Assembly (NCBI GenBank): GCA_964479735.1
Contig: CAYZNT010000018.1
Coordinates: 3,093-67,092 of the forward strand
DNA from: an uncultured Clostridia bacterium
Lineage (GTDB): Bacteria > Acidobacteriota > Aminicenantia > UBA2199
Length of the DNA: 64,000 bases
Reading direction: 5' to 3'
This document shows positions 1-64,000 of the stretch, piece after piece; positions within the stretch are counted from its first letter, which is position 1, and the number at the start of each line of letters is the position of its first letter. A program made the position numbers and the translations under genes. The notes under the pieces are model-generated. The model saw only the letters and a list, made by a program, of their open reading frames with translations, was not told the DNA's origin and searched no databases.

Positions 1-524
1 ATGGTGCCGATATGGGTCTCGAACATGGCCCGGGCGATGCGGCGGATGTCGGTCTCCGGGCTGGCGCTGACGACCGGCCGGCTCATCACGTCGGCGATGC
101 GCCGGCCGGTGTCGTAGGCGACGGAGCCTTCGGAAACGATGAGCTGCTTCAGCAGATCCCGCTCCGAGACGATGCCGACCACGGCGGCGCCGGATACGAC
201 GGGCAGGTGGCGCACCCCGCTGCGGCGCAGGAAGCGCCAGCCGTCGTCCACCCTCAGGTCCGGGGAAACGGTGATGACCGGCCGGCTCATGATCTCGTGG
301 GCGTGCAGCAGCGGTTCGCGCTCGTCGCGGAGCGCGATGGCCTCGCGGTAGGCCCGCTCGGCGTAGGTCGGAAGGCGGCCGCCGGCCGTCTCGCCCCGCT
401 CCTCGCCCCCGGCGACCTTGCGCGCCGGCGCCCCGCGCTCGATGCGCTTCAGTTCCTCGCGCTCCCGCAGCGACTCGAGGGGCACGTTGAAGACCGAACC
501 TTCGATGCTCAGGATATGGAACAT
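1..524 (-). CDS. CBS-domain protein (3' end runs off the window)
   Basis: Manual translation from ATG 524 (SD GGAG upstream): MFHILSIEGSVFNVPLE...HEIMSRPVITVSPDLRVDDGWRFLRRSGVRHLPVVSGAAVVGIVSERDLL...ADVMSRPVVSASPETDIRRIARAM, a tandem CBS pair. Not in the ORF track because it is open at the window edge. Confidence 0.85.
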   Translation of the reverse strand, partial: MFHILSIEGSVFNVPLESLREREELKRIERGAPARKVAGGEERGETAGGRLPTYAERAYREAIALRDEREPLLHAHEIMSRPVITVSPDLRVDDGWRFLRRSGVRHLPVVSGAAVVGIVSERDLLKQLIVSEGSVAYDTGRRIADVMSRPVVSASPETDIRRIARAMFETHIGT

Positions 525-599
525 GGGCGGCTCCCGGGGTTTGCGTCGCCCCCTGCGACCATGATACACTCCCCGCGGCCGAAGGGAAAGGATCCGAGG

Positions 600-628
600 T
601 TGATTTCCGGTCCCCGCTCTGCTACGAT
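600..628 (+). promoter_or_regulatory. sigma70-type promoter TTGATT-N17-TACGAT
   Basis: TTGATT 600-605, 17-nt spacer, TG-C-TACGAT 623-628, upstream of the CDS at 677. Confidence 0.55.
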
Positions 629-676
629 CGCCTTTCGGGAAAGCGGAGGCAGGAAGCACCCCGCGCCCGTCCGGAG

Positions 677-1168
677 GTGCCCGTGCCCAGACCCGCGTGC
701 GCGCTGCTCGCCGTCGTCATGTTTTCCGCGTCTTGCGCCCTCTCCGCCGCCGAACCGGCTTTCACCCCCTGCACCCTGCTCGCCCCGGCCGAGATCCAGG
801 CCGCCCTGGGCAAGCCGGTGAAGCCGGGCACGCTCAAGGCCCGCTCCAACCCGGCCGCGGGCTCCGACTGCACCTGGGTGGTGGGCGACTTCGGGTCGCT
901 CAACCTGCTGATCAAGCCGTTGGCGCGCACCGAGACGGCGGCGGCGATCAAGGCGGCATTCGTGAAGCAGAAGATGCCTCCCACCGACTTGCCCGGGGTC
1001 GGGGACAGCTCGTTCTACACCAGCCCCGGCTACGGCATGGTGCAGCTGCACACCCTGAAGGGGGCGCGCTATCTCCTCATCACCCTGCTGGTCCCCGGTG
1101 CCGGGGAGGCCGCGGTTCGCCCGGCCGCCGCATCGCTGATGAAGACCGTTCTGGGCCGGATCAAGTAG
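677..1168 (+). CDS. Exported hypothetical protein (DUF3558-like, two Cys)
   Basis: N-terminal signal peptide (ALLAVVMFSASCALSA). Pattern PCTLL..AEIQAALG...SDCTW...LPGVGDSSFY resembles small secreted actinobacterial-type proteins. Confidence 0.6.
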   Translation: MPVPRPACALLAVVMFSASCALSAAEPAFTPCTLLAPAEIQAALGKPVKPGTLKARSNPAAGSDCTWVVGDFGSLNLLIKPLARTETAAAIKAAFVKQKMPPTDLPGVGDSSFYTSPGYGMVQLHTLKGARYLLITLLVPGAGEAAVRPAAASLMKTVLGRIK

Positions 1169-1209
1169 GCCGGCGCCTCCGCTTCTCCCTCCGCCCGGAC
1201 AGCCCGCTC

Positions 1210-2589
1210 CTATCCCGCGCCGGACTCCGGTCCCGGTTCCTCTCCCTCCGGGGGTGGGGAGGGCGGGGGCCCTGCGGGGTCGATTCTGCGCCCCATGAGG
1301 TCGAGGGCGAACCGCAGGGCGTGCAGCGCCTCGGGCTTCCCGCCTTCCCCCCGCTCCCGGCGCACCGGTCGCTTCCGGGGTGGCCTCCAATACATCAGGT
1401 GGCAGTGGATCAGGAAGCGCGCCGTCCCCCCCCAGCGGCGGGTGGACACCGCGATGTCCTTGATGCCCGGGCCGAGCACGGGGCGCAGCGGGCCGCCGAC
1501 GATATCGCCGAACAGGCCCAGGTGGGCCGGGAAGAAGAGGTTGGTCCATCGGGTGACCGCGAAGGGGGCGGCATGGTGCAGCACGCCCAGCGACACCCAG
1601 GAGCCATCGACGCGGCAGGGCGGTTTGCGCCAGTAGAAGTAGGTGCGGTCGTCCAGCACCGGCGGGCAGGTGGGCAGCTCCCGCTGCCGGACGCGGCGGC
1701 GGAAGTCGTCCCGGCTGTCGGCCATGAGCAGCATGGCATGGGCCAACGGGCTGCCCAGGGTGATGAAGTCGGTCACCTTCCAGGGGTTGGAGGCGGCGCG
1801 CTGCTCGTCCCACAGGCGCGACTGGGCGGCCTGGAACCGGTCGGCGTCACCCGGCACGTCCGCCCGCAGGCTCTCCCCGACCCGGGAGATGAGCCGGATC
1901 TCCGGTTGCTTCATGCGCCGCGGGGAGCGGTGCTGGGCGTGGTACTCCTGCCAGAGGAAGCGGATGATGTCGTAGCCGATCACGCTTCCCAGGCTGTGGC
2001 CGACCACGATGATGCGGTCGTACTTCCTCTTCTCGTGAAGCTCGCGCAGGATCTCCACCCCCTCCTCGCGGATGCGCTGGCGCATGGCGATGTTGGCCGG
2101 CGCCGGCCGCAGGTACTGGGCCGCGTCCCCGATGTAGCGCACCGTCCACCACTGCAGGAAGCCCACGGCGGCCGCCCCCACGAACCAGGGAAGCTTGGAG
2201 ACCATCCCGAGCGTGGGCAGCGTGGAGCCCCTCACCACCAGCAGGGCGATCAGCGCCAGCGACAGCCGGCCGAGCCTCCACAGGGTGCGCAGGGGGAGGG
2301 GAACGTCCCGCTTGCGGCGCAGGATCAGCGAGCAGCACCAGAAGGCGATGCTCGGCAGGGAGACCGCCCGGACATGGTGGGCCCAGTAGTATTCGAAGAA
2401 ATCGGTCCCCAGCCGGCGCGGCGTGACCAGGCGGCGCAGCTCGTAGGTGGACGCCAGCGGGTCGGGCTGGCTCCAGTACTTCTCCTCCCCCCCGGGGCGG
2501 TCGGGAACCACCGCCTCCACGAACGCCCGCAACGTGTTCATCGGCCTCTGCTCCCCGATGCCGTGAATGAAGAGCACCGCCTGGCGCAT
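1210..2589 (-). CDS. Membrane-spanning alpha/beta-hydrolase fold protein
   Basis: Start re-picked to ATG 2589 (SD GGGGAG). VLFIHGIGEQ, nucleophile elbow IIVVGHSLGS, FITLGSPL, C-terminal HLMYW. Two or three hydrophobic segments mid-protein. Confidence 0.75.
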   Translation of the reverse strand: MRQAVLFIHGIGEQRPMNTLRAFVEAVVPDRPGGEEKYWSQPDPLASTYELRRLVTPRRLGTDFFEYYWAHHVRAVSLPSIAFWCCSLILRRKRDVPLPLRTLWRLGRLSLALIALLVVRGSTLPTLGMVSKLPWFVGAAAVGFLQWWTVRYIGDAAQYLRPAPANIAMRQRIREEGVEILRELHEKRKYDRIIVVGHSLGSVIGYDIIRFLWQEYHAQHRSPRRMKQPEIRLISRVGESLRADVPGDADRFQAAQSRLWDEQRAASNPWKVTDFITLGSPLAHAMLLMADSRDDFRRRVRQRELPTCPPVLDDRTYFYWRKPPCRVDGSWVSLGVLHHAAPFAVTRWTNLFFPAHLGLFGDIVGGPLRPVLGPGIKDIAVSTRRWGGTARFLIHCHLMYWRPPRKRPVRRERGEGGKPEALHALRFALDLMGRRIDPAGPPPSPPPEGEEPGPESGAG

Positions 2590-2784
2590 CTCTCCCCTCC
2601 CCCGCCCCGGCTCTCGGCGCGGATATTTCGGCCGCGGTGCGGCCGGGGCCCCAGCATCCTGCTTCGCGGACGTCTTGTCAAGGACCTGCCGGCCCAAGGC
2701 GACCGGCCCGCGTGGGCTACCCGTCCAAACCGCCAGCCGTGGTTCAGGCCCCGATCTTTCGGTCGCAACCGATCGGCCGGAACA

Positions 2785-3600
2785 TCAGTGCAACGCGATC
2801 CACCCTTTCATCTCCTTCGACCCGTACAGGTTCGGGGTCTGGGGATACTGCTGCGAGGGGAGGACGGCGCGGATCGCCCGGTGCCAGTCGCGGTAGGTCG
2901 CCTCCGCGGGGAGCTTCTTCAAGGCCTCCAGGGCCACGTAGGTGAAGGCGCCGTTGGGACGCGAGTTGAACCAGGCGTCGTAGGAGTACTCGGTGTCCTG
3001 GCAGGCGGAAAGAAGCAGGGAGGCGTAGCGCCCCGGGGGGCTGGAGGGCTTCAGGGCGCGGCGCGAACCGAGCCGGACCAGGGCGGAGCGCCCCAGGTAG
3101 ACCCCGGGAGGCAGGAAGCGCACCTTGCGCTGCGGGGCGCGGCGGGCCCGGGTGGTGGGAGGGGTGAGGATGGGGGCGAAGCGGGCCACCGTGCCGGAGT
3201 GGCACGAGTCGGAGATGAAGAGCACTTTCACGCCGGGTTCGCGCGCCGAGAAGAGGGTGAAGAGCTCGTCGTCGGTGATCGGCCCTTCGGCCATCACGTC
3301 GTGGGGACAGAGGCACTCGTCGGTGCCGTCGGGCTCGTCCCCGTCCTCGTCCGGCACGAAGGAGCCGTGGCCCGAGTACTGGATGGCCACGGTGTCTCCG
3401 TCGCGGGCCTTGTCCAGCAGGTCGCGGATGGCCCCGCGCACGGCCCGGCCCGTGGCCCGGGCGTCGAGAAGGGCGGATACCGTGAAGCCTCGCCCCCGGA
3501 ACGCCTTGGCCCAGTCGCCGGCGTCGTTCAGGCAGCCCGCCAGGTCCATCTCGGTGCCGGGGTAGTCGTTGATGCCGATGCACAATGCCAGCCTGGACAT
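2785..3600 (-). CDS. Caspase-family protease (peptidase C14, metacaspase-like)
   Basis: LALCIGINDY, GCLNDA, catalytic His in QYSGHGS, acidic loop DEDGDEPDGTDECLCPHD, catalytic Cys in ISDSCHSG, SACQDTEYS..GAFT, QTPNL. Confidence 0.92.
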   Translation of the reverse strand: MSRLALCIGINDYPGTEMDLAGCLNDAGDWAKAFRGRGFTVSALLDARATGRAVRGAIRDLLDKARDGDTVAIQYSGHGSFVPDEDGDEPDGTDECLCPHDVMAEGPITDDELFTLFSAREPGVKVLFISDSCHSGTVARFAPILTPPTTRARRAPQRKVRFLPPGVYLGRSALVRLGSRRALKPSSPPGRYASLLLSACQDTEYSYDAWFNSRPNGAFTYVALEALKKLPAEATYRDWHRAIRAVLPSQQYPQTPNLYGSKEMKGWIALH

Positions 3601-3601
3601 G

Positions 3602-4111
3602 TCACCTCCCGGGCGATTCCCCGGTCGCCCCCGCTTCCGCCCGGACCTCCACCGGGACCAGGCGCGTGCCCCGCTCGTCCATGCGGATCTCGTACAGTTC
3701 GAAGGAAGCCGGCGTTCCCCGGGCGGCGTTCACCCCCACGCGCGCCCCGGAGATCGCCTCGCCGGCGGCGGGAAGCAGGGCGGCCAGGGCGTCGAGCGCC
3801 TCGGCCGTCCGGCTGTCGCCCTCCTGGTTGAGGGAGACGAGCATGCCGTCCTTCAAGGCGAACTCCAGCCGCGCCTTGCCGATGCCGGTCCGGACCCGGA
3901 AGTGGCGGGGGTGGGCCAGGTCGGGCAGGTAGATCACGGTCGCCTCCAGGGCCCGGGAATCGCTCCCATGGCGCACCACCAGCAGGTACGGCCGGGGCGC
4001 GTAGATGGGAGGCGAGGAGAGGCCCTCCGGCCCCGGTCCGCCGCTGAAGGTCACCCCGGCGCAGTTGGCCAGGAGCAGGCATGCACCGGCCAGCACGACG
4101 GCTCTTCCCAT
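3602..4111 (-). CDS. Hypothetical lipoprotein
   Basis: ATG 4111 with SD AGGAG and lipobox VLAGACLLLANC. The stop lies 1 nt from the caspase ATG (GGAGGTGACATG). Confidence 0.7.
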   Translation of the reverse strand: MGRAVVLAGACLLLANCAGVTFSGGPGPEGLSSPPIYAPRPYLLVVRHGSDSRALEATVIYLPDLAHPRHFRVRTGIGKARLEFALKDGMLVSLNQEGDSRTAEALDALAALLPAAGEAISGARVGVNAARGTPASFELYEIRMDERGTRLVPVEVRAEAGATGESPGR

Positions 4112-4249
4112 GGCTCTCCTCCGCTGCCCGCGCTCCCCGGCAGGCGCATGCCAGAGGACTACCATGGCCGGACCCGGGCCGCAACCCGCAAAAATGTAAC
4201 CTGCGCCGGGGGAAGCGCCCCTCGGTCCTCCGGAGAAGAATCGCCTCGC

Positions 4250-4588
4250 CTAGGGCTTCCCGTGTTCCGCCCCGCGCATCCGGCTGGGGCGCAGGCGGAA
4301 GTAGGCCTGGAAGAGGCGGCTGAAGTAGTCGGTCTGCTGGAAACCGACCCGCTCCCGCACCTCGGCCAGGGTCAGCCGCGGCTCGCGGCGCATGATCTCC
4401 TTGGCCCGCTCCAGACGCTCGCGGTGAAGGAGCATGCGCAGGCAGAGGCCGGTCTCGCGGCGGAAGGTGCGCGACAGGTGGACCCGGCTCACTCCGTGGA
4501 TCACCGCCAGGCGTTTGGCCGAAAGCGTGGCGAACTCACCGTCCGGACAGTTCAATACATGGGCAAGAACCCGCTCACCCAGATTCAT
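4250..4588 (-). CDS. Stand-alone AraC-family helix-turn-helix regulator
   Basis: LAVIHGVSRVHLSRTFRRETG...RLERAKEIM...LAEVRERVGFQQTDYFSRLF. 112 aa, DNA-binding domain only. Confidence 0.88.
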   Translation of the reverse strand: MNLGERVLAHVLNCPDGEFATLSAKRLAVIHGVSRVHLSRTFRRETGLCLRMLLHRERLERAKEIMRREPRLTLAEVRERVGFQQTDYFSRLFQAYFRLRPSRMRGAEHGKP

Positions 4589-4737
4589 GGCTCGGCTCTC
4601 CTCGATCCAGAATCCTTCCCTTCGCCCCCATTCTACACGGGAGAAAAAAGGAAAGCCAGCCCTCCGGCGCGGCCCTGCCGCCCCGGGTCGAGCGCCCGGT
4701 CCAGGCGGCGATGCGCCGACCGGCGATCAGCGGGTCG

Positions 4738-5475
4738 TCACTCCTGGTCGCGGGCGGGGCCCGCCCGGTTTCGGAAATTCTCCCGCTCGGCCAGGAAGCG
4801 GGTCCGGCGCTCAGCCATCTGCTGCAGCAGGGCGTTGGTGCGGTTGACCGCGCCCTGCAGGCCGGCCAGCGCCATCCGCAGCTTCAGCGCCTGGACGTTG
4901 CGCTCGGGGGCGGCGAGGCTTCCGGGTGCCACCTTCTGCGGCAGGGCGAACGACCAGTACTCGAGGCGGAAGTGGGGGGTCAGGAGCGGGGTGATCGCCC
5001 CCGCCGCCTGGCCGAACGCGCCGGGCGCGCCCCCCGGCCCGCCGCCCGGGCCGCCGCCGGGAGCCGGGCGGTCGGACCCGTCTTCGGCCGGCACCATGCC
5101 GGTCCGCTGGCTGAACTTCTCGATCCAGCGCTGCAGCTTCTGGCCGGAGAGATTCAGTTTCGCCAGCTCCGCCTGGACCAGGCGCACGTCCTCGTCCAGC
5201 TTGCGGGACGCCGCGCTCATGACCAGAAAACCCGCATCGGCGGGATCGAGGCCGGCCACGGCATTGGCCTCCAAGGCCCGCGCCAGCGCCTGGGCCGGGG
5301 CCACCGCGTTATCGGGGCTCGCGGCGAACGCCGCCGCAGCCTGCTCCAGCTGCTGCCGCTGCTCCGCGGAGCAGCCGGCCAGCAACTGCTGCTCGCGCAG
5401 ATCGTCCGCGGGGGCGGCGACGAGCGCCAGCGCGCAGGCGACGCCTGCCATCGTCATCACGATTCCACTTTTCAT
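4738..5475 (-). CDS. Secreted, largely helical hypothetical protein with a Gly/Pro-rich linker
   Basis: ATG 5475 with SD GGAGG. Signal peptide MAGVACALALVAAPA, coiled-coil-like segments and a PGGGPGGGPGG linker. Confidence 0.6.
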   Translation of the reverse strand: MKSGIVMTMAGVACALALVAAPADDLREQQLLAGCSAEQRQQLEQAAAAFAASPDNAVAPAQALARALEANAVAGLDPADAGFLVMSAASRKLDEDVRLVQAELAKLNLSGQKLQRWIEKFSQRTGMVPAEDGSDRPAPGGGPGGGPGGAPGAFGQAAGAITPLLTPHFRLEYWSFALPQKVAPGSLAAPERNVQALKLRMALAGLQGAVNRTNALLQQMAERRTRFLAERENFRNRAGPARDQE

Positions 5476-5538
5476 TCCTGTCCTCCGTACGCCCCTTACA
5501 TAAGACCTGGCCACCGGAAATCTCGCCGCGGCCCGGCG

Positions 5539-6186
5539 TCAGCGCACCTGAAGCAAGACGAAAATGAGCGGGTCCCAGGCCATGTGCGCCGCCAGCACCA
5601 GGGTCAGCGAGCCGGTCTGGGCGTAGAGCCCGCCCCAGAAAAGCCCGCCGACGAGGGCGGCCAGCAGCAGCACCGGGTTGCCGGTGCAGAGGTGCGCGGC
5701 GACGTACAACGCGGTGGCCAGGCCGCAGCCGGGCCAGCGGCCGAGGCGCTGCGCCAGTCGTGCCTGCACGAAGCCCCGCCAGAAGAGCTCCTCGCCGAAG
5801 CCGATGGGAAAGACCAGCAGCAGGCCGACCAGCGCGGGAGGCAGGGAGCCGCGATTGGCGTAGACCGCGTCGAGATGCCGCAGCCGGTCGGGAAAGAGGC
5901 CCCACCAGGCGTGCATCAGCTTCAGGCCGGCGTTGCCGGCCACGAAGAGAACGTACAGCAGGAGGGCCGCTCCCAGTCCCAGCAGCACGTGGCGGGGAGT
6001 CAGGTCGGCGCGCTTCGGCACCCCCCCCTGCAGAAACCAGGCCAGCGCCGCCAGCAGGGAGGTGCCGCCGGCCATGAGCAGGAAAAAGTTGCCGGGGCGG
6101 AGCACGAAGATGACGGCCCAGAGAACGAAGGCCAGGCCCACCGCCGCCGCCACCGGAGCCAGGGAGTCGCGCCCGGGAGGGCCCAT
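5539..6186 (-). CDS. CPBP/Abi (CAAX protease family) intramembrane glutamic protease
   Basis: GFGEELFWRGFVQ (EExxxR), FxxxH-type YVAAH, AHMAWD. Multi-pass membrane protein. Confidence 0.9.
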   Translation of the reverse strand: MGPPGRDSLAPVAAAVGLAFVLWAVIFVLRPGNFFLLMAGGTSLLAALAWFLQGGVPKRADLTPRHVLLGLGAALLLYVLFVAGNAGLKLMHAWWGLFPDRLRHLDAVYANRGSLPPALVGLLLVFPIGFGEELFWRGFVQARLAQRLGRWPGCGLATALYVAAHLCTGNPVLLLAALVGGLFWGGLYAQTGSLTLVLAAHMAWDPLIFVLLQVR

Positions 6187-6187
6187 C

Positions 6188-7111
6188 TCAGCGCAGCCAG
6201 AGGTGGAGCGCCAGCCCGGCCAGGAGCAGCAGGGAGAAAACCGAGTGAAGTTGTGCGGTCCGGGCGTCGATCATGGCGAACGACTCCGCCGCGGTCCGGC
6301 TCTTCCCGGCCACCCGGCGGCACAGGGAGAAGGCCAGCGGCAGGGAGAGCAGGACCAGCAGGGCGGTCAGCGGCGCGCGCGCCAGCGCCACCAGCAGGAG
6401 GACGGAGAGATAGGCGGCGGCCACCAAGGCGTAGTACATGCGCTGCGCGTTGCGCTCGCCGATCACGATCGGCACGGTGCGGATGCCCACTTCGCGGTCG
6501 GTGGCGATGTCGCGCAGGTTGTTGGAATGGAGGACGGCGTCCACCAGGAAGGCGACGGGCAGGGCGTAGAGGAGCGGCGCCCAGGCGGCCTGCTGCGTGT
6601 GCACGAACCAGGCGCCCCAGGCCATGGCCGGGCCGAAGGCCACGAACACGGCGATGTCCCCCAGGGCGAAGTACTTCAGGGTGAAGGGGCGCGCGGTGTA
6701 GAAGAAGGCCAGCACGCCGCCCACCCCCACCGGCAGGAGGAGCCACGGGCCGCGCTCCAGGGCGAGCACGAAGTAGAGCCCGATGAGCGACGCCGCCGCG
6801 AAGCAGAGCAGGGCTCCGTTGCGCAGGGTTTTCGGCGCCATCAACCCGTCCAGCAGCACCCGCGAGCCGCTCGATCCGAAGGTTCCGTCGCGGTCCACCC
6901 GGGCCAGGAAGTCGTGGTAGTCGGAGAACATGTTCGACCCGGCGTGGGCCAGCACGCAGCCCAGCAGGGTCAGCGCCACGTGGATCGCGTCCAATCTCAG
7001 CCCGGGGAATTCCTGCGCCGCCAGCAGCGCTCCGAGCAGGGGCGGCACCAGCGACACGGTGAAGGACCACGGGCGCGCGGCGCGCCACCACTTCATCATC
7101 CCATCGGCCAT
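6188..7111 (-). CDS. menA: UbiA-family prenyltransferase, MenA-like (1,4-dihydroxy-2-naphthoate polyprenyltransferase)
   Basis: RAARPWSFTVS, SNMFSDYHDFLARVD, YTARPFTLKYFALGDIAVF, LHSNNLRDIATDREVGIRT. Start could be 7111 or 7099. Confidence 0.78.
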   Translation of the reverse strand: MADGMMKWWRAARPWSFTVSLVPPLLGALLAAQEFPGLRLDAIHVALTLLGCVLAHAGSNMFSDYHDFLARVDRDGTFGSSGSRVLLDGLMAPKTLRNGALLCFAAASLIGLYFVLALERGPWLLLPVGVGGVLAFFYTARPFTLKYFALGDIAVFVAFGPAMAWGAWFVHTQQAAWAPLLYALPVAFLVDAVLHSNNLRDIATDREVGIRTVPIVIGERNAQRMYYALVAAAYLSVLLLVALARAPLTALLVLLSLPLAFSLCRRVAGKSRTAAESFAMIDARTAQLHSVFSLLLLAGLALHLWLR

Positions 7112-7212
7112 GAGCACCCCCTGGCAAGAAGCCCATTATACCACGCGGGCTTGGAGGCGGCTCCCCCACGCGACGCTTGATCGGGAGACGGGAGGGCGAG
7201 TACAATCGGCCC

Positions 7213-7932
7213 ATGAACCCGCTGCGGAAATCGTTCTGGCTGCTGGCGCTCGCCCTGCCGCTCGCCGCCCTGGAGCGGATCGACCTGCGCGAAGACATCG
7301 CGCTCGAGCCGCTGACCGCGACCGTCTGGCGCCACGTCACCACCCGGGAAGGCATCCCGGCCAATGGCCTGGTGGTGTTGTGCGGCCAGGAGGCGGTTCT
7401 GGTCGACACCCCGTGGACTCCGGAGCAGACCGCCGTGCTGCTCGACTGGCTCGAGAAGAGCCGGGGGGTGCGCGTCACCCTGGCCATTCCCGGCCACTTC
7501 CACGTCGACTGCCTCGGGGGGCTGACCGAGATCCACCGCCGCGGCATCCGTTCTTTGGGCGCGGAGCGGACGAGGGAACTGGCCCTGGCCAGCGGGGTGG
7601 AGGCGCCCCGCGAGGCCTTCACGAAGGAGCTCGCGCTCACGGTCGCCGGCCGCCGGCTGCTCCTCCTCCACCCCGGTCCCGGCCACACCGCCGACAACAT
7701 CGTGGTCTGGATCCCCGACCAGCGGGTCCTCTTCGGCGGCTGCCTGGTCAAGTCCATGGACGCGCTCGGCCTGGGCTACACGGCCGATGCCGACGTTCCG
7801 GCCTGGCCCGGAACCATCCGCCTGCTGCAGGCCCGGTTCCCCTCCGCCCGACTCGTCGTGCCCGGGCACGGCCTCCCCGGCGGAGTCGAGCTGCTCGCCC
7901 ACACGCTCCGGCTTCTGGCCGGGGCCGTCTAA
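7213..7932 (+). CDS. Secreted subclass B1 metallo-beta-lactamase
   Basis: Signal peptide, DTPW, HFHVD (H116-x-H118-x-D120), GPGHTADN (H196), FGGCLVK (C221, K224), VVPGHG (H263). ATG 7213 lies 6 nt after TACAAT. Confidence 0.85.
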   Translation: MNPLRKSFWLLALALPLAALERIDLREDIALEPLTATVWRHVTTREGIPANGLVVLCGQEAVLVDTPWTPEQTAVLLDWLEKSRGVRVTLAIPGHFHVDCLGGLTEIHRRGIRSLGAERTRELALASGVEAPREAFTKELALTVAGRRLLLLHPGPGHTADNIVVWIPDQRVLFGGCLVKSMDALGLGYTADADVPAWPGTIRLLQARFPSARLVVPGHGLPGGVELLAHTLRLLAGAV

Positions 7933-7961
7933 TTCGAGGGACGGACGGCGGCGCGCCCGGT

Positions 7962-8747
7962 CTACCCCCGTGTTTCCCCCGCCTGCAGCGCCCGGATCTG
8001 CAGTTCGGCGCCCGGCTGGTCGCGCAGCCCCCCCATGCAGGGCACCCGCTTGAAGGTGGTGCGGGCGAGGGCGATGAGAGCGTTGCGCAGGGGCGCCCGC
8101 AGAAAGACCTGCCGCTGGCGGGCGAAGCTCCGGCGGAAGTCGTCGGCGAACGAGCCGGTCGACACCGGCTGGCAGGAGAGCCCGCGCTGCCGCAGGTAGG
8201 CCAGCCCGTCCAGGTGGCGGGCGAACAGCGTTTCGGGGTCGGCTCCCGGGAATACCTGCCGCAGCCCGCCTTCGCCGGCGGGCAGGGTGCCGCCGCGCCA
8301 GTCGGGCATGGTGGTCAGCCCGCCGCGAAAGCCGGCCAGGATCGACACGAAGTCGTGGGAGACCACCGCCGGGATCGTGCCGGTGCGGAAGACCGTCGCG
8401 TAGACCGGCTGATCGGCGTGCGCCAGCCCCACCAGCGTCGCCGGCGGCGAGATGGCGACGCGGAGAAGCGGGCCGGCGGGGCGGAAGCCGAGCGCCGCCA
8501 GTTGGTCCACCACCGCCTGCATGGCGGCGGGCGCCTCGGCTTCCGCAGGAGCCAGCCCCACCTCCGCCGGCAGGCTGGCGGCGATGAGCGCGGCGATGAA
8601 GGCGACCAGCAGCACGAAGCCCAGGGCCAGCATGACGAGGTGGCGCAGCGGTCCGAGCGGAGCCAGGAACGCCGGCGGGTGGAAGAGGAGCCAGCCGATC
8701 GCCACCCCCACCCCGATCGGCAACCATTTGGCGGCAGTGTTCTTCAT
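7962..8747 (-). CDS. Hypothetical membrane protein (two N-terminal TM helices plus a soluble domain)
   Basis: ATG 8747, 7 nt after TACACT. Hydrophobic WLPIGVGVAIGWLLF and LVMLALGFVLLVAFIAALIA. Confidence 0.6.
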   Translation of the reverse strand: MKNTAAKWLPIGVGVAIGWLLFHPPAFLAPLGPLRHLVMLALGFVLLVAFIAALIAASLPAEVGLAPAEAEAPAAMQAVVDQLAALGFRPAGPLLRVAISPPATLVGLAHADQPVYATVFRTGTIPAVVSHDFVSILAGFRGGLTTMPDWRGGTLPAGEGGLRQVFPGADPETLFARHLDGLAYLRQRGLSCQPVSTGSFADDFRRSFARQRQVFLRAPLRNALIALARTTFKRVPCMGGLRDQPGAELQIRALQAGETRG

Positions 8748-8839
8748 GACCCGGAGTGTACGCCGGCGGCCTCGGGGAGGCAAGCGGGGAGTTGTGTTCA
8801 CCCCGCATTCGAGGCATAATGGATTTGCAAGGAGAACCC

Positions 8840-10114
8840 ATGGAACGCGAAGACCTCTATCGCCGGATCGCCCAGGCCAACGGGAAAAAGATCGTGCTGG
8901 TGGTGCTCGACGGGCTCGGCGGGCTGCCCGAGAAGGGCCGCACCGAGATGGAGACCGCCGCCACCCCCAATCTCGACCTGCTCGCCGCCGAGAGCGAGCT
9001 GGGGCTGAGCCACCCCATCGCCCCGGGCATCACCCCCGGCTCCGGGCCGGCCCACCTCGGCCTGTTCGGGTACGACCCGCTGAAGTACGAAATCGGCCGC
9101 GGCATCCTCGAGGCGCTCGGCGTGGGAATCGAGGTGGGGGCGCGCGACGTCACCGCCCGCGGCAACTTCGCGACCCTGGAAGACGGGCTGATCACCGACC
9201 GCCGCGCCGGGCGCATCCCCACCGAGAGGAACCGCGAGATCATCGCCCACCTGGGCAAGCGCATCACCCGCATCGACGACGTCGACGTGCTGCTCACCCC
9301 CGGCGAGGAGCACCGCTTCGTGGTCGTGTTCCGGGGCGACGGGCTGAGCGACGAATTGAGCGACGCCGACCCCGAGGCGGTCGGCGTGCCGCCGCGGCCG
9401 GCGCGCCCCAAGAGCCCGGAGGCGGAAAAGACGGCCCACATCGTCAACTCCTTCCTGGAGCGCCTGGTCGCCGAGCTGAAGGGCTTCCGGCCCGCCAACG
9501 CCGCCTTGCTGCGCGGATTCGCCAAGTACCCGGCCATCCCGCCGATGAAGGAGCTGTTCCAGCTGCGCGCCGCGGCCATCGCCGTCTATCCCATGTACCG
9601 CGGACTGGCCCAGCTGGTGGGCATGGACATCCTGCCCACCGGCCGCACCCTGGCCGACGAGGTGGCCACCTTGCGCGCCCACTTCGACGCCCACGAATTC
9701 TTCTTCCTGCACGTCAAGAAGACCGACTCCTACGGCGAGGACGGCGATTTCGCCGCCAAGGTGCACGTCATCGAGGAGTTCGACCAGCAGCTGCCGGCGC
9801 TGCTCGAGCTGCGCCCCGACGTGCTGGTGGTCACCGGCGACCACTCCACCCCGGCGCGCATGAAGGGGCACTCCTGGCATCCCAACCCGGTGCTGCTCAA
9901 GTCGGAGTTTTGCCGGGTCGCCCCCCTGTCCCTGCGGACGCTGGACTACGCCCGGCGCGACCCCGAAGCCGGATCGGCCGCCGCCGGCGAGGGCGGCGGC
10001 CTGAAGTTCTGCGAGCGCACCTGCGGCGCCGGGGTGCTGGGCCAGTTCCCGGCCACCGACATCCTGCCGCTGGCCATGGCCCACGCGCTGAAGTTCAAGA
10101 AATATGGCGCCTGA
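8840..10114 (+). CDS. apgM: 2,3-bisphosphoglycerate-independent phosphoglycerate mutase (archaeal/ApgM type)
   Basis: KIVLVVLDGLGG, TPGSGPAHLGLFGYDP, ARGNFAT, FLHVKKTDSYGEDG, VTGDHSTP. SD GGAG before ATG 8840. Confidence 0.93.
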   Translation: MEREDLYRRIAQANGKKIVLVVLDGLGGLPEKGRTEMETAATPNLDLLAAESELGLSHPIAPGITPGSGPAHLGLFGYDPLKYEIGRGILEALGVGIEVGARDVTARGNFATLEDGLITDRRAGRIPTERNREIIAHLGKRITRIDDVDVLLTPGEEHRFVVVFRGDGLSDELSDADPEAVGVPPRPARPKSPEAEKTAHIVNSFLERLVAELKGFRPANAALLRGFAKYPAIPPMKELFQLRAAAIAVYPMYRGLAQLVGMDILPTGRTLADEVATLRAHFDAHEFFFLHVKKTDSYGEDGDFAAKVHVIEEFDQQLPALLELRPDVLVVTGDHSTPARMKGHSWHPNPVLLKSEFCRVAPLSLRTLDYARRDPEAGSAAAGEGGGLKFCERTCGAGVLGQFPATDILPLAMAHALKFKKYGA

Positions 10115-10727
10115 AGCGCCGCGCTACCACTGCCTGCCGGTCGGCGACCTGCAGACCAACGCGTACGTCCTGCACCAGGGGGGCCTCGGGTACGTCATCG
10201 ACCCCGGCGCCGAGCCGGAGCGCATCCTGCGGCTCCTGGACACGGAGGCGATCCGCCCGTTGGCCGTCCTGCTCACCCATGGCCACGTCGACCACAGCGG
10301 CGCGGTCGGGGCGCTGCTCGACCGCTTCCGCGTGCCGCTGCTCATCCACCGGGACGACGCCGGGATGGCGGGCTCCTTCGAGACGCGCGAGTTCGCGCGC
10401 CTGCTGTCGCTGCCCACGTCGCCGGCGCCCGACCATCTGCTGGAAGACGGCGAAACCGTCGGCGAAGGCCCGCTGGCCATCACCGTCCACCACACCCCGG
10501 GGCACACGCCGGGCTCGGTGGTCTTTGCCGCCGGGTTGCTGCTCTTCACCGGCGACACGCTGTTCCGCGGCGACGTGGGCCGCACCGACCTGCCGGGCGG
10601 CTCGTGGCCGCAGCTGCAGAGGTCGCTGGCCCGGCTGCGCGGCTTCCCGCCGGCGAGCGTCGTCCTTCCCGGCCACGGCGAGCCATCCATCCTGGCCGAG
10701 GAACTCGAACTCAACCCCTACTTCTGA
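10104..10727 (+). CDS. MBL-fold metallohydrolase (glyoxalase II/YcbL-like)
   Basis: LLTHGHVDHSGA, HTPGHTPGS, FTGDTLF, VLPGHG. Cytoplasmic, overlaps the apgM stop. Confidence 0.9.
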   Translation: MAPEAPRYHCLPVGDLQTNAYVLHQGGLGYVIDPGAEPERILRLLDTEAIRPLAVLLTHGHVDHSGAVGALLDRFRVPLLIHRDDAGMAGSFETREFARLLSLPTSPAPDHLLEDGETVGEGPLAITVHHTPGHTPGSVVFAAGLLLFTGDTLFRGDVGRTDLPGGSWPQLQRSLARLRGFPPASVVLPGHGEPSILAEELELNPYF

Positions 10728-10729
10728 CC

Positions 10730-11635
10730 GTGGCCGCCGGTTCGCCGCTTGCCCCCCACGTCGCCCGATTTCTCACCTGGCTGGGCATCGAGAAGGGGCT
10801 GAGCCCCAACACCGTCCTCTCGTACGGCCAGGAGCTGCGCGCCCTGCTCGAATTCCTCCACGGCGCCGGTTGCCGCTCCTTCCCGGGTGAGGGCGAGCTG
10901 CTGCGATTCGTGCAGGCGGACCGCGGGAAGCGCGCCGTCACCTCGCAGGCCCACCGGGTGTCGGTGCTCCGGAGTTTCTACCGCTGGCTGCTGGCCGAGG
11001 GCGTCGTGGACGCTTCCCCGCTGGCGGGGGTGACCCCGCCCAAGCGCTGGCGCACGCTTCCCAAGTACCTCTCCACCGAGGAGGTGGACCGCCTGCTGGC
11101 CGCGCCCCAGGCCGACACCCCCGCCGGCCGCCGCGACCTGGCCATCCTGGAGCTGATGTACGCCACCGGCGCGCGCATCTCCGAGATCTGCGACCTGAAG
11201 CTGGAGCAGCTGCACCTGGCCGACGGCTTCTGCCGGGTGATCGGCAAGGGCGACAAGGAGCGCATCGTCCCGGTCGGCGGCCAGGCCCTGCAGCGCCTGC
11301 AGGAATACCTTTCCGGCGCCCGGTCCGCCCTGCTCAAAAGGGGGGCCTGCGAGCGCCTCTTCCTCAACCGCTACGGCCGCCGCCTCTCGCGCCAGGGGCT
11401 GTGGAAGATCATCAAGGGCTACGGCCGGCTGGCCGGGGTGGAGAAGCGCCTGACCCCCCACGTGCTGCGCCACTCCTTCGCCACCCACCTCATCGAGAAC
11501 GGCGCCGACCTGCGCTCCGTGCAGCTCATGCTCGGTCACGCCTCCATCGCCACCACCGAGATCTACACCCACGTGGCCCGCGACCAGGTGCGCCGCGTCT
11601 ACGACCGCTTCCACCCGCGCAGCGACAAGAAATAG
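10730..11635 (+). CDS. xerD: Site-specific tyrosine recombinase XerD
   Basis: GTG 10730. LPKYLS, RDLAILELMYATGARISE, GKGDKERIVP, TPHVLRHSFATHLIENGADLRSVQLMLGHASIATTEIYTHV. Confidence 0.9.
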   Translation: MAAGSPLAPHVARFLTWLGIEKGLSPNTVLSYGQELRALLEFLHGAGCRSFPGEGELLRFVQADRGKRAVTSQAHRVSVLRSFYRWLLAEGVVDASPLAGVTPPKRWRTLPKYLSTEEVDRLLAAPQADTPAGRRDLAILELMYATGARISEICDLKLEQLHLADGFCRVIGKGDKERIVPVGGQALQRLQEYLSGARSALLKRGACERLFLNRYGRRLSRQGLWKIIKGYGRLAGVEKRLTPHVLRHSFATHLIENGADLRSVQLMLGHASIATTEIYTHVARDQVRRVYDRFHPRSDKK

Positions 11636-11761
11636 ACGGGGCCGGCGGAGGCAGAAACCGGTTCTACCGCGTGGAACGCGTCCGCCGCCGAACCGGCCGG
11701 GGAGAGCAGGAAGTGCCGGCAGCCCCGCGATTCCGGCGCCCGCCCCGTCCCCTCCCTCCGG

Positions 11762-12880
11762 TCAGTAGTAGTAGAGCTGCCACTGCAGGTTGAACTGGCT
11801 GTAGCCGGACAAGGCGGCTCCCGGCGCCGACGAGGTCACCCGCTGCCAGAACGCCTTCAGGTTGCCGGTGTGCCCCTTGAACCACCAGGCCAGGCCCACT
11901 CCGACGCGGGACTCGTCGGGGAGGCCGGAAGTCGGCGCCTCCACATCCCGCCTCTCGAATCGGAAAAGCGGCGCCAGCTTGGACTTGTGGTGACGGAAAC
12001 TGGCTTCCGCGAACCACGCCGTCCGCTTGGGAAACAGCCAGAAGCCCTCTCCCTCGGACATCCACGCGTCCGCCTGGGCGGTCAGCACGTGGGGGCCCAC
12101 CGGCACGTCGAGGAACAGGTCGAGCGAGGTCAGGCGAAAATCTCCCTGCCGGTCGTGGGCGGCCCCAAGGCTGAGGATCTTCCTGGCGCCGCCGTAGGTG
12201 CCGGCCAGGAACAGGCCGCCCTCGGCGTCGAGCAGGTTCAGCTGCACCCGGCCGGCGAAACGCAGGGCATTTCCGGACGGCAACCCGCTCCCGGCGGCCG
12301 CCTTCCGCTTTCCCTGGAACACGCCCAGCCGGGTCTCCACCCGCTTCCCGAACAGGTTGGCGCGCACCATCAGGCCGGTGTCCCGACCCCCGTTGTTTTC
12401 CATCAGGGCGCTCTGGTCGAAGGCGAATCGGCCATAATCCAGCCCGTTGAGGGTGGTGGCCCCCTGATTGCTCAGGTGAGCGCCGGGCACCAGCAGCAGT
12501 CCGGCATCCACCCGGACGTCGTCGCTCACCTTCCAGGTCAGCACCATGTCCTGGATCTTCAGGCCGCTGAAGGAGGCCGTTTTCGAGCCGTTGGCGTCCG
12601 CTTTGCCGAGGTCCGGAGAATCCGTCTCCAGGAAAAACTCGAACGACTTGGCCACCGTTCCTCCGAACAGGAGGCGGGTGCGGCGAATGAAGACGTTTCG
12701 GCTCTGGCCGTCCTTGAGCGCGCTGCCGGCGCTCTCGAACTGCGGCTGCAGCAGCACCCCCAGCCGCAGCAGCACGCCGGGCGCCTCGATTTTCAGGCCG
12801 CCGGGCTTCGGTTCCTCCGCGTCCAGGGAGACATGGGCCAACACGAGCAGCACGCCGACGATCCAACCGCCTTTTTTCAT
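11762..12880 (-). CDS. Phosphate-selective outer-membrane porin (OprO/OprP-like)
   Basis: Signal peptide, alternating beta-strands (IRRTRLLFGG, IQDMVLTW), aromatic C-terminus FNLQWQLYY. Directly downstream of pstS. Confidence 0.75.
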   Translation of the reverse strand: MKKGGWIVGVLLVLAHVSLDAEEPKPGGLKIEAPGVLLRLGVLLQPQFESAGSALKDGQSRNVFIRRTRLLFGGTVAKSFEFFLETDSPDLGKADANGSKTASFSGLKIQDMVLTWKVSDDVRVDAGLLLVPGAHLSNQGATTLNGLDYGRFAFDQSALMENNGGRDTGLMVRANLFGKRVETRLGVFQGKRKAAAGSGLPSGNALRFAGRVQLNLLDAEGGLFLAGTYGGARKILSLGAAHDRQGDFRLTSLDLFLDVPVGPHVLTAQADAWMSEGEGFWLFPKRTAWFAEASFRHHKSKLAPLFRFERRDVEAPTSGLPDESRVGVGLAWWFKGHTGNLKAFWQRVTSSAPGAALSGYSQFNLQWQLYYY

Positions 12881-12959
12881 GGTGTCCCCCGTATGCAAAA
12901 CAGTCCCCAGGCCAGCCGGGTCCGTTTCCGGCTTCCGATGCCCGGCTAGACAATATCGA

Positions 12960-13907
12960 CTATTTCCCGAGTTTTTTCAATGCCTCTTGGCGCTTTTGCG
13001 CCGACAGGCCGATGTAGCCGGTTTCGCCGGTGAAGGCCTGGCCCTCCTGCAGCGCCCAGGCGACGAAGGCGGCCAGCACCGGGCTTTGCGGCCGGCCGCG
13101 GCAGACGAAGTAGAGGTCACGGGCCGGCGGCGCCGGGTAGCGGCCCTCGGCGATGGCTCTCATCAGCCCGTCGCGGTCGGCGTAGAAATCCTCTTCCCGG
13201 TCCACGCGGCCGTTGCCGTTGACGTCGACGGGCAGGGCGGAGAGGCCGGCCACCGGCTTCCGGCTGGCGGCGTCGTAGGCGTAGTTGACGTTGTTGAAGC
13301 CGATGCCCAGCACGTCCTTGCGCACCGCCTCGGCGATGCCCGGGTCGCTGTAGACGCCCACGCCCTGCAGGTCCTCTTGCTGACCGCCCAGGAAGAGCGC
13401 CCAGGTCTCGGCGGCGCCGCAGGAATCGGAGCGGGTGTAGACGTGGACCTCCGCCGTTCCGCCCGGCAGCACCTGGCTCCATTCCCGCACCGAACCGTCG
13501 ATCCACAGCCTGCGGAAGGCGGCGGCGGTCAGCCCGCGCTGGCGCAGGGCCTTCAGGTTGGGATTGGCGGCATTGACCACCGGCACGACGGCGTCCCGGC
13601 AGACGGGCACGAACCAGGCCCCCCTGCCGATCTCGGCGGGGTGGATCTCGCGCGAGACCATGCCGATGTCCACGGCGTTGCTCAGCACGTCGGCGATGCC
13701 TTTCCCGGCCCCGCCGGCCGAGATGTCGATGCGCACCCCGGGGTGGAGCCGGCGGAACTCCTCGCTCCACTTGACGGCCATCGGATAGAGGGCGAAAGCG
13801 CCCGACAGGGTGATGGTGCCGGTGAGCCCAACCGGTTTCCGGGCCGCAGCCCCGACCGGGGCGGCCAGGAACAGCAGCACGAGAGAGACGCAGGTGACCC
13901 GGTTCAT
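12960..13907 (-). CDS. pstS: Phosphate ABC transporter substrate-binding protein PstS
   Basis: ITLSGAFALYPM, ISAGGAGKGIADV, DIGMVSRE, YTRSDSCGAAETW, YPAPPARDLYFV. Confidence 0.85.
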   Translation of the reverse strand: MNRVTCVSLVLLFLAAPVGAAARKPVGLTGTITLSGAFALYPMAVKWSEEFRRLHPGVRIDISAGGAGKGIADVLSNAVDIGMVSREIHPAEIGRGAWFVPVCRDAVVPVVNAANPNLKALRQRGLTAAAFRRLWIDGSVREWSQVLPGGTAEVHVYTRSDSCGAAETWALFLGGQQEDLQGVGVYSDPGIAEAVRKDVLGIGFNNVNYAYDAASRKPVAGLSALPVDVNGNGRVDREEDFYADRDGLMRAIAEGRYPAPPARDLYFVCRGRPQSPVLAAFVAWALQEGQAFTGETGYIGLSAQKRQEALKKLGK

Positions 13908-13953
13908 CTCGACCTCCTCGAGCAGAATTCATTCCGCACTTGTGCGCTCCAAA

Positions 13954-13973
13954 TGTAGTACGATCGTACTACA
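13954..13973. promoter_or_regulatory. Perfect 20-bp palindrome TGTAGTACGATCGTACTACA, candidate repressor operator
   Basis: The sequence equals its own reverse complement and overlaps the -10 and expected start site of the pstS promoter. Confidence 0.7.
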
Positions 13974-13991
13974 CAGAAAACATGTTGTCAA
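13963..13991 (-). promoter_or_regulatory. pstS promoter TTGACA-N17-TACGAT
   Basis: Minus strand: TTGACA 13991-13986, 17-nt spacer, TACGAT 13968-13963. Confidence 0.75.
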
Positions 13992-14073
13992 GTGACGACA
14001 GCCCGGCTGCGCTCCGCGCGCCCTCGCCGACCGTGGCGACCGGGGCAAAACGGCTCCGGCCGGAAATGGAGGT

Positions 14074-14102
14074 TTGAAATTTCCCTGCCGTTGATTTACA
14101 AT
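14074..14102 (+). promoter_or_regulatory. ndk operon promoter TTGAAA-N17-TACAAT
   Basis: TTGAAA 14074-79, 17-nt spacer, TACAAT 14097-14102. Confidence 0.7.
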
Positions 14103-14124
14103 GGAAGGGCGGAAAGGGAGCACC

Positions 14125-14529
14125 ATGCGCACCTTGGCCATCATCAAGCCGGACGCCGTCCGGCGCAAGCTCGTTGGCCTGATCATCAGCGAGATCGAAG
14201 TGCACGACTTCGCCATCTCCGCCATCCGCATCCTGCAGCTCAGCCGCGACCAGGCCCACAGCTTCTACGAGGCGCACCGCGAAAAACGGTTTTTCGAGGA
14301 GCTGGTCGACTACATGACCTCGGGCGGCATCTACGTGCTGCTGTTGGAGCGCCGGAACGCGGTGGACGGCTGGCGCCTGCTGATGGGCCCGACCGACCCG
14401 GCCACGGCCGGTTCCGACACCATCCGCGGCCGCTTCGGCCTGAGCAAGACCCAGAACACCGTGCACGGATCGGACTGCCCGGAGTCGGCCGCTCGCGAGA
14501 TCCGCTTCTTCTTCGGAGACTGGACATGA
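14125..14529 (+). CDS. ndk: Nucleoside diphosphate kinase
   Basis: MRTLAIIKPDAV, FFEELVDYMTSG, GTIRG-like DTIRGRFG, NTVHGSD. Confidence 0.96.
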   Translation: MRTLAIIKPDAVRRKLVGLIISEIEVHDFAISAIRILQLSRDQAHSFYEAHREKRFFEELVDYMTSGGIYVLLLERRNAVDGWRLLMGPTDPATAGSDTIRGRFGLSKTQNTVHGSDCPESAAREIRFFFGDWT

Positions 14530-14888
14530 AAAATTTCGCCATAAAGACCAAGATCGCCGAGGGCATCGCCGTCATCTACCCGCGAGGCCACCTGGACGCG
14601 CACAACGTGGCGCGCTTCGAGAAGGAGATCGTGCGCCTGATCCGCGACAGCAACTTCAACATCGTCATCAACGGCCGCGAGCTCAACTACATCACCTCGG
14701 CCGGCATGGGCATCATCATGGGGTACATCGACGAGGTGCGCGAGAAGGGCGGCGACATCAAGCTGTGCGCCCTCAACGAACGCGTCTTCGATACCTTCGA
14801 CCTGGTCGGTTTCACCGGCATCTACGACTTCGTGCCGGACGAGGAAGCGGCCGTGGCCCGGTTCAAGCATGTTCAACCAGACGCCTGA
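14526..14888 (+). CDS. STAS-domain anti-sigma factor antagonist (RsbV/SpoIIAA-like)
   Basis: ATGA overlap with ndk. GHLDAHNV, LNYITSAGMG (phospho-Ser), GGDIKLCAL, VFDTFDLVGF. Confidence 0.9.
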   Translation: MKNFAIKTKIAEGIAVIYPRGHLDAHNVARFEKEIVRLIRDSNFNIVINGRELNYITSAGMGIIMGYIDEVREKGGDIKLCALNERVFDTFDLVGFTGIYDFVPDEEAAVARFKHVQPDA

Positions 14889-15297
14889 GTTCTCCATCAC
14901 CATCCTCTCGCAGACGCAGCTGCTGAAGATGGTGGTCGAGCTGACGCGCCACCTGGCCACCCTCTACCACTTTCCGTCGGCGGAGGCGCAGAAGATCTCG
15001 CTGGCCCTCGACGAGGCGGTGACCAACGTCATCAAGCACTCCTACCGGAACAACCAGCACCGCGAGATCACCATCGACTACTTCATGGCCGGCAACGGCG
15101 TCATGATCCGCATCACCTACGGCGGCATTCCGCCGACCCTGACCGAGCAGGAGATCAACCTGGGCCGCATGATCAAGAACAAGCGCAAAGGCGGCCTGGG
15201 CGTCAAGTTGATGCGCTCCATCATGGACTCGGTCGACTACAGCACCGTCAACGGCAAGAACCGCTGCGAAATGATCAAATGGCAGAAGGCGATCTGA
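14869..15297 (+). CDS. Anti-sigma factor / Ser kinase (RsbW/SpoIIAB-like HATPase)
   Basis: LALDEAVTNVIKHSY (N box), KGGLGVKLMRSIMDSVDY (G2 box). Confidence 0.88.
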   Translation: MFNQTPEFSITILSQTQLLKMVVELTRHLATLYHFPSAEAQKISLALDEAVTNVIKHSYRNNQHREITIDYFMAGNGVMIRITYGGIPPTLTEQEINLGRMIKNKRKGGLGVKLMRSIMDSVDYSTVNGKNRCEMIKWQKAI

Positions 15298-16544
15298 ACC
15301 GGCTGCAACGCGAGCTGCGGTTCAGGAAGCTGCAGCTGGACTCCATCTACGAGCTGGCCCTGGCGCTGCAGTCGAGCACCGACGTCGACGCCATCCTGCG
15401 CCTCTTCTTCTCCGTCGTCATGGGGCCGCTCGGTCTGTCGCGCGCCTTCTTCCTGCACCGCGAGCACGAGCTGCTGCGCAAGAAGGGCTTCAAGACCAGC
15501 GCGGCGGAGCGCGACGCGCTGCTGCGCCACCTGACCGGCTGCTGCAGCGGGGCGCGCCTGGAGGCGGTGCAGGACCTGCCCGACGACCGGCGCGAGCTGC
15601 GCGAGCTGCTGCTGGCGCGCGGCATCCACTACCTGCTGAACATCTCGCCGGGCCGCCGGAAGACGGTCCTCCTCGGCGTCGGCCGCAAGTTCAACCGGCT
15701 GCCGCTGACCGACGACGACGTCGAGTTCATCCTCTTCCTGTCGCGCTTCGCCCTCATCGCCATCGACAACGCCCACTTTCTGGAGCAGATGCTGGAGAAG
15801 AAGCGCATCGAGAACGAGCTGGGCATCGCCCGGCACATCCAGAAGTCGCTGATGCCGCAGGCCATGCCCGACCTGCGCCACTACGAGATGGCCGTCGTCT
15901 ACGAGCCCATCCGCGAGGTCGGCGGCGACTATTTCGACCTGCCCCGGCGGCGCAAGCACCTGCAGTCGCTGGTGCTCGCCGACGTCGAGGGCAAGGGGCT
16001 GCCGGCGGCGCTGCTGGCGGCGTCGTCGCAGGCCATTTTCCACACCCTGAACGAGCTCTACTTCTTCCGCCCCTCCAAGTTCATCCAGAAGGCCAACCAG
16101 CTCATCGCCGAGTTCACCCGCGGCCAGCGCTTCGTCACCCTCTTCTGGATGATTCTCGACGACGAGAATCCGGCGCTGACCTACGTCAACGCCGGCCACG
16201 TGCACCCGTTCCTGCTGTCCCACGGCAAGGAGCGCAAGCTGGACCGCGGCGGCTTCCCCATCGGCTTCGCCACGGACTCGGAGTACGAGGAGGAGAAGCT
16301 GGCGCTGCACCCCGGCGACATCGTCTGCGTGTTCACCGACGGCGTGTGCGAGGTGACCGACGCCGCCGACGCCGAGTTCGGGGAGCAGGCGGTCGTCGAC
16401 CACGTGCGCCGCCACGCCAACCGCCCGGTCGGCGAGATCGCCGACTCGCTCTACCGCAAGATCCGCGAATTCGCCTCCGGGCGCAAGTTCCGCGACGACT
16501 TCACCATCCTGCTGGTGAAGGTGAGGGAGGCGCCACCGTCATGA
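15279..16544 (+). CDS. GAF-like plus PP2C/SpoIIE serine phosphatase (RsbU-like)
   Basis: ELGIARHIQKSLMP, VGGDYFD, LADVEGKGLPAALL, YVNAGH, FTDGV, DDFTILLVK. Confidence 0.92.
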   Translation: MAEGDLNRLQRELRFRKLQLDSIYELALALQSSTDVDAILRLFFSVVMGPLGLSRAFFLHREHELLRKKGFKTSAAERDALLRHLTGCCSGARLEAVQDLPDDRRELRELLLARGIHYLLNISPGRRKTVLLGVGRKFNRLPLTDDDVEFILFLSRFALIAIDNAHFLEQMLEKKRIENELGIARHIQKSLMPQAMPDLRHYEMAVVYEPIREVGGDYFDLPRRRKHLQSLVLADVEGKGLPAALLAASSQAIFHTLNELYFFRPSKFIQKANQLIAEFTRGQRFVTLFWMILDDENPALTYVNAGHVHPFLLSHGKERKLDRGGFPIGFATDSEYEEEKLALHPGDIVCVFTDGVCEVTDAADAEFGEQAVVDHVRRHANRPVGEIADSLYRKIREFASGRKFRDDFTILLVKVREAPPS

Positions 16545-17821
16545 ACACGCTGATCGTCGGGCTGCAGTGGGGGGACGAGGGGAAGGGCAAGGCCATCGAC
16601 TTCCTGGCCGGGGATTTCGACGTGGTCGTCCGCTTCCAGGGCGGCCACAACGCCGGCCACACCATCTACCGCCGGGGGCGCAAGGTGGTGCTGCACCTGC
16701 TGCCGTCGGGCATCTTCGCGCCCCGCGCCCTGTCGGTGATCGCCGCCGGGGTCGTGGTCAACCCGCTGCAGCTGGTCGAAGAGATCGGCCACGCGCGCGG
16801 CCTGGACGTGGCGGTGACGCCCGACAACCTGCGCCTGAGCGAGGCCGCGCCGCTGATCCTGCCCTTCCACCAGCAGCTGGACATCATCTTCGAGGAGTCC
16901 CGCTACGCCAAGATCGGCACCACCCGCCGCGGCATCGGCCCGGCCTACGAAGACCTGAGCGGCCGGCGCGCGGTGTTCGTGCGCGACCTGCTCGACGAGG
17001 GGCGCTTCCTGCGCAAGGTCACCCCGCTCAACGACTACTACAACCGGCTCATCGGCGCCTGGGGCGGGGCGCCGCTGACGCTCGACGCCTACCGCGACGA
17101 GTACCTGGCCGCCGGACGCTTCCTGGGGCCCTTCGTCGCCGACACCACCCGGCTGCTGCAGGGGCTGCACGCCGCCGGACGCTCCATCCTGCTCGAGGGC
17201 GCGCAGGGCACCCTGCTCGACATCCGCCTCGGCACCTATCCCTTCGTCACCTCCTCCCACCCCACCACCGGCGGCGCCCTGGTCGGCACCGGCCTCTCGC
17301 ACAAGGCGATGCAGCGCGTCGTGGGCGTCACCAAGGCCTACACCACGCGCGTCGGCGAGGGGCCGTTCCCGACCGAGCTCGGCGGCCCGGCGGGCGAAGC
17401 GCTCCGCCAGGCCGGCAACGAGTACGGGGCCACCACCGGACGGCCGCGCCGCGTCGGCTGGCTCGACCTGGTGGCCCTGAAGTACGCGGTCGACGTGAAC
17501 GGCGCCGACGCCCTCTTCCTGACCAAGCTCGACGTGCTCGACGGTCTGCCGGAGATCCGGGTCGCCACCGGCTACGAAATCGACGGCCGGGAGGCGGAGG
17601 GCTTCGCCACCGACACCGAGACCCTGGCCCGGATGCAGCCGGTCTACCGTTCCTTCCCCGGCTGGCGCCGGGACACCTCCGGCGCCCGCCGCCTGGAGGA
17701 GCTGCCCGCCGCCGCCCGCGCCTACCTCGAGTTCATCGAGCGCAGCGTGGGGGCTCCCGTCGGCTTCATCTCGGTGGGCACGGCCCGGGAGCAGACCATC
17801 CGTTGCGATTCGCCCGCCTGA
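16541..17821 (+). CDS. purA: Adenylosuccinate synthetase
   Basis: GLQWGDEGKGK, RFQGGHNAGHT, IGTTRRGIGPAY, EGAQG, YPFVTSS, EYGATTGRPRRVGWLD. Confidence 0.97.
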   Translation: MNTLIVGLQWGDEGKGKAIDFLAGDFDVVVRFQGGHNAGHTIYRRGRKVVLHLLPSGIFAPRALSVIAAGVVVNPLQLVEEIGHARGLDVAVTPDNLRLSEAAPLILPFHQQLDIIFEESRYAKIGTTRRGIGPAYEDLSGRRAVFVRDLLDEGRFLRKVTPLNDYYNRLIGAWGGAPLTLDAYRDEYLAAGRFLGPFVADTTRLLQGLHAAGRSILLEGAQGTLLDIRLGTYPFVTSSHPTTGGALVGTGLSHKAMQRVVGVTKAYTTRVGEGPFPTELGGPAGEALRQAGNEYGATTGRPRRVGWLDLVALKYAVDVNGADALFLTKLDVLDGLPEIRVATGYEIDGREAEGFATDTETLARMQPVYRSFPGWRRDTSGARRLEELPAAARAYLEFIERSVGAPVGFISVGTAREQTIRCDSPA

Positions 17822-17969
17822 CCCCCGGTTGATTCCCAAGCGCCGCTTCCAGGGGCCACATGAACCTCCGCCTGTCACTTTTTGGCTACAGAAATACGCC
17901 TCCGGCTTGGCATGAATCATGATCCCCCCTTGCTGGCATGGCCCCATCCATGCTCCGACAGGAGGGAAA

Positions 17970-18533
17970 ATGGGCAACAAGCGAAGGGTGATCCGTCTGG
18001 CGACGGCCCTGGGTGCGACACTGCTGCTTTCCGGCTGCGTCCTGAGCCGCATGGAATCCTACTCCGAGCCCGGCACGCGGCTGCAGCGATTCGCGCGCAT
18101 CGCCGTCGACTACCGCAGCGACGACATGATCCACAAACGCCGCGCCGAACGCGCCTTCGCCGCCGCCCTGTCCCGCGAGGCGCGCGGCACCGAGCTGCTG
18201 CCCGCTCCGCCCCGGCAGCGCGGCGCCGACCTGGACGAGCTCCAGCGCCTCGGCTTCGACGGCTACCTGCGCATCGACCTGCGCGAGCGGGTGATCGACC
18301 CGCGCGGCGAGGCCCCGCTGCTGCTCATCGACGAGCCGCTGCCCCTGGCCTTCGGCGACATGTGCGAGTTCCTGGCCTTCAACCTCGACTTGGTGGACGT
18401 GCGCAGCGGCGAGCGGGTCTGGACCGCCACCTGCCACCTGACCCGCAACCAGCTGGCCTCCTTCAACCGCGTGGTCCGCGCCCTGGCGCGGCGCACCGCC
18501 AGCGACCTGCGCCGCACCGGCTATACGTTCTGA
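17970..18533 (+). CDS. Hypothetical lipoprotein
   Basis: SD AGGAGG before ATG 17970, lipobox LLLSGC. Confidence 0.65.
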   Translation: MGNKRRVIRLATALGATLLLSGCVLSRMESYSEPGTRLQRFARIAVDYRSDDMIHKRRAERAFAAALSREARGTELLPAPPRQRGADLDELQRLGFDGYLRIDLRERVIDPRGEAPLLLIDEPLPLAFGDMCEFLAFNLDLVDVRSGERVWTATCHLTRNQLASFNRVVRALARRTASDLRRTGYTF

Positions 18534-18707
18534 AGAAGGGGGCCCGGGCGAGTCGCGGCCCCGCCGCCAGCTCGGGAGCTCCGTCCGATCGGGCATTCGC
18601 CGATGGACCAGGCGTTGATCACCCCGGCCCGCTTCTTGAGCGGGACGAACGCACCGCTCCCGCAGGTGGAACCGCAACGAAAACCGGAGCCGACCGTTTC
18701 TCCCGGG

Positions 18708-19907
18708 TCAGCCCATGCACTCCTTGCGGTAGCGGTCCAGGGCCAGAAGCAGGAGCGTGCCGGCGCGCTCCAGCTTGTGGGCTTCCAGCACGTAGGCCAG
18801 GCGCACCTCGTTCTTGCCCCGTCCCGGCGTGCAGTAAAAGCCCTCGCCGGGGGCGACCATGACCGTCTCGTGGTTGTCGCTGAACTCGGTCAGGACCCAG
18901 CGGGCGAAGCGCTCGCAGTCGTCGATGGGCATCTTGACCATCAGGTAGAAGGCGCCCTCCGGCTTGTGCAGCACGATGTCGGGACGCTGGGTGAGGATGT
19001 CGCAGAGGATGTCGCGCCGCTTCTGGTACTCGGCCATCACCCCCTCGAAATAGGTGGGCGGCAGCCCGTAGGCGCCGATGGCCCCGATCTGCTCCAGGGT
19101 GGGGGGGCAGAGGCGCGCCTGGGCGAACTTGTTCACCGCTCCCATGACCGTCTCGCTGCGCGAGATGACCGCCCCGATGCGCGCGCCGCAGGCCGAGTAG
19201 CGCTTGGAGATGGAGTCGACCACGATCACCCGGTCCTCCAGCCCCTCCAGCTGCAGCACCGAGAAGTGGCGCTTGCCGTCGTAGGTGAACTCCTTGTAGA
19301 CCTCGTCGGCGATGAGGAAGAGGTTGTGCTTCCGGGCCAGCTCGCCCACCGCCCTGAGCTCCTCGGGAGCGTAGACCGTGCCGGTCGGGTTGTTGGGCGA
19401 ACAGAGCAGGATGGCCCGGGTCCGGGGGGTGATGCACTTTTCGATCCAGGCGATGGCCGGCAGGTGGAAACCGGTCTCGGCCAGGGTGGTGAAGGGCACC
19501 ACCTTCAGCCCGCACTGCGAGGCGTAGCCGTTGTAGTTGGTGTAGTAGGGCTCGGGAATGACGATCTCGTCGCCCGGGTCGGCGACCACGTTGAAGGCGA
19601 AGGAGATGGCCTCCGAGCCGCCGGTGGCGATGACGATGTTCTTCTTCTCCAGCTTGATCCCGTGGTGGCCGAAGTATCCGGCCATCGCCTCCTTGAGTGC
19701 CTCCAGGCCGTCGGAGGGCCCGTAGGAGAGCACCTTCTCGTCGTAGGCGCAGATCTTCTTCATGAAGACGTCGGGGGTGTGGATGTCGGGCTGGCCGATG
19801 TTCAGGTGGTAAACGGTGACGCCTTTTTTCTTGGCCGAGTTGGCCAGGGCGGAGAGCTTGCGGATCGGCGACTCCTGGATGTGTCGGGCGCGCTCGGAAA
19901 TTTTCAC
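18708..19907 (-). CDS. Class I PLP-dependent (aspartate-type) aminotransferase
   Basis: GTG 19907 with SD AAGGAGG. SPIRKL, HLNIGQPD, CSPNNPTG, ADEVY, DSISKRYSACGARIG, PEGAFY. Confidence 0.93.
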   Translation of the reverse strand: MKISERARHIQESPIRKLSALANSAKKKGVTVYHLNIGQPDIHTPDVFMKKICAYDEKVLSYGPSDGLEALKEAMAGYFGHHGIKLEKKNIVIATGGSEAISFAFNVVADPGDEIVIPEPYYTNYNGYASQCGLKVVPFTTLAETGFHLPAIAWIEKCITPRTRAILLCSPNNPTGTVYAPEELRAVGELARKHNLFLIADEVYKEFTYDGKRHFSVLQLEGLEDRVIVVDSISKRYSACGARIGAVISRSETVMGAVNKFAQARLCPPTLEQIGAIGAYGLPPTYFEGVMAEYQKRRDILCDILTQRPDIVLHKPEGAFYLMVKMPIDDCERFARWVLTEFSDNHETVMVAPGEGFYCTPGRGKNEVRLAYVLEAHKLERAGTLLLLALDRYRKECMG

Positions 19908-19944
19908 GGGGTCCTCCTTCCGGATCGGTCGTGCTGGAAGCCTA

Positions 19945-22332
19945 TTATACCGCCTCCGGCGGCGGGCGGTCAAACGGCTTTCCAGCCCCCCCCCGCCTGG
20001 CCGGCCCGAACCTCCTCAGCAGCAGCAGCGGCAGCAGCAGCGGCATGGGAGCGGCGGCGGCGACCCCGATGTGGCGGTTGGAGATCAGGAAAGAAAACAT
20101 CTCGGAGAACGGGTCGTCGTTGACCAGGTAGACCCAGGTGGAGGAGGGCCCCCTCAACCCCGCCGCGGCGAGGTCTTCGACGGAGGGGGCCGGCCCCAGC
20201 CGGGCCAGGGTCTCCGCCACCGCCCGCCCCAGCTGCTCCTGCAGCGGGCAGAACTCCTCGACGATCCGCTTGTGGTACTCCTCCAGCGGGACCCGGCCGG
20301 CCAGGCGGAAGAGGTGGATGTTCTCGCGAATGTCGGCCACCTTCGACAGGTGTTCGGCCCAGAGGCGGTCGAGGTGCAGGAGCCGGGCGCGACGCGCCGT
20401 CGCCTCCCCGCCGCTCGCACCGAAGAGGATCTCCTCCCGCCAGCCGCAGACAATCCCGCGCTGTTCCTCCAGCAGGGAGGTGTACTGGTGCAGCGTCCTG
20501 CGGATGGCGGCGTTCTGGCCCTCGATCACCCGCTGGATGTGGGCGATGTCGCGCCCCGCCTGCGGAGAGGCGATCCGCCCGTCCGGCCCGGCCTTCCACC
20601 CCCGCCCCGCCGCCAGGTCGCGGATTCCGTAGCGCAGCAGCAGGTCGTCCTCCGGGGAGACGAAGAAACAGGATGACCCCGGGTCGCCCTGGCGGCCGGC
20701 GCGTCCCCGCAGCTGCAGGTCGACCCGGCGGCTCTCGTGGCGGTTGGCGCCGATCACGCAGAGGCCGCCCCGGGCGGACACCGCCCCGCGGTCGCGGCCG
20801 TCGGCGCCGCCCAGGCGGATGTCGGTGCCGCGCCCCGCCAGGTTGGTCGAGATGGTGACCGCGTGGAGGGCGCCGGCCCCGGAGACGACGCGCGCCTCCT
20901 GCTCGTCGTTCTTGGCGTTGAGGACGGCGCAGCGGACGCCGGCGGCGGCCAGCCGGAACGCGAGAAGCTCCGACTCGGCCACCGAGGCCGTGCCCACCAG
21001 CACCGGCCTCCCCGTGGCGTGGAGCGCGGCGACCTCCTCCACCAGCGCCCGGAGCTTGGACTCCCGATCGGCATAGACCCGGTCGGGGTGGTCGATCCGG
21101 AGGCAGGGCCGGTTGGGCGGGACCACCACGGTCTTCATCCCGTACCGCTCGAACAGCTCGTCCGCCGCCGGCACGGCGGTGGCGGTCATGCCGCACAGGC
21201 GCGGGTAGAGGCGCACGAAGTGCTGGAGGGTGATGGAGCCGAGCACCTTCCCCTCGGGTTGGACCGCCAGGCCCTCTCGGGCCTCCACCGCCTGCTGGAT
21301 CCCGTCCGGCCAGCGCCTCCGGTCCGCGACCCGGCCCGTGAACTCGTCCACGATCTCGATCTCCCCCCCGCGCACGATGTAGTCCACGTCCCGGCGCAGC
21401 AGCGCCCGGGCGTGGAGAGCCAGGTTCACCCCGGTGAGCAGGGGCTGGTTCTCCGCGGAGTAGAGGTTCCCGCACTCCAGCCACTTCTCCAGCCGGCGGA
21501 TGCCGCGCTCGGCCAGGAAGACGTTGCGCCCGTTCGCGTCCACCCCGAAATCGGCCCCGGGCTCCAGGCGGGAGATCAGCCAGGCCAGGCGCAGGGGATC
21601 ACAGGGCGGCAGCGGCTCCTCCCCGGCGATCACCAGCGGCACGCGAGCCTCGTCCACCAGGATGAAATCGGCCTCGTCCACGATGGCCAGGTGGAACTCC
21701 CTCTGCACCACCTCTTCCGGCTCCAGGCAGAGATGGTCTCGCAAAAAGTCGAACCCGGCCTCGCGCGCGGCCAGGTAGGTCACCTCCGCTCCGTAGGCTT
21801 GGCGGCGCCTCCCCGCCTCCATCCCCTCCTGGACGAAGTCCGCCCGCAGTCCCAGGAGGCGGTAGACCGGCCCCATCCAGGCGGCGTCCCTCCGGGCGAG
21901 ATAGTCATTGGCGGTGAAGACGTGCACCCCCCTCCCCACCAGGGCATGGAGCGCGGCGGGAAAGACCGCGACCAGGGTCTTCCCCTCCCCGGTGGGCATC
22001 TCCACCATCCTCCCCCGGTGCAGGGCGATGGCGGCCACCAGCTGGACGTCGAAGGGATCCAGCCCCAGGGCGCGCCTCGCCGCCTCTCCGACCAGCGCAT
22101 AGGCCTCGACCAGGAGCTCATCCAGGTCGATTCCCCGCCGCGCCTTTTCCCCCAGCTCGCGCATCGCGCCTTCGAGGCCGGCCTCGTCCAGCCCGCGCAT
22201 CCCCCGCTTCCGAATCTCCCCCGCCAGCCGGAGATAGGGGGCCAGGTCCGTTTCGACCGGGTTCCCCCTCCAGCGGTTCCAGGCATCCATCATTTTGGCA
22301 AAACGGGAATCCTTGATTCCGGATGACTCCAT
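19945..22332 (-). CDS. secA2: Accessory Sec translocase ATPase SecA2 (actinobacterial type)
   Basis: MPTGEGKT, VHVFTANDYLARRD, IVDEAD, GMTATA, GRPVLVGT, STNLAGRGTDI, QLRGRAGRQGDPG. About 795 aa, no C-terminal Zn finger, PSSTWVYLVNDDPF tail. SD AGGAGG. Confidence 0.82.
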   Translation of the reverse strand: MESSGIKDSRFAKMMDAWNRWRGNPVETDLAPYLRLAGEIRKRGMRGLDEAGLEGAMRELGEKARRGIDLDELLVEAYALVGEAARRALGLDPFDVQLVAAIALHRGRMVEMPTGEGKTLVAVFPAALHALVGRGVHVFTANDYLARRDAAWMGPVYRLLGLRADFVQEGMEAGRRRQAYGAEVTYLAAREAGFDFLRDHLCLEPEEVVQREFHLAIVDEADFILVDEARVPLVIAGEEPLPPCDPLRLAWLISRLEPGADFGVDANGRNVFLAERGIRRLEKWLECGNLYSAENQPLLTGVNLALHARALLRRDVDYIVRGGEIEIVDEFTGRVADRRRWPDGIQQAVEAREGLAVQPEGKVLGSITLQHFVRLYPRLCGMTATAVPAADELFERYGMKTVVVPPNRPCLRIDHPDRVYADRESKLRALVEEVAALHATGRPVLVGTASVAESELLAFRLAAAGVRCAVLNAKNDEQEARVVSGAGALHAVTISTNLAGRGTDIRLGGADGRDRGAVSARGGLCVIGANRHESRRVDLQLRGRAGRQGDPGSSCFFVSPEDDLLLRYGIRDLAAGRGWKAGPDGRIASPQAGRDIAHIQRVIEGQNAAIRRTLHQYTSLLEEQRGIVCGWREEILFGASGGEATARRARLLHLDRLWAEHLSKVADIRENIHLFRLAGRVPLEEYHKRIVEEFCPLQEQLGRAVAETLARLGPAPSVEDLAAAGLRGPSSTWVYLVNDDPFSEMFSFLISNRHIGVAAAAPMPLLLPLLLLRRFGPARRGGAGKPFDRPPPEAV

Positions 22333-22377
22333 GGGTCTCCTCCTTTCAGGAATTTTCTGAACGAAACCGGGAGGAGA

Positions 22378-22599
22378 TCAGAACGGAGGGGCACGGCCCC
22401 GGAGCGGGGCAGGAAAGAAGGAGCGCGGGGTGCCGCTCCCCGAGGGTGCAGGAATCGCCTTTTTCCCGGGCGGGGGCAGCACGAAGAGGGGCAGGAAGAG
22501 CAGCGCGAGGGGAAAGACCACGGCGAAGAGGAGCAGGGCGAGGGCCAGCACCAGCAACGCCGGGCCGACATGACGGACTCGCCACTTCGCCTGGTTCAC
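22378..22599 (-). CDS. Small putative membrane protein (73 aa) upstream of secA2
   Basis: GTG 22599 after TATAAT (22629-24) and AGGGTG. MNQAKWRVRHVGPALLVLALALLLFAVVFPLALLFLPLFVLPPPG... Confidence 0.45.
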   Translation of the reverse strand: MNQAKWRVRHVGPALLVLALALLLFAVVFPLALLFLPLFVLPPPGKKAIPAPSGSGTPRSFFPAPLRGRAPPF

Positions 22600-22729
22600 G
22601 AATTTCACCCTGTTCGGATGCTCATTATACGCGAAAAGAGAAACGTTCGCCCGGGCGAAACCGGCGCCGGCTTGACAAGCCGCGGGGGCGGTTTTGGCGG
22701 AGGCGGCTTCCGCGGTATAATCGCCCGGG

Positions 22730-23767
22730 ATGGACAAGAAGATCTGGCTGCCCGACCTCTCCGCCGACGAGCTGTACGACGAGCTGCAGCCGCTGGGGCT
22801 GAAGACTTTCGTGGTGAAGCAGATCCGGCAGTGGGTCTTCCTGAAGAACAACCCGGACATCGCGACCTGGAGCAACATCTCCGCCGAGAACCGCCGCCGC
22901 CTGGCCGAGAGGTTCCACGCCGACCCGCCCCGGGTGCTGATGCAGAGCCAGGACGAATCCGGGACCCGGAAATACCTGCTGGAGCTGGAGGACGGGGCCC
23001 GGGTGGAGTCGGTGCTGATCCCCGAGAAGGACCACCACACCCTCTGCCTCTCCTCCCAGGTGGGCTGCCCCCTGGGCTGCGTCTTCTGCGCCACCGGGCA
23101 GCTGGGGTTGAAACGCAACCTGGGCGCGGGCGAAATGGTGGCCCAGGCGCTGCTGATGCGCCGCGCCCTTCCGCCGCGGGCCCCGCTGAACCTGGTCTTC
23201 ATGGGCATGGGGGAGCCGCTGCTGAACTACGAGAACCTCAAGAAGGCCCTGGAGACCATCACCGCCGGGGACGGGATGGCCATCTCTCCCCGCCACGTGA
23301 CCGTCTCCACCGCCGGGATCCTGGCCGGGCTGAAAAGGCTGGAGGCCGACTTCCCGGCCCTGAAGATCGCCTTTTCGCTGAACGCCTCCGACGCCGCCAC
23401 GCGACTGAAGCTGATGCCCGTCTCGCGGGTGGAGAAGCTGGAGGAGATCCTGGCCTGGTTCCGCTCCCGCAAGCGGCGCCACCGCATCACCTTCGAGTAC
23501 GTGATGGTGGCCGGGGTGAACGACTCCGCCGCCGACGCCCGGAGGCTGGTCTCCCTGCTGCACGGCATCCCGGCCAAGGTGAACCTGATCCCCCTCAATC
23601 CCAACCCCGGCGTGGACCTGAAGGCCCCGGATCCGCAGGCGGTGGCCTCGTTCCAGCAGCTGCTCATGGACCGGGGCATGACCGCGGTGGTCCGCTGGTC
23701 CAAGGGCGGCGGGATCCGCTCGGCCTGCGGCCAGCTGGCGGGGGGAACCGGGCCGCTTCCCTCCTGA
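22730..23767 (+). CDS. rlmN: Dual-specificity RNA methyltransferase RlmN (radical SAM)
   Basis: CLSSQVGCPLGCVFC, VFMGMGEPLLN, TVSTAG, TFEYVM, IRSACGQL. Confidence 0.96.
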   Translation: MDKKIWLPDLSADELYDELQPLGLKTFVVKQIRQWVFLKNNPDIATWSNISAENRRRLAERFHADPPRVLMQSQDESGTRKYLLELEDGARVESVLIPEKDHHTLCLSSQVGCPLGCVFCATGQLGLKRNLGAGEMVAQALLMRRALPPRAPLNLVFMGMGEPLLNYENLKKALETITAGDGMAISPRHVTVSTAGILAGLKRLEADFPALKIAFSLNASDAATRLKLMPVSRVEKLEEILAWFRSRKRRHRITFEYVMVAGVNDSAADARRLVSLLHGIPAKVNLIPLNPNPGVDLKAPDPQAVASFQQLLMDRGMTAVVRWSKGGGIRSACGQLAGGTGPLPS

Positions 23768-23789
23768 ACCGGGAGGAGACATTTTGGGG

Positions 23790-23841
23790 TTGAAAAAAGC
23801 GAAGGAATATATTAATATAGTATTACTGCTACATTGTAGCA
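23790..23841 (+). promoter_or_regulatory. blaI-like promoter (TTGAAA-N17-TAATAT) with downstream inverted repeat TGCTACA-T-TGTAGCA
   Basis: AT-rich patch. -35 at 23790-95, -10 at 23813-18, 7-1-7 inverted repeat at 23827-23841 resembling the TACA/TGTA BlaI/CopY operator. Confidence 0.7.
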
Positions 23842-23856
23842 AAAGGAGGAACCGCG

Positions 23857-24252
23857 GTGGGCACGAAAGAAAAGCGCGGCCGGACCCCCGAGCTGTCACG
23901 GGCCGAGTTCGACATCCTGCGCCCCCTCTGGAAAGAGGGGCCGCTCTCGGTGCGCGAGGTGCACGACCGGGTGCAGGCCGCCCGCGGCTGGGCCTATACC
24001 ACCACCAAGACCCTGATGGACCGAATGGCCGCCAAGGGGCTGCTGGAGCGGAGCGAGTTCCACGGCGTCTTCCTCTACCGCCCGCAGGTCACCCGCCCCG
24101 CCGGCCTGGCGCGGCTCGTGCAGTTCTTCGCCGACCGGGTGCTGGAAACCGACCCGCAGGCGGTGGTCTCGCTCTTCGCCCGGAGCGGCTCGCTCACCCG
24201 CGAGGAGATGGGCGAGCTGGAGCGGATCCTGGGGGAGCTGAAGGAGAAGTGA
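23857..24252 (+). CDS. BlaI/MecI/CopY-family transcriptional repressor
   Basis: ELSRAEFDILRPLW, WAYTTTKTLMDRMAAKGLLER, FFADRVL. SD GGAGG, GTG start. Confidence 0.93.
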   Translation: MGTKEKRGRTPELSRAEFDILRPLWKEGPLSVREVHDRVQAARGWAYTTTKTLMDRMAAKGLLERSEFHGVFLYRPQVTRPAGLARLVQFFADRVLETDPQAVVSLFARSGSLTREEMGELERILGELKEK

Positions 24253-24253
24253 G

Positions 24254-25717
24254 ATGGAATCGGCCCTGCTTGACCACCTGTCGGGAACCTCCCTCTACGC
24301 CGCCCTGACCGCCGCCGCCGTCTGGGCGATCCTGCGCTTCCTCCCCCGCCTCTCCCCCCGCTGGCGCCTGGCCCTCTGGTCCCTGGTGCTGCTGCGCCTG
24401 CTGCTGCCGGCCGGTCTCTCCCTGCCCTGGTCGCTGCGCACCGGGCTCGACAGCCTGCGCCTGATGGTGACCGGATCGGCCCCCGCCGCCCACGACGCCG
24501 AACCCGGTTTCGAGGTTCCGGGATCCCGGGCCGGCTTCCCGGCCCTCCTCGCCACCGGGAGCCCGGAGAGCCTGGAGAGGCTGCTCCTGGCCGGCTGGCT
24601 GGCGGGGAGCCTCCTGTTCGCCGGCCTCTACCGGTTTCAACTGAGCCGCTATCGCCGGATCGCCCGCCAGGCCGCCCCGGTCTCCGACCCGGAGGTCCTG
24701 GAACTGGCCAACCGCTGGCGCCGACGCTTCGCGGTCCGCCGCCCGGTGACGCTGCTTCTCGGGGGCGCCACCCCCTACACCGTCGGCCTGTTCCATCCCC
24801 GCATCGTCCTGCCGCCGCTTTTGCTCGAAACCGGCCACCGCGACGCGCTGGAGCCGGTCATCGCCCACGAGATGGCCCACGTCGGCCGCCTCGACTCCCT
24901 CTGGCTGGCGCTGCAGAACCTGCTGCAGGCCGCCTACTTCTTCCATCCCGCGGTCTGGGCCGCCAACCGGCAGCTGAACGCCGCTCGCGAGTCGGTGTGC
25001 GACGGCATGGTACTGGCCTGGCGCTCCATGCCCGCCGCCCGCTACGGCCGGGGGCTGCTGGCCGTTCTGCGCGCCGGCGGCCGCGCCCCGCAAACCGCCG
25101 CCCCGGGCATGAGCCTCTCCGGCCGGCAGTGGAAAACCCGGCTCCGAAACCTCAAAGGAGAACACGACATGAAAGGAAAACGAACGCTGCTCCCCTACCT
25201 CGGCGCCTCCGCGCTGGCGCTGCTGCTGCTGCCGATGGCCGCCCGCACCCCGGTCGGCCCGGCAATCCCCCCCATTGCCGGGGCAACCGCCGCTCCTGCG
25301 GACGATCCCTCCGCGGCGCTGCTCGCCGACCCGCTGCCCGGCGCCCGGCTCACCTCCCCCTTCGGCTGGCGCCTCCACCCCATCTCCAAGCGGAAGGACT
25401 TCCACTCCGGCGTCGACCTGGCCGCCCCGGCTGGCACCCCGGTGCGGGCCGCGGCCGCCGGCACGGTGGTGAAAATCGGGGGGGAGAGAACGGGAGACCA
25501 GGGGCTGACGGTGGTTGTCGACCACGGCGGCGGGCGACAGACCTTCTACGCCTTCCTGGCCGAACGGTCGGTCACCCTGGACCAGGCGGTGGCGGCGGGC
25601 CAGAGGCTCGGCGCGATCGGGGCCGTCGGCCGCTCCACCGGCCCCCACCTCCACTTCCAGGTGATGCAGGGCGAAGAGCCGATCGACCCTCAACCGCTGG
25701 TGAACTGGCAGAGATGA
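24254..25717 (+). CDS. BlaR1-type M56 peptidase fused to a C-terminal M23 peptidase
   Basis: TM N-terminus, VIAHEMAHVGRLD (HExxH), FFHPAVW, ARESVCD. C-terminus TSPFGWRLHP, FHSGVD, GRSTGPHLHF. Confidence 0.9.
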   Translation: MESALLDHLSGTSLYAALTAAAVWAILRFLPRLSPRWRLALWSLVLLRLLLPAGLSLPWSLRTGLDSLRLMVTGSAPAAHDAEPGFEVPGSRAGFPALLATGSPESLERLLLAGWLAGSLLFAGLYRFQLSRYRRIARQAAPVSDPEVLELANRWRRRFAVRRPVTLLLGGATPYTVGLFHPRIVLPPLLLETGHRDALEPVIAHEMAHVGRLDSLWLALQNLLQAAYFFHPAVWAANRQLNAARESVCDGMVLAWRSMPAARYGRGLLAVLRAGGRAPQTAAPGMSLSGRQWKTRLRNLKGEHDMKGKRTLLPYLGASALALLLLPMAARTPVGPAIPPIAGATAAPADDPSAALLADPLPGARLTSPFGWRLHPISKRKDFHSGVDLAAPAGTPVRAAAAGTVVKIGGERTGDQGLTVVVDHGGGRQTFYAFLAERSVTLDQAVAAGQRLGAIGAVGRSTGPHLHFQVMQGEEPIDPQPLVNWQR

Positions 25718-25766
25718 TCCCCCGGGCCGGGGCCGGCCGCAGGCCCCGGCCGCCCTCCGCAGCCGG

Positions 25767-25795
25767 TTGTCCGGCGACGGGAATCACATTATAAT
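25767..25795 (+). promoter_or_regulatory. thiF/thiS promoter TTGTCC-N17-TATAAT
   Basis: TTGTCC 25767-72, TATAAT 25790-95, 13 nt before ATG 25809. Confidence 0.65.
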
Positions 25796-25808
25796 GGTGC
25801 GTTGAACC

Positions 25809-26390
25809 ATGGTCTCCAGACTTGACATTCTCGTTTCCCGGAGCGTGGGCATCGCCGGCTGCGGCGGGTTGGGATCCAACTGCGCGGTGGCGCTGGTGCG
25901 CGCCGGGGTGGGGAAACTGGTGCTGACCGACTTCGACCTGGTCACCCTGAGCAACCTCAACCGCCAGTACTACTTCCTCGACCAGGTGGGATTGAAGAAG
26001 GTCCACGCCCTGCGCGACAACCTGCTGCGCATCGACCCTCGGGTGCAGGTCGAGGCCCACGACCTGCGCCTCGAGCCCGATTCGCTGCGCCGCCTCTTCG
26101 CGGGATGCGACGTCATCGTCGAGGCCTTCGACCGCGCCGACCAGAAGAGGATGCTGGTCGAGACGGTGCTCGAGCACTTTCCGGCCACCCCCCTGGTCTG
26201 CGGTTCGGGGCTGGCCGGCTGGGGCCGCTCCGAGGAGATCCGGGTGGAGCGGCACGGCCGCCTCACCCTCATCGGGGACGGCACCCGCGAGGTGAGCCCC
26301 GGCGAGCCCCCCCTGGCGCCGCGGGTGGGCATCGTGGCCGCCATGCAGGCCAACCAGGTGCTGGAGATCCTGCTCGGAGGGCCTTCATGA
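25809..26390 (+). CDS. thiF: ThiF-family (E1-like) sulfur-carrier adenylyltransferase
   Basis: VGIAGCGGLGSN, DFDLVTLSNLNRQ, VGLKKV, CDVIVEAFD, PLAPRV. Confidence 0.88.
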   Translation: MVSRLDILVSRSVGIAGCGGLGSNCAVALVRAGVGKLVLTDFDLVTLSNLNRQYYFLDQVGLKKVHALRDNLLRIDPRVQVEAHDLRLEPDSLRRLFAGCDVIVEAFDRADQKRMLVETVLEHFPATPLVCGSGLAGWGRSEEIRVERHGRLTLIGDGTREVSPGEPPLAPRVGIVAAMQANQVLEILLGGPS

Positions 26391-26590
26391 AGATCCTTCT
26401 CAATAACCGGGAGGCGACCTACGACGCCTCCCAGCTCACCGTGCGCCAGCTCCTCGACGCCATGAACTTCACCTTCCCGATGATCGTGGTCAAGGTCAAC
26501 GACAAGTTGGTGAAGAGGGAGCAGTACGGCGACGTCCTGGTGCGCGACGGCGACTCGGTGGAGGCGATCCACCTGATCTCCGGGGGATAG
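26387..26590 (+). CDS. thiS: ThiS/MoaD-family ubiquitin-like sulfur carrier
   Basis: ATGA overlap with thiF. 67 aa ending in DGDSVEAIHLISGG (C-terminal GG). Confidence 0.9.
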   Translation: MKILLNNREATYDASQLTVRQLLDAMNFTFPMIVVKVNDKLVKREQYGDVLVRDGDSVEAIHLISGG

Positions 26591-26649
26591 GCCGAGGCCG
26601 GAGCCTGGCCGGTTTCCCGGCTTCGGTGCGCGGCGCCGGGGTTTCCCCC

Positions 26650-27072
26650 CTACCTCGTCCCCCTCCGCCAGCGGGTCAGGAAGAAGGTCTCCACTTGGTG
26701 GGCGCGGTAGGGCCGTCCCAGGAAGGTGTGCCTGCAGCCCATGTAGGCCGCGCATTCGAAGGGCTTGACCGGGTGGATGGCGCAGCGGCCGGACTCGTCC
26801 AGGAAGACGCAGACCCCCTTCTCCTGCTCGTAGTAGTCGGGCACCTCGCTCCCGGGCTCGCACACGAAGCGCCGTCCCTTGCGCTTGGCCGGGGCGAGGA
26901 TCATCACCTTTCGGGTGCCGTGCTTCACGGGGCGCTTCACCAGGTAGGTGGCGATGAGTTCGGGTTCGCCCAGTTTCAGGAAGGCGGCGATCTTGGCCAC
27001 GTCCTCGGGCAGGAGCCGGCCGGGGTCGGATCGGCAGGCGCTGATGCACTTGTCGCAGGAGCAGGCGTCCAT
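26650..27072 (-). CDS. YkgJ/UPF0153-family Cys-cluster protein
   Basis: CSCDKCISAC...CVFLDESGRCAIHPVKPFEC. Confidence 0.8.
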   Translation of the reverse strand: MDACSCDKCISACRSDPGRLLPEDVAKIAAFLKLGEPELIATYLVKRPVKHGTRKVMILAPAKRKGRRFVCEPGSEVPDYYEQEKGVCVFLDESGRCAIHPVKPFECAAYMGCRHTFLGRPYRAHQVETFFLTRWRRGTR

Positions 27073-27074
27073 GG

Positions 27075-27983
27075 TCACCTCGGGGGAGAGAGGAGCCGGA
27101 GAAGGCCGGGCAGGGCGCGGCGCGCCGCCTCCTCGCCGCGGGCGATCAACTCGCGGGGGCGGTAGAATTCGTGCAGGGAGAAGCCGGCCGTGTCCACGTC
27201 CACCAGCAGGTCGGGGCGGTCCGCCTGAAGGCGGGCGCGCACCACCTCCTTCTGCATGATCTCGAGGGCGGCCAGCAGGGAGGCGACCAGGTGCGGGCCG
27301 GCGGGGCGCTTCTCCAGGCGCCCCAGCAGGCGTTCGGCGCCCGCGATCAGGCGCCGCTCCCAGGGGACCTTCCCCCCGTCGCCCGGGCGCGGCCGGCCCG
27401 GGCCCGGCCGTTTTCCCCGGCCGGGGGCGAAGAGGGAGACGGCCACCACCGGGGCTACGCCCTTCTGCCGCAGCACGTCCACCGGCACGGGGTCGACCAG
27501 GCCGCCGTCCACCAGGAAACGGCGGCCGTGGCGCTGCGCCGGGAAGACCACCGGGACGGAGATGGAGGCCATCACCGCGTCCAGAAGCGGGCCCTTCTCC
27601 ATCCAGACCGGCCGGCCGGAGCGGATGTCCACCGCCACGCAGGCGAAGGGCAGGGCCAGCTTCTCGATGCGGGCGGAACCGAAAAAGCTCTCCAGGAAGT
27701 CGCGCACGCGCCGGTCGTCCACCAGCCCGGAGGCGGACAGGCGGGGGGCCAGGATGGTGTGCAGGGGAATGCTCTCGAACTGCAGCGCCAGCCTCTCCAG
27801 CCGCGCCGGGTCGGGGTCGAGGCAGTAGAGGGCGCCGACCAGGGCGCCGATGGAGGTGCCGGCCACCCGCCGCGGCCGCAGCCCCTCCTCCTGCAGCACC
27901 TTCAGCACCCCGACGTGGGCCAGCCCCTTGGCCGCCCCGGCGCCCAGGGCCAGGAAGAACGAACGAGGGTTGCCGCTTCCCAT
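27075..27983 (-). CDS. Patatin-like phospholipase
   Basis: LALGAGAAKGLAHVG, GTSIGA (GxSxG), LVDGG. Confidence 0.93.
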   Translation of the reverse strand: MGSGNPRSFFLALGAGAAKGLAHVGVLKVLQEEGLRPRRVAGTSIGALVGALYCLDPDPARLERLALQFESIPLHTILAPRLSASGLVDDRRVRDFLESFFGSARIEKLALPFACVAVDIRSGRPVWMEKGPLLDAVMASISVPVVFPAQRHGRRFLVDGGLVDPVPVDVLRQKGVAPVVAVSLFAPGRGKRPGPGRPRPGDGGKVPWERRLIAGAERLLGRLEKRPAGPHLVASLLAALEIMQKEVVRARLQADRPDLLVDVDTAGFSLHEFYRPRELIARGEEAARRALPGLLRLLSPPR

Positions 27984-28044
27984 GAGCGCCATTGTACCGC
28001 AAGAGCGCCCCCTCCGGGTAGCGCCGTGCTATAATCGGCCCAGC

Positions 28045-28956
28045 ATGGTCGTTTGCGCAGTCTCCCTCCGCTCCATCCGCCTGCGCGACGCCTGGGACCG
28101 GCCCTGGCCGCTGCGGCCGGATTTTTTCGCCGAGCTGGAGGGGCGTCTGCCCGGCTGGCCGCTGCTGGTGCTGGACGCGGAGCGGAGGCTGGTCTTCGCC
28201 GCCGATTACCTGACCCTGCTGCGCGGGCGCGGGGCGCTCCAGGCCCGGGCGCTGGAAACCGAAACCCGCGGAGGGGAGTCGCTGCTCCTCGGTCTGCAGC
28301 TGCGGCGGGTTTTCTGCGGGCTCAACCCGTGGGAGGAGCTGGAGGGGGCGCGCCGCCTGCTGCCGCTCATGGATGCGGCCGGGATCCAGCGCCGCCTGCG
28401 CCCCGCCTTCGCCCTGGACGGGGGCCTGCAGGCGCAGCTGCCGGTCCTGACGGGAAAGGAATTGCGGCCGGCCCTGGCTTCGGGCGCGGTGGGGCTGCGC
28501 GCCGCGCGCCGCCTCCTCTCCTTCTCCGCCGCCAACCGCCGCGCGATGCTGGCGCTCTTCCGGGCCGTGCACTGCAGCGAGAGCCACCAGCACGTCCTGC
28601 TCGACCTGGTGGAGGAGATCGCCTTCGCCACCCGGCGGACCGTGGCCGGGCTCCTGCGCCGCGCCGGCGTCCCCGCCCTGCTGGCCGCCCGCGCCCCGGC
28701 CCGGGCCCTGGTGGAGGCGCTGCAGGCGAGGCGCTTCCCCCGCACCGCCGCCCTGGAGCGGGAGTGGCGGGAAAAGCTGCGCTCGCTGCGCCTGCCCCCC
28801 GGAGCGCGCGTCGACCACGCCCCCTTCTTCGAGAAGCCGGGACTGGAGCTGGGCCTGCACCTGGGGGGCTGGGAAGAGCTGGAGCGGCTGCTGGCGGCGC
28901 TGGGAGAACGGCCGATCCCGGGGAGAAAGGACCCCGGGAAAGGCGTTCCGGGCTGA
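28045..28956 (+). CDS. Hypothetical protein, possibly a degenerate ParB-like DNA-binding protein
   Basis: GC-biased codon usage, ATG 9 nt after TATAAT. Helical core LNPWEELE...GAVGLRAARRL and C-terminal PFFEKPGLELGL. No clear ParB box II. Confidence 0.5.
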   Translation: MVVCAVSLRSIRLRDAWDRPWPLRPDFFAELEGRLPGWPLLVLDAERRLVFAADYLTLLRGRGALQARALETETRGGESLLLGLQLRRVFCGLNPWEELEGARRLLPLMDAAGIQRRLRPAFALDGGLQAQLPVLTGKELRPALASGAVGLRAARRLLSFSAANRRAMLALFRAVHCSESHQHVLLDLVEEIAFATRRTVAGLLRRAGVPALLAARAPARALVEALQARRFPRTAALEREWREKLRSLRLPPGARVDHAPFFEKPGLELGLHLGGWEELERLLAALGERPIPGRKDPGKGVPG

Positions 28957-29048
28957 TATCCGCGACAGGAAAGGGGGATCGCCCGGGCGTCCGGAGTTGA
29001 CTTCCGGCTTGCCTATATTATAATAGGTCTGAATCGATCAGGTGGTGC

Positions 29049-29417
29049 ATGAGTACAGCCGTCGTCATCGTCGTCTTCGTCGTCGCCCTGGTGGTATCGC
29101 TCGGCTTCCTGGTGCTGGTGGTCTCGCTGGTGCCGGCCATCCAGCAGCTGCGCATCACCCTGCTCGACCTGGAGCGCACCTCCGGGGAGGTGCGCGACCT
29201 GTCGCGCGAGCTGAAGAGGCTGAGCGCCATGGCCGCCGCCCGCATGGAACAGGCCGACGGCGTGCTGGCCTCGTCCAAGCGGACGGTGGAGACCGTGGGC
29301 GAATCGCTGCACTTCATCAACCAGAACCTGCTGCGGCGCTCGGCCGGCCTGCTCGCATTCCTGCCGGCCATCCGGCTGGGTTGGAACCTGGTCAAACGGT
29401 TGAAAGGAGGAAAATAA
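29049..29417 (+). CDS. DUF948/YoxC-like membrane protein
   Basis: N-terminal TM followed by a coiled coil. Paired with a YtxH-type gene as in known general-stress pairs. Confidence 0.7.
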   Translation: MSTAVVIVVFVVALVVSLGFLVLVVSLVPAIQQLRITLLDLERTSGEVRDLSRELKRLSAMAAARMEQADGVLASSKRTVETVGESLHFINQNLLRRSAGLLAFLPAIRLGWNLVKRLKGGK

Positions 29418-29653
29418 TGTCAGACGAACGCAGTGGAATGAAGGTCTTCATCAGTTTCCTGTTCGGGGCCGCCGTGGGCGCCGGGCTGGGCATGCTCTTC
29501 GCCCCGCAGTCGGGCAAGGAGACGCGCCGCAAGATCAAGGAGTTCTCCGATAAAGTGGGCGACGAGGTCAAGGACGGCTACGACAAGCTGAGCGAGAAGG
29601 CCAAGTCCTTCGCCGAGGGCGCCCGCTCCAAGTTCCGCAAGGGCGACGAGTAA
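29417..29653 (+). CDS. YtxH-domain protein
   Basis: FLFGAAVGAGLGMLFAPQSGKETRRKI. TAATG overlap and SD AGGAGG. Confidence 0.9.
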   Translation: MSDERSGMKVFISFLFGAAVGAGLGMLFAPQSGKETRRKIKEFSDKVGDEVKDGYDKLSEKAKSFAEGARSKFRKGDE

Positions 29654-30952
<1,299 letters not shown>

Positions 30953-31020
30953 AACCGCCGTCGCCCCTGCCCGCGGGGGGCGACGGACGCTCCACACACC
31001 GCAAGCAAAGGGAGTTTGCC

Positions 31021-32664
31021 ATGACGCGCAAGGAATGGGAAGAACGCATACTGAGCCGGACGCTGGCCAAGAACCCGGAGCGGCAGCCGCGCTTCAAGAC
31101 GACGTCCTTCGAGGCGCGCCGCCTCTACGACCCGCAGGACCTGGAGGACGCCGACCACGGGCGCGACCTCGGCTACCCCGGCGCCTACCCGTTCACCCGC
31201 GGGGTCCAGCCGACCATGTACCGCGGCCGCCTCTGGACCATGCGCCAGTACGCCGGCTTCGGTTCGGCCGAGGAGTCCAACTCCCGCTACCGCTACCTGC
31301 TGGGACAGGGCCAGACCGGGCTGAGCGTGGCCTTCGACCTCCCCACCCAGATCGGCCTGGACTCCGACAACCCCCTCTGCGAGGGCGAGGTCGGCAAGGT
31401 GGGCGTGGCCGTCGACACCCTGCGCGACATGGAGATCCTCTTCGACCAGATCCCCCTCGACCAGGTGTCGGTCTCCATGACCATCAACGCCACCGCCGCG
31501 GTGCTGCTGGCCATGTACATGGCCGTGGCCGAGAAGAACGGCGTCTCCGCCGACCGGCTCTCGGGCACCATCCAGAACGACCTGCTGAAGGAGTACATCG
31601 CCCGCGGCACCTACATCTACCCGCCGCGCCCGTCCCTGCGCCTCATTTCGGACATCTTCGCCTTCTGCCGCCGGCAGGTGCCGAAGTGGAACACCATCTC
31701 CATCTCCGGCTACCACATCCGCGAGGCCGGCGCCACCGCCGTGCAGGAGCTCGCCTTCACCTTCGCCGACGCCATCGAGTACGTGAAGTCGGCCGTCGCC
31801 TCCGGGCTGGCGGTGGACGAGTTCGCGCCGCGGCTCTCCTTCTTCTTCGCCGCCCACAACAACCTGCTGGAGGAGGTGGCCAAGTTCCGCGCCGCCCGCA
31901 AGATCTGGGCGCGCATCATGAAGGAGAGGTTCTCGGCCGGCGAGAAATCGCAGCTGATGCGCTTCCACACCCAGACCGGCGGGGTCACCCTGACCGCCCA
32001 GCAGCCGATGAACAACGTGGCGCGGGTCACCGTCCAGGCGCTGGCGGCCGTGCTCGGGGGCACCCAGAGCCTGCACACCAACTCCATGGACGAGGCGCTG
32101 GCCCTGCCGTCGGAGGAGTCGGTCCGGGTCGCCCTGCGCACCCAGCAGATCGTCGCCTACGAGAGCGGCGTCGCCGACGTCATCGACCCGCTGGCCGGCT
32201 CCTACTACGTGGAGACGCTGACCCGCGACATCGAGCGCGAGGTGTTCGCCATTCTCGAGCGCATCGACGGCATGGGCGGCATGCTGGCGGCGATCGAGGA
32301 GGGCTGGCCGCAGAAGCAGATCCAGGAGAGCTCCTACGCCTACCAGAAGGAGATCGACTCCGGCGAGCAGGTGATCGTCGGCGTCAACCAGTTCCAGGTG
32401 GAGGAGAACCTGAAGAACCTGAAGACGCTGAAGGTGTCGCCCGAGTCCGAGGCGCGCCAGAAGGCCCGGCTGGCCGAGGTCCGGAAGAGCCGCGACAGCG
32501 GGGCCGTGGCCTCCGCCCTGGCCGCGGTGCGCCGGGCGGCGGAAGGCTCCGACAACCTGCTGCCGCCCATCCTGGCGGCGGTAAAGACCTACGCCACCCT
32601 GCAGGAGATCGCCGACCAGATGCGCGCCGTCTTCGGCGAGTACAAGGAAAAGATCGTCATCTAG
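31021..32664 (+). CDS. Methylmalonyl-CoA mutase, catalytic (large) subunit without B12-binding domain
   Basis: [25 protein letters not shown] (Tyr, MCM-type), [38 protein letters not shown]. Confidence 0.92.
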
Positions 32665-32678
32665 CCGCGCACGGCGGA

Positions 32679-32708
32679 GTTGCCGCCGCGGGCGCCCGCG
32701 GCGGCGAC
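32679..32708. terminator. 13-bp GC-rich hairpin between convergent genes
   Basis: GTTGCCGCCGCGG-GCGC-CCGCGGCGGCGAC (one G-U pair), no U-tract. Confidence 0.4.
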
Positions 32709-32709
32709 C

Positions 32710-33141
32710 TCAGAGCCGGGTCAGCACCACCACGGAGTCGCAGCCGTCGGGCAGCGTGGTCTTGCCCCTCACGCTCAGGTTCCCGTTGCGCCAGCAGAAA
32801 TGGAGCCGGGTCTGCGCCTCCCCCTCGGGCAGGGTCCAGCGCCCGGCGATCACGCAGCACTTCTCGTTTCGCGAGACGACCCGCCCGCTGAAGGTCAGCT
32901 CGGCCTTGTCGGTCGGGCGCACGGCGCTCCCCAGGACCTTGCCCTCGCACCCCTCCGGCTGGCTCAGGGTGACGACGAACTCTCCCTGCCCGGGACGGGG
33001 GCACTGCTCGGAAGCGACATCGCGAAACGTCACCCGGTAGGCACCGGCGATGCAGCCATCCACGGCCGGCGCCGCGCGACCCATCCCGGCGACCAGGGAC
33101 AGCAGGGCGATCAGAAACGGGAACAGACGGAACCGGTTCAT
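32710..33141 (-). CDS. Secreted Cys-rich hypothetical protein (domain X only)
   Basis: SD GGAGG, signal peptide MNRFRLFPFLIALLSLVAGMGRA, 7 Cys. Paralogous to the C-terminus of the upstream gene. Confidence 0.75.
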   Translation of the reverse strand: MNRFRLFPFLIALLSLVAGMGRAAPAVDGCIAGAYRVTFRDVASEQCPRPGQGEFVVTLSQPEGCEGKVLGSAVRPTDKAELTFSGRVVSRNEKCCVIAGRWTLPEGEAQTRLHFCWRNGNLSVRGKTTLPDGCDSVVVLTRL

Positions 33142-33165
33142 GGGTGTCCTCCGATGAAAGCCGCC

Positions 33166-33194
33166 ATCATACAGGGAATTCGAACCGCAGGCAA
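33166..33194 (-). promoter_or_regulatory. Promoter TTGCCT-N17-TATGAT
   Basis: Minus strand: TTGCCT 33194-89, TATGAT 33171-66. Confidence 0.55.
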
Positions 33195-33270
33195 CCCCGC
33201 GCTCGGACCGGGGAGAGCCCCGCCTTCCGGAGCCGCCGGTCGCCGGGGATTCCCCGATCCCGGGCGGCCC

Positions 33271-34326
33271 CTATTTCGGCTTCTTGGCGACGACCGGGAA
33301 CAACTCCCAGGCCTGGACGCAGTTGTCGGGCAGAGTCCCCTTGCCTTTGGCCTTGAGGACGCCGTTGCGCCAGCAGAAATGAAGGCGAACGCGGACCCTG
33401 GCGCCGGACGGCTCCTGGAACACGCCCTCGACGGTGCAGCACTTGTCGGTGGTGGAGACGACGGCTCCGCTGAAAGGCGACCGGGTCCGGCCCCCAGAAA
33501 CCGTCGCGGATCCGGTGAGCTTCGTGCCGCAGCCCTTCTGATGGGCGAGGGTGAGGGTCATCTCGTTCTCCTGCCGATTCCGGCAGTCGGGGCCGGGCAG
33601 GCCGCGGACCTGGACCCGGTAGGTCCCCCCCAGGCAGCACTGGTCCGGGGGAATCGCCGGCCGGCACCGCTGTTTCGCCTCCTCCGGCGTCGCGTAGCAC
33701 TCCCCGCCCTGTTCCTCGCACTGGGCCGGGGCGAGCTGCACCACCCGGCCGCCGATGCAGCACCAGCACGGCGTGGAGCACGCCGCTTGCGCCGCCTCGG
33801 CGCTGGCAAAGCAGGCCCCGCCCTTCTGGCGGCAGAGCGCCTCCGCCATCCGGGCCACCTGGCCGTCGATGCAGCACCAGCAGAGGGGCGGGCAGTTCTT
33901 CTGTGCCTCCGCGGCGGAGCCGTAGCCCACCAGGCCGCGGCGCTGGCACTCGGCGGCGCTGAGCTTCACCACCTCGCCGTCCAGGCAGCACCAGCAGGGC
34001 GGCTGGCAATTCTTCCGGGCCTCCTCTTCGCTGGCGAAACAGGCGCCACCCTTCTCCAGGCAGAGCGCCCTGGAGAGCCGTGCCACCTCGCCGTCCAGGC
34101 AGCACCAGCAGTGCGGCGCACAGTGTTTTCGGGCCTCCTCCTCGCTGGCGTAGCAGACGCCTCCCTTCTCCTTGCAGAACCAGGTCGGCGCCCTCACCAC
34201 TTCGCCGTCGATGCAGCACCAGCACAGGTACGATTTCGCCGCCGCCGTCTGGCCCGGCAGGGCCACCGCCGCGAAACCGGCAAAAGCGGCCAGGGCGAGC
34301 ATCCATGCGATCCGCGTCCGAATCAT
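33271..34326 (-). CDS. Secreted protein with five 38-aa CWCC Cys-rich repeats plus C-terminal domain X
   Basis: ATG 34326 with SD GGAGG, signal peptide, repeats CWCC[IL]DGxVx5-6CxxxGGxC[YF]xSxxxAxxxC, then a domain shared with 32710..33141. Confidence 0.8.
   Translation of the reverse strand: MIRTRIAWMLALAAFAGFAAVALPGQTAAAKSYLCWCCIDGEVVRAPTWFCKEKGGVCYASEEEARKHCAPHCWCCLDGEVARLSRALCLEKGGACFASEEEARKNCQPPCWCCLDGEVVKLSAAECQRRGLVGYGSAAEAQKNCPPLCWCCIDGQVARMAEALCRQKGGACFASAEAAQAACSTPCWCCIGGRVVQLAPAQCEEQGGECYATPEEAKQRCRPAIPPDQCCLGGTYRVQVRGLPGPDCRNRQENEMTLTLAHQKGCGTKLTGSATVSGGRTRSPFSGAVVSTTDKCCTVEGVFQEPSGARVRVRLHFCWRNGVLKAKGKGTLPDNCVQAWELFPVVAKKPK
33655..34224 (-). repeat. Five tandem 114-bp coding repeats
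   Basis: GCAGCACCAGCA (reverse of Cys-Trp-Cys-Cys) recurs at 33757, 33871, 33985, 34099 and 34213, an exact 114-nt period. Confidence 0.92.
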
Positions 34327-34387
34327 GGCATCCACCTCCCGGCAGGGTCGCGGGACCGAAACCGAAGGCTGCTCCCGCTCCGGCGAA

Positions 34388-34416
34388 AGCATACACGACC
34401 GGGCAGCGGGAGGCAA
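34388..34416 (-). promoter_or_regulatory. Promoter TTGCCT-N17-TATGCT
   Basis: Minus strand: TTGCCT 34416-11, TATGCT 34393-88. Near copy of the promoter at 33166-33194. Confidence 0.55.
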
Positions 34417-34470
34417 CCCGCCCGGTGGTTCCCCGTCCGTCCGGAAGGCGGCGGGCTGGAAAAAAAAAGC

Positions 34471-34725
34471 TCAGGCCGTGGTGTCGACGCGCAGCCCGAC
34501 CGGGCCGGGCTTCTCCTCATCGCCCCGCCCCATCGCCTTCTCGCCGCGCTCGGTTCTCATGGGTTCCGGCTGCAGCAGGCCCTTGTCGAGCGTTCCGGCC
34601 GCCTCCCGGGGGGGCATCTCGCCCGTTTCGCCGGTTGGGGGAGGAATCTCCCGCCTTTTCATGGACTCTTTCTGCAGTTCGATCGGCAGCGACGACATGT
34701 CACCGGATATCGGCCTATTGTACAT
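34471..34725 (-). CDS. Small charged hypothetical protein (84 aa)
   Basis: Strong SD AAGGAGG before ATG 34725, upstream TTGAAA-N16-TATTAT, ends in GPVGLRVDTTA. Confidence 0.55.
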   Translation of the reverse strand: MYNRPISGDMSSLPIELQKESMKRREIPPPTGETGEMPPREAAGTLDKGLLQPEPMRTERGEKAMGRGDEEKPGPVGLRVDTTA

Positions 34726-34896
34726 AATTCCTCCTTGGTTTCGCTCCTGGGTCAGCCCGCATGGGATGCCGTGAAATAATAATAGTTCAAAAATCGCGCT
34801 TTTCAATTCCCCGGACCGGCTTTTTGCGCCGCTCCGGAAACGACCCCGGCGCCGGGCGGATTTGCCTCGGACCGCCCCTTTATGTACAATCGCTCC

Positions 34897-35712
34897 ATGC
34901 GCCCCTTTTTTCGGATCGACGACCTGGAAATCGGCCCCGGGCGGCTTTTTCTCATCGCCGGGCCCTGCGTCATCGAGGAGGAGAGCCTGACCTTCGACAT
35001 CGCCGCCGAGGTGCAGGCACTCTGCCGCGAGCTGGAGATCGGCTACGTGTTCAAGGCCTCGTTCGACAAGGCCAACCGCACGTCGGGCCGCTCACCGCGC
35101 GGGCCGGGCATGGAATCCGGGCTGAAGGTGCTGGAGCGCATCAAGCGCGAACTGGCCCTGCCGGTGCTCTCCGACATCCACGAGTCGTGGCAGGCCGAGC
35201 CGGCCGCCGCGGTGCTTTCGGTGCTGCAGATCCCCGCGTTCCTCTGCCGCCAGACCGACCTGCTGCTGGCCGCCGGCGCCACCGGCAGGCCGGTGAACAT
35301 CAAGAAAGGCCAGTTCATGGCCCCGGAGGACATGAAACGGGCGGTGGCCAAGGTGAACGAGACGGGCAACCGTCGCGTGCTGCTCACCGAGCGCGGCTCC
35401 TTTTTCGGCTACCACAACCTGGTGGTCGACTTCCGCGCCATTCCGCTGATGGCCGAGACGGGCTGCCCGGTGATCATCGACGCCACCCACGCCGTGCAGC
35501 GACCGGCGGCGGCCGGCGAGGTGACCGGGGGCGAGCCGCGCTTCATTCCCATGATCGCCGCCTGCGGAGTCACCGCCGGCGCCCACGGGGTCTTCCTGGA
35601 GGTGCACCCGCAGCCGGAAAAAGCGCTGTCGGACAGCACCAACGCGCTGCCGCTGGCCAACCTGCGCCATCTGTTACTGCGCCTCAAAAAGGTGTATAAT
35701 GCGCACGTATGA
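34897..35712 (+). CDS. kdsA: 3-deoxy-8-phosphooctulonate (KDO8P) synthase
   Basis: LIAGPCVIE, FKASFDKANRTS, LQIPAFLCRQTDLL, NIKKGQF, TERG, DATHAVQ. Confidence 0.97.
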   Translation: MRPFFRIDDLEIGPGRLFLIAGPCVIEEESLTFDIAAEVQALCRELEIGYVFKASFDKANRTSGRSPRGPGMESGLKVLERIKRELALPVLSDIHESWQAEPAAAVLSVLQIPAFLCRQTDLLLAAGATGRPVNIKKGQFMAPEDMKRAVAKVNETGNRRVLLTERGSFFGYHNLVVDFRAIPLMAETGCPVIIDATHAVQRPAAAGEVTGGEPRFIPMIAACGVTAGAHGVFLEVHPQPEKALSDSTNALPLANLRHLLLRLKKVYNAHV

Positions 35713-36668
35713 ACTGCATTGATACCGGGAAGCAGGTTCTCGAGACCGAGGCCAATGCGATAAGAGACGCCATCTCCCGGATCGACGGCAGCTTCACCCG
35801 GGCGGTCGACCTGCTGTTCTCCTGCCGCGGCCAGGTGGTCGTCACCGGCATGGGGAAATCGGGCCTCGTCGGCCGCAAGATCGCCGCCACCCTCACCTCC
35901 ACCGGCACCCCGGCCGTCTTCCTGCACCCGGCCGAGGCCATCCACGGCGACATCGGCATCATCCACGGCGAGGACGTGGTCATCGCCCTCTCCACCTCCG
36001 GCGAGACCGAGGAGGTGGTGCGCCTGCTGGTCTACATCCGACGCCTCGGCGCCCGCCTCGTGGCCATGGTCGGCAACCCGCGCTCCCTCCTCGCCCGCCG
36101 CGCCGACGTCTGCCTCGACTGCAGCGTGGAGAAGGAGGCCTGCCCCATCGGCCTGGTGCCGTCCGCCTCCTCCACCCTGTCCCTGGCCATGGGCGACGCC
36201 CTGGCCATCGCCCTGATGACCCGCAAGGGATTCGGGGAGGAGAGCTTCCGCCACTTCCACCCCGGCGGGGCGATCGGCAAGAAGCTGCTCAAGGTGAAGC
36301 ACCTGATGCACACCGGCGAACAGCTGCCGCGCGTCCGGGACACGGAGCCCATGGCCGGCGTGCTGCAGGTGATGGACGCCAAGCGCTTCGGCGTGGCCGT
36401 CGTCGTCGACGCCGGCGAGCGCGTGCTGGGCATCATCACCGACGGCGACCTGCGCCGGCTGTTCCTGCGCGGCGTCGACCTGCACGCGGGCCGCGCCGCC
36501 GACTGCATGACTCGCCACCCGCAGCACATCGACGAGGACCGCCTGGCGGTGGAGGCGCTCAAGATCCTCGAGGAGCGATCGATCACTTCGCTCGTCGTCC
36601 AGGACGAGCGCGGCCAGCTGCGGGGCCTGCTGCACCTGCACGACCTGTGGCGCACGGAGATGATATGA
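35709..36668 (+). CDS. kdsD: Arabinose-5-phosphate isomerase (KpsF/GutQ; SIS plus CBS)
   Basis: VTGMGKSGLVGRKIAATLTSTGTP, HPAEAIHGDIG, FHPGGAIG, CBS pair. Confidence 0.95.
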   Translation: MNCIDTGKQVLETEANAIRDAISRIDGSFTRAVDLLFSCRGQVVVTGMGKSGLVGRKIAATLTSTGTPAVFLHPAEAIHGDIGIIHGEDVVIALSTSGETEEVVRLLVYIRRLGARLVAMVGNPRSLLARRADVCLDCSVEKEACPIGLVPSASSTLSLAMGDALAIALMTRKGFGEESFRHFHPGGAIGKKLLKVKHLMHTGEQLPRVRDTEPMAGVLQVMDAKRFGVAVVVDAGERVLGIITDGDLRRLFLRGVDLHAGRAADCMTRHPQHIDEDRLAVEALKILEERSITSLVVQDERGQLRGLLHLHDLWRTEMI

Positions 36669-37228
36669 TGGACCAGAAGGAACTGGCCAAGAAAGTCAAG
36701 CTGCTGATCATGGACGTGGACGGGACCCTGTCGGACGGCCGTTTCTTCATGCTGGCCAACGGCGACGTGCTCAAGACCTTTGACGTCAAGGACGGCACCG
36801 GCGTCATCCTGGCGCGGCTGGCCGGCATCAAGACCGCCATCATCTCCGGCAAGAAGTCGGCGCAGGTGCGCCAGCGCGCCGAGGAGCTGCAGATCGACGC
36901 CTACTTCGAGGGCGTCGCCAACAAGACCGAGCCGTTCTTCAAGCTGCTCAAGAAGTTCAAGCTGCAGAAGGAAGAGGTGTGCTACATCGGCGACGACATC
37001 GGCGATGCCGAGGTGATGGGCATGGTCGGCTTCGCCGCCGCGGTGGGCGACGCCCACCCCCTGATCAAGCGCATCTCCCACTACATCGCCAAGCGCTACG
37101 GCGGCCGCGGCGCCGTGCGCGAGGTGATCGACTTCATCCTCGACGTGCAGGAGAAGTGGCAGTCGATCTTCACCACCATGAAGAGCGACGAGAACTGGGA
37201 AGAGATCTACCGCGAGATCAACTCGTGA
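36665..37228 (+). CDS. kdsC: KDO8P phosphatase (HAD family)
   Basis: IMDVDGTLSDG, FDVKDG, YIGDDIGD, GGRGAVREVID. Confidence 0.93.
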   Translation: MMDQKELAKKVKLLIMDVDGTLSDGRFFMLANGDVLKTFDVKDGTGVILARLAGIKTAIISGKKSAQVRQRAEELQIDAYFEGVANKTEPFFKLLKKFKLQKEEVCYIGDDIGDAEVMGMVGFAAAVGDAHPLIKRISHYIAKRYGGRGAVREVIDFILDVQEKWQSIFTTMKSDENWEEIYREINS

Positions 37229-38609
37229 CCGTCGGCCGCGGCGGCGGCCCCTCCGCCGCCAGCAGCCCCTTGGCGCGCAGCCGCGTTCGCAGGCTCTCCC
37301 TGTCGATGGCCTTGGAAATGGCCTCGTCGGCCTCGCAGACCCCTTTTTCCACCAGCTCGGCCAGGCTCTCGTTCATCAGCCGGTTGCCCTGGGCCTTGCC
37401 GGTCTGCATCAGCGCCCCCAGCTGGAAGGTCTTGCCCTCGCGGATGATGTTGGAGACGGCGACGGTGACCACCAGCACCTCGTAGGCTGCCGTCCGGCCC
37501 CCGCCCTTCTTCCGGCACAGCATCTGCGCCACCACCCCCAGCAGGGCGTCGGCCAGCATGGTGCGGATCTGCGCCTGCTGGGTGGAGGGAAACTGGTCGA
37601 TGATGCGGTCCACCGTGCCCAGGGCGGTGGAGGTGTGCAGGGTGCCGAAAACCAGGTGGCCGGTGACGGCCATTTCGATGGCGATGGCGATGGTCTCCAG
37701 GTCGCGCATCTCGCCGACCAGGATCACGTCGGGGTCCTCGCGCAGCGCCGCGCGCAGCGCCTTCTTGAACGACTCCGTGTGGGTGTGCACCTCGCGCTGG
37801 TTGACGAACGACAGCTTGTTGGGATGCACGAACTCGACCGGGTCCTCGATGGTGATGACGTGCTTCTTCTGGGTGCGGTTGATGTGGTCGATCAGCGCCG
37901 CCAGGGTGGTCGACTTGCCGCTGCCGGTGGGGCCGGTGACCAGGATCAGCCCCTTGGGGGCGGCGCACATCTCGATCAGCGCCGCCGGAACGTCCAGGGC
38001 CGAGGCCGGCACGATGGCCGAGGGGATGCGGCGGAAGACGGCGCCGATGCCGCGCTGGTCGCGGAAGAGGTTGGCCCGGAAACGGGACACCCCCGGCAGC
38101 TCGTAGGCGAAGTCGGTGTCACTGCAGGCCAGGAACTCCCGGCGGTTGCGCTCGGGGGTCAGGGCCTCGAGCTCGCGCCACAGCCGCTCCTCGTCGAGAA
38201 CGGAGAACTCCTCCAGCAGGGTCATCTCGCCGTCGACGCGCAGGCAGGGCCGGCAACCGGAAGACAGGTGCAGGTCGGACGCGTTGCGCTGGATCATGAA
38301 TGCCAGCAGGTCGGCCAGCGGCGGCAACGCCCCCCCCTCGCCGCCCGCCTCGGGGATCACCTCCCAGCGCTCGCCGTCGCGGAGCGAGCGGAAGGCGCGG
38401 CCCTGGAAGAAGAAGCGCTCGCCGCCGGCGAAGACGCGGCGGTGCTCCCCCTGCAGCAGCTGGATTTCCTTGTCGCCGAGCGGGCGGTTCAGCAGCGGGC
38501 TCGACTGCCCGTCCTTGACCACCAGGGGCGGGGCGTTGCGGACGATGATCAGCCTCTCGCCGCCGGTCTTGAGCAGCGCGTCCAGCATCTTTTCCAGGTA
38601 GCCGCTCAT
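37218..38609 (-). CDS. pilT: Type IV pilus retraction ATPase PilT-like with an extra N-terminal domain
   Basis: ASDLHL, VTGPTGSGKSTTL, TIEDPVE, ALREDPDVILVGEMRD, TGHLVFGTLHT. Confidence 0.92.
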   Translation of the reverse strand: MSGYLEKMLDALLKTGGERLIIVRNAPPLVVKDGQSSPLLNRPLGDKEIQLLQGEHRRVFAGGERFFFQGRAFRSLRDGERWEVIPEAGGEGGALPPLADLLAFMIQRNASDLHLSSGCRPCLRVDGEMTLLEEFSVLDEERLWRELEALTPERNRREFLACSDTDFAYELPGVSRFRANLFRDQRGIGAVFRRIPSAIVPASALDVPAALIEMCAAPKGLILVTGPTGSGKSTTLAALIDHINRTQKKHVITIEDPVEFVHPNKLSFVNQREVHTHTESFKKALRAALREDPDVILVGEMRDLETIAIAIEMAVTGHLVFGTLHTSTALGTVDRIIDQFPSTQQAQIRTMLADALLGVVAQMLCRKKGGGRTAAYEVLVVTVAVSNIIREGKTFQLGALMQTGKAQGNRLMNESLAELVEKGVCEADEAISKAIDRESLRTRLRAKGLLAAEGPPPRPTVTS

Positions 38610-39058
38610 ATGCCGCTGATGGAGGCCACGTTGGCCTTGCGGATGTACAGCTTGCGGCCGCCCTGCAGGAAGGGCAGGAAAGCGTGCGGGGAGTTGAAGA
38701 AGTCGATCGGCCGGGCGTGGAAGGCCGGCAGCAGCTCGAAGTGCTTCACCTCCAGATCGAGGCCGCCGCGAAAATGGAGGCGAATGGCCCGCTCGCCCGC
38801 CTCCTCGCAGGGTTCCTTCTCGCGCACGAACAGCACCTCGGCCAGGTTGAGCAGCAGGGGCCGTTGGTCGGCGGCGCAGCGCACCGGGATGAAGGAGTCG
38901 GCTGCGGCCAGGTACTCGTCCAGGGACTCGGGGCCGCTATGGAACGGGGAGCACTGGTTGAGGTAGACGAAGTAATCCTCGGCGTCGCCGCCGCCCAGCA
39001 GCTGGATCTCCACCCGCACCTCGTTCTTGGGGATGCGCAGCTCGCTGTCCTGGATCAC
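38606..39058 (-). CDS. Hypothetical protein coupled to pilT
   Basis: GTG start, ATGA overlap with pilT. Appears to contain two internal half-repeats (SFIPVR...LLLNLAEV and AFLPFL...LYIRKANV). Confidence 0.65.
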   Translation of the reverse strand: MIQDSELRIPKNEVRVEIQLLGGGDAEDYFVYLNQCSPFHSGPESLDEYLAAADSFIPVRCAADQRPLLLNLAEVLFVREKEPCEEAGERAIRLHFRGGLDLEVKHFELLPAFHARPIDFFNSPHAFLPFLQGGRKLYIRKANVASISGI

Positions 39059-39113
39059 CCGCCCTCCTGGTCGCCTGGAACAAGGCGACTGTAGCGCACC
39101 CGGCGGCGAAAAG

Positions 39114-40751
39114 TCAAGGCCGGGTGGCCGCGCCCGCCGCCTCCCCGTCGGCCAGCAGCCAGATCGCGGCCAGCGCCAGCCGGGTCATTCGCTGCACCTG
39201 GCCGCCGTCGACTCCGGCCGCCGCGTCGCCCGGGCCGTGATAGCCGGGAAAGAAGTTACCGAAGAAGCGGACCCAGGGGACGCGCCGGCAGGCGAAGGAG
39301 GCATAGTCGCTGCCGCCCTGCCGGCCGTCGCCGCGGTCGAAGCGCAGCGCCATCCCGGTGCCGCGGCCGGCCTGCCGCAACGGCCCCTCCAGGAACGGGG
39401 CCCAGTCGGCCACCCCCGCCTCGGCGAAGCGCCCGGGATCCAGCCGCCCCCAGAATTCCGCCCCCGGATCTTGGCCCCGTTCCTGCGCCAGGCGGCGGAT
39501 CTCGGCCAGCGTCCAGGGATGGCCGATCATGTCCAGGTTGACGTAGGCCACGGTTCGCTCCAGCGGCCAGGCCGGGTGGCGCACGTAGTGGGCGGAACCG
39601 AAGTGGCCCTCCTCTTCGCCGGTCCAGAACGCGAACAGCAGCGAGCGCCGCGGCCGCGCCGCCGCGGCCGCCACCACGCGGGCCATCTCCAGCAGCGCCG
39701 CCACCCCCGACGCGTTGTCGTCGGCCCCCGGCATGAGGCGGCCGGAGACCACCCCCAGGTGGTCGAGGTGGGCGCCGACGACCACCGCCTCGTCGCGGAG
39801 GTCGGGGTCGGCGCCGGGGATCCACGCCAGCAGGTTGCGGGCCCCCGCCTCCCGCTCCCGGCCGGACCAGTCGAGCACGACGCGCGCCCCCGGGGGTGCC
39901 GCCAGGGCGGCCGAGGCCCGTGGCCGCAACCGCACCAGCGGCGGGGCGCCGCAGGGACGCCCCTCGCCCGGCGGCGCCAGGAAGGTGCGGGTCGCCGGAC
40001 CGCCGGGCGCCGCCCGAAACCGGGTCTCCAGGGCCACCACGGCCACGGCGCCGCGATCCCCGGCCGCCTGCAGCCTGGCCGCGTACCGTTCCTCCGCGTC
40101 CAGCGCCTCGTAGCGCGCCCGTTGCTCCGGCGTCGCCGCCATGTCCGGGGGCAGCCCGTCGCGCAGCAGCACGGCGCACCCCCGCACAATCCGCCCGCGG
40201 TAATCGTCGCGGCCCGTCTCCGCGTCGCAGAACCCGAAGCCGACGTCGACCAGCGGCGCCGCCAGCGCCCGGGGCGGCAGGCGGACGAACCAGGCGTCGC
40301 GTCCCGAGCGGAAGACGCGCCGCCGGGTCCGGTTGCCTCGGCCCCACTCCAGGGTCAGGCGGGCGCGGAGGCCACGGACCTCGCCGAGCGGGACCGTTTG
40401 GAAATACCCTTCCCGGCCGGCGCCGGGAGGCAGCGCCGCCACCCCGGCCTGCGCCAGCCGGGCGGCGACGTATTCTCCGGCGGCCTCCAGGCCCGGGTGT
40501 CCCAGGGCGCGGCCGGCCAGGGCGGGAGAAGCGAGGAAGGCGACGTGGGCCGCCAGGCGCTCGGCGCTCAGCGCCCGGACCGCGCCGGCCAGCGGGGGAG
40601 GCAGCGCCACGCCCGGCCCCTCCCAGACGAACTCTTTCTCCGCCGGAAGGGCGCCCCCGGTTGCGACCAGAACGGCGAGTAGCGTCGCGAGCCGCCGCGA
40701 AAGGACCCGGGCGGACCGCGCACGGCCGCCGGCCGCCGCTTCACCACGCAT
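39114..40751 (-). CDS. M28-family zinc aminopeptidase with PA-like insert
   Basis: HVAFLASPALAGR, VVGAHLDHLG, PGADDNASG, FWTGEEEGHFGS, NLDMIG, GSDYASF, YHGPGD. Confidence 0.9.
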   Translation of the reverse strand: MRGEAAAGGRARSARVLSRRLATLLAVLVATGGALPAEKEFVWEGPGVALPPPLAGAVRALSAERLAAHVAFLASPALAGRALGHPGLEAAGEYVAARLAQAGVAALPPGAGREGYFQTVPLGEVRGLRARLTLEWGRGNRTRRRVFRSGRDAWFVRLPPRALAAPLVDVGFGFCDAETGRDDYRGRIVRGCAVLLRDGLPPDMAATPEQRARYEALDAEERYAARLQAAGDRGAVAVVALETRFRAAPGGPATRTFLAPPGEGRPCGAPPLVRLRPRASAALAAPPGARVVLDWSGREREAGARNLLAWIPGADPDLRDEAVVVGAHLDHLGVVSGRLMPGADDNASGVAALLEMARVVAAAAARPRRSLLFAFWTGEEEGHFGSAHYVRHPAWPLERTVAYVNLDMIGHPWTLAEIRRLAQERGQDPGAEFWGRLDPGRFAEAGVADWAPFLEGPLRQAGRGTGMALRFDRGDGRQGGSDYASFACRRVPWVRFFGNFFPGYHGPGDAAAGVDGGQVQRMTRLALAAIWLLADGEAAGAATRP

Positions 40752-41553
40752 AGCAGTAGAGGCAGCCGAAGCGGCAGGAGCCGTAGGCCCCGACGTCGAC
40801 GCTGCGCTGGCAGCGGCAGGCGGCCCGCTGCCGCGGGTCCTTTTCGTACACGACGTCCAGGTCGAAGCGGTCTCGCAGCAGCTCGTCGTCCACGCACTTG
40901 CCGGGAGCGATCCCCCACGCCGCCCAGGCCGGGTCCTCGGCGCACGACTGGATTGCCAGGTGACGGTTGGTCGCCTCCGCGGCGAAGTCGGCCAGCAGCC
41001 CCGGCAGCACGACGGCCGTCTCCTCCTCCGTCCACGGGGCGACCCCGGCCCGGCGCAGCCGCGCGGCGGCCTTTCGGTAGGGGTCGTAGAGCGAGACCAC
41101 GACCCGGAAGGCGTGCGCCGCCAACCGCTTGGCCAGGAGGCTGAAATTGCGGCGCTGGAAGGCGGCGTCGCTGGCGGCGGTCAGCAGCACCGGGTCGTAC
41201 CGCCAAACCAGGCGGTTTCGCCCGACCAGATCCGCCAGCTCGGCCACGGCGGCCACGGCCGCCTCGACCGGCGGGGCGCGCGGCTCCAGAACGGCCGGGT
41301 AGCCGGTGAGGGTGACCATGACGTAGAAGGGGACGCGCCTCCGCTCCAGGCCGGCCAGCAGCGGCAGCATCGGCCGCGGCCATCGGGTCCAGAAGACGAA
41401 CGCCCGGACGGCGGCCGGCGAGAGGTCGATCCGGCGCCGCTGCGACGGCCGGAAGGGGTTGGCCACCTCCAGGGCGCCGCGCTCCAGCGCCGCGGCGAAC
41501 CACTCCGCCTGCCCGGCCGGCACGTCGGCGCGGCGCGAAACGGAGACGATCAT
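40741..41553 (-). CDS. DUF1848-domain protein (radical-SAM-like)
   Basis: MIVSVSRRADVPA, VFWTRWP, WRYDP, CVD, CQRSVDVGAYGSCRFGCLYCYA. Confidence 0.85.
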   Translation of the reverse strand: MIVSVSRRADVPAGQAEWFAAALERGALEVANPFRPSQRRRIDLSPAAVRAFVFWTRWPRPMLPLLAGLERRRVPFYVMVTLTGYPAVLEPRAPPVEAAVAAVAELADLVGRNRLVWRYDPVLLTAASDAAFQRRNFSLLAKRLAAHAFRVVVSLYDPYRKAAARLRRAGVAPWTEEETAVVLPGLLADFAAEATNRHLAIQSCAEDPAWAAWGIAPGKCVDDELLRDRFDLDVVYEKDPRQRAACRCQRSVDVGAYGSCRFGCLYCYAW

Positions 41554-41564
41554 GGTCTCGCCGC

Positions 41565-43091
41565 TCAGCCGTCGCCGGGACCGATGTCCCGCAGCTCACG
41601 GTCGGCCGGAAACTTGCGCAGCGCCTCGGCCATGGCCTCCTGGGCGGCCGCCGCCTGCCCGCCGGACTGCAGCACCTTGATCAGCAGCAGGTAGTTGCCG
41701 GCGTTCTCGTTCAGGAAGAGGGCGCCGCGCCCGTACATCTCGGCGGCGTCCAATTGACGGCGCTGGAGGTGGATCAAGGCCAGCAGGTGGTGGCCGTCGG
41801 CCAGGAAGGGGTTGATTTCCAGCGCCTGCTGCACTTTGTCCAGGGCGCCCTCCAGGTCGTTTTCCAGGAACAGGCTGCGCGCCTCGGCGCACAACGCCCG
41901 CGCCTCGCCGTCGGCCGGGGTCGCGGCGGTGGCGGCGTAGGGGCTGAGCAGGCGCGGAGCCAGGGCCGGCTCGTCCCCCTTGAGCGGCGGCGCCAGGACG
42001 TAGGAGCGGAACGCCCCGTCCAGCAGGGCGCGAGGCTCGCTGCCGGCCAGGGCGCGGACGAACAGCGTCCGCAGCCCCTCGTCCTCCGGAAACTGCGTCA
42101 GGCCGCGCACCAGCTCGCGCCGGGCCAGGGTCGACAGGCCGGTCCGCTGCAGCAGCAGGACCAGGTTCTGGAAGATCTCCGGCGCCTGGCGCAGGGTCAG
42201 GGCGCGGCGCAGGCAGGACAGCGCCGCCTCGTCTTCGCCCCGCCCCATGTAGACCACCCCCAGGTTGTTGCCGGTCTCGACCGGGAAGACGCCGGCGCGC
42301 TGGAGTTCGAGGAGGCGGTTCAGGGCGTCGTCGGCCCGGTTCTCGTGCCAGTCGGCCAGGGCCAGCAGGAAGCGCTTGCCGTCGACGTGCAGCAGGGAGT
42401 CGCCGATGCGCTCGAGCAGGGCCCGCGCCGAGGCGAACTGCCCCTCCTGCAGGCGCAGCCGTCCCAGCTCGAACAGGGCGAAGTCCGAGCGCGTGCCGGC
42501 GTCGGCCAACGGCTGCAGCAGCTCGGCCTTCTTGCCCCCGTCACCCACCAGCAGGCTCTTGATGAAGCGCTCGTACTCGGCCGGGCTCAGGTTCAGCTCG
42601 GGCTGCCGGGCGTTGAGCGCCGGGCGGTTGAACGCCTTGAGCAGCTGGCGCAGCAGCTCCGCCTGCAGGCGGAAGAGGTCCTCGGTGCGGGCGCGCAGCA
42701 GCGGCAGGTGCGTCTGCCGGCCGCCGACCACGTCCACCAGCGACATCTTGACGGTGATCGGCATCGCCGCCGACGCGCGGTAGAGCACCTGGCCCAGCAC
42801 CAGGGTGTCGGCGCCCTCCTGGCGGGCCAGCAGGATCGCCGTGGCCTTGGCGATGTCGAAGGGGAAGCGGATGCCGCGCCCCTCCAGACCGGCGCGCATC
42901 TCCTCGTCGCCGAAGACGGCGGCGCCGTTGAGGCGCAGGCCGGCGGTCAGGTAGAAAGAGAGGGCCTGGCCCAGCCAGCGGTGGGCGCTCTGGCCGGACT
43001 CGGCGACGCGGAAGGGCAGCACCAGCGCCCGCGCCGGAAGGGCGGCGCCCAGGGCGCACAGGAACAGCAGCAGGAATATGGTTTTTTTCAT
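41565..43091 (-). CDS. Secreted tetratricopeptide-repeat protein with an N-terminal TolB/CsgG-like domain
   Basis: Signal peptide MKKTIFLLLFLCALGAALPARA, LVLPF..WLGQAL motif, TPRs (NNLGVVYM, HHLLALIHL). Confidence 0.8.
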   Translation of the reverse strand: MKKTIFLLLFLCALGAALPARALVLPFRVAESGQSAHRWLGQALSFYLTAGLRLNGAAVFGDEEMRAGLEGRGIRFPFDIAKATAILLARQEGADTLVLGQVLYRASAAMPITVKMSLVDVVGGRQTHLPLLRARTEDLFRLQAELLRQLLKAFNRPALNARQPELNLSPAEYERFIKSLLVGDGGKKAELLQPLADAGTRSDFALFELGRLRLQEGQFASARALLERIGDSLLHVDGKRFLLALADWHENRADDALNRLLELQRAGVFPVETGNNLGVVYMGRGEDEAALSCLRRALTLRQAPEIFQNLVLLLQRTGLSTLARRELVRGLTQFPEDEGLRTLFVRALAGSEPRALLDGAFRSYVLAPPLKGDEPALAPRLLSPYAATAATPADGEARALCAEARSLFLENDLEGALDKVQQALEINPFLADGHHLLALIHLQRRQLDAAEMYGRGALFLNENAGNYLLLIKVLQSGGQAAAAQEAMAEALRKFPADRELRDIGPGDG

Positions 43092-44755
43092 GGCAGTGGC
43101 AAGCGGAGGAGGAAATCGTGCAGCAACGTGGCCCCGTTGAGCTCCGCGCGGCCGCCGCCCTCCAGCCGGAAGGCGAACGCATAGCGCGGCCGCGCACAGG
43201 GGAAATAGCCGATCAGGATGGCGTCCAGGCCGTCGGCCGAACTCCCGGCCGTGCCGGTCTTGGCGGCCACGCAGACGGCGTCGAGGCGCGCGCGCCGCCC
43301 CGTTCCCTGCTCGCTGGCCACCACCGCGGCCATCCCGCTTTTCAGCTCGCGCAGGGCCCGGTCGTCGGCCAGGATCCGGCGCCTCCCGCCGCGGTGGGCG
43401 TAGCAGCCGAGCTGCAGCGCGTTCTTCTCGGAGTCGACCAGGTAGGGCGACGAGAACTCGCCGTCGCGGGCGATGGTCGCGGCCATTACCGCCGCCTGCA
43501 GGGTGGTTACGGTGACCTGGTCCAGCCCGACCGCCAGCCGGCAGAGCTGGTAGTCGTCCCGCGGCAACCGGATCCGCCCGCAGCGGAAACGCAGCCAGCG
43601 GTCGCGCCACGGCTCGCCGTCGAAGGAGAAGAGGCGCAGCGCCGCGACCAGCCGTTCACGGCCGACCTGCAGCCCCATGCGCGCGTAGGCCAGGTTGCAG
43701 GAGACCGCCAGGGCGGCGTCGCTGTCGGGAAGCGTGTCGTGGGCGATCCAGTCGTAGAACGCCTTGCCGGCCACGGTCATGCTGCCGCGGCAGGTGAAGG
43801 GGAAGAAGCCGACCGGCGCGGACTCCCGCCAGGCCAGCTGCGTGACCAGCTTGACGATCGAGCCGGGCTCGTACTCCTGCTCGAAGGCGGCCTGGGCCGG
43901 ACCGCCGCCGCGGGGCCGCGAATAGGCGGCCACGATGCCGTTGTCTTCCAGGTCGAGCAGCACGAACGTCCCGGCGAAGGGGCGGAACAGCTCGGCCAGC
44001 AGGAGCTGCACGCGCGCGTCCAGGGTCAGGGAGAAATAGCGCAGGCCGCCGGCCATGGCGGGGTCGAAGGGCGAGACGTCGAAACCGGGCAGCAACGGGT
44101 GCGACCGGCCCCGGGCGGGGTCGTACTCGGCCAGCGGTGTGCCGCGGCGATCGAACAGGTAGGCGAATCGGCCCTGCCGCAGCGCCTGGTTGACCTGCCG
44201 CAGCAGCAGCACCGCCTTGACCTGCTCACGCTGGAAGGAGGCCGACAGCCGCGCCAGGCACTGCTCCGACTCGCCCGGCCGGTAGAGCGCGGTGCGCGCC
44301 AGGGCGGCATGGAAGAGGGCCTCGTCGCTGCCGCCGGGCAGCAGGAACTCGCTGTAGGCCAGCAGTTCGCGGTAGCGGGCTCGGTCGGCGAACAGGCGCA
44401 GCAGCGCGGGCCGCGGCAAAGCGCCCCCGCCGCCGGGGCGGGGCAGGCCCTGCAGCTGCCGGCGCCCGCCCTCCAGGTCGCCGTCGTCGAGCCGCAGCAG
44501 CGCCCGCAGCTCGGCCTTGGCGGCCCGGCGCAGCGGCCACCCGGCCCGTTCCAGCTCCTGCGAGGCGGCGATACGCTCTCCGGCCAGCAGCTGCGAGGCG
44601 GCCCGGCGCACGCGCCGGCCGTCGACCCAGTTCAGCCAGGCGGCGCCGGCGGCGGCCAGCAGCAGAACCAGCGCGCCCAGGCGCAGCAGGCGGCGCCGGC
44701 GGCGGCTGCGCCGGGAGGCGAAGGTGAAGCGCACATCCTTGTAGTCCAGCACCAA
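43088..44755 (-). CDS. Penicillin-binding transpeptidase-domain protein with a helical/TPR-like N-terminus
   Basis: One TM, then SxxK (EPGSIVK), SxN (VSCN), KTG (AAKTGTA). ATGA overlap with the TPR gene. Confidence 0.85.
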   Translation of the reverse strand: MVLDYKDVRFTFASRRSRRRRRLLRLGALVLLLAAAGAAWLNWVDGRRVRRAASQLLAGERIAASQELERAGWPLRRAAKAELRALLRLDDGDLEGGRRQLQGLPRPGGGGALPRPALLRLFADRARYRELLAYSEFLLPGGSDEALFHAALARTALYRPGESEQCLARLSASFQREQVKAVLLLRQVNQALRQGRFAYLFDRRGTPLAEYDPARGRSHPLLPGFDVSPFDPAMAGGLRYFSLTLDARVQLLLAELFRPFAGTFVLLDLEDNGIVAAYSRPRGGGPAQAAFEQEYEPGSIVKLVTQLAWRESAPVGFFPFTCRGSMTVAGKAFYDWIAHDTLPDSDAALAVSCNLAYARMGLQVGRERLVAALRLFSFDGEPWRDRWLRFRCGRIRLPRDDYQLCRLAVGLDQVTVTTLQAAVMAATIARDGEFSSPYLVDSEKNALQLGCYAHRGGRRRILADDRALRELKSGMAAVVASEQGTGRRARLDAVCVAAKTGTAGSSADGLDAILIGYFPCARPRYAFAFRLEGGGRAELNGATLLHDFLLRLPLP

Positions 44756-44779
44756 GACGGCCTCCGCCGCGAGCGCGGC

Positions 44780-45961
44780 TCAGGCGCGCAGGTACGCCTC
44801 GATCCGCCTCAGCCCCTCCTCGATGTCGGCCATGGAGGTGGCGTAGGAGATGCGCAGGTAGTCGGGCGCGCCGAAGGCCGAGCCGGGCACGAGAATGACG
44901 TTCAGCTTCTCCAGGATGTCCATCGACAGGGCGTTGTCGTCGGCCAGGCCGCGGCGGCGGATCCAGTGGGAGAAGTCGGCGAAGAAGTAGAAGGCGCCGT
45001 CGGGCAGGCGGTAGCCGATGTGGCCGATCTCGTCGACGCGGCGGGCGAAAAAATCGCGCCGGCGGCGGTATTCGGCGACCATGCGCTCCACCTCCTGCTG
45101 CGGCCCCAGCAAAGCCTCCACGGCGGCTTTCTGGGTGATCGAGCTGGGGTTGGAGGTGGAATGCTCCTGGATCTTGCCCATGGCGGCGCACAGCGGCGCC
45201 GGGGCGATGGTGTACCCGAGGCGCCAGCCGGTCATGGCGTAGCTCTTGGAGAGCGAGGCGACCACGGCCACGTGGTCGCGCGCCCCGGGCACCAGCGTCA
45301 GCGGCGCCGGGTAGGGGTCGCTGCCGTAGAGGATGCGGCGGTAACAGTCGTCGACGACGACCAGCACCCCGGCGGCGGCGAAGTGGCGGATCAGCCGGGC
45401 GAGCTCCTGGGCCGGCATGACCATGCCGGTCGGGTTGGAGGGCGAGTTGACGATCACCGCCCGGGTGCGCGGCGTGGCGACGCGGATGTAGGAGTCGGCG
45501 GTCAACGCGAAGAGGTTGGACGGGGCGAGGTGGTCGGCGAAGACCACCTGGCCGCCGCAGAAGCGGACCATTTCGGGGTAGGAGACCCAGTAGGGGCGTG
45601 GCACGATCACTTCGTCCCCGGGATCGACCAGGGCCTGCAGCAGGATGAACATGCCGTACTTGGAGCCGGGCGAGGCGATGATCTCGTTGTCGGCCGGCTC
45701 GACGCCCTGCTCCCGGCCGTATGACTGGCGGATGGCCTTCTTCAGCTCGGCCGTGCCGGAGGTGGTGGTGTAGCGGGTGAAGTTGCCCTGGATGGCCGCG
45801 CAGCCGGCCTGCTTGATGTTCTCCGGGGTCGGGAAGTCGGGCTCGCCGGCGCCGAAGTCGAGGATGGTCTTGCCCTGGGCCACCAGCTGGTTCTTGATCT
45901 GCACCAGTTTCAGGGTGGGCGAACTGGTCACGCCCTGCACCCGCTCGGACAGCTTGATCAT
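44780..45961 (-). CDS. Class I PLP-dependent (aspartate) aminotransferase
   Basis: SSPTLKL, FGAGEPDF, YWVSYPE, NSPSNPTG, SLSKSYAMTGWRLG, PDGAFY. Confidence 0.93.
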   Translation of the reverse strand: MIKLSERVQGVTSSPTLKLVQIKNQLVAQGKTILDFGAGEPDFPTPENIKQAGCAAIQGNFTRYTTTSGTAELKKAIRQSYGREQGVEPADNEIIASPGSKYGMFILLQALVDPGDEVIVPRPYWVSYPEMVRFCGGQVVFADHLAPSNLFALTADSYIRVATPRTRAVIVNSPSNPTGMVMPAQELARLIRHFAAAGVLVVVDDCYRRILYGSDPYPAPLTLVPGARDHVAVVASLSKSYAMTGWRLGYTIAPAPLCAAMGKIQEHSTSNPSSITQKAAVEALLGPQQEVERMVAEYRRRRDFFARRVDEIGHIGYRLPDGAFYFFADFSHWIRRRGLADDNALSMDILEKLNVILVPGSAFGAPDYLRISYATSMADIEEGLRRIEAYLRA

Positions 45962-46533
45962 GGTTTCCCTCCGAATAGTCCCTGCTCGGCGGCGCGCGCC
46001 AGCACGTGCAGGGCGAACAGGTGCATCTCCTGCACCGCCGGCGTGTCGCCTCCCGCGACGGTCACCACCACGTCGGCGCCGGCCGCTTCCAGCGCGCGTC
46101 GCTCCTCCCCGCCCAGGGCGATGGTGGCCAGGCCGCGCCGGCGGGCCGCCTGCAGCGCCGCCAGCACGTTGGCGGAACGTCCGCTGGTGGTCAGGACCAG
46201 CAGCAGGTCTCCCGGCCGGCCGAGGGCTTCCACCTGGCGCGCGAACACGGAGCGGAAGTCGTCGTCGTTGGCCACCGAGGTGAGCACCGCCGGGTCGCAG
46301 GCCAGGGCCAGCGCCGGCAACCCCGGCCGGTCGAAGGCGAAGCGGTTGACGAGCTCGGCGGCGAAGTGCGAGGCCTGGGTGGCCGAGCCCCCGTTGCCGC
46401 AGGCCAGCACCTTGCCGCCGCCGCGCAGGCAGCCCAGCAGCCCGGCGGCGGCCCGCTCGAGCTCGGGGTCGGCCGCCAGCCGGGCCAGCAGCCCGGCGCG
46501 CAGCTCCACCTCGCCGGGGTCAACCAGCGGCAT
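45958..46533 (-). CDS. gmhA: D-sedoheptulose-7-phosphate isomerase
   Basis: ACGNGGSATQASHFAAELVNRF, TSVAND, FARQVEA, TTSGRSANV, QEMHL. Start 46533 gives 191 aa. Confidence 0.9.
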   Translation of the reverse strand: MPLVDPGEVELRAGLLARLAADPELERAAAGLLGCLRGGGKVLACGNGGSATQASHFAAELVNRFAFDRPGLPALALACDPAVLTSVANDDDFRSVFARQVEALGRPGDLLLVLTTSGRSANVLAALQAARRRGLATIALGGEERRALEAAGADVVVTVAGGDTPAVQEMHLFALHVLARAAEQGLFGGKP

Positions 46534-46627
46534 GGAAGCGGCCGGAGACGCGAAGGCCGGCGGCGGGGCGGGCGGGATTGCGGAGCAACGGGGCCATGGT
46601 CTCCATTGTATAAGGTTTTTTGCCGCG

Positions 46628-46650
46628 CTTGTCAAGGAACGGTTGACAAG
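46628..46650. promoter_or_regulatory. Back-to-back TTGACA elements (CTTGTCAA-N7-TTGACAAG) of divergent gmhA/gdhA promoters
   Basis: 8-7-8 inverted repeat. Each half is a consensus -35 pointing outward, with TACAAT (minus, 46610-05) and TAAAAA(T) (plus, about 46666-72). Confidence 0.55.
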
Positions 46651-46743
46651 GCGGGTTTTCTTTGTTAAAAATGGCTTTGAAGCGTCCCATGCCCACATCC
46701 CCGTCCAGCTCACGATTTCAATTCAACCCATAAGGAGAGGTCC

Positions 46744-48102
46744 ATGTCCGTCATCCAAGATGTCGTCGCCAAGGTCAAGTCCAAGAACCCTGGCGAACCC
46801 GAGTTTCACCAGGCCGTCGAGGAAGTGCTGAAAACCCTCGAACCCACCGTGGCCAAGCACCCCGAATTCGTCAAGGCCAAGATCTACGAGCGGATCTGCG
46901 AGCCCGACCGGGCCGTCCTGTTCCGCGTGCCGTGGGTCGACGACAAGGGCGAGGTGCAGGTCAACAAGGGATTCCGGGTGCAGTTCAACAACGCCATCGG
47001 CCCCTACAAGGGCGGCCTCCGCTTCCACCCCTCGGTCAACCTGGGCATCATCAAGTTCCTGGGCTTCGAGCAGATCTTCAAGAACTCGCTGACCACGCTG
47101 CCCATGGGCGGCGGCAAGGGCGGCTCCGACTTCGACCCCAAGGGCAAGTCGGACATGGAAGTGATGCGCTTCTGCCAGGCCTTCATGCGCGAGCTCTACC
47201 GCCACATCGGCGCCGACGTCGACGTGCCCGCCGGGGACATCGGCGTGGGCGGCCGCGAGATCGGCTTCATGTACGGCTACTACAAGAAGATCCGCAACGA
47301 GCACACCGGCGTGCTGACCGGCCGCGCCCTGGAATGGGGCGGGTCGCTCATCCGCCCGGAGGCCACCGGCTACGGCTCGGTCTACTTCGCCGCCGAGATG
47401 CTGGCCACCCGCGGCAAGGACCTGAAGGGCCTGCGCTGCGCCGTCTCCGGCTCCGGCAACGTCTACCAGTACACCGCGCAGAAGATCGACCAGCTGGGCG
47501 GCAAGGTGATCACCGTCTCCGACTCCAACGGCACCATCGTGGACGAGGAGGGCATCGACGCCAAGAAGCTGGCCTACGTCATCGACCTCAAGGAAGTCAA
47601 GCGCGGCCGCATCAAGGAGTACGCCTCGCAGTACAAGGGCGCCAAGTACTTCGAGGGCAAGAGCGTCTGGGACGTCATCAAGGAGCAGGGCCTGAAGATC
47701 GACTGCGCGTTCCCCTCGGCCACCCAGAACGAGATCAACGAGGAGCACGCCACGGCCATGGTCAAGAACGGCTGCTTCCTGGTCTCCGAGGGAGCCAACA
47801 TGCCCTCCAACCTGGCCGCCATCCACGTCTACCAGCAGAACAACGTCCTCTACGGCCCGGCCAAGGCCGCCAACGCCGGCGGCGTGGCCACCTCCGGCCT
47901 GGAAATGGCGCAGCAGAGCCAGCGCCTCTACTGGGGCCGGGAAGAGGTCGACCAGAAGCTGCACGGCATCATGAAGAGCATCCACAAGCAGTGCCTGGAC
48001 GCCGCCGAGAAGTACGCAACCAAGGGCGACTACCTGTCCGGAGCCAACATCGCCGGCTTCGTCAAGGTGGCCAAGACCATGGTGGCCTACGGCGTCGTTT
48101 GA
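46744..48102 (+). CDS. gdhA: NADP-specific glutamate dehydrogenase
   Basis: GPYKGGLRFHPSVN, FEQIFKNSLT, GGGKGGSDF, DVPAGDIGVG, RPEATGYG, SGSGNV, EGANMP, KAANAGGV. Confidence 0.97.
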   Translation: MSVIQDVVAKVKSKNPGEPEFHQAVEEVLKTLEPTVAKHPEFVKAKIYERICEPDRAVLFRVPWVDDKGEVQVNKGFRVQFNNAIGPYKGGLRFHPSVNLGIIKFLGFEQIFKNSLTTLPMGGGKGGSDFDPKGKSDMEVMRFCQAFMRELYRHIGADVDVPAGDIGVGGREIGFMYGYYKKIRNEHTGVLTGRALEWGGSLIRPEATGYGSVYFAAEMLATRGKDLKGLRCAVSGSGNVYQYTAQKIDQLGGKVITVSDSNGTIVDEEGIDAKKLAYVIDLKEVKRGRIKEYASQYKGAKYFEGKSVWDVIKEQGLKIDCAFPSATQNEINEEHATAMVKNGCFLVSEGANMPSNLAAIHVYQQNNVLYGPAKAANAGGVATSGLEMAQQSQRLYWGREEVDQKLHGIMKSIHKQCLDAAEKYATKGDYLSGANIAGFVKVAKTMVAYGVV

Positions 48103-48126
48103 TTCGAGCCTGATCCAGATTTCCCC

Positions 48127-48157
48127 GGGGGGCCGGCGACGGCCCCCCTTTTTTTTT
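48127..48157 (+). terminator. Rho-independent terminator after gdhA
   Basis: GGGGGGCCG-GCGA-CGGCCCCCC followed by T9. Confidence 0.92.
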
Positions 48158-48203
48158 CGGCCCCGCCCATGGCCGGGCGATGGGGGTTCCGGATGGGCGG
48201 CGG

Positions 48204-49307
48204 CTACCTACCGCTTCCGCATTCTTCCAGCCGCTTTCCCCACAGGGAGGCAATGAGGCGGGGGATCTCGGTGTTGTCGAGGGTGCCGGAGAACTTTTCC
48301 GCTCCCGGCCCCCGGGCCCAGAGGGGCACCATGTTGCCGGTGTGCTCCGGGGTCAGCCAGCCCGGGGTGAAGCGCGGGTGGGCGGCGCCGGGATCGAGCA
48401 CGGCCAGGCCGCCGGTCTCGTGGTCGGCCGTGACCAGGACCAGGGTGCGGCCGTCCTTCCGGGAGAAATCCAGGGCCACCCGCAGGGCCTCCTCGAGGTC
48501 GCGCATGCCGCGGAGCGAGCGCTCGATGTCGTTCTCGTGGCCGCCCTTGTCGATCAGGCAGGACTCGGCCATGAGGAAGAAACCGCGCGGGTTGCGGGAG
48601 AGGAGGGCCGCGCCGCGGGCGAGCATGGCAGCCAGCGAGGGGCCGGAGCCGTCCAGGAGGAAAAGGCCGAGCAGGCGCGGGGCGCGGCTGGCCTCCATGG
48701 CGGCGGCGTCGAGGACCACCTCGAAGCCGTTGCGGGCCGCCTCGGCGGCCACGTCGCGGCCGTCGCCGCGGAGACGCCCCGAACCGGGGACGCCGAAGTA
48801 GCGCCGCCCCGAGCCCATGGCCACCGTCAGCTTCGAGCCCGCCAGCAGAACGGCGATCTCCTCCTGCCGCCCGCGGTTGTCCAGGTGGGCGTAGAAGGCC
48901 GCCGGCGTGGCCGAGGTGACGTGGTCGGTGGTGACCACCCCGCCCGACTTGCCCAGGGAGAGGGCCAGTTCCAGGATGGTGGGCAGGACGCGCCCGGCCG
49001 GGTCGACGGCGATGAAGCCGTTGTCGGTCTTGCAGCCGGTGGCCAGCGCCGTGCCGGCTGCGGCCGAGTCGGTCACCAGCCTGTCGTGGGAGCGGGTGGT
49101 GACCAGGCCGGTGACCGGCATGGAGTCGAGCAGCAGACCGCCGGCTGCCGCCTGCCGGGCGGCGGAGACGGCGCCGACCCCCATGCCGTCGCCGATGATC
49201 AGGATGACGTTGCGCGGCCGCGCCGCGGCCGGGCCCAGGGCGACCAGGCACAGCAGCGCGGCGGCCCGGGCGGTCCACCGCTTCACCAGTCGAATCGGGT
49301 TGTCCAT
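48204..49307 (-). CDS. phoA: Secreted alkaline phosphatase (PhoA family)
   Basis: IIGDGMG, VTDSAAAGTALATG (catalytic Ser), HATPA-like TSATPAAF, IDKGGHEN, VTADHETGG. Confidence 0.9.
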   Translation of the reverse strand: MDNPIRLVKRWTARAAALLCLVALGPAAARPRNVILIIGDGMGVGAVSAARQAAAGGLLLDSMPVTGLVTTRSHDRLVTDSAAAGTALATGCKTDNGFIAVDPAGRVLPTILELALSLGKSGGVVTTDHVTSATPAAFYAHLDNRGRQEEIAVLLAGSKLTVAMGSGRRYFGVPGSGRLRGDGRDVAAEAARNGFEVVLDAAAMEASRAPRLLGLFLLDGSGPSLAAMLARGAALLSRNPRGFFLMAESCLIDKGGHENDIERSLRGMRDLEEALRVALDFSRKDGRTLVLVTADHETGGLAVLDPGAAHPRFTPGWLTPEHTGNMVPLWARGPGAEKFSGTLDNTEIPRLIASLWGKRLEECGSGR

Positions 49308-49426
49308 GGTCAGCCTCCGGACTCGAATCGTCATTGTACCAAATTTTCGGCTCCCGCGGCCACCGCCGCCCCGGCGTTGCAAACGACTTGCCGTTGGGAT
49401 ATAGTGGAGAGGCTCGGGAGGTGTTC

Positions 49427-50041
49427 ATGAGCGCGAACGAGAATCCCTTCGCCGCCCTGGAGAGGGACGAAAAAATCTACCGGCGACCGAAATTCTGGCT
49501 CGCCGCCTTCATCGCCATCGCCGGCGTGGTCCTGTTCCTGGTTTTCTACAAGACGACCGTGAAGGAAATATGGAGCGAGGACGAGGTGGCCCGCTCGGTC
49601 GAAATCGTCCCGCGCGACTCGCTCTGGGTGGACAAGAAGGGCCTGCACGGCGAGGTGATCATCGTCCCGTCCCTCACCTTCCGGGTCCGCAACCGGGGCC
49701 AGCGGCCGCTCTCCTTCCTCTGCATCGACGGCGAATTCTCCTACCAGGAGACCAAGGAGAGGATGTGGTCGGGCTATGTCGAGGTATTCAAGGGCACCCC
49801 CCTGCCCCCCGGCGGCGAGAGCGAAGACATCCAGCTGAAGTCGTGGAACGGCTACACCGCCACCTCGAAGCAGGCCTTCTTCGCCAACCTCCCGGAGTGG
49901 AAAAAGATCGAGCTGACACTGTTCGCCAAGACCCAGGGGTCGGGCTACGTGAAAGTCGGCACCTTCCCCATCCGCCAGGCGATCGCGGGCGTGACCGAGC
50001 CCGACGTCCCGGTGCCGGCGGCGGAGGGGCCGACCCGCTGA
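49427..50041 (+). CDS. Hypothetical membrane-anchored protein
   Basis: SD GGAGG, single TM (FWLAAFIAIAGVVLFLVFY), beta-rich soluble domain. Confidence 0.65.
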   Translation: MSANENPFAALERDEKIYRRPKFWLAAFIAIAGVVLFLVFYKTTVKEIWSEDEVARSVEIVPRDSLWVDKKGLHGEVIIVPSLTFRVRNRGQRPLSFLCIDGEFSYQETKERMWSGYVEVFKGTPLPPGGESEDIQLKSWNGYTATSKQAFFANLPEWKKIELTLFAKTQGSGYVKVGTFPIRQAIAGVTEPDVPVPAAEGPTR

Positions 50042-50051
50042 CGCCCGGTTC

Positions 50052-53000
50052 ATGAAGCGCCTCACCCTCAAGCTCCTCCTGGCGGCCGGCGTGCTGGTGG
50101 CCCTGGCGGCCGGCGGCAGCCTGCTGCTGCGGGAGACCGTCCAGCGCCGCTGGCTGGAGGAGGACCTGCTCGAGAAGGGTCGGCTGCTGTTCACCGCGGT
50201 CATGGAGAACCAGGACGACTCCTGGCGCATGCGGCGGCAGATCGCCCGCAACAGCACCCGGCTGTGGGCCGAGGCGCTGGGCGGCGAGCCGGACAACACC
50301 GTCACCTTCCTCCAGCAGGGCGGCATCCGGCGGCTGCAGATCGGCTCCGGCGCGGAGTCGCTGGGGTTGCTGCTGCGGCGCCCCGACACCCCCGAGGAGG
50401 GGCCGCGCCGGGTGGCCGGCGCCTATCCGCGCCTGCGAACCTACACGCAGGCCCTGGGGCGCTCCGTTTTCGACACCTATTTCATCTCCCGCGAGGGTTG
50501 GACCGCCGTCCTGCCCGCGCAATGGGCGATGGAGAACGAGCCCCGGCCGGCTCCCCCCGGCGCCGCCGCCGCGGACCCGGCCCCGAACGCCCCCCCGCCG
50601 CCGCCGTCCCCCGAACCCCGCATGTCGGGCTTCTACTACGACCGCACCCTGAAGAAATGGATGGTCAGCCTGCGCGCCCCGGTCGTCCGCGACAACCGCT
50701 CGCTGGGCGTTTCCGGGCACGACATCGCGGTCGAACAGCTGCTGGACGACATCCGCCCGGACCGCATCCTGCCCGGCACCGGGCTGTTCATCACCGACGC
50801 CGCCCTGGGCGTCATCCTGCACCCCGACCTGGCCGCCGCCTACCGCCAGCCGCCGGTCAGCGGCCGCCCCCCCGATTTCGACGCCCTGCTGCGCGACCCG
50901 GTGGCGCGGCAGGTCACCGCGGCCGCCCGCGAGCGCCCCTTCAGCGAGCGGTTCTTCTCGCGGGCCGGGAGACGCGTGCTGGCGCTCAGCCGTCGCCAGC
51001 CCGACACCGGCTGGCGCTACTTCTTCCTCATCGACGTCGCCCGCATGACCCGCGCCGGCCGGCGCGCCGCCGACGCCAGCCTGTGGCTGTTCGCCGGGGG
51101 CCTGGCCGTGCTGCTGCTGCTGGTGCTCCTGTTCCTCCATTTCTCGTTCCTGAAGCCGCTGCACGAGCTGGGCCACAGCCTGGGGCAAAGCGGCGATCGC
51201 CCGCGCGGCGCCCCGCGCCGGCGGCGCACGCCCCTCTCCGAGATCAACCGGCTGTTCGCCGCCATCGACAGCGTCTTCGTCCAGCTCCGCGACGCCGCCG
51301 ACGAGGCGCGCCAGGCCGACGAACGGACCGAGACCCTGCTGCGCACGGCCCAGTTCATCGTCGTCACCCTGGACCCGCAACTGCGGCTGACCCGCATCAA
51401 CGACTACGGCCTGAAGCGGCTCGGCCTGCCGGCGGGCGAGGCCCCGGCGCAGCGGCACGCGGCCGACTTCCTCGACCCGGCCTTCCTCGCCGACCTGCCG
51501 GCGCTGCTGGCGCAGCAGGACTCGCTCATCAACCACGAAACGCGGCTGACCCTCCCCTCCGGCGAGAAGCTGGAGGTGGAGATGTCCGTGGCCCGGACCG
51601 TCGACGGAGGAGGCCGCCCGAGCGGCTATGTCGCCGTCATCGCCGACATCACCGGGCGCAAGCGGGCCGAGACCGACCTGCGCAACCAGATCGCCTTCTC
51701 GCAGCAGGTCTTCACCTCGATCCCGGAGATGATCCTGATCGTCGACCCCCAGCTGCGGATCACCTTCATCAACAAGCAGGCCCGCGACCGTCTCCACGCC
51801 CAGGCCGTCGGCCAGCCGCTGATGCACTTCCTGCCCAAGCGATCGGTCGAGAACGGCTTCGACGAGCAGGTGCGCAACGTCATCGCCAGCGGCCCGGGCT
51901 TCAACCAGATCAACACCCTCAACCCCTTCGCGGAGGAGGAGACGTTCGTCGACCTGGTGATCGAGCCGCTGGTCAGCGGCGGACGGCGCATCGGGGCCAT
52001 CCTGCTGCTGCGCGACATCTCGGAGTGGCGCAACCTGACCGGCCAGCTGCACGCCTTGCAGGGCTTCATGCAGAAGCTGATCAACGCCTCCCCCTTCGCG
52101 GTCATCTCCGTCAACAGCGACCACGTCGTCACCACCTGGAACCAGTCGGCGGAAAAGATGCTGGGCATCTCGTTCAAGGTGGCCTTCGGCAAGAACCTGT
52201 TCGACCTGCGCCTGCCCTTCGCCCGCTACCGGGACGCCATCCACGAGGCGATGATCCTCAAGAAGACCTCCTTCCACGCCGACGAGAAGCTGATGGTCGG
52301 GGACGAGAACTTCATCGTCGCCAACCTGACGTTCTACCCCGTCACCACCGCCGAGCAGAGCGGCGTGGTCGTGCACATCGAGGACCTCTCCGAGCTGAAG
52401 CGGCTCGAGTCGTCGCTGCTGCAGGCCCAGAAGATGGAGTCGCTGGGCGTGCTGGCCAGCGGCATGATCCACGACTTCAACAACGTGCTCTCCGGCATCC
52501 TCGGCTACGCCTCGCTGCTGGACAAGAAGATCGGCACCGATCCCAAGCTGAAGAAGTACGTCACCACCATCATCAACTCCAGCGAGCGCGCCTCGAACCT
52601 GATCGGCCAGATCCTCAACTACTCGCGCAAGAAGCTGACCGAAAAGGAGATCGTCGACGTCAACGAGATCCTCAAGGAATCGATCGACTTCATCTCCTTC
52701 AACCTGCGCACCGTGCGCGTCGACCTGCAGCTGGCCGCCGGCAAGCTGCTGCTGAACGCCGACAAGACCCGGATTTCGCAGACGCTCATCAACCTCATTC
52801 TCAACGCCCGGGACGCGGTGGAGAAGACGGCCGACCCGGGCATCACCATCCGCACCGAGCTGGAGATCGTCCAGGGTCACGCCCAGCTCATCGACGGCCA
52901 GTACGTCCGGGTGACGATCCAGGACAACGGCCACGGCATCTCGCCGGAAAACCTGCAGAAGGTGTTCGAGCCGTTCTTCACCACCAAGGGCAAGGGCAAG

Positions 53001-53564
53001 GGAACCGGCCTGGGGCTGGCCATGGTGCGCGAGATCATCGTCGACTATCACGGCCACATCGACGTGGAGTCGGCGATCGGCAAGGGCACGGCGTTCCGCA
53101 TCCTGCTGCCGGCGCTCAGCCAGGACGCCCTGCAACCGGTCCTGCCGACGGCGGAAGAGGGCGCCTTGACGCCGCTGGAGGGGACGGTGCTGCTGGTGGA
53201 CGACGAGGAGGTGGTGCGCGAGATCGGCAGCGACATGCTGAAGACCATCGGCCTCGAGTGCCTGACCGCCGAAAACGGAGAGCAGGCCATGGCCGTTTTC
53301 GGCGAGCACCGCCAGCGCATCGACCTGGTCATCCTGGACATCGAGATGCCGGTCATGTCGGGCGACAAGGCCGCCCGCAAGATGCGCGAGCTCGATCCCG
53401 GCGTCCGCATCCTGATCGCCAGCGGCTACACCCGGGAGTACCTGGAAAGCAACGTGTTCCACGGCCCGATCGACCATTTCATTCCCAAGCCGTTCAAGAT
53501 CGAGCAGCTCTCCTACCAGGTGCGCCGGCTTCTGCAGGGGGGCCCCCGCGACCATGCCGTTTGA
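50052..53564 (+). CDS. Hybrid sensor histidine kinase (Cache-like, three PAS, HisKA, HATPase, receiver)
   Basis: Two TM, YYDRTLKKWMVS (Cache), PAS repeats, QAQKMESLG.LASGMIHDFNNVL, NARDA, FFTTKGKGKGTGLGL, LLVDDE..VILDIEMP. Confidence 0.93.
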   Translation: MKRLTLKLLLAAGVLVALAAGGSLLLRETVQRRWLEEDLLEKGRLLFTAVMENQDDSWRMRRQIARNSTRLWAEALGGEPDNTVTFLQQGGIRRLQIGSGAESLGLLLRRPDTPEEGPRRVAGAYPRLRTYTQALGRSVFDTYFISREGWTAVLPAQWAMENEPRPAPPGAAAADPAPNAPPPPPSPEPRMSGFYYDRTLKKWMVSLRAPVVRDNRSLGVSGHDIAVEQLLDDIRPDRILPGTGLFITDAALGVILHPDLAAAYRQPPVSGRPPDFDALLRDPVARQVTAAARERPFSERFFSRAGRRVLALSRRQPDTGWRYFFLIDVARMTRAGRRAADASLWLFAGGLAVLLLLVLLFLHFSFLKPLHELGHSLGQSGDRPRGAPRRRRTPLSEINRLFAAIDSVFVQLRDAADEARQADERTETLLRTAQFIVVTLDPQLRLTRINDYGLKRLGLPAGEAPAQRHAADFLDPAFLADLPALLAQQDSLINHETRLTLPSGEKLEVEMSVARTVDGGGRPSGYVAVIADITGRKRAETDLRNQIAFSQQVFTSIPEMILIVDPQLRITFINKQARDRLHAQAVGQPLMHFLPKRSVENGFDEQVRNVIASGPGFNQINTLNPFAEEETFVDLVIEPLVSGGRRIGAILLLRDISEWRNLTGQLHALQGFMQKLINASPFAVISVNSDHVVTTWNQSAEKMLGISFKVAFGKNLFDLRLPFARYRDAIHEAMILKKTSFHADEKLMVGDENFIVANLTFYPVTTAEQSGVVVHIEDLSELKRLESSLLQAQKMESLGVLASGMIHDFNNVLSGILGYASLLDKKIGTDPKLKKYVTTIINSSERASNLIGQILNYSRKKLTEKEIVDVNEILKESIDFISFNLRTVRVDLQLAAGKLLLNADKTRISQTLINLILNARDAVEKTADPGITIRTELEIVQGHAQLIDGQYVRVTIQDNGHGISPENLQKVFEPFFTTKGKGKGTGLGLAMVREIIVDYHGHIDVESAIGKGTAFRILLPALSQDALQPVLPTAEEGALTPLEGTVLLVDDEEVVREIGSDMLKTIGLECLTAENGEQAMAVFGEHRQRIDLVILDIEMPVMSGDKAARKMRELDPGVRILIASGYTREYLESNVFHGPIDHFIPKPFKIEQLSYQVRRLLQGGPRDHAV

Positions 53565-54339
53565 CGACTTCTACGTGCGCGTGCCGCTGGACCGGCTCGC
53601 GCGCGAGGCGGACGGCCTGGAGGCCGCCGGGCTGGCCCCGGAGATCGCCGTCGGCAACGCGGCGCTGGACGCCCTGGACCGCTCCAAGCGCCTCCGCGCC
53701 CGCAGGCTGGCGTCCCGCTTCGCCCGTCACACCCTGCACGCGCCGTTCATCGACGTCCTGCCGGGCAGCCTCGACGCCGCCGTCCGCCGCGTGGCCCTGG
53801 CCAAGATGGCCAAGACCATGGACCTGGCCGCCGACTGGGGCACCCGGCTGGTGGTCATGCACCCCAACTTCGAGCCGATCTACTACCGCCATCAGCCCGC
53901 CGCCTGGCTGGAACGCGCCGCCGATTTCTTCCAACGGCTGCTGGGGGGCGAACCCGGCGGGCCGCTCATCGCCATCGAGAACGTCGCCGACCCCGACCCG
54001 GACCTGCTCGTCCGGCTGGTGGCCGCCGTGGCCAGCCCGCGCCTCGTCCACTGCTTCGACTTCGGCCACCACCGGGTCTTCGGCCGCATATCGGTCCGCG
54101 CCTGGCTGTCGCGCCTGCAGCCCGCCGGCCACCTCCACTTCCACCTGCACGACAACGACGGCCGCGAGGACGATCACCTGCCGCTGGGCCAGGGCGACAT
54201 CGACTGGGCCGCGGCCCGCCGCCTGCTGGCCCGCCTGCCCTCCCCCTTCACGGTCACCCTCGAGCCGCACGGCGACGAGCACCGCCGGCAGACCCTCTCC
54301 TACTACCGCCGTCGCTTTCTGGGCGCCGGTTGCCCTTGA
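53554..54339 (+). CDS. Sugar-phosphate isomerase/epimerase-family TIM-barrel protein
   Basis: TLHAPF, VVMHP, IAIEN, CFDFGH, HFHLHDNDGREDDHLPLGQG, TLEPH. Confidence 0.88.
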   Translation: MPFDDFYVRVPLDRLAREADGLEAAGLAPEIAVGNAALDALDRSKRLRARRLASRFARHTLHAPFIDVLPGSLDAAVRRVALAKMAKTMDLAADWGTRLVVMHPNFEPIYYRHQPAAWLERAADFFQRLLGGEPGGPLIAIENVADPDPDLLVRLVAAVASPRLVHCFDFGHHRVFGRISVRAWLSRLQPAGHLHFHLHDNDGREDDHLPLGQGDIDWAAARRLLARLPSPFTVTLEPHGDEHRRQTLSYYRRRFLGAGCP

Positions 54340-54354
54340 TCCCGGCGACCGCGG

Positions 54355-55053
54355 CTAGGGGGAACCGCCGGCCTCCAGCCGCCCCGCCTCCAGACGGAGG
54401 TGGCGCGAGGCCAGTTGCGCGGCATGGCGCGGGTTGTGGCAGACGAGCAGCATGCCCAGGCGCCGCTCCTTCCGCAGCCCGGCCAGCAGCTCCTGGAGCC
54501 GGGCGATGGCGATCTCGTCCAGGCAGGAAAAGGGTTCGTCGAGCACCAGGAACGACGGTTCCAGCACCAGCGCCCGCGCCAGGGTGACGCGCTGCAGTTG
54601 CCCGGCCGACAGCTCGGCCGGATAGCGGGGCCGGCATTCGGGCGGGAGCCCCACCGCCTCCAGCGCCTCGCCCGCCAGCCGGAGCGCCTCCCGCCGGTCC
54701 ATCCCGGCGATGCGCAGCGGCTCGGCCGCGATGCGCTCCGCCCGGAAGCCCGGGTTGACCGCCAGGTGCGGGTTCTGGAAGACCATCTGGTTGCGGCGCA
54801 GGAAGCCGCGGCGGGGCCATCCGGCCAGCGGCCTGCCCCAATGCAGCACCTCGCCCTCGTCCGCTTGCTCCAGGCCCAGCAGCAACCGCGCCAGCGTGGA
54901 CTTGCCGGCGCCGGTGGGCCCGCACAGCGAGGTCGCCTCCCCGTCGGCCAGGACCAGGCTGACGCCCTCCAGCGCCGCCACCGTTCCCGGCCGGCCGTCG
55001 CGGCGCGGGAAGCGGCGGCTGACGCCGCGCAGTTCGAAGCGCGGAAAGGTCAT
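54355..55053 (-). CDS. ABC ATPase (DppF/OppF-like)
   Basis: GPTGAGKST, QMVFQ, LSAGQLQRV, LVLDEP, VCHN. Confidence 0.85.
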   Translation of the reverse strand: MTFPRFELRGVSRRFPRRDGRPGTVAALEGVSLVLADGEATSLCGPTGAGKSTLARLLLGLEQADEGEVLHWGRPLAGWPRRGFLRRNQMVFQNPHLAVNPGFRAERIAAEPLRIAGMDRREALRLAGEALEAVGLPPECRPRYPAELSAGQLQRVTLARALVLEPSFLVLDEPFSCLDEIAIARLQELLAGLRKERRLGMLLVCHNPRHAAQLASRHLRLEAGRLEAGGSP

Positions 55054-55769
55054 GGCCGCAGGCCGGCGCATCGCAGCAGCTCGGCCGTGTGGGGGTGACG
55101 GGGGGCGGCGAACACCTCCGCGGCCGGCCCGCGCTCGACGACGACGCCGCCGGCCATGACCTGGACGACCCGCGCCAGGCCCCTGACCAGCCGCAGGTCG
55201 TGGGACAGGACCCAGACCGCCGCCGCGACGGCGACCTCCTCCAGCAGGGCAGCCAGCGCGTCCCGCGCTTTCCCGTCGAGCCCGGCGCCGGGCTCGTCCA
55301 GAATGAGCAGGCGGGGTCGCCGGGCCAGGGCCAGGGCCAACAGCGCCCGCTGCGCCTCGCCGCCGCTCAGCTCGCGCGGGAAGGCGCGCCACAGGCGGCG
55401 CAGGTCCCGGCAGCCGAGCCGCCACAGCCAGCGGCCGGCGGCCGCGGCCAGGCGCTCTCCCCCCTCGCCCAGCTGGGCGCCGACCCGCCGCGCCGGGTTG
55501 AGGGAGGCGCCGGCGTTGGCCGGGCAGTAGAAGAGCGCGGCGCCCGGCTCGGCGATGCGGATCTCCCCGCCTGAGATGCGCAGCCCGGGCGGCAGCAGGC
55601 CGGCGACGGCGCGGGCCAGCGTGGTCTTGCCGCTCCCCGACTCGCCGACCAGGGCGGTGACGCCGCGGGAGGCGATTTCCAGGTTTACCCCGCGCAGGAC
55701 CGCCGCCTGCGGGCGGTCGGGCGGGGAAACCACCAGGCGACGCACCTCGAGCAGCGGAGAAGCGGGCAA
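55050..55769 (-). CDS. ABC ATPase (DppD/OppD-like)
   Basis: VGESGSGKTT, LSGGEAQR, LILDEP, LSHDL, PRHPHT. Confidence 0.85.
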   Translation of the reverse strand: MPASPLLEVRRLVVSPPDRPQAAVLRGVNLEIASRGVTALVGESGSGKTTLARAVAGLLPPGLRISGGEIRIAEPGAALFYCPANAGASLNPARRVGAQLGEGGERLAAAAGRWLWRLGCRDLRRLWRAFPRELSGGEAQRALLALALARRPRLLILDEPGAGLDGKARDALAALLEEVAVAAAVWVLSHDLRLVRGLARVVQVMAGGVVVERGPAAEVFAAPRHPHTAELLRCAGLRP

Positions 55770-55785
55770 GGAAAGGCGGGCGGGC

Positions 55786-56178
55786 CTAGCTGCCGGCCGG
55801 GTCGCGGGCGATGAGCTCGATCTCCACCGCCGCGCCCCGGGGCAGGCCGGCGACGGCGACCGCGGAGCGGGCCGGGTAGGGGGCGGCGAAGAACCGGGCG
55901 TACACCTCGTTGACGGCCTGGAAATCGGCCATGTCGCGAAGGAAGACGGTGGCCTTCAGCACGTCGGCCGCGCCGGCCCCGGCCGCATCCAGCACGGCCA
56001 GGGCGTTTTTCAGCGCCTGCCCGGCCTCGGCGGCGACGCCGCCGCCGACCAGCTGGCCGCTGGCCGGGTCGAGGCCGATCTGGCCGGAAAGGAACAGCAG
56101 CCCGCCGTGGTGGACGGCGTGCGAATAGGGGCCGACCGGCGCCGGCGCCGCCGGGCTGTTCAGGTTGCGCTTGCTCAT
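55786..56178 (-). CDS. ridA: RidA/YjgF-family deaminase
   Basis: APAPVGPYSHA, FLSGQIG, KATVFLRDMADFQAVNEVY, PARSAV, VEIE. Confidence 0.92.
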   Translation of the reverse strand: MSKRNLNSPAAPAPVGPYSHAVHHGGLLFLSGQIGLDPASGQLVGGGVAAEAGQALKNALAVLDAAGAGAADVLKATVFLRDMADFQAVNEVYARFFAAPYPARSAVAVAGLPRGAAVEIELIARDPAGS

Positions 56179-56215
56179 GTCTCCTCTCCTCCCCGCCCGC
56201 CGGGCGGGCGTCCGT

Positions 56216-57001
56216 TCACGCGAAGGGGCCCGGGTCGGCGGCGACCGGCGGCGGGGGCGCGCGCCGCGTGCCCGCCCTCAGCAGCAGCATGCCCAGGGCG
56301 AATCCGCCGACGTGGGCCAGCCAGGCGATGCCGGAGTCGGGCGCCAGGAAGAACTGCGACAGGAACCAGATGACCAGGAAGACCACCGCCGGCACGTCGA
56401 CGAAGGTGACGAAGATCAGGATGAACAGCAGCGAGCGCAGGCGCGCCGTCGGGTAGAGCAGCATGTAGGCGCCCATCACCCCCGACACCGCCCCGCTGGC
56501 CCCGATCACCGGCACCAGCGAATCGGTGTGGAACGCCACGTGCACCAGGCTCGAGCCGACGCCGCAGGCGAGGTAGAAGAGCAGGAAGCGCACCCGTCCC
56601 AGGTGGTCCTCCACGTTGTTGCCGAAGATCCACAGAAACAGCATGTTGCCCAGCAGGTGCATCCAGCCGCCGTGCATGAACAGGGAGCCGAACAGGGTGG
56701 GCAGCGGCGGGTCGACGCGCCCGTAGGCGATGGTCCGCCCCCAGGCGTCCACGCCGAGCGGCACCTCCACGTTGCGCAGGGTAACGATTTCGCGCGGCAC
56801 CATGCCGCCGCGGGCCACGTGGTACTGCAGGCTGGAAGGCCACCGGTAGGCGCGCATGTCGGCCGTCACCAGGGGCTGTCGCCGCCAGGCGGACGAGAGG
56901 TAGGACTGGTGGAGGAAGACGGCGACGTTGGCGACCATCAGGGCGATGGTGACGACGGCCAGGCGCCGGGTGGGATTGTAGTCCTTCAACGGGATCAGCA
57001 T
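56216..57001 (-). CDS. Rhomboid-family intramembrane serine protease
   Basis: FMHGGWMHLLGNMLFLWIFGNNVED, IGASGAVSG, AWLAHVGGF. Confidence 0.95.
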   Translation of the reverse strand: MLIPLKDYNPTRRLAVVTIALMVANVAVFLHQSYLSSAWRRQPLVTADMRAYRWPSSLQYHVARGGMVPREIVTLRNVEVPLGVDAWGRTIAYGRVDPPLPTLFGSLFMHGGWMHLLGNMLFLWIFGNNVEDHLGRVRFLLFYLACGVGSSLVHVAFHTDSLVPVIGASGAVSGVMGAYMLLYPTARLRSLLFILIFVTFVDVPAVVFLVIWFLSQFFLAPDSGIAWLAHVGGFALGMLLLRAGTRRAPPPPVAADPGPFA

Positions 57002-57089
57002 GTCCCCGCCTCTCCGCTTCCGGGCGGACGGCCATTGTACCAGCCCGCCCCGCGGATGTAAAGGAGGATCCCCGGCGGGGCCCCCGGGG

Positions 57090-58265
57090 TCACGCCGCCG
57101 GATCGCGGCGCCGCATGGCGGCGACCAGCGGCGCCCCCGCCAGGAGGAAGAACCCGCCCAGGGCCACGAAGGCCGCGGAGAGGGAGACCCCGTCGGCCAG
57201 CCGCCCGAAGAGCGGCGAGACCAGGATGAAGGCGACGCTGCCGGCCATCGAGGCCAGCGAGAGGACGGTGGCGCGCACGTCGGAGGAGACGGCCCGGTTG
57301 AGCTTCTCGAGCAGCACGGGGTAGGCCAGGTTCCAGAGCAGGGCGTTGGCCGGCACCAGCGGCAGCAGCCAGGCGCTCGGGAAGAGCCCGAGCAGCAGGA
57401 AGAAGAGGGGGCTGAGCAGCGCCAGCGCCAGCATGGTCTGCGACCCGAGACGCTCGCCCCAGGCGTGCGCCCAGCCGCCGCCCAGGGCCCCGGCCAGCTG
57501 GTAGAGGGCGAACAGGACGCCGAACCAGCCCACCCCGATGCCCAGCTCCCGGTAGAGGAGGAAGTAGGCCCAGAGCCCGGTCAGCTGGCAGGCCATGAGC
57601 AGGCCGCAGAAGAGGACCACCGGCCGGGTGCGGGGGTCGGCCAGGCAGCGGCGGCAGATGAGCAGCAGGTCGCGCAGCGGGTTGGCCGAACGGCGCGCCT
57701 CGCGCTCCGGCTCCACCAGGGTGAAGGCCAGCGGCGGCATGAGCAGGGCGGAGGCCGCGTTGGCCAGGAACGGCAGGCGCAGGAAGAGCGACGCGGCCGC
57801 CCCCCCGCCCACCGACGACACGGCCGTGCCGGCGCGGGCCAGCAGCGCGCAGCGCCCCTCGAAGCGCTTGTACTCCTCCTCCCGCCCCAGCGCCTTCAAC
57901 GAGTCGAACAGCAGGGCCGAGTCGCAGCCCGTGCGCATGGAGACGGAGACGGCCAGCACCGCCTCGGCCAGAACGAAAGCGGCGAAGCCCCGCCCGGCGG
58001 CATAGGCGGCCATCCCCAGCGGAAAGAAGAGGGCCCCGAAAACCAGGGTCTTGCGGCGCCCGATCACGTCGGCCAGGTAGCCGGAGGGCACCTCCAGCAG
58101 CAGCACCGCCAGGTGGAAGATGGCCTGGATGGTGAAGATCTGGGTGGAGTCCAGGCCGTTGGCCTTGTAGTAGGGAACCAGCACCGGGGCGATGGGCAGG
58201 AAGTCGCCCAGGAACTTCATGGCCAGCAGCCGGCGGAGATTGCGGCCCGGGTCAGCCCCCGCCAT
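57090..58265 (-). CDS. MFS transporter
   Basis: LEVPSGYLADVIGRRKTL, SALLFDSL, RATVLS. About 12 TM. Confidence 0.9.
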   Translation of the reverse strand: MAGADPGRNLRRLLAMKFLGDFLPIAPVLVPYYKANGLDSTQIFTIQAIFHLAVLLLEVPSGYLADVIGRRKTLVFGALFFPLGMAAYAAGRGFAAFVLAEAVLAVSVSMRTGCDSALLFDSLKALGREEEYKRFEGRCALLARAGTAVSSVGGGAAASLFLRLPFLANAASALLMPPLAFTLVEPEREARRSANPLRDLLLICRRCLADPRTRPVVLFCGLLMACQLTGLWAYFLLYRELGIGVGWFGVLFALYQLAGALGGGWAHAWGERLGSQTMLALALLSPLFFLLLGLFPSAWLLPLVPANALLWNLAYPVLLEKLNRAVSSDVRATVLSLASMAGSVAFILVSPLFGRLADGVSLSAAFVALGGFFLLAGAPLVAAMRRRDPAA

Positions 58266-58340
58266 CCGGCCCTCCTGTTCGGGGACGGCCGGGACGACCC
58301 GGGAGCCGGCGCCCGCTCCGTTCGCCAACGTCGGCCGCGG

Positions 58341-60035
<1,695 letters not shown>

Positions 60036-60078
60036 GTGGCGGTCTCCCTCTCGTCTCGTTTCACGGTTCGCCCCGGCC

Positions 60079-61554
60079 TCAGGCCGGCTGCCCCGGCTGC
60101 CGCTCCAGCCAGGCCTGCGCGGCCTGCAGCCGGCGCAGCACGGTTTCGCGGCCCAGGGTCTCCAGCAGCTCGAACAGCCCGGGGCCGCCGGAGACGCCGG
60201 AGACCGCCAGCCGGGTGGGGTGGATCAGCTTGCCGGCGGACAGGCCCATCGCCTCCGCCTGGCGGCGGTACATCTCTTCCAGCGCCGGGGCGGAGAACGG
60301 CTCCACGGCGGCCAGCCCGGAGGCCAGCGCCGCCAGCACCGCGCGCGCCTCGGGCTTGAAGTGCTTCCGCGCCGCCCCCTCCTCGTAGAGACCGGGGTCG
60401 GAGAAAAAGTAGGCGGCCTGGTCGGCGATCTCGACGACGCGCCGGGCGCGGTCCTTCATCAGCTCCACCACCCGCAGCAGGTAGGGGTCGCCGGCGGGGC
60501 GTTCCGCGCCGACCAGCCCGGACGCCCGCCAGCGCCGCTCCACCTCGGGCAGCAGCTCGGCGGCGGGCCGCTGGTGCAGGTAGTGGCCGTTCATCCACTC
60601 CAGCTTGGCCTCGTCGAACACCGCCGCCTTGGGCGTCACCCGCTCCAGGCTGAAGCCGGCGATCATCTCGTCCATGGCCATCAGCTCGCGGTCGCCCCCC
60701 GGGTTCCAGCCCAGCAGGGCCAGGAAGTTGACCAGCGCCTCGGGGGTGAAGCCGTTGCGCTGGAAGTCGAGCACGGAGGCGGCGCCCTTGCGCTTGGACA
60801 GCTTGCCGCCGCCGGGGGCCAGGATCACCGGCAGGTGGGCGAAGAGCGGCGGCGTCCAGCCGAAGGCCTCGTAGAGCAGCACGTGGCGCGGGGTGGAGGA
60901 GATCCACTCGTCGCCGCGCATGACGTGGCTGATCTCCATCAAGTGGTCGTCCACCACGTTGGCCAGGTGGTAGGTGGGGAAGCCGTCCGACTTCAGCAGC
61001 ACCTGGTCGTCGAGCACGCCGCTGGCGGTCTCGATGCGTCCGCGGATCAGGTCGTGGAAGACCACCGGCCGGTCGTCGGGCACCTTCAGGCGCACGACGT
61101 GGGCCGTCCCCGCCGCCAAGCGGGCCTCGACCTCGGAGGGCGCCAGCGAGCGGCAGCGGCGGTCGTAGCCGGCGCCGCCGGCCAGGCCCTGCCGCTCCTG
61201 CTCCTGGCGCAGCGCGGCCAGCCGTTCCTCGCTGCAGAAGCAGCGATAGGCGCCGCCCCGGGCCAGCAATTCGTCCGCCTGGCGGCGGTAGAGGTCCGTG
61301 CGCTGCGACTGGAAGTAGGGGCCGGCCCGGCCGCCCGCTTCCGGGCCCTCGTCCCAGTTCAGCCCCAGCCAGCGCAGCGAGGCGAAGATCTCGTCGAGGG
61401 CCTCCTGCTGGAAGCGCTTGCGGTCGGTGTCCTCGATGCGCAGGAGGAAGGCGCCGCCGTGGTGGCGGGCGAACAGGAAGTTGAACAGGGCGGTGCGCGC
61501 GCCGCCCACGTGGAGGTAGCCGGTCGGCGAGGGGGCGAAGCGGACCCGGATCAT
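60079..61554 (-). CDS. gltX: Glutamate--tRNA ligase
   Basis: [48 protein letters not shown]. Confidence 0.96.
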
Positions 61555-62306
61555 TTGAACAGCAGCTCCCGCTGGCGGTCGATCACGTAGCGCATGATGC
61601 GGCTGCGCTGGGCATGCAGCTGGGGGTTGCGCGACTCGGACAGGAACATGACCCCCCACAGGCTGTCGCCGGTGGGCAGCGTCTTGCGGTAGCGCACCTC
61701 GGCCCACATCTCCAGCGCCGGCCCTTCCGGGCGCAGGGCGAAGCTGGCCGCGACCAGGTCGCCCTTGTCCAGGTCGATGGCCGGCCGGCCGCTCATGGCC
61801 AGGCCGCCGCCGGAGATGTCTTCCAGGCGGGTCTCGAAGAGCTCGGGCGCGTGCTCCAGCACCGCCGACATCACCGGCCGGTCGGCGCCGCCCTTGTGGA
61901 TGCGGAAGGTGACGGCAATGACCGGGCTCTTGGGGGCGTCCACGCGGAAGTAGTCGCGCCGCTCGCCGTCGCGGAGCGCGCCGGGAATCCCCAGCGCCAT
62001 GGCCCGGATCTCGCGGTTCCGCAGCCGGAAGGTGGTGTGGCCGGCGATTTGGGTGGAGAAGATGAAGCGCAGGGTCTTGACCTCGAAGAACACGTCGATG
62101 GACTCGCCGCGCGCCAGCGGCCGGGCGCCGGGAGAATCGGCCGAGGGCTCGTCGACGATGAGCGTCTTCGCCGCCGGGTCGAACTGCAGCATCCGGCTCT
62201 TGTAGACCGATGGCGCCTCGCCGTCCTCCTTCAGGAGGGTGACGTTCTCGTTCGCTTCGCAGGCCATCTCCAGGATGTCCCGCTCCGATTCGCTGAGCGG
62301 TGCCAT
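61551..62306 (-). CDS. YcgR-like PilZ-domain c-di-GMP receptor
   Basis: RRDYFRV (RxxxR), EDISGGG (DxSxxG). ATGA overlap with gltX. Confidence 0.82.
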   Translation of the reverse strand: MAPLSESERDILEMACEANENVTLLKEDGEAPSVYKSRMLQFDPAAKTLIVDEPSADSPGARPLARGESIDVFFEVKTLRFIFSTQIAGHTTFRLRNREIRAMALGIPGALRDGERRDYFRVDAPKSPVIAVTFRIHKGGADRPVMSAVLEHAPELFETRLEDISGGGLAMSGRPAIDLDKGDLVAASFALRPEGPALEMWAEVRYRKTLPTGDSLWGVMFLSESRNPQLHAQRSRIMRYVIDRQRELLFK

Positions 62307-62392
62307 GCCCCGTATTCTACTCACGCGGCCGGCCGCCGTCAAGGAGTCGCCGCCGGCGTGACAGGGCCTCCTCCCCGTGCTACCATCCGGCC

Positions 62393-63463
62393 ATGAGCCC
62401 ACGACGAGCGCTGCCGCTGCTTTTGCTGCCTCTGGCCGCCGCCCTGCTGCCGTCCGCCGGCGAGCGCCCGGTGCGCGACCCGGTCGGTTTCTGCTGGACG
62501 CCGGCGGCCATGGCCCGGCTGGTCGCCTGCCTGGAGGAACGGGCCGGCCCGGAGGTTGCCGCCCCCGCCGCGCCGGTGGCGGCGGTTTCTCCCCACGACG
62601 ATTACCTCTACGCCGGTCCGGTCTATTTCCCCCTTTTCCGCTCCCTCCGGGTCCGCGAGGCCATCGTCTTCGGCGTCACCCACGCCGCCGTGCGCCGGGA
62701 GATCGGCGACCCCGAGGGAGTGCTGCTGCTGGACGCGTACACCGCCTGGACCGGCCCCTACGGCCCGGTGCCGGTGTCCCCCCTGCGCGAGCGCATCCGC
62801 GCCGGGCTGGCTCCCGGCGACACCGTGGTGAGCGACCGGGCGCACGAGCTGGAGCACTCCATCGAGGCGCTGCTGCCCTTCCTGCAGCACGGCAGCCGCG
62901 AGGTGGCCATCACCCCGGTCATGGTCACGGCCATGCCGTTCCGGCGCATGGAGGAGCTGGCCGGCCGGCTGGCGCCGATCGTCGCCGGGTACCTGCGGGA
63001 GAAGAACCTGCAGCTGGGGCGCGACGCCGTCATCCTGGTCTCCGCCGACGCCAACCACTACGGCCCCGATTTCCAGAACACCTGTTTCGGGGAGGGGGAG
63101 GCGGGCCACCGGGCGGCCACCGCCAACGACCGGCGCCTGATCCGCGACCATCTCGAGGGCCCGCTGTCCGCCCGCCGCCTGCAGGCCCTGGCCGGCGAGC
63201 TCTGGGGCGCCACCCCCCGCGACGGGGGCCGCACGACCTGGTGCGGCAAGTTCTCCATTCCCCTGGGGCTGCTGGTCGCCGACCGGGTGGCCCGCGCCGC
63301 CCTGGGCCGGCCGCTGCGGGGCCGGCTGCTGCGCTACGGGGACACCTGCTCGCTGGGGGTGCTGCCGCTGGCCGGCGACGGCTTCGGCATCACCGCCCCC
63401 TTCTCCCTGCGGCACTGGGTCGGCTTCTTCTCGGCCGCCTGGGATATCGCGCCCCGGGATTGA
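62393..63463 (+). CDS. MEMO1-family (AmmeMemoRadiSam protein B-like) protein with signal peptide
   Basis: SPHDDYLYAG, FGVTH, EHSIEALLPFLQ, VSADANHYG, TWCG. N-terminal MSPRRALPLLLLPLAAALLPSA. Confidence 0.8.
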   Translation: MSPRRALPLLLLPLAAALLPSAGERPVRDPVGFCWTPAAMARLVACLEERAGPEVAAPAAPVAAVSPHDDYLYAGPVYFPLFRSLRVREAIVFGVTHAAVRREIGDPEGVLLLDAYTAWTGPYGPVPVSPLRERIRAGLAPGDTVVSDRAHELEHSIEALLPFLQHGSREVAITPVMVTAMPFRRMEELAGRLAPIVAGYLREKNLQLGRDAVILVSADANHYGPDFQNTCFGEGEAGHRAATANDRRLIRDHLEGPLSARRLQALAGELWGATPRDGGRTTWCGKFSIPLGLLVADRVARAALGRPLRGRLLRYGDTCSLGVLPLAGDGFGITAPFSLRHWVGFFSAAWDIAPRD

Positions 63464-63522
63464 CTTTTCGCGGCGGATGTAATATAGAAACTTTTTAACA
63501 AAACCCTCGGGAGGGAAACCAC

Positions 63523-64000
63523 ATGACAATCGGCAAGCGGATTCTCGCAGCGACCGCCGCCATGCTCCTGGCCACCGGCCTGGCAGCCAACGGCCTCAAC
63601 CTCAACGGCGTGGGCTCCAAGGCCATCGCCATGGGCGGCGCCTTCATCGGCCTGGCCGACGACTACAGCGCCGTCTTCTGGAACCCGGCCGGCCTGACCC
63701 AGATCAAGTCGCCGACCCTGTTCCTGTTCGAGACCAACCTCATCCCCACCGGCACCTACCAGCTGCCCCTCTACGGCATCGACGCCCAGACCAAGGCCTC
63801 GGTCTACCCCTCGGGCTCGCTGGGCTTCATCAAACCGCTGAACGACAAGGTGGTCGTCGGCCTGGCCGTCTACGTGCCGTCGGGCACCGGCGCGAAGTGG
63901 GACGGCGCCGACCTGGCCCTGCTGGCCAGCGGGCAGAACCTCAAGTGGGAGAGCATGATGGCCATCGCCACCATCTGCCCGGTGATCGCCGTGCAGGTGA
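63523..64000 (+). CDS. FadL/OmpP1-family outer-membrane transporter (3' end runs off the window)
   Basis: Manual translation: MTIGKRILAATAAMLLATGLAANGLNLNGVGSKAIAMGGAFIGLADDYSAVFWNPAGL. SD GGAGGG. Confidence 0.9.
   Translation, partial: MTIGKRILAATAAMLLATGLAANGLNLNGVGSKAIAMGGAFIGLADDYSAVFWNPAGLTQIKSPTLFLFETNLIPTGTYQLPLYGIDAQTKASVYPSGSLGFIKPLNDKVVVGLAVYVPSGTGAKWDGADLALLASGQNLKWESMMAIATICPVIAVQV

Follow-up and report, generated by a model that had tools for sequence, protein, structure and literature searches.

A predicted secreted pair of cysteine-rich paralogues joining a rare CWCC repeat to a candidate eight-stranded barrel in an uncultured bacterium

In the 64-kb window (the whole stretch of DNA that was analysed), two adjacent minus-strand genes, A and B, were found that appear to be old tandem paralogues, with products probably Sec-exported and disulfide-stabilised. 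The host would be an uncultured Gram-negative bacterium with approximately 70% G+C, from sludge/biofilm metagenomes. Protein A would be a free barrel (domain X), and protein B would carry a similar barrel after five self-contained mini-domains of 38 residues, the CWCC repeats. In the overall reading, for which we consider the chances about even, both are exported, disulfide-stabilised binding proteins in which domain X is the binding barrel and the repeats form a stalk.

Coding evidence for genes A and B

Genes A and B (Table 1) are real and constrained. The 143-aa gene A was also called in six public contigs. The open reading frame list placed the start of gene B at a TTG at 34416, yielding 381 aa; an ATG at 34326 with a GGGAGGTGG Shine–Dalgarno sequence yields 351 aa, in agreement with public gene calls. 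The GC3 of the two minus-strand frames (0.90–0.91) was similar to that of the neighbouring genes. Gene A had a dN/dS of 0.34 against an 88%-identical relative (metagenome locus L036), in which the B–A gene order was retained. Protein A and the C-terminus of B shared 42% identity over 113 aa (E = 1e-25). There were 7 Cys in A, 8 in the domain X of B and 37 in the whole of B. No further copies of the CWCC repeat or of domain X were present elsewhere within the 64-kb window.

A 699-aa plus-strand open reading frame (32680–34779) spans the region, and A and B could be regarded as chance open frames in 70% G+C DNA, with this frame as the true gene. Its GC3 was 0.65, compared with 0.90 in the minus frame, which marked it as an antisense artefact. 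The minus-strand products had homologues in several phyla, and the dN/dS value and the confident AF2 models also spoke against chance frames. We regard this explanation as refuted.

Table 1. Features of the A/B locus, with positions in the window
Feature	Position	Strand	Basis and remarks
Gene A, signal peptide and domain X alone	32710..33141	-	143 aa; open reading frame, GC3 0.91, dN/dS 0.34 vs L036, AF2 pLDDT 86.9
Gene B, signal peptide, five CWCC units and domain X	33271..34326	-	351 aa; GC3 0.90, AF2 pLDDT 87.2
Signal peptide of A (predicted)	33073..33141	-	approximately residues 1-23: MNRFR, hydrophobic core, GRA/A; putative cleavage site
Signal peptide of B (predicted)	34237..34326	-	approximately residues 1-30: MIRTR, hydrophobic core, AAA/K; putative cleavage site
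CWCC repeat 1, residues 35-72	34111..34224	-	repeat profile, independent E 7e-17
CWCC repeat 2, residues 73-110	33997..34110	-	sequence and profile match
CWCC repeat 3, residues 111-148	33883..33996	-	fifth Cys replaced by Gly; 5 Cys remain
CWCC repeat 4, residues 149-186	33769..33882	-	sequence and profile match
CWCC repeat 5, residues 187-224	33655..33768	-	sequence and profile match
Domain X of A, residues 29-143	32713..33057	-	7 Cys; AF2 strands E33-41 to E135-142, pLDDT >92; family HMM match
Domain X of B, residues 225-351	33274..33654	-	8 Cys; 42% identity to A; AF2 strands E208-E318 of the mature model; Foldseek
Promoter-like site, gene A	33166..33197	-	GGGTTGCCT, TTGCCT-N17-TATGAT; GGAGGA Shine-Dalgarno downstream; 9 of 12 consensus match
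Promoter-like site, gene B	34388..34419	-	GGGTTGCCT, TTGCCT-N17-TATGCT; 8 of 12, under the 9-of-12 scan threshold
Hairpin, perfect 10-bp G+C	32682..32705		between the convergent stops of gene A and methylmalonyl-CoA mutase

Signal peptides and export

Signal peptides were read from the sequence together with a hydropathy calculation. Both N-termini had a basic start, a hydrophobic core of at least 12 residues (Kyte–Doolittle 2.3–2.7) and an Ala-rich cleavage region; the hydrophobic maximum was 2.72 at residues 6–17 of A and 2.32 at residues 12–23 of B. The basic n-region, hydrophobic h-region and small-x-small site, without a lipobox, are those of Sec-dependent type I signal peptides. In the AF2 model of A, the signal region had low pLDDT, with a lone helix at residues 11–17. 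Homologues displayed the same signal-peptide layout, and SecA is encoded within the window, as are KdsA and KdsD. We infer that A and B would be exported by the Sec pathway and their signal peptides cleaved. The earlier note on this DNA had described a secreted, disulfide-rich paralogue pair built of two modules, and the reading frames, the 114-bp repeat period and the 42% identity between the X domains agreed with it, export being predicted from sequence.

Sequence and predicted fold of the CWCC repeat

With CWCC motifs starting at residues 35, 73, 111, 149 and 187, the array in B has an exact period of 38 aa (114 bp). The units shared 39–66% pairwise amino-acid and 56–73% nucleotide identity. 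Because the units are old and diverged, Tandem Repeats Finder detected the period over 2.3 copies only (78% identity). The Cys spacing is C-x-C-C-x12-C-x6-C-x10-C, and Cys accounts for 15% of the residues in the repeat region. The linkers between units are 3 residues long and variable (APH, QPP, PPL, STP).

Each repeat is predicted to fold as hairpin–helix–strand–helix: the E-E-H-E-H order was modelled by AF2 in repeats 1, 2, 4 and 5, with a residual third strand only in repeat 3. The pLDDT of the B model was >90 across most of the array and the pTM was 0.42; the low pTM combined with high pLDDT fits independent beads. Conservation across repeats was high at W2 (92%), A31 (97%) and E30 (84%). 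By inspection, the conserved polar residues of the unit lie mostly at turns and helix caps. Conservation this strong could equally mean a binding function and not a spacer.

Fold searches of B with Foldseek and a viral structure library gave barrel matches only, with no significant match in the viral structure library. The repeat and the start of domain X share the opening CC-I/L-x-G, but homology between them was rejected: hhalign aligned only 3 columns, with a probability of 3%.

Distribution and partner domains of the CWCC repeat

The searches, which covered 5.8 billion protein clusters and, at one genome per species, 185,579 species, recovered 64 proteins with distinct CWCC arrays of 1–13 copies. 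All hosts were uncultured members of the Verrucomicrobiota, Acidobacteriota, Syntrophales and Dehalococcoidales, spanning at least four phyla and confined to soil, sediment and sludge. No near-identical locus was found in the scan of these genomes, one per species.

Most repeat homologues were large multidomain proteins. Elsewhere, the arrays were fused to FecR, HAF-repeat or beta-propeller-lectin-like heads, and they lay between such varied heads (domain X among them) and Pro/Thr-rich tails. The beta-propeller lectin-like domain accompanied the repeat in protein P0021, and the FecR region resembled the Lsa33 adhesin. Secreted proteins consisting of repeats only, with 4–6 units, were encoded by Aminicenantes, Thermoanaerobaculaceae and Syntrophales. 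Reading of the open reading frames in five metagenome-assembled genome loci gave no conserved neighbourhood for these repeat-only genes, which were solitary.

Disulfide connectivity

Among 232 distinct repeats, 129 had six Cys and 76 were four-Cys units. C3 and C17 were jointly absent from 35 repeats and C1 and C24 from 31, with C4 and C35 nearly invariant. The joint loss of C1 and C24 affected 20 first-in-array repeats. Ten repeats lacked C1 and C17 instead, a pairing other than C1–C24 or C3–C17. Covariation was stronger within units than across them (phi 0.87 vs 0.33 and 0.57 vs 0.38), and disulfides or domain swapping between units were rejected, the covariation being clearly weaker than in-unit. 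The paired losses across the 232 repeats imply three predicted disulfides per unit, I–V (C1–C24), II–IV (C3–C17) and III–VI (C4–C35), and not a metal site. Each mini-domain of B would be locked in this way, and disulfides would be expected to form in the exported A and B. The host organism may be an anaerobe, which bears on periplasmic disulfide formation.

The earlier note had offered metal binding as one role for these proteins, and the Cys could in principle form a metallothionein-like, zinc or iron–sulfur site with a role in metal binding or redox chemistry. The Cys content of the repeat region, the CxC and CC motifs, and the sludge, soil and sediment habitats of the organisms are compatible with such a site. 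The loss of Cys as specific pairs rather than as sets of four, and the frequency of four-Cys units, disfavour it. The proteins also carry signal peptides, and AF2 confidently modelled the repeat as a folded alpha/beta unit without a ligand. The weak Cyt-b5 matches, too, spanned the N-terminal helix–hairpin segment only and lacked the HPGG haem-ligand motif. We consider a metal-binding role very unlikely.

Domain X and its family

Domain X was modelled as an eight-stranded up-and-down beta-barrel that would be calycin-like at the fold level only. Foldseek matches comprised designed 8-stranded barrels, nitrobindin, OssO spirocyclase, FABPs, lipocalins and siderocalin. At a Foldseek probability of 1.0, the TM score reached 0.64 when normalised to the designed barrels 6czg/6czj and was 0.40–0.47 when normalised to nitrobindin. 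Such similarity is generic (TM 0.4–0.64, 9–18% identity), and binders, enzymes and inhibitors all occur in this class. The earlier note had allowed for a catalytic domain; nothing suggested catalysis, and the model resembles a small binding-type barrel.

With the calycin barrels (nitrobindin/THAP4, lipocalins, FABPs, siderocalin), the X model shares an 8-stranded antiparallel meander of approximately 115 residues. Sequence identity to calycins was 9–18%, and there was no Pfam lipocalin or nitrobindin match. Unlike lipocalins, the X model has neither an N-terminal 3-10 helix nor a C-terminal alpha-helix, and DSSP assigned no helix to the mature domain. X also differs from calycins in its four predicted conserved disulfides, among them two vicinal CC pairs. 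Eight Cys were conserved family-wide, and C95/C116 and C47/C134 were lost as pairs. Four disulfides would staple domain X in B and across the wider family; A would have three, with one spare Cys.

The X family comprised approximately 87 cluster representatives, mostly of 140–180 aa with a signal peptide and X alone. Fusions among the 56 members scanned were to CARDB (7/56) and to CWCC repeats (3/56). A repeat-armed protein accompanied by a free paralogous domain, as the earlier note had pictured the pair, fits this family, in which X usually stands alone and otherwise sits on arms of CARDB or CWCC. Each of 11 metagenome loci held a single X gene; these loci contained no tandem X paralogues and no conserved neighbourhood, the genes being solitary. 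At one metagenome locus (L039), a CARDB–X gene lay directly downstream of genes for an ECF sigma factor, a zf-HC2 anti-sigma factor and a subtilase (Peptidase_S8).

Comparison with curated families and known systems

Neither A nor B matched Pfam-A or NCBIfam above cut-off, the best hit being Cyt-b5, whose 18.8 bits fell short of the 23.7-bit cut-off. In the same libraries, the 56 X family members matched through the fused CARDB alone, and the repeat proteins through their partner domains FecR and HAF_rpt alone. Neither module matched any PDB sequence, and the motifs WCCIDG, CWCCI and CCIAGTY were found in no paper. The view that neither module belongs to a named family, put forward in the earlier note, thus stood up to a search for a characterised Pfam match.

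The Cyt-b5 hit reflects a recurring weak local match ('...EEARKHC-xx-CWCCIDGKVV') between the CWCC unit and the start of cytochrome b5 (PF00173, profile positions 1–25). The scores summed to E = 2e-13 in a 13-repeat protein, in which no single stretch passed the threshold. Coverage of PF00173 extended at most over profile positions 1–37 of 74, below cut-off, and B contains no HPGG. As judged from sequence, this likeness is a motif-level resemblance and not membership.

Kazal domains and beta-defensins are small three-disulfide modules with I–V, II–IV, III–VI connectivity. The CWCC unit resembles them in size (35–38 residues), its six Cys, its mixed alpha/beta composition and its occurrence in tandem arrays in secreted proteins, and covariation suggests that it shares their connectivity. 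Its Cys spacing is unlike that of Kazal domains, as is its hairpin–helix–strand–helix order of elements, and no Pfam Kazal or defensin match to A or B was obtained at E values up to 10. EGF-like and similar Cys-rich arrays form stalks in secreted or surface proteins. With EGF-like arrays and the Myxococcus cysteine-rich repeat, the CWCC array has in common tandem, small, disulfide-locked units in variable copy number; it differs from them in Cys pattern and predicted fold, and there was no Pfam/NCBIfam match.

Promoters and surroundings

The pattern GGGTTGCCT-N15-TGTATGMT had exactly two matches in the 64 kb, on the minus strand at 33166–33197 and 34388–34419, compared with 0.01 expected. In the L036 relative, the -35, the -10 and the Shine–Dalgarno sequence of the gene A promoter were conserved and the spacer had diverged. 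The neighbouring kdsA promoter had the same TTGCCT-N15-TGTA architecture, so the motif is not specific to A and B and looks like a general promoter type of the organism. Duplication of the promoter along with the gene was rejected as well: alignment of the two upstream regions revealed common -35 and -10 blocks and no extended similarity beyond them. Each gene would be read from its own predicted sigma-70-type promoter, of a kind also used for kdsA. No RNA runs holding the locus sequence were found. Of the twin promoters proposed in the earlier note, the motif itself is genuine and the relative keeps part of it, but the duplication with co-regulation read from it is weakened by the restriction to the -35 and -10 blocks and by kdsA. 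Its N17 spacing applies to the hexamers TTGCCT/TATGMT but not to the 9-mer and 8-mer that it quoted, between which the gap is 15.

The hairpin downstream of gene A may act as a bidirectional terminator without a U-run. No Rfam match was found in the region at E values up to 1, and the B–A intergenic sequence did not fold better than shuffled sequences (z = -1.1). The flanks of the window consist of housekeeping genes, and the neighbourhood gives no functional clue.

Proposed function and alternative explanations

The modelled fold makes a binding role the likeliest for domain X, whose ligand would be small and probably hydrophobic or planar, or else a protein partner. The repeats probably serve as a rigid stalk, in which the five units are most likely strung together like beads, extended and resistant to proteases. 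The range of 1–13 copies and the position of the arrays between varied heads and Pro/Thr-rich tails are consistent with a stalk.

Closer to the reading in the earlier note, the CWCC units might themselves be the binding modules, for glycans, the cell wall or another surface, with B as an adhesin or lectin-like protein and A as a soluble decoy or competitor. The domains that accompany the repeat are of kinds typical for adhesins and lectins (the Lsa33-like FecR region, the HAF repeats, the lectin-like propeller domain of P0021), the unit sequence is highly conserved across phyla, and secreted proteins made of 4–6 repeats make little sense as pure spacers. Turns and helix caps nevertheless explain most of the conserved polar positions, no similarity to carbohydrate-binding or peptidoglycan-binding families was found in Pfam/NCBIfam, and B lacks an anchoring signal; we consider this explanation unlikely. 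The excision of five defensin-like three-disulfide peptides, antimicrobial or signalling, by cleavage of B in its linkers is highly improbable. The self-contained 35-residue units, the predicted beta-defensin/Kazal connectivity and the 3-residue linkers would suit such a polyprotein; the linkers have no conserved cleavage motif, no protease or exporter gene is adjacent, and most homologues hold the units inside large multidomain proteins.

Doubtful, too, is a role of X as an inhibitor of secreted proteases, with A as the free and B as the tethered form. The calycin superfamily includes metalloprotease inhibitors, X is modelled as a small, secreted, heavily disulfide-stapled barrel, and the CARDB–X gene of L039 directly follows the sigma factor, anti-sigma factor and subtilase genes. 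This protease context was confined to one locus and was missing from the other ten X loci and from the window, and no known inhibitor was among the top 50 structural matches. Beyond the preferred reading of a binding barrel on a stalk, a bolder proposal, which we regard as speculative, is that the CWCC unit is an undescribed bacterial mini-fold acting as a recognition module, a counterpart of EGF/Kazal arrays, accompanied by a new family of stapled barrels. The odd Cys counts (7 in A, 37 in B) could then allow a covalent A–B heterodimer.

Significance

Both modules are without a curated family, a solved relative or a literature record. Until a ligand or phenotype is found, their practical importance stays limited. 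Tandem arrays of small, disulfide-rich domains are characteristic of extracellular proteins in eukaryotes, and bacterial instances are uncommon. The CWCC repeat is extremely rare, yet it models confidently as a compact, putatively three-disulfide unit. A well-defined bacterial case whose disulfide map has been predicted from covariation would help Pfam/InterPro curation, and the unit is a potential stable scaffold for protein engineering. To the calycin-like class, the X family would contribute a minimal eight-stranded barrel with heavy cross-linking, and the CWCC unit may shed light on surface proteins in Chthoniobacterales and related uncultured groups.

Genes A and B and their surroundings

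Neighbouring genes A (143 aa) and B (351 aa), which encode cysteine-rich proteins, had these lengths in public gene calls on six independent contigs; a mechanical ORF list extended B to a TTG at 34416. Since the window has a G+C content of 70.4%, long spurious ORFs are expected. An ORF of 699 aa antisense to both genes was rejected as a gene because its codon-position G+C (GC1 0.86, GC3 0.65) is that of a high-G+C antisense shadow. The minus-strand frames were identified as correct by codon-position G+C, with a GC3 of 0.91 for A, 0.90 for B and 0.90–0.98 for neighbouring housekeeping genes. Based on GC3 and a dN/dS of 0.34 for gene A relative to its 88% identical counterpart in a related locus (L036), A and B are real genes, both under purifying selection. 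The adjoining methylmalonyl-CoA mutase fragment of L036 was 98% identical to the window (31021–33141 compared), and dS was 0.18 for gene A vs. 0.06 for this fragment, an apparent difference based on small counts. Secreted gene A evolves faster than its housekeeping neighbour, still under purifying selection. Codon usage of A and B matched that of the host and thus gave no sign of recent transfer.

One flank of the pair contained genes for enolase and methylmalonyl-CoA mutase, the other kdsA, kdsD and a HAD-family hydrolase gene, with housekeeping genes arranged both convergently and divergently. The wider window, which encodes SecA, GlnRS, GluRS, glutamate dehydrogenase, a penicillin-binding protein and a hybrid histidine kinase, is ordinary chromosome. 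Three further ORFs (265–523 aa, high GC3) had no Pfam match at E ≤ 1e-4. Just upstream of B, every public contig had a gene call for an 84-aa ORF (GC3 0.82); its Pro/Glu/Gly-rich product matched neither Pfam nor a recognisable family and is probably disordered. A run of nine T (minus strand) was located close behind its stop codon. The A/B sequence was found solely in sludge, biofilm and wastewater metagenomes, and 0 RNA runs carried it.

Positions of genes A and B and of associated features
Feature	Position	Strand	Remarks
ORF	1210–2781	minus	
ORF	4738–5535	minus	
Fourth TTGCCT-N17-TAnnnT site	8755–8783	minus	
ORF	11762–12973	minus	
699-aa ORF	32680–34779	plus	antisense to A and B
Hairpin	32682–32705		perfect 10-bp G+C stem, 4-nt loop; between convergent stops of gene A and methylmalonyl-CoA mutase
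Gene A	32710–33141	minus	
Promoter-like site of A			TTGCCT-N17-TATGAT
Gene B	33271–34326	minus	ATG start after GGGAGGTGG ribosome-binding site
Repeat 3 of B	33883–33996	minus	
Promoter-like site of B			TTGCCT-N17-TATGCT
84-aa ORF	34471–34725	minus	
Promoter-like site of 84-aa ORF	34779–34806	minus	TTGAAA-16-TATTAT
Promoter-like site of kdsA	34862–34890	plus	TTGCCT-N17-TAnnnT; divergent gene

Predicted promoters and terminator

The motif GGGTTGCCT-N15-TGTATGMT occurred exactly twice in the 64 kb, with one site 5′ of A and one 5′ of B (chance expectation 0.01). The near-identical twin sites reported in the earlier note were therefore present; their spacing had to be corrected to N17 between the hexamers and N15 between the longer blocks. 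In L036, the B-A gene order was kept, and upstream of A both hexamers (−35 TTGCCT, −10 TATGAT) were conserved, as were the leader and the ribosome-binding site GGAGGA, while the 17-bp spacer differed at many positions. This pattern is a reasonable phylogenetic footprint of a putative functional sigma-70-type promoter for A.

The case for dedicated co-regulation, which the earlier note had derived from the twin sites, was weakened. No similarity was detected between the A and B upstream regions outside the −35 and −10 blocks, and the site of B matched the sigma-70 consensus at 8/12 positions, under the scan threshold. With 10/12 positions, the site preceding the 84-aa ORF was the region's top sigma-70 match. 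The relaxed motif TTGCCT-N17-TAnnnT occurred four times in the window (0.02 expected); three of these sites lay within 1.8 kb, 5′ of A, B and kdsA, all with a TG abutting the −10. The shared motif is best taken as an ordinary promoter form of this organism, and may be its preferred one; A and B can probably each be transcribed independently. The hairpin downstream of A, followed by no U-run on either strand, may be a bidirectional terminator.

The CWCC repeat

Both proteins start with basic residues, followed by a hydrophobic core and a cleavage region rich in Ala, predicting a signal peptide in each. Behind it, protein B carries the CWCC repeat, a 38-aa module with six cysteines (C1, C3, C4, C17, C24 and C35 by unit position). 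CWCC starts at residues 35, 73, 111, 149 and 187, an exact period of 38 aa (114 bp), and in repeat 3 the fifth cysteine is replaced by Gly. The earlier note's signal-peptide-bearing pair with five repeats, this exception and a shared domain X was confirmed, with the promoter spacing count as the sole correction. The units shared 39–66% amino-acid and 56–73% nucleotide identity and are old; owing to this low identity, Tandem Repeats Finder detected just 2.3 copies.

Pfam and NCBIfam contained no model for the repeat. A search of 5.8 billion protein clusters retrieved 21 relatives of B, and a two-unit profile added 13. A pattern scan of one genome each for 185,579 species yielded 29 loci, all in metagenome-assembled genomes (MAGs), mostly of Chthoniobacterales, Spartobacteria or other Verrucomicrobiae, the rest of Aminicenantes, Thermoanaerobaculaceae, Syntrophales and Dehalococcoidales (n = 1). 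Proteins contained 1 to 13 repeats in five architectures: signal peptide, FecR domain, repeats and a Pro/Thr-rich tail; HAF-repeat region, repeats and tail; repeats and a beta-propeller lectin-like domain; signal peptide and 4–6 repeats with nothing else; and signal peptide, 2–5 repeats and domain X (only B and the homologues P0004 and P0025). In five MAG loci, repeat-only genes appeared solitary as judged from the ORFs alone. No further copy of the repeat or of X was present in the window.

The repeats recurrently gave a weak match to the first 25–37 positions of the Pfam cytochrome b5 profile, where a helix leads into a hairpin ('EEvakHn..dcWvaidgkVYDvt'). It sits at the two-repeat junction 'EEARKHC-xx-CWCCIDGKVV' in units of B and of another repeat protein (L030:5266-7512). 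The summed E-value reached 2e-13 in a 13-repeat protein, with no single stretch passing, and the repeats lack the haem-ligand motif HPGG. The likeness is a motif-level resemblance.

Cysteine occupancy was tabulated over 232 distinct repeats. All six cysteines were present in 129; C3 and C17 were missing together in 35, C1 and C24 in 31, and C1 and C17 in 10, while C4 and C35 were almost never lost. Co-loss was stronger within than between neighbouring units (phi 0.87 vs. 0.33 for C3-C17, 0.57 vs. 0.38 for C1-C24), and C1 and C24 were jointly absent in 20 first-in-array repeats, which have no unit before them. Given this pairwise loss, three intra-unit disulfides, C1-C24, C3-C17 and C4-C35 (I-V, II-IV, III-VI), would be the simplest reading; re-pairing can explain the minority class keeping C3 and C24, as beta-strand geometry would place C1 and C3 on one face of the first strand. 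The metal binding suggested in the earlier note is disfavoured: a third of the units have lost one of the defined pairs, which a tetrahedral metal site would not tolerate.

An AlphaFold2 model of mature B (70-row alignment) had a mean pLDDT of 87.2, above 90 across most of the array, and a pTM of 0.42. Repeats 1, 2, 4 and 5 were modelled as strand-strand-helix-strand-helix; in repeat 3 the third strand was residual. High local and low global confidence would fit independent beads on a string.

Domain X

Domain X makes up mature A and the C-terminal 127 residues of B (42% identity, E 1e-25). A word-indexed search with A found, besides A, a single relative (88%). When 1.84 billion cluster representatives were searched exhaustively with a profile, 87 proteins were recovered at E ≤ 1e-3, 43 of them at 1e-10 or better. 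Most are 140–180 aa long and, as in gene A, comprise just a signal peptide and X; in a minority, X is preceded by one or two CARDB domains or by CWCC repeats. Eleven metagenome loci with X relatives each had one X copy and no tandem pair. The family profile had no Pfam or PDB sequence match; X and the repeat thus lie outside curated families, as the earlier note had supposed.

The family consensus starts with CCIAGxYxG and has eight conserved cysteines. Five members had lost both C95 and C116, and one both C47 and C134, which indicates candidate disulfide pairs. Gene A lacks the first cysteine (residue 29), leaving seven, and B has 37 in total; if the others pair as proposed, each protein should have one unpaired thiol. 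Since P0024, a relative of A, has the eighth cysteine, the spare thiol of A is not conserved, and the odd counts may be incidental.

AlphaFold2 modelled A (56 family rows) as eight consecutive strands and 0 helices, with a pLDDT of 86.9 overall and >92 at residues 30–143. Foldseek matched X models to small up-and-down barrels in the PDB at 9–18% identity: OssO spirocyclase (E 3.6e-4), designed eight-stranded barrels (TM up to 0.64 on target), nitrobindin, fatty-acid- and bile-acid-binding proteins, and lipocalins and siderocalin. X is predicted to belong to the calycin-like class, as a minimal barrel stapled by disulfides.

Putative roles

As predicted exported paralogues, A would be a free barrel and B the same barrel behind five rigid disulfide-locked units. 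Both modules are probably cross-linked by disulfides, which in turn makes the periplasm or the outside of the cell their probable site of action. Three features argue moderately for the array in B being a structural stalk or spacer: copy number varies, arrays lie between heads of various kinds and tails of low complexity, and the conserved polar residues are found at turns and helix caps. The existence of secreted repeat-only proteins counts against a pure spacer and leaves room for the earlier proposal of binding by the units themselves.

X might bind a small ligand; the calycin-like class consists mostly of small-ligand binders and includes enzymes and inhibitors too. Alternatively, a protease-inhibitor role is hinted at by a single locus (L039:1572-8011), in which genes for an ECF sigma factor, a zf-HC2 anti-sigma factor, a subtilase, a CARDB-X protein, an unknown secreted protein and a PASTA-domain protein run in one direction, the CARDB-X gene next to that of the subtilase. 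Among the eleven metagenome loci, this was the only one with a suggestive neighbourhood.

A motif-level literature look-up returned nothing on either module. With no curated model, solved relative or literature, the repeat and X are both new at the family level; the fold class of X is already familiar, and so is the principle of building secreted proteins from modules that include tandem units locked by disulfides. Both modules are solid candidates for family definition and structure determination.
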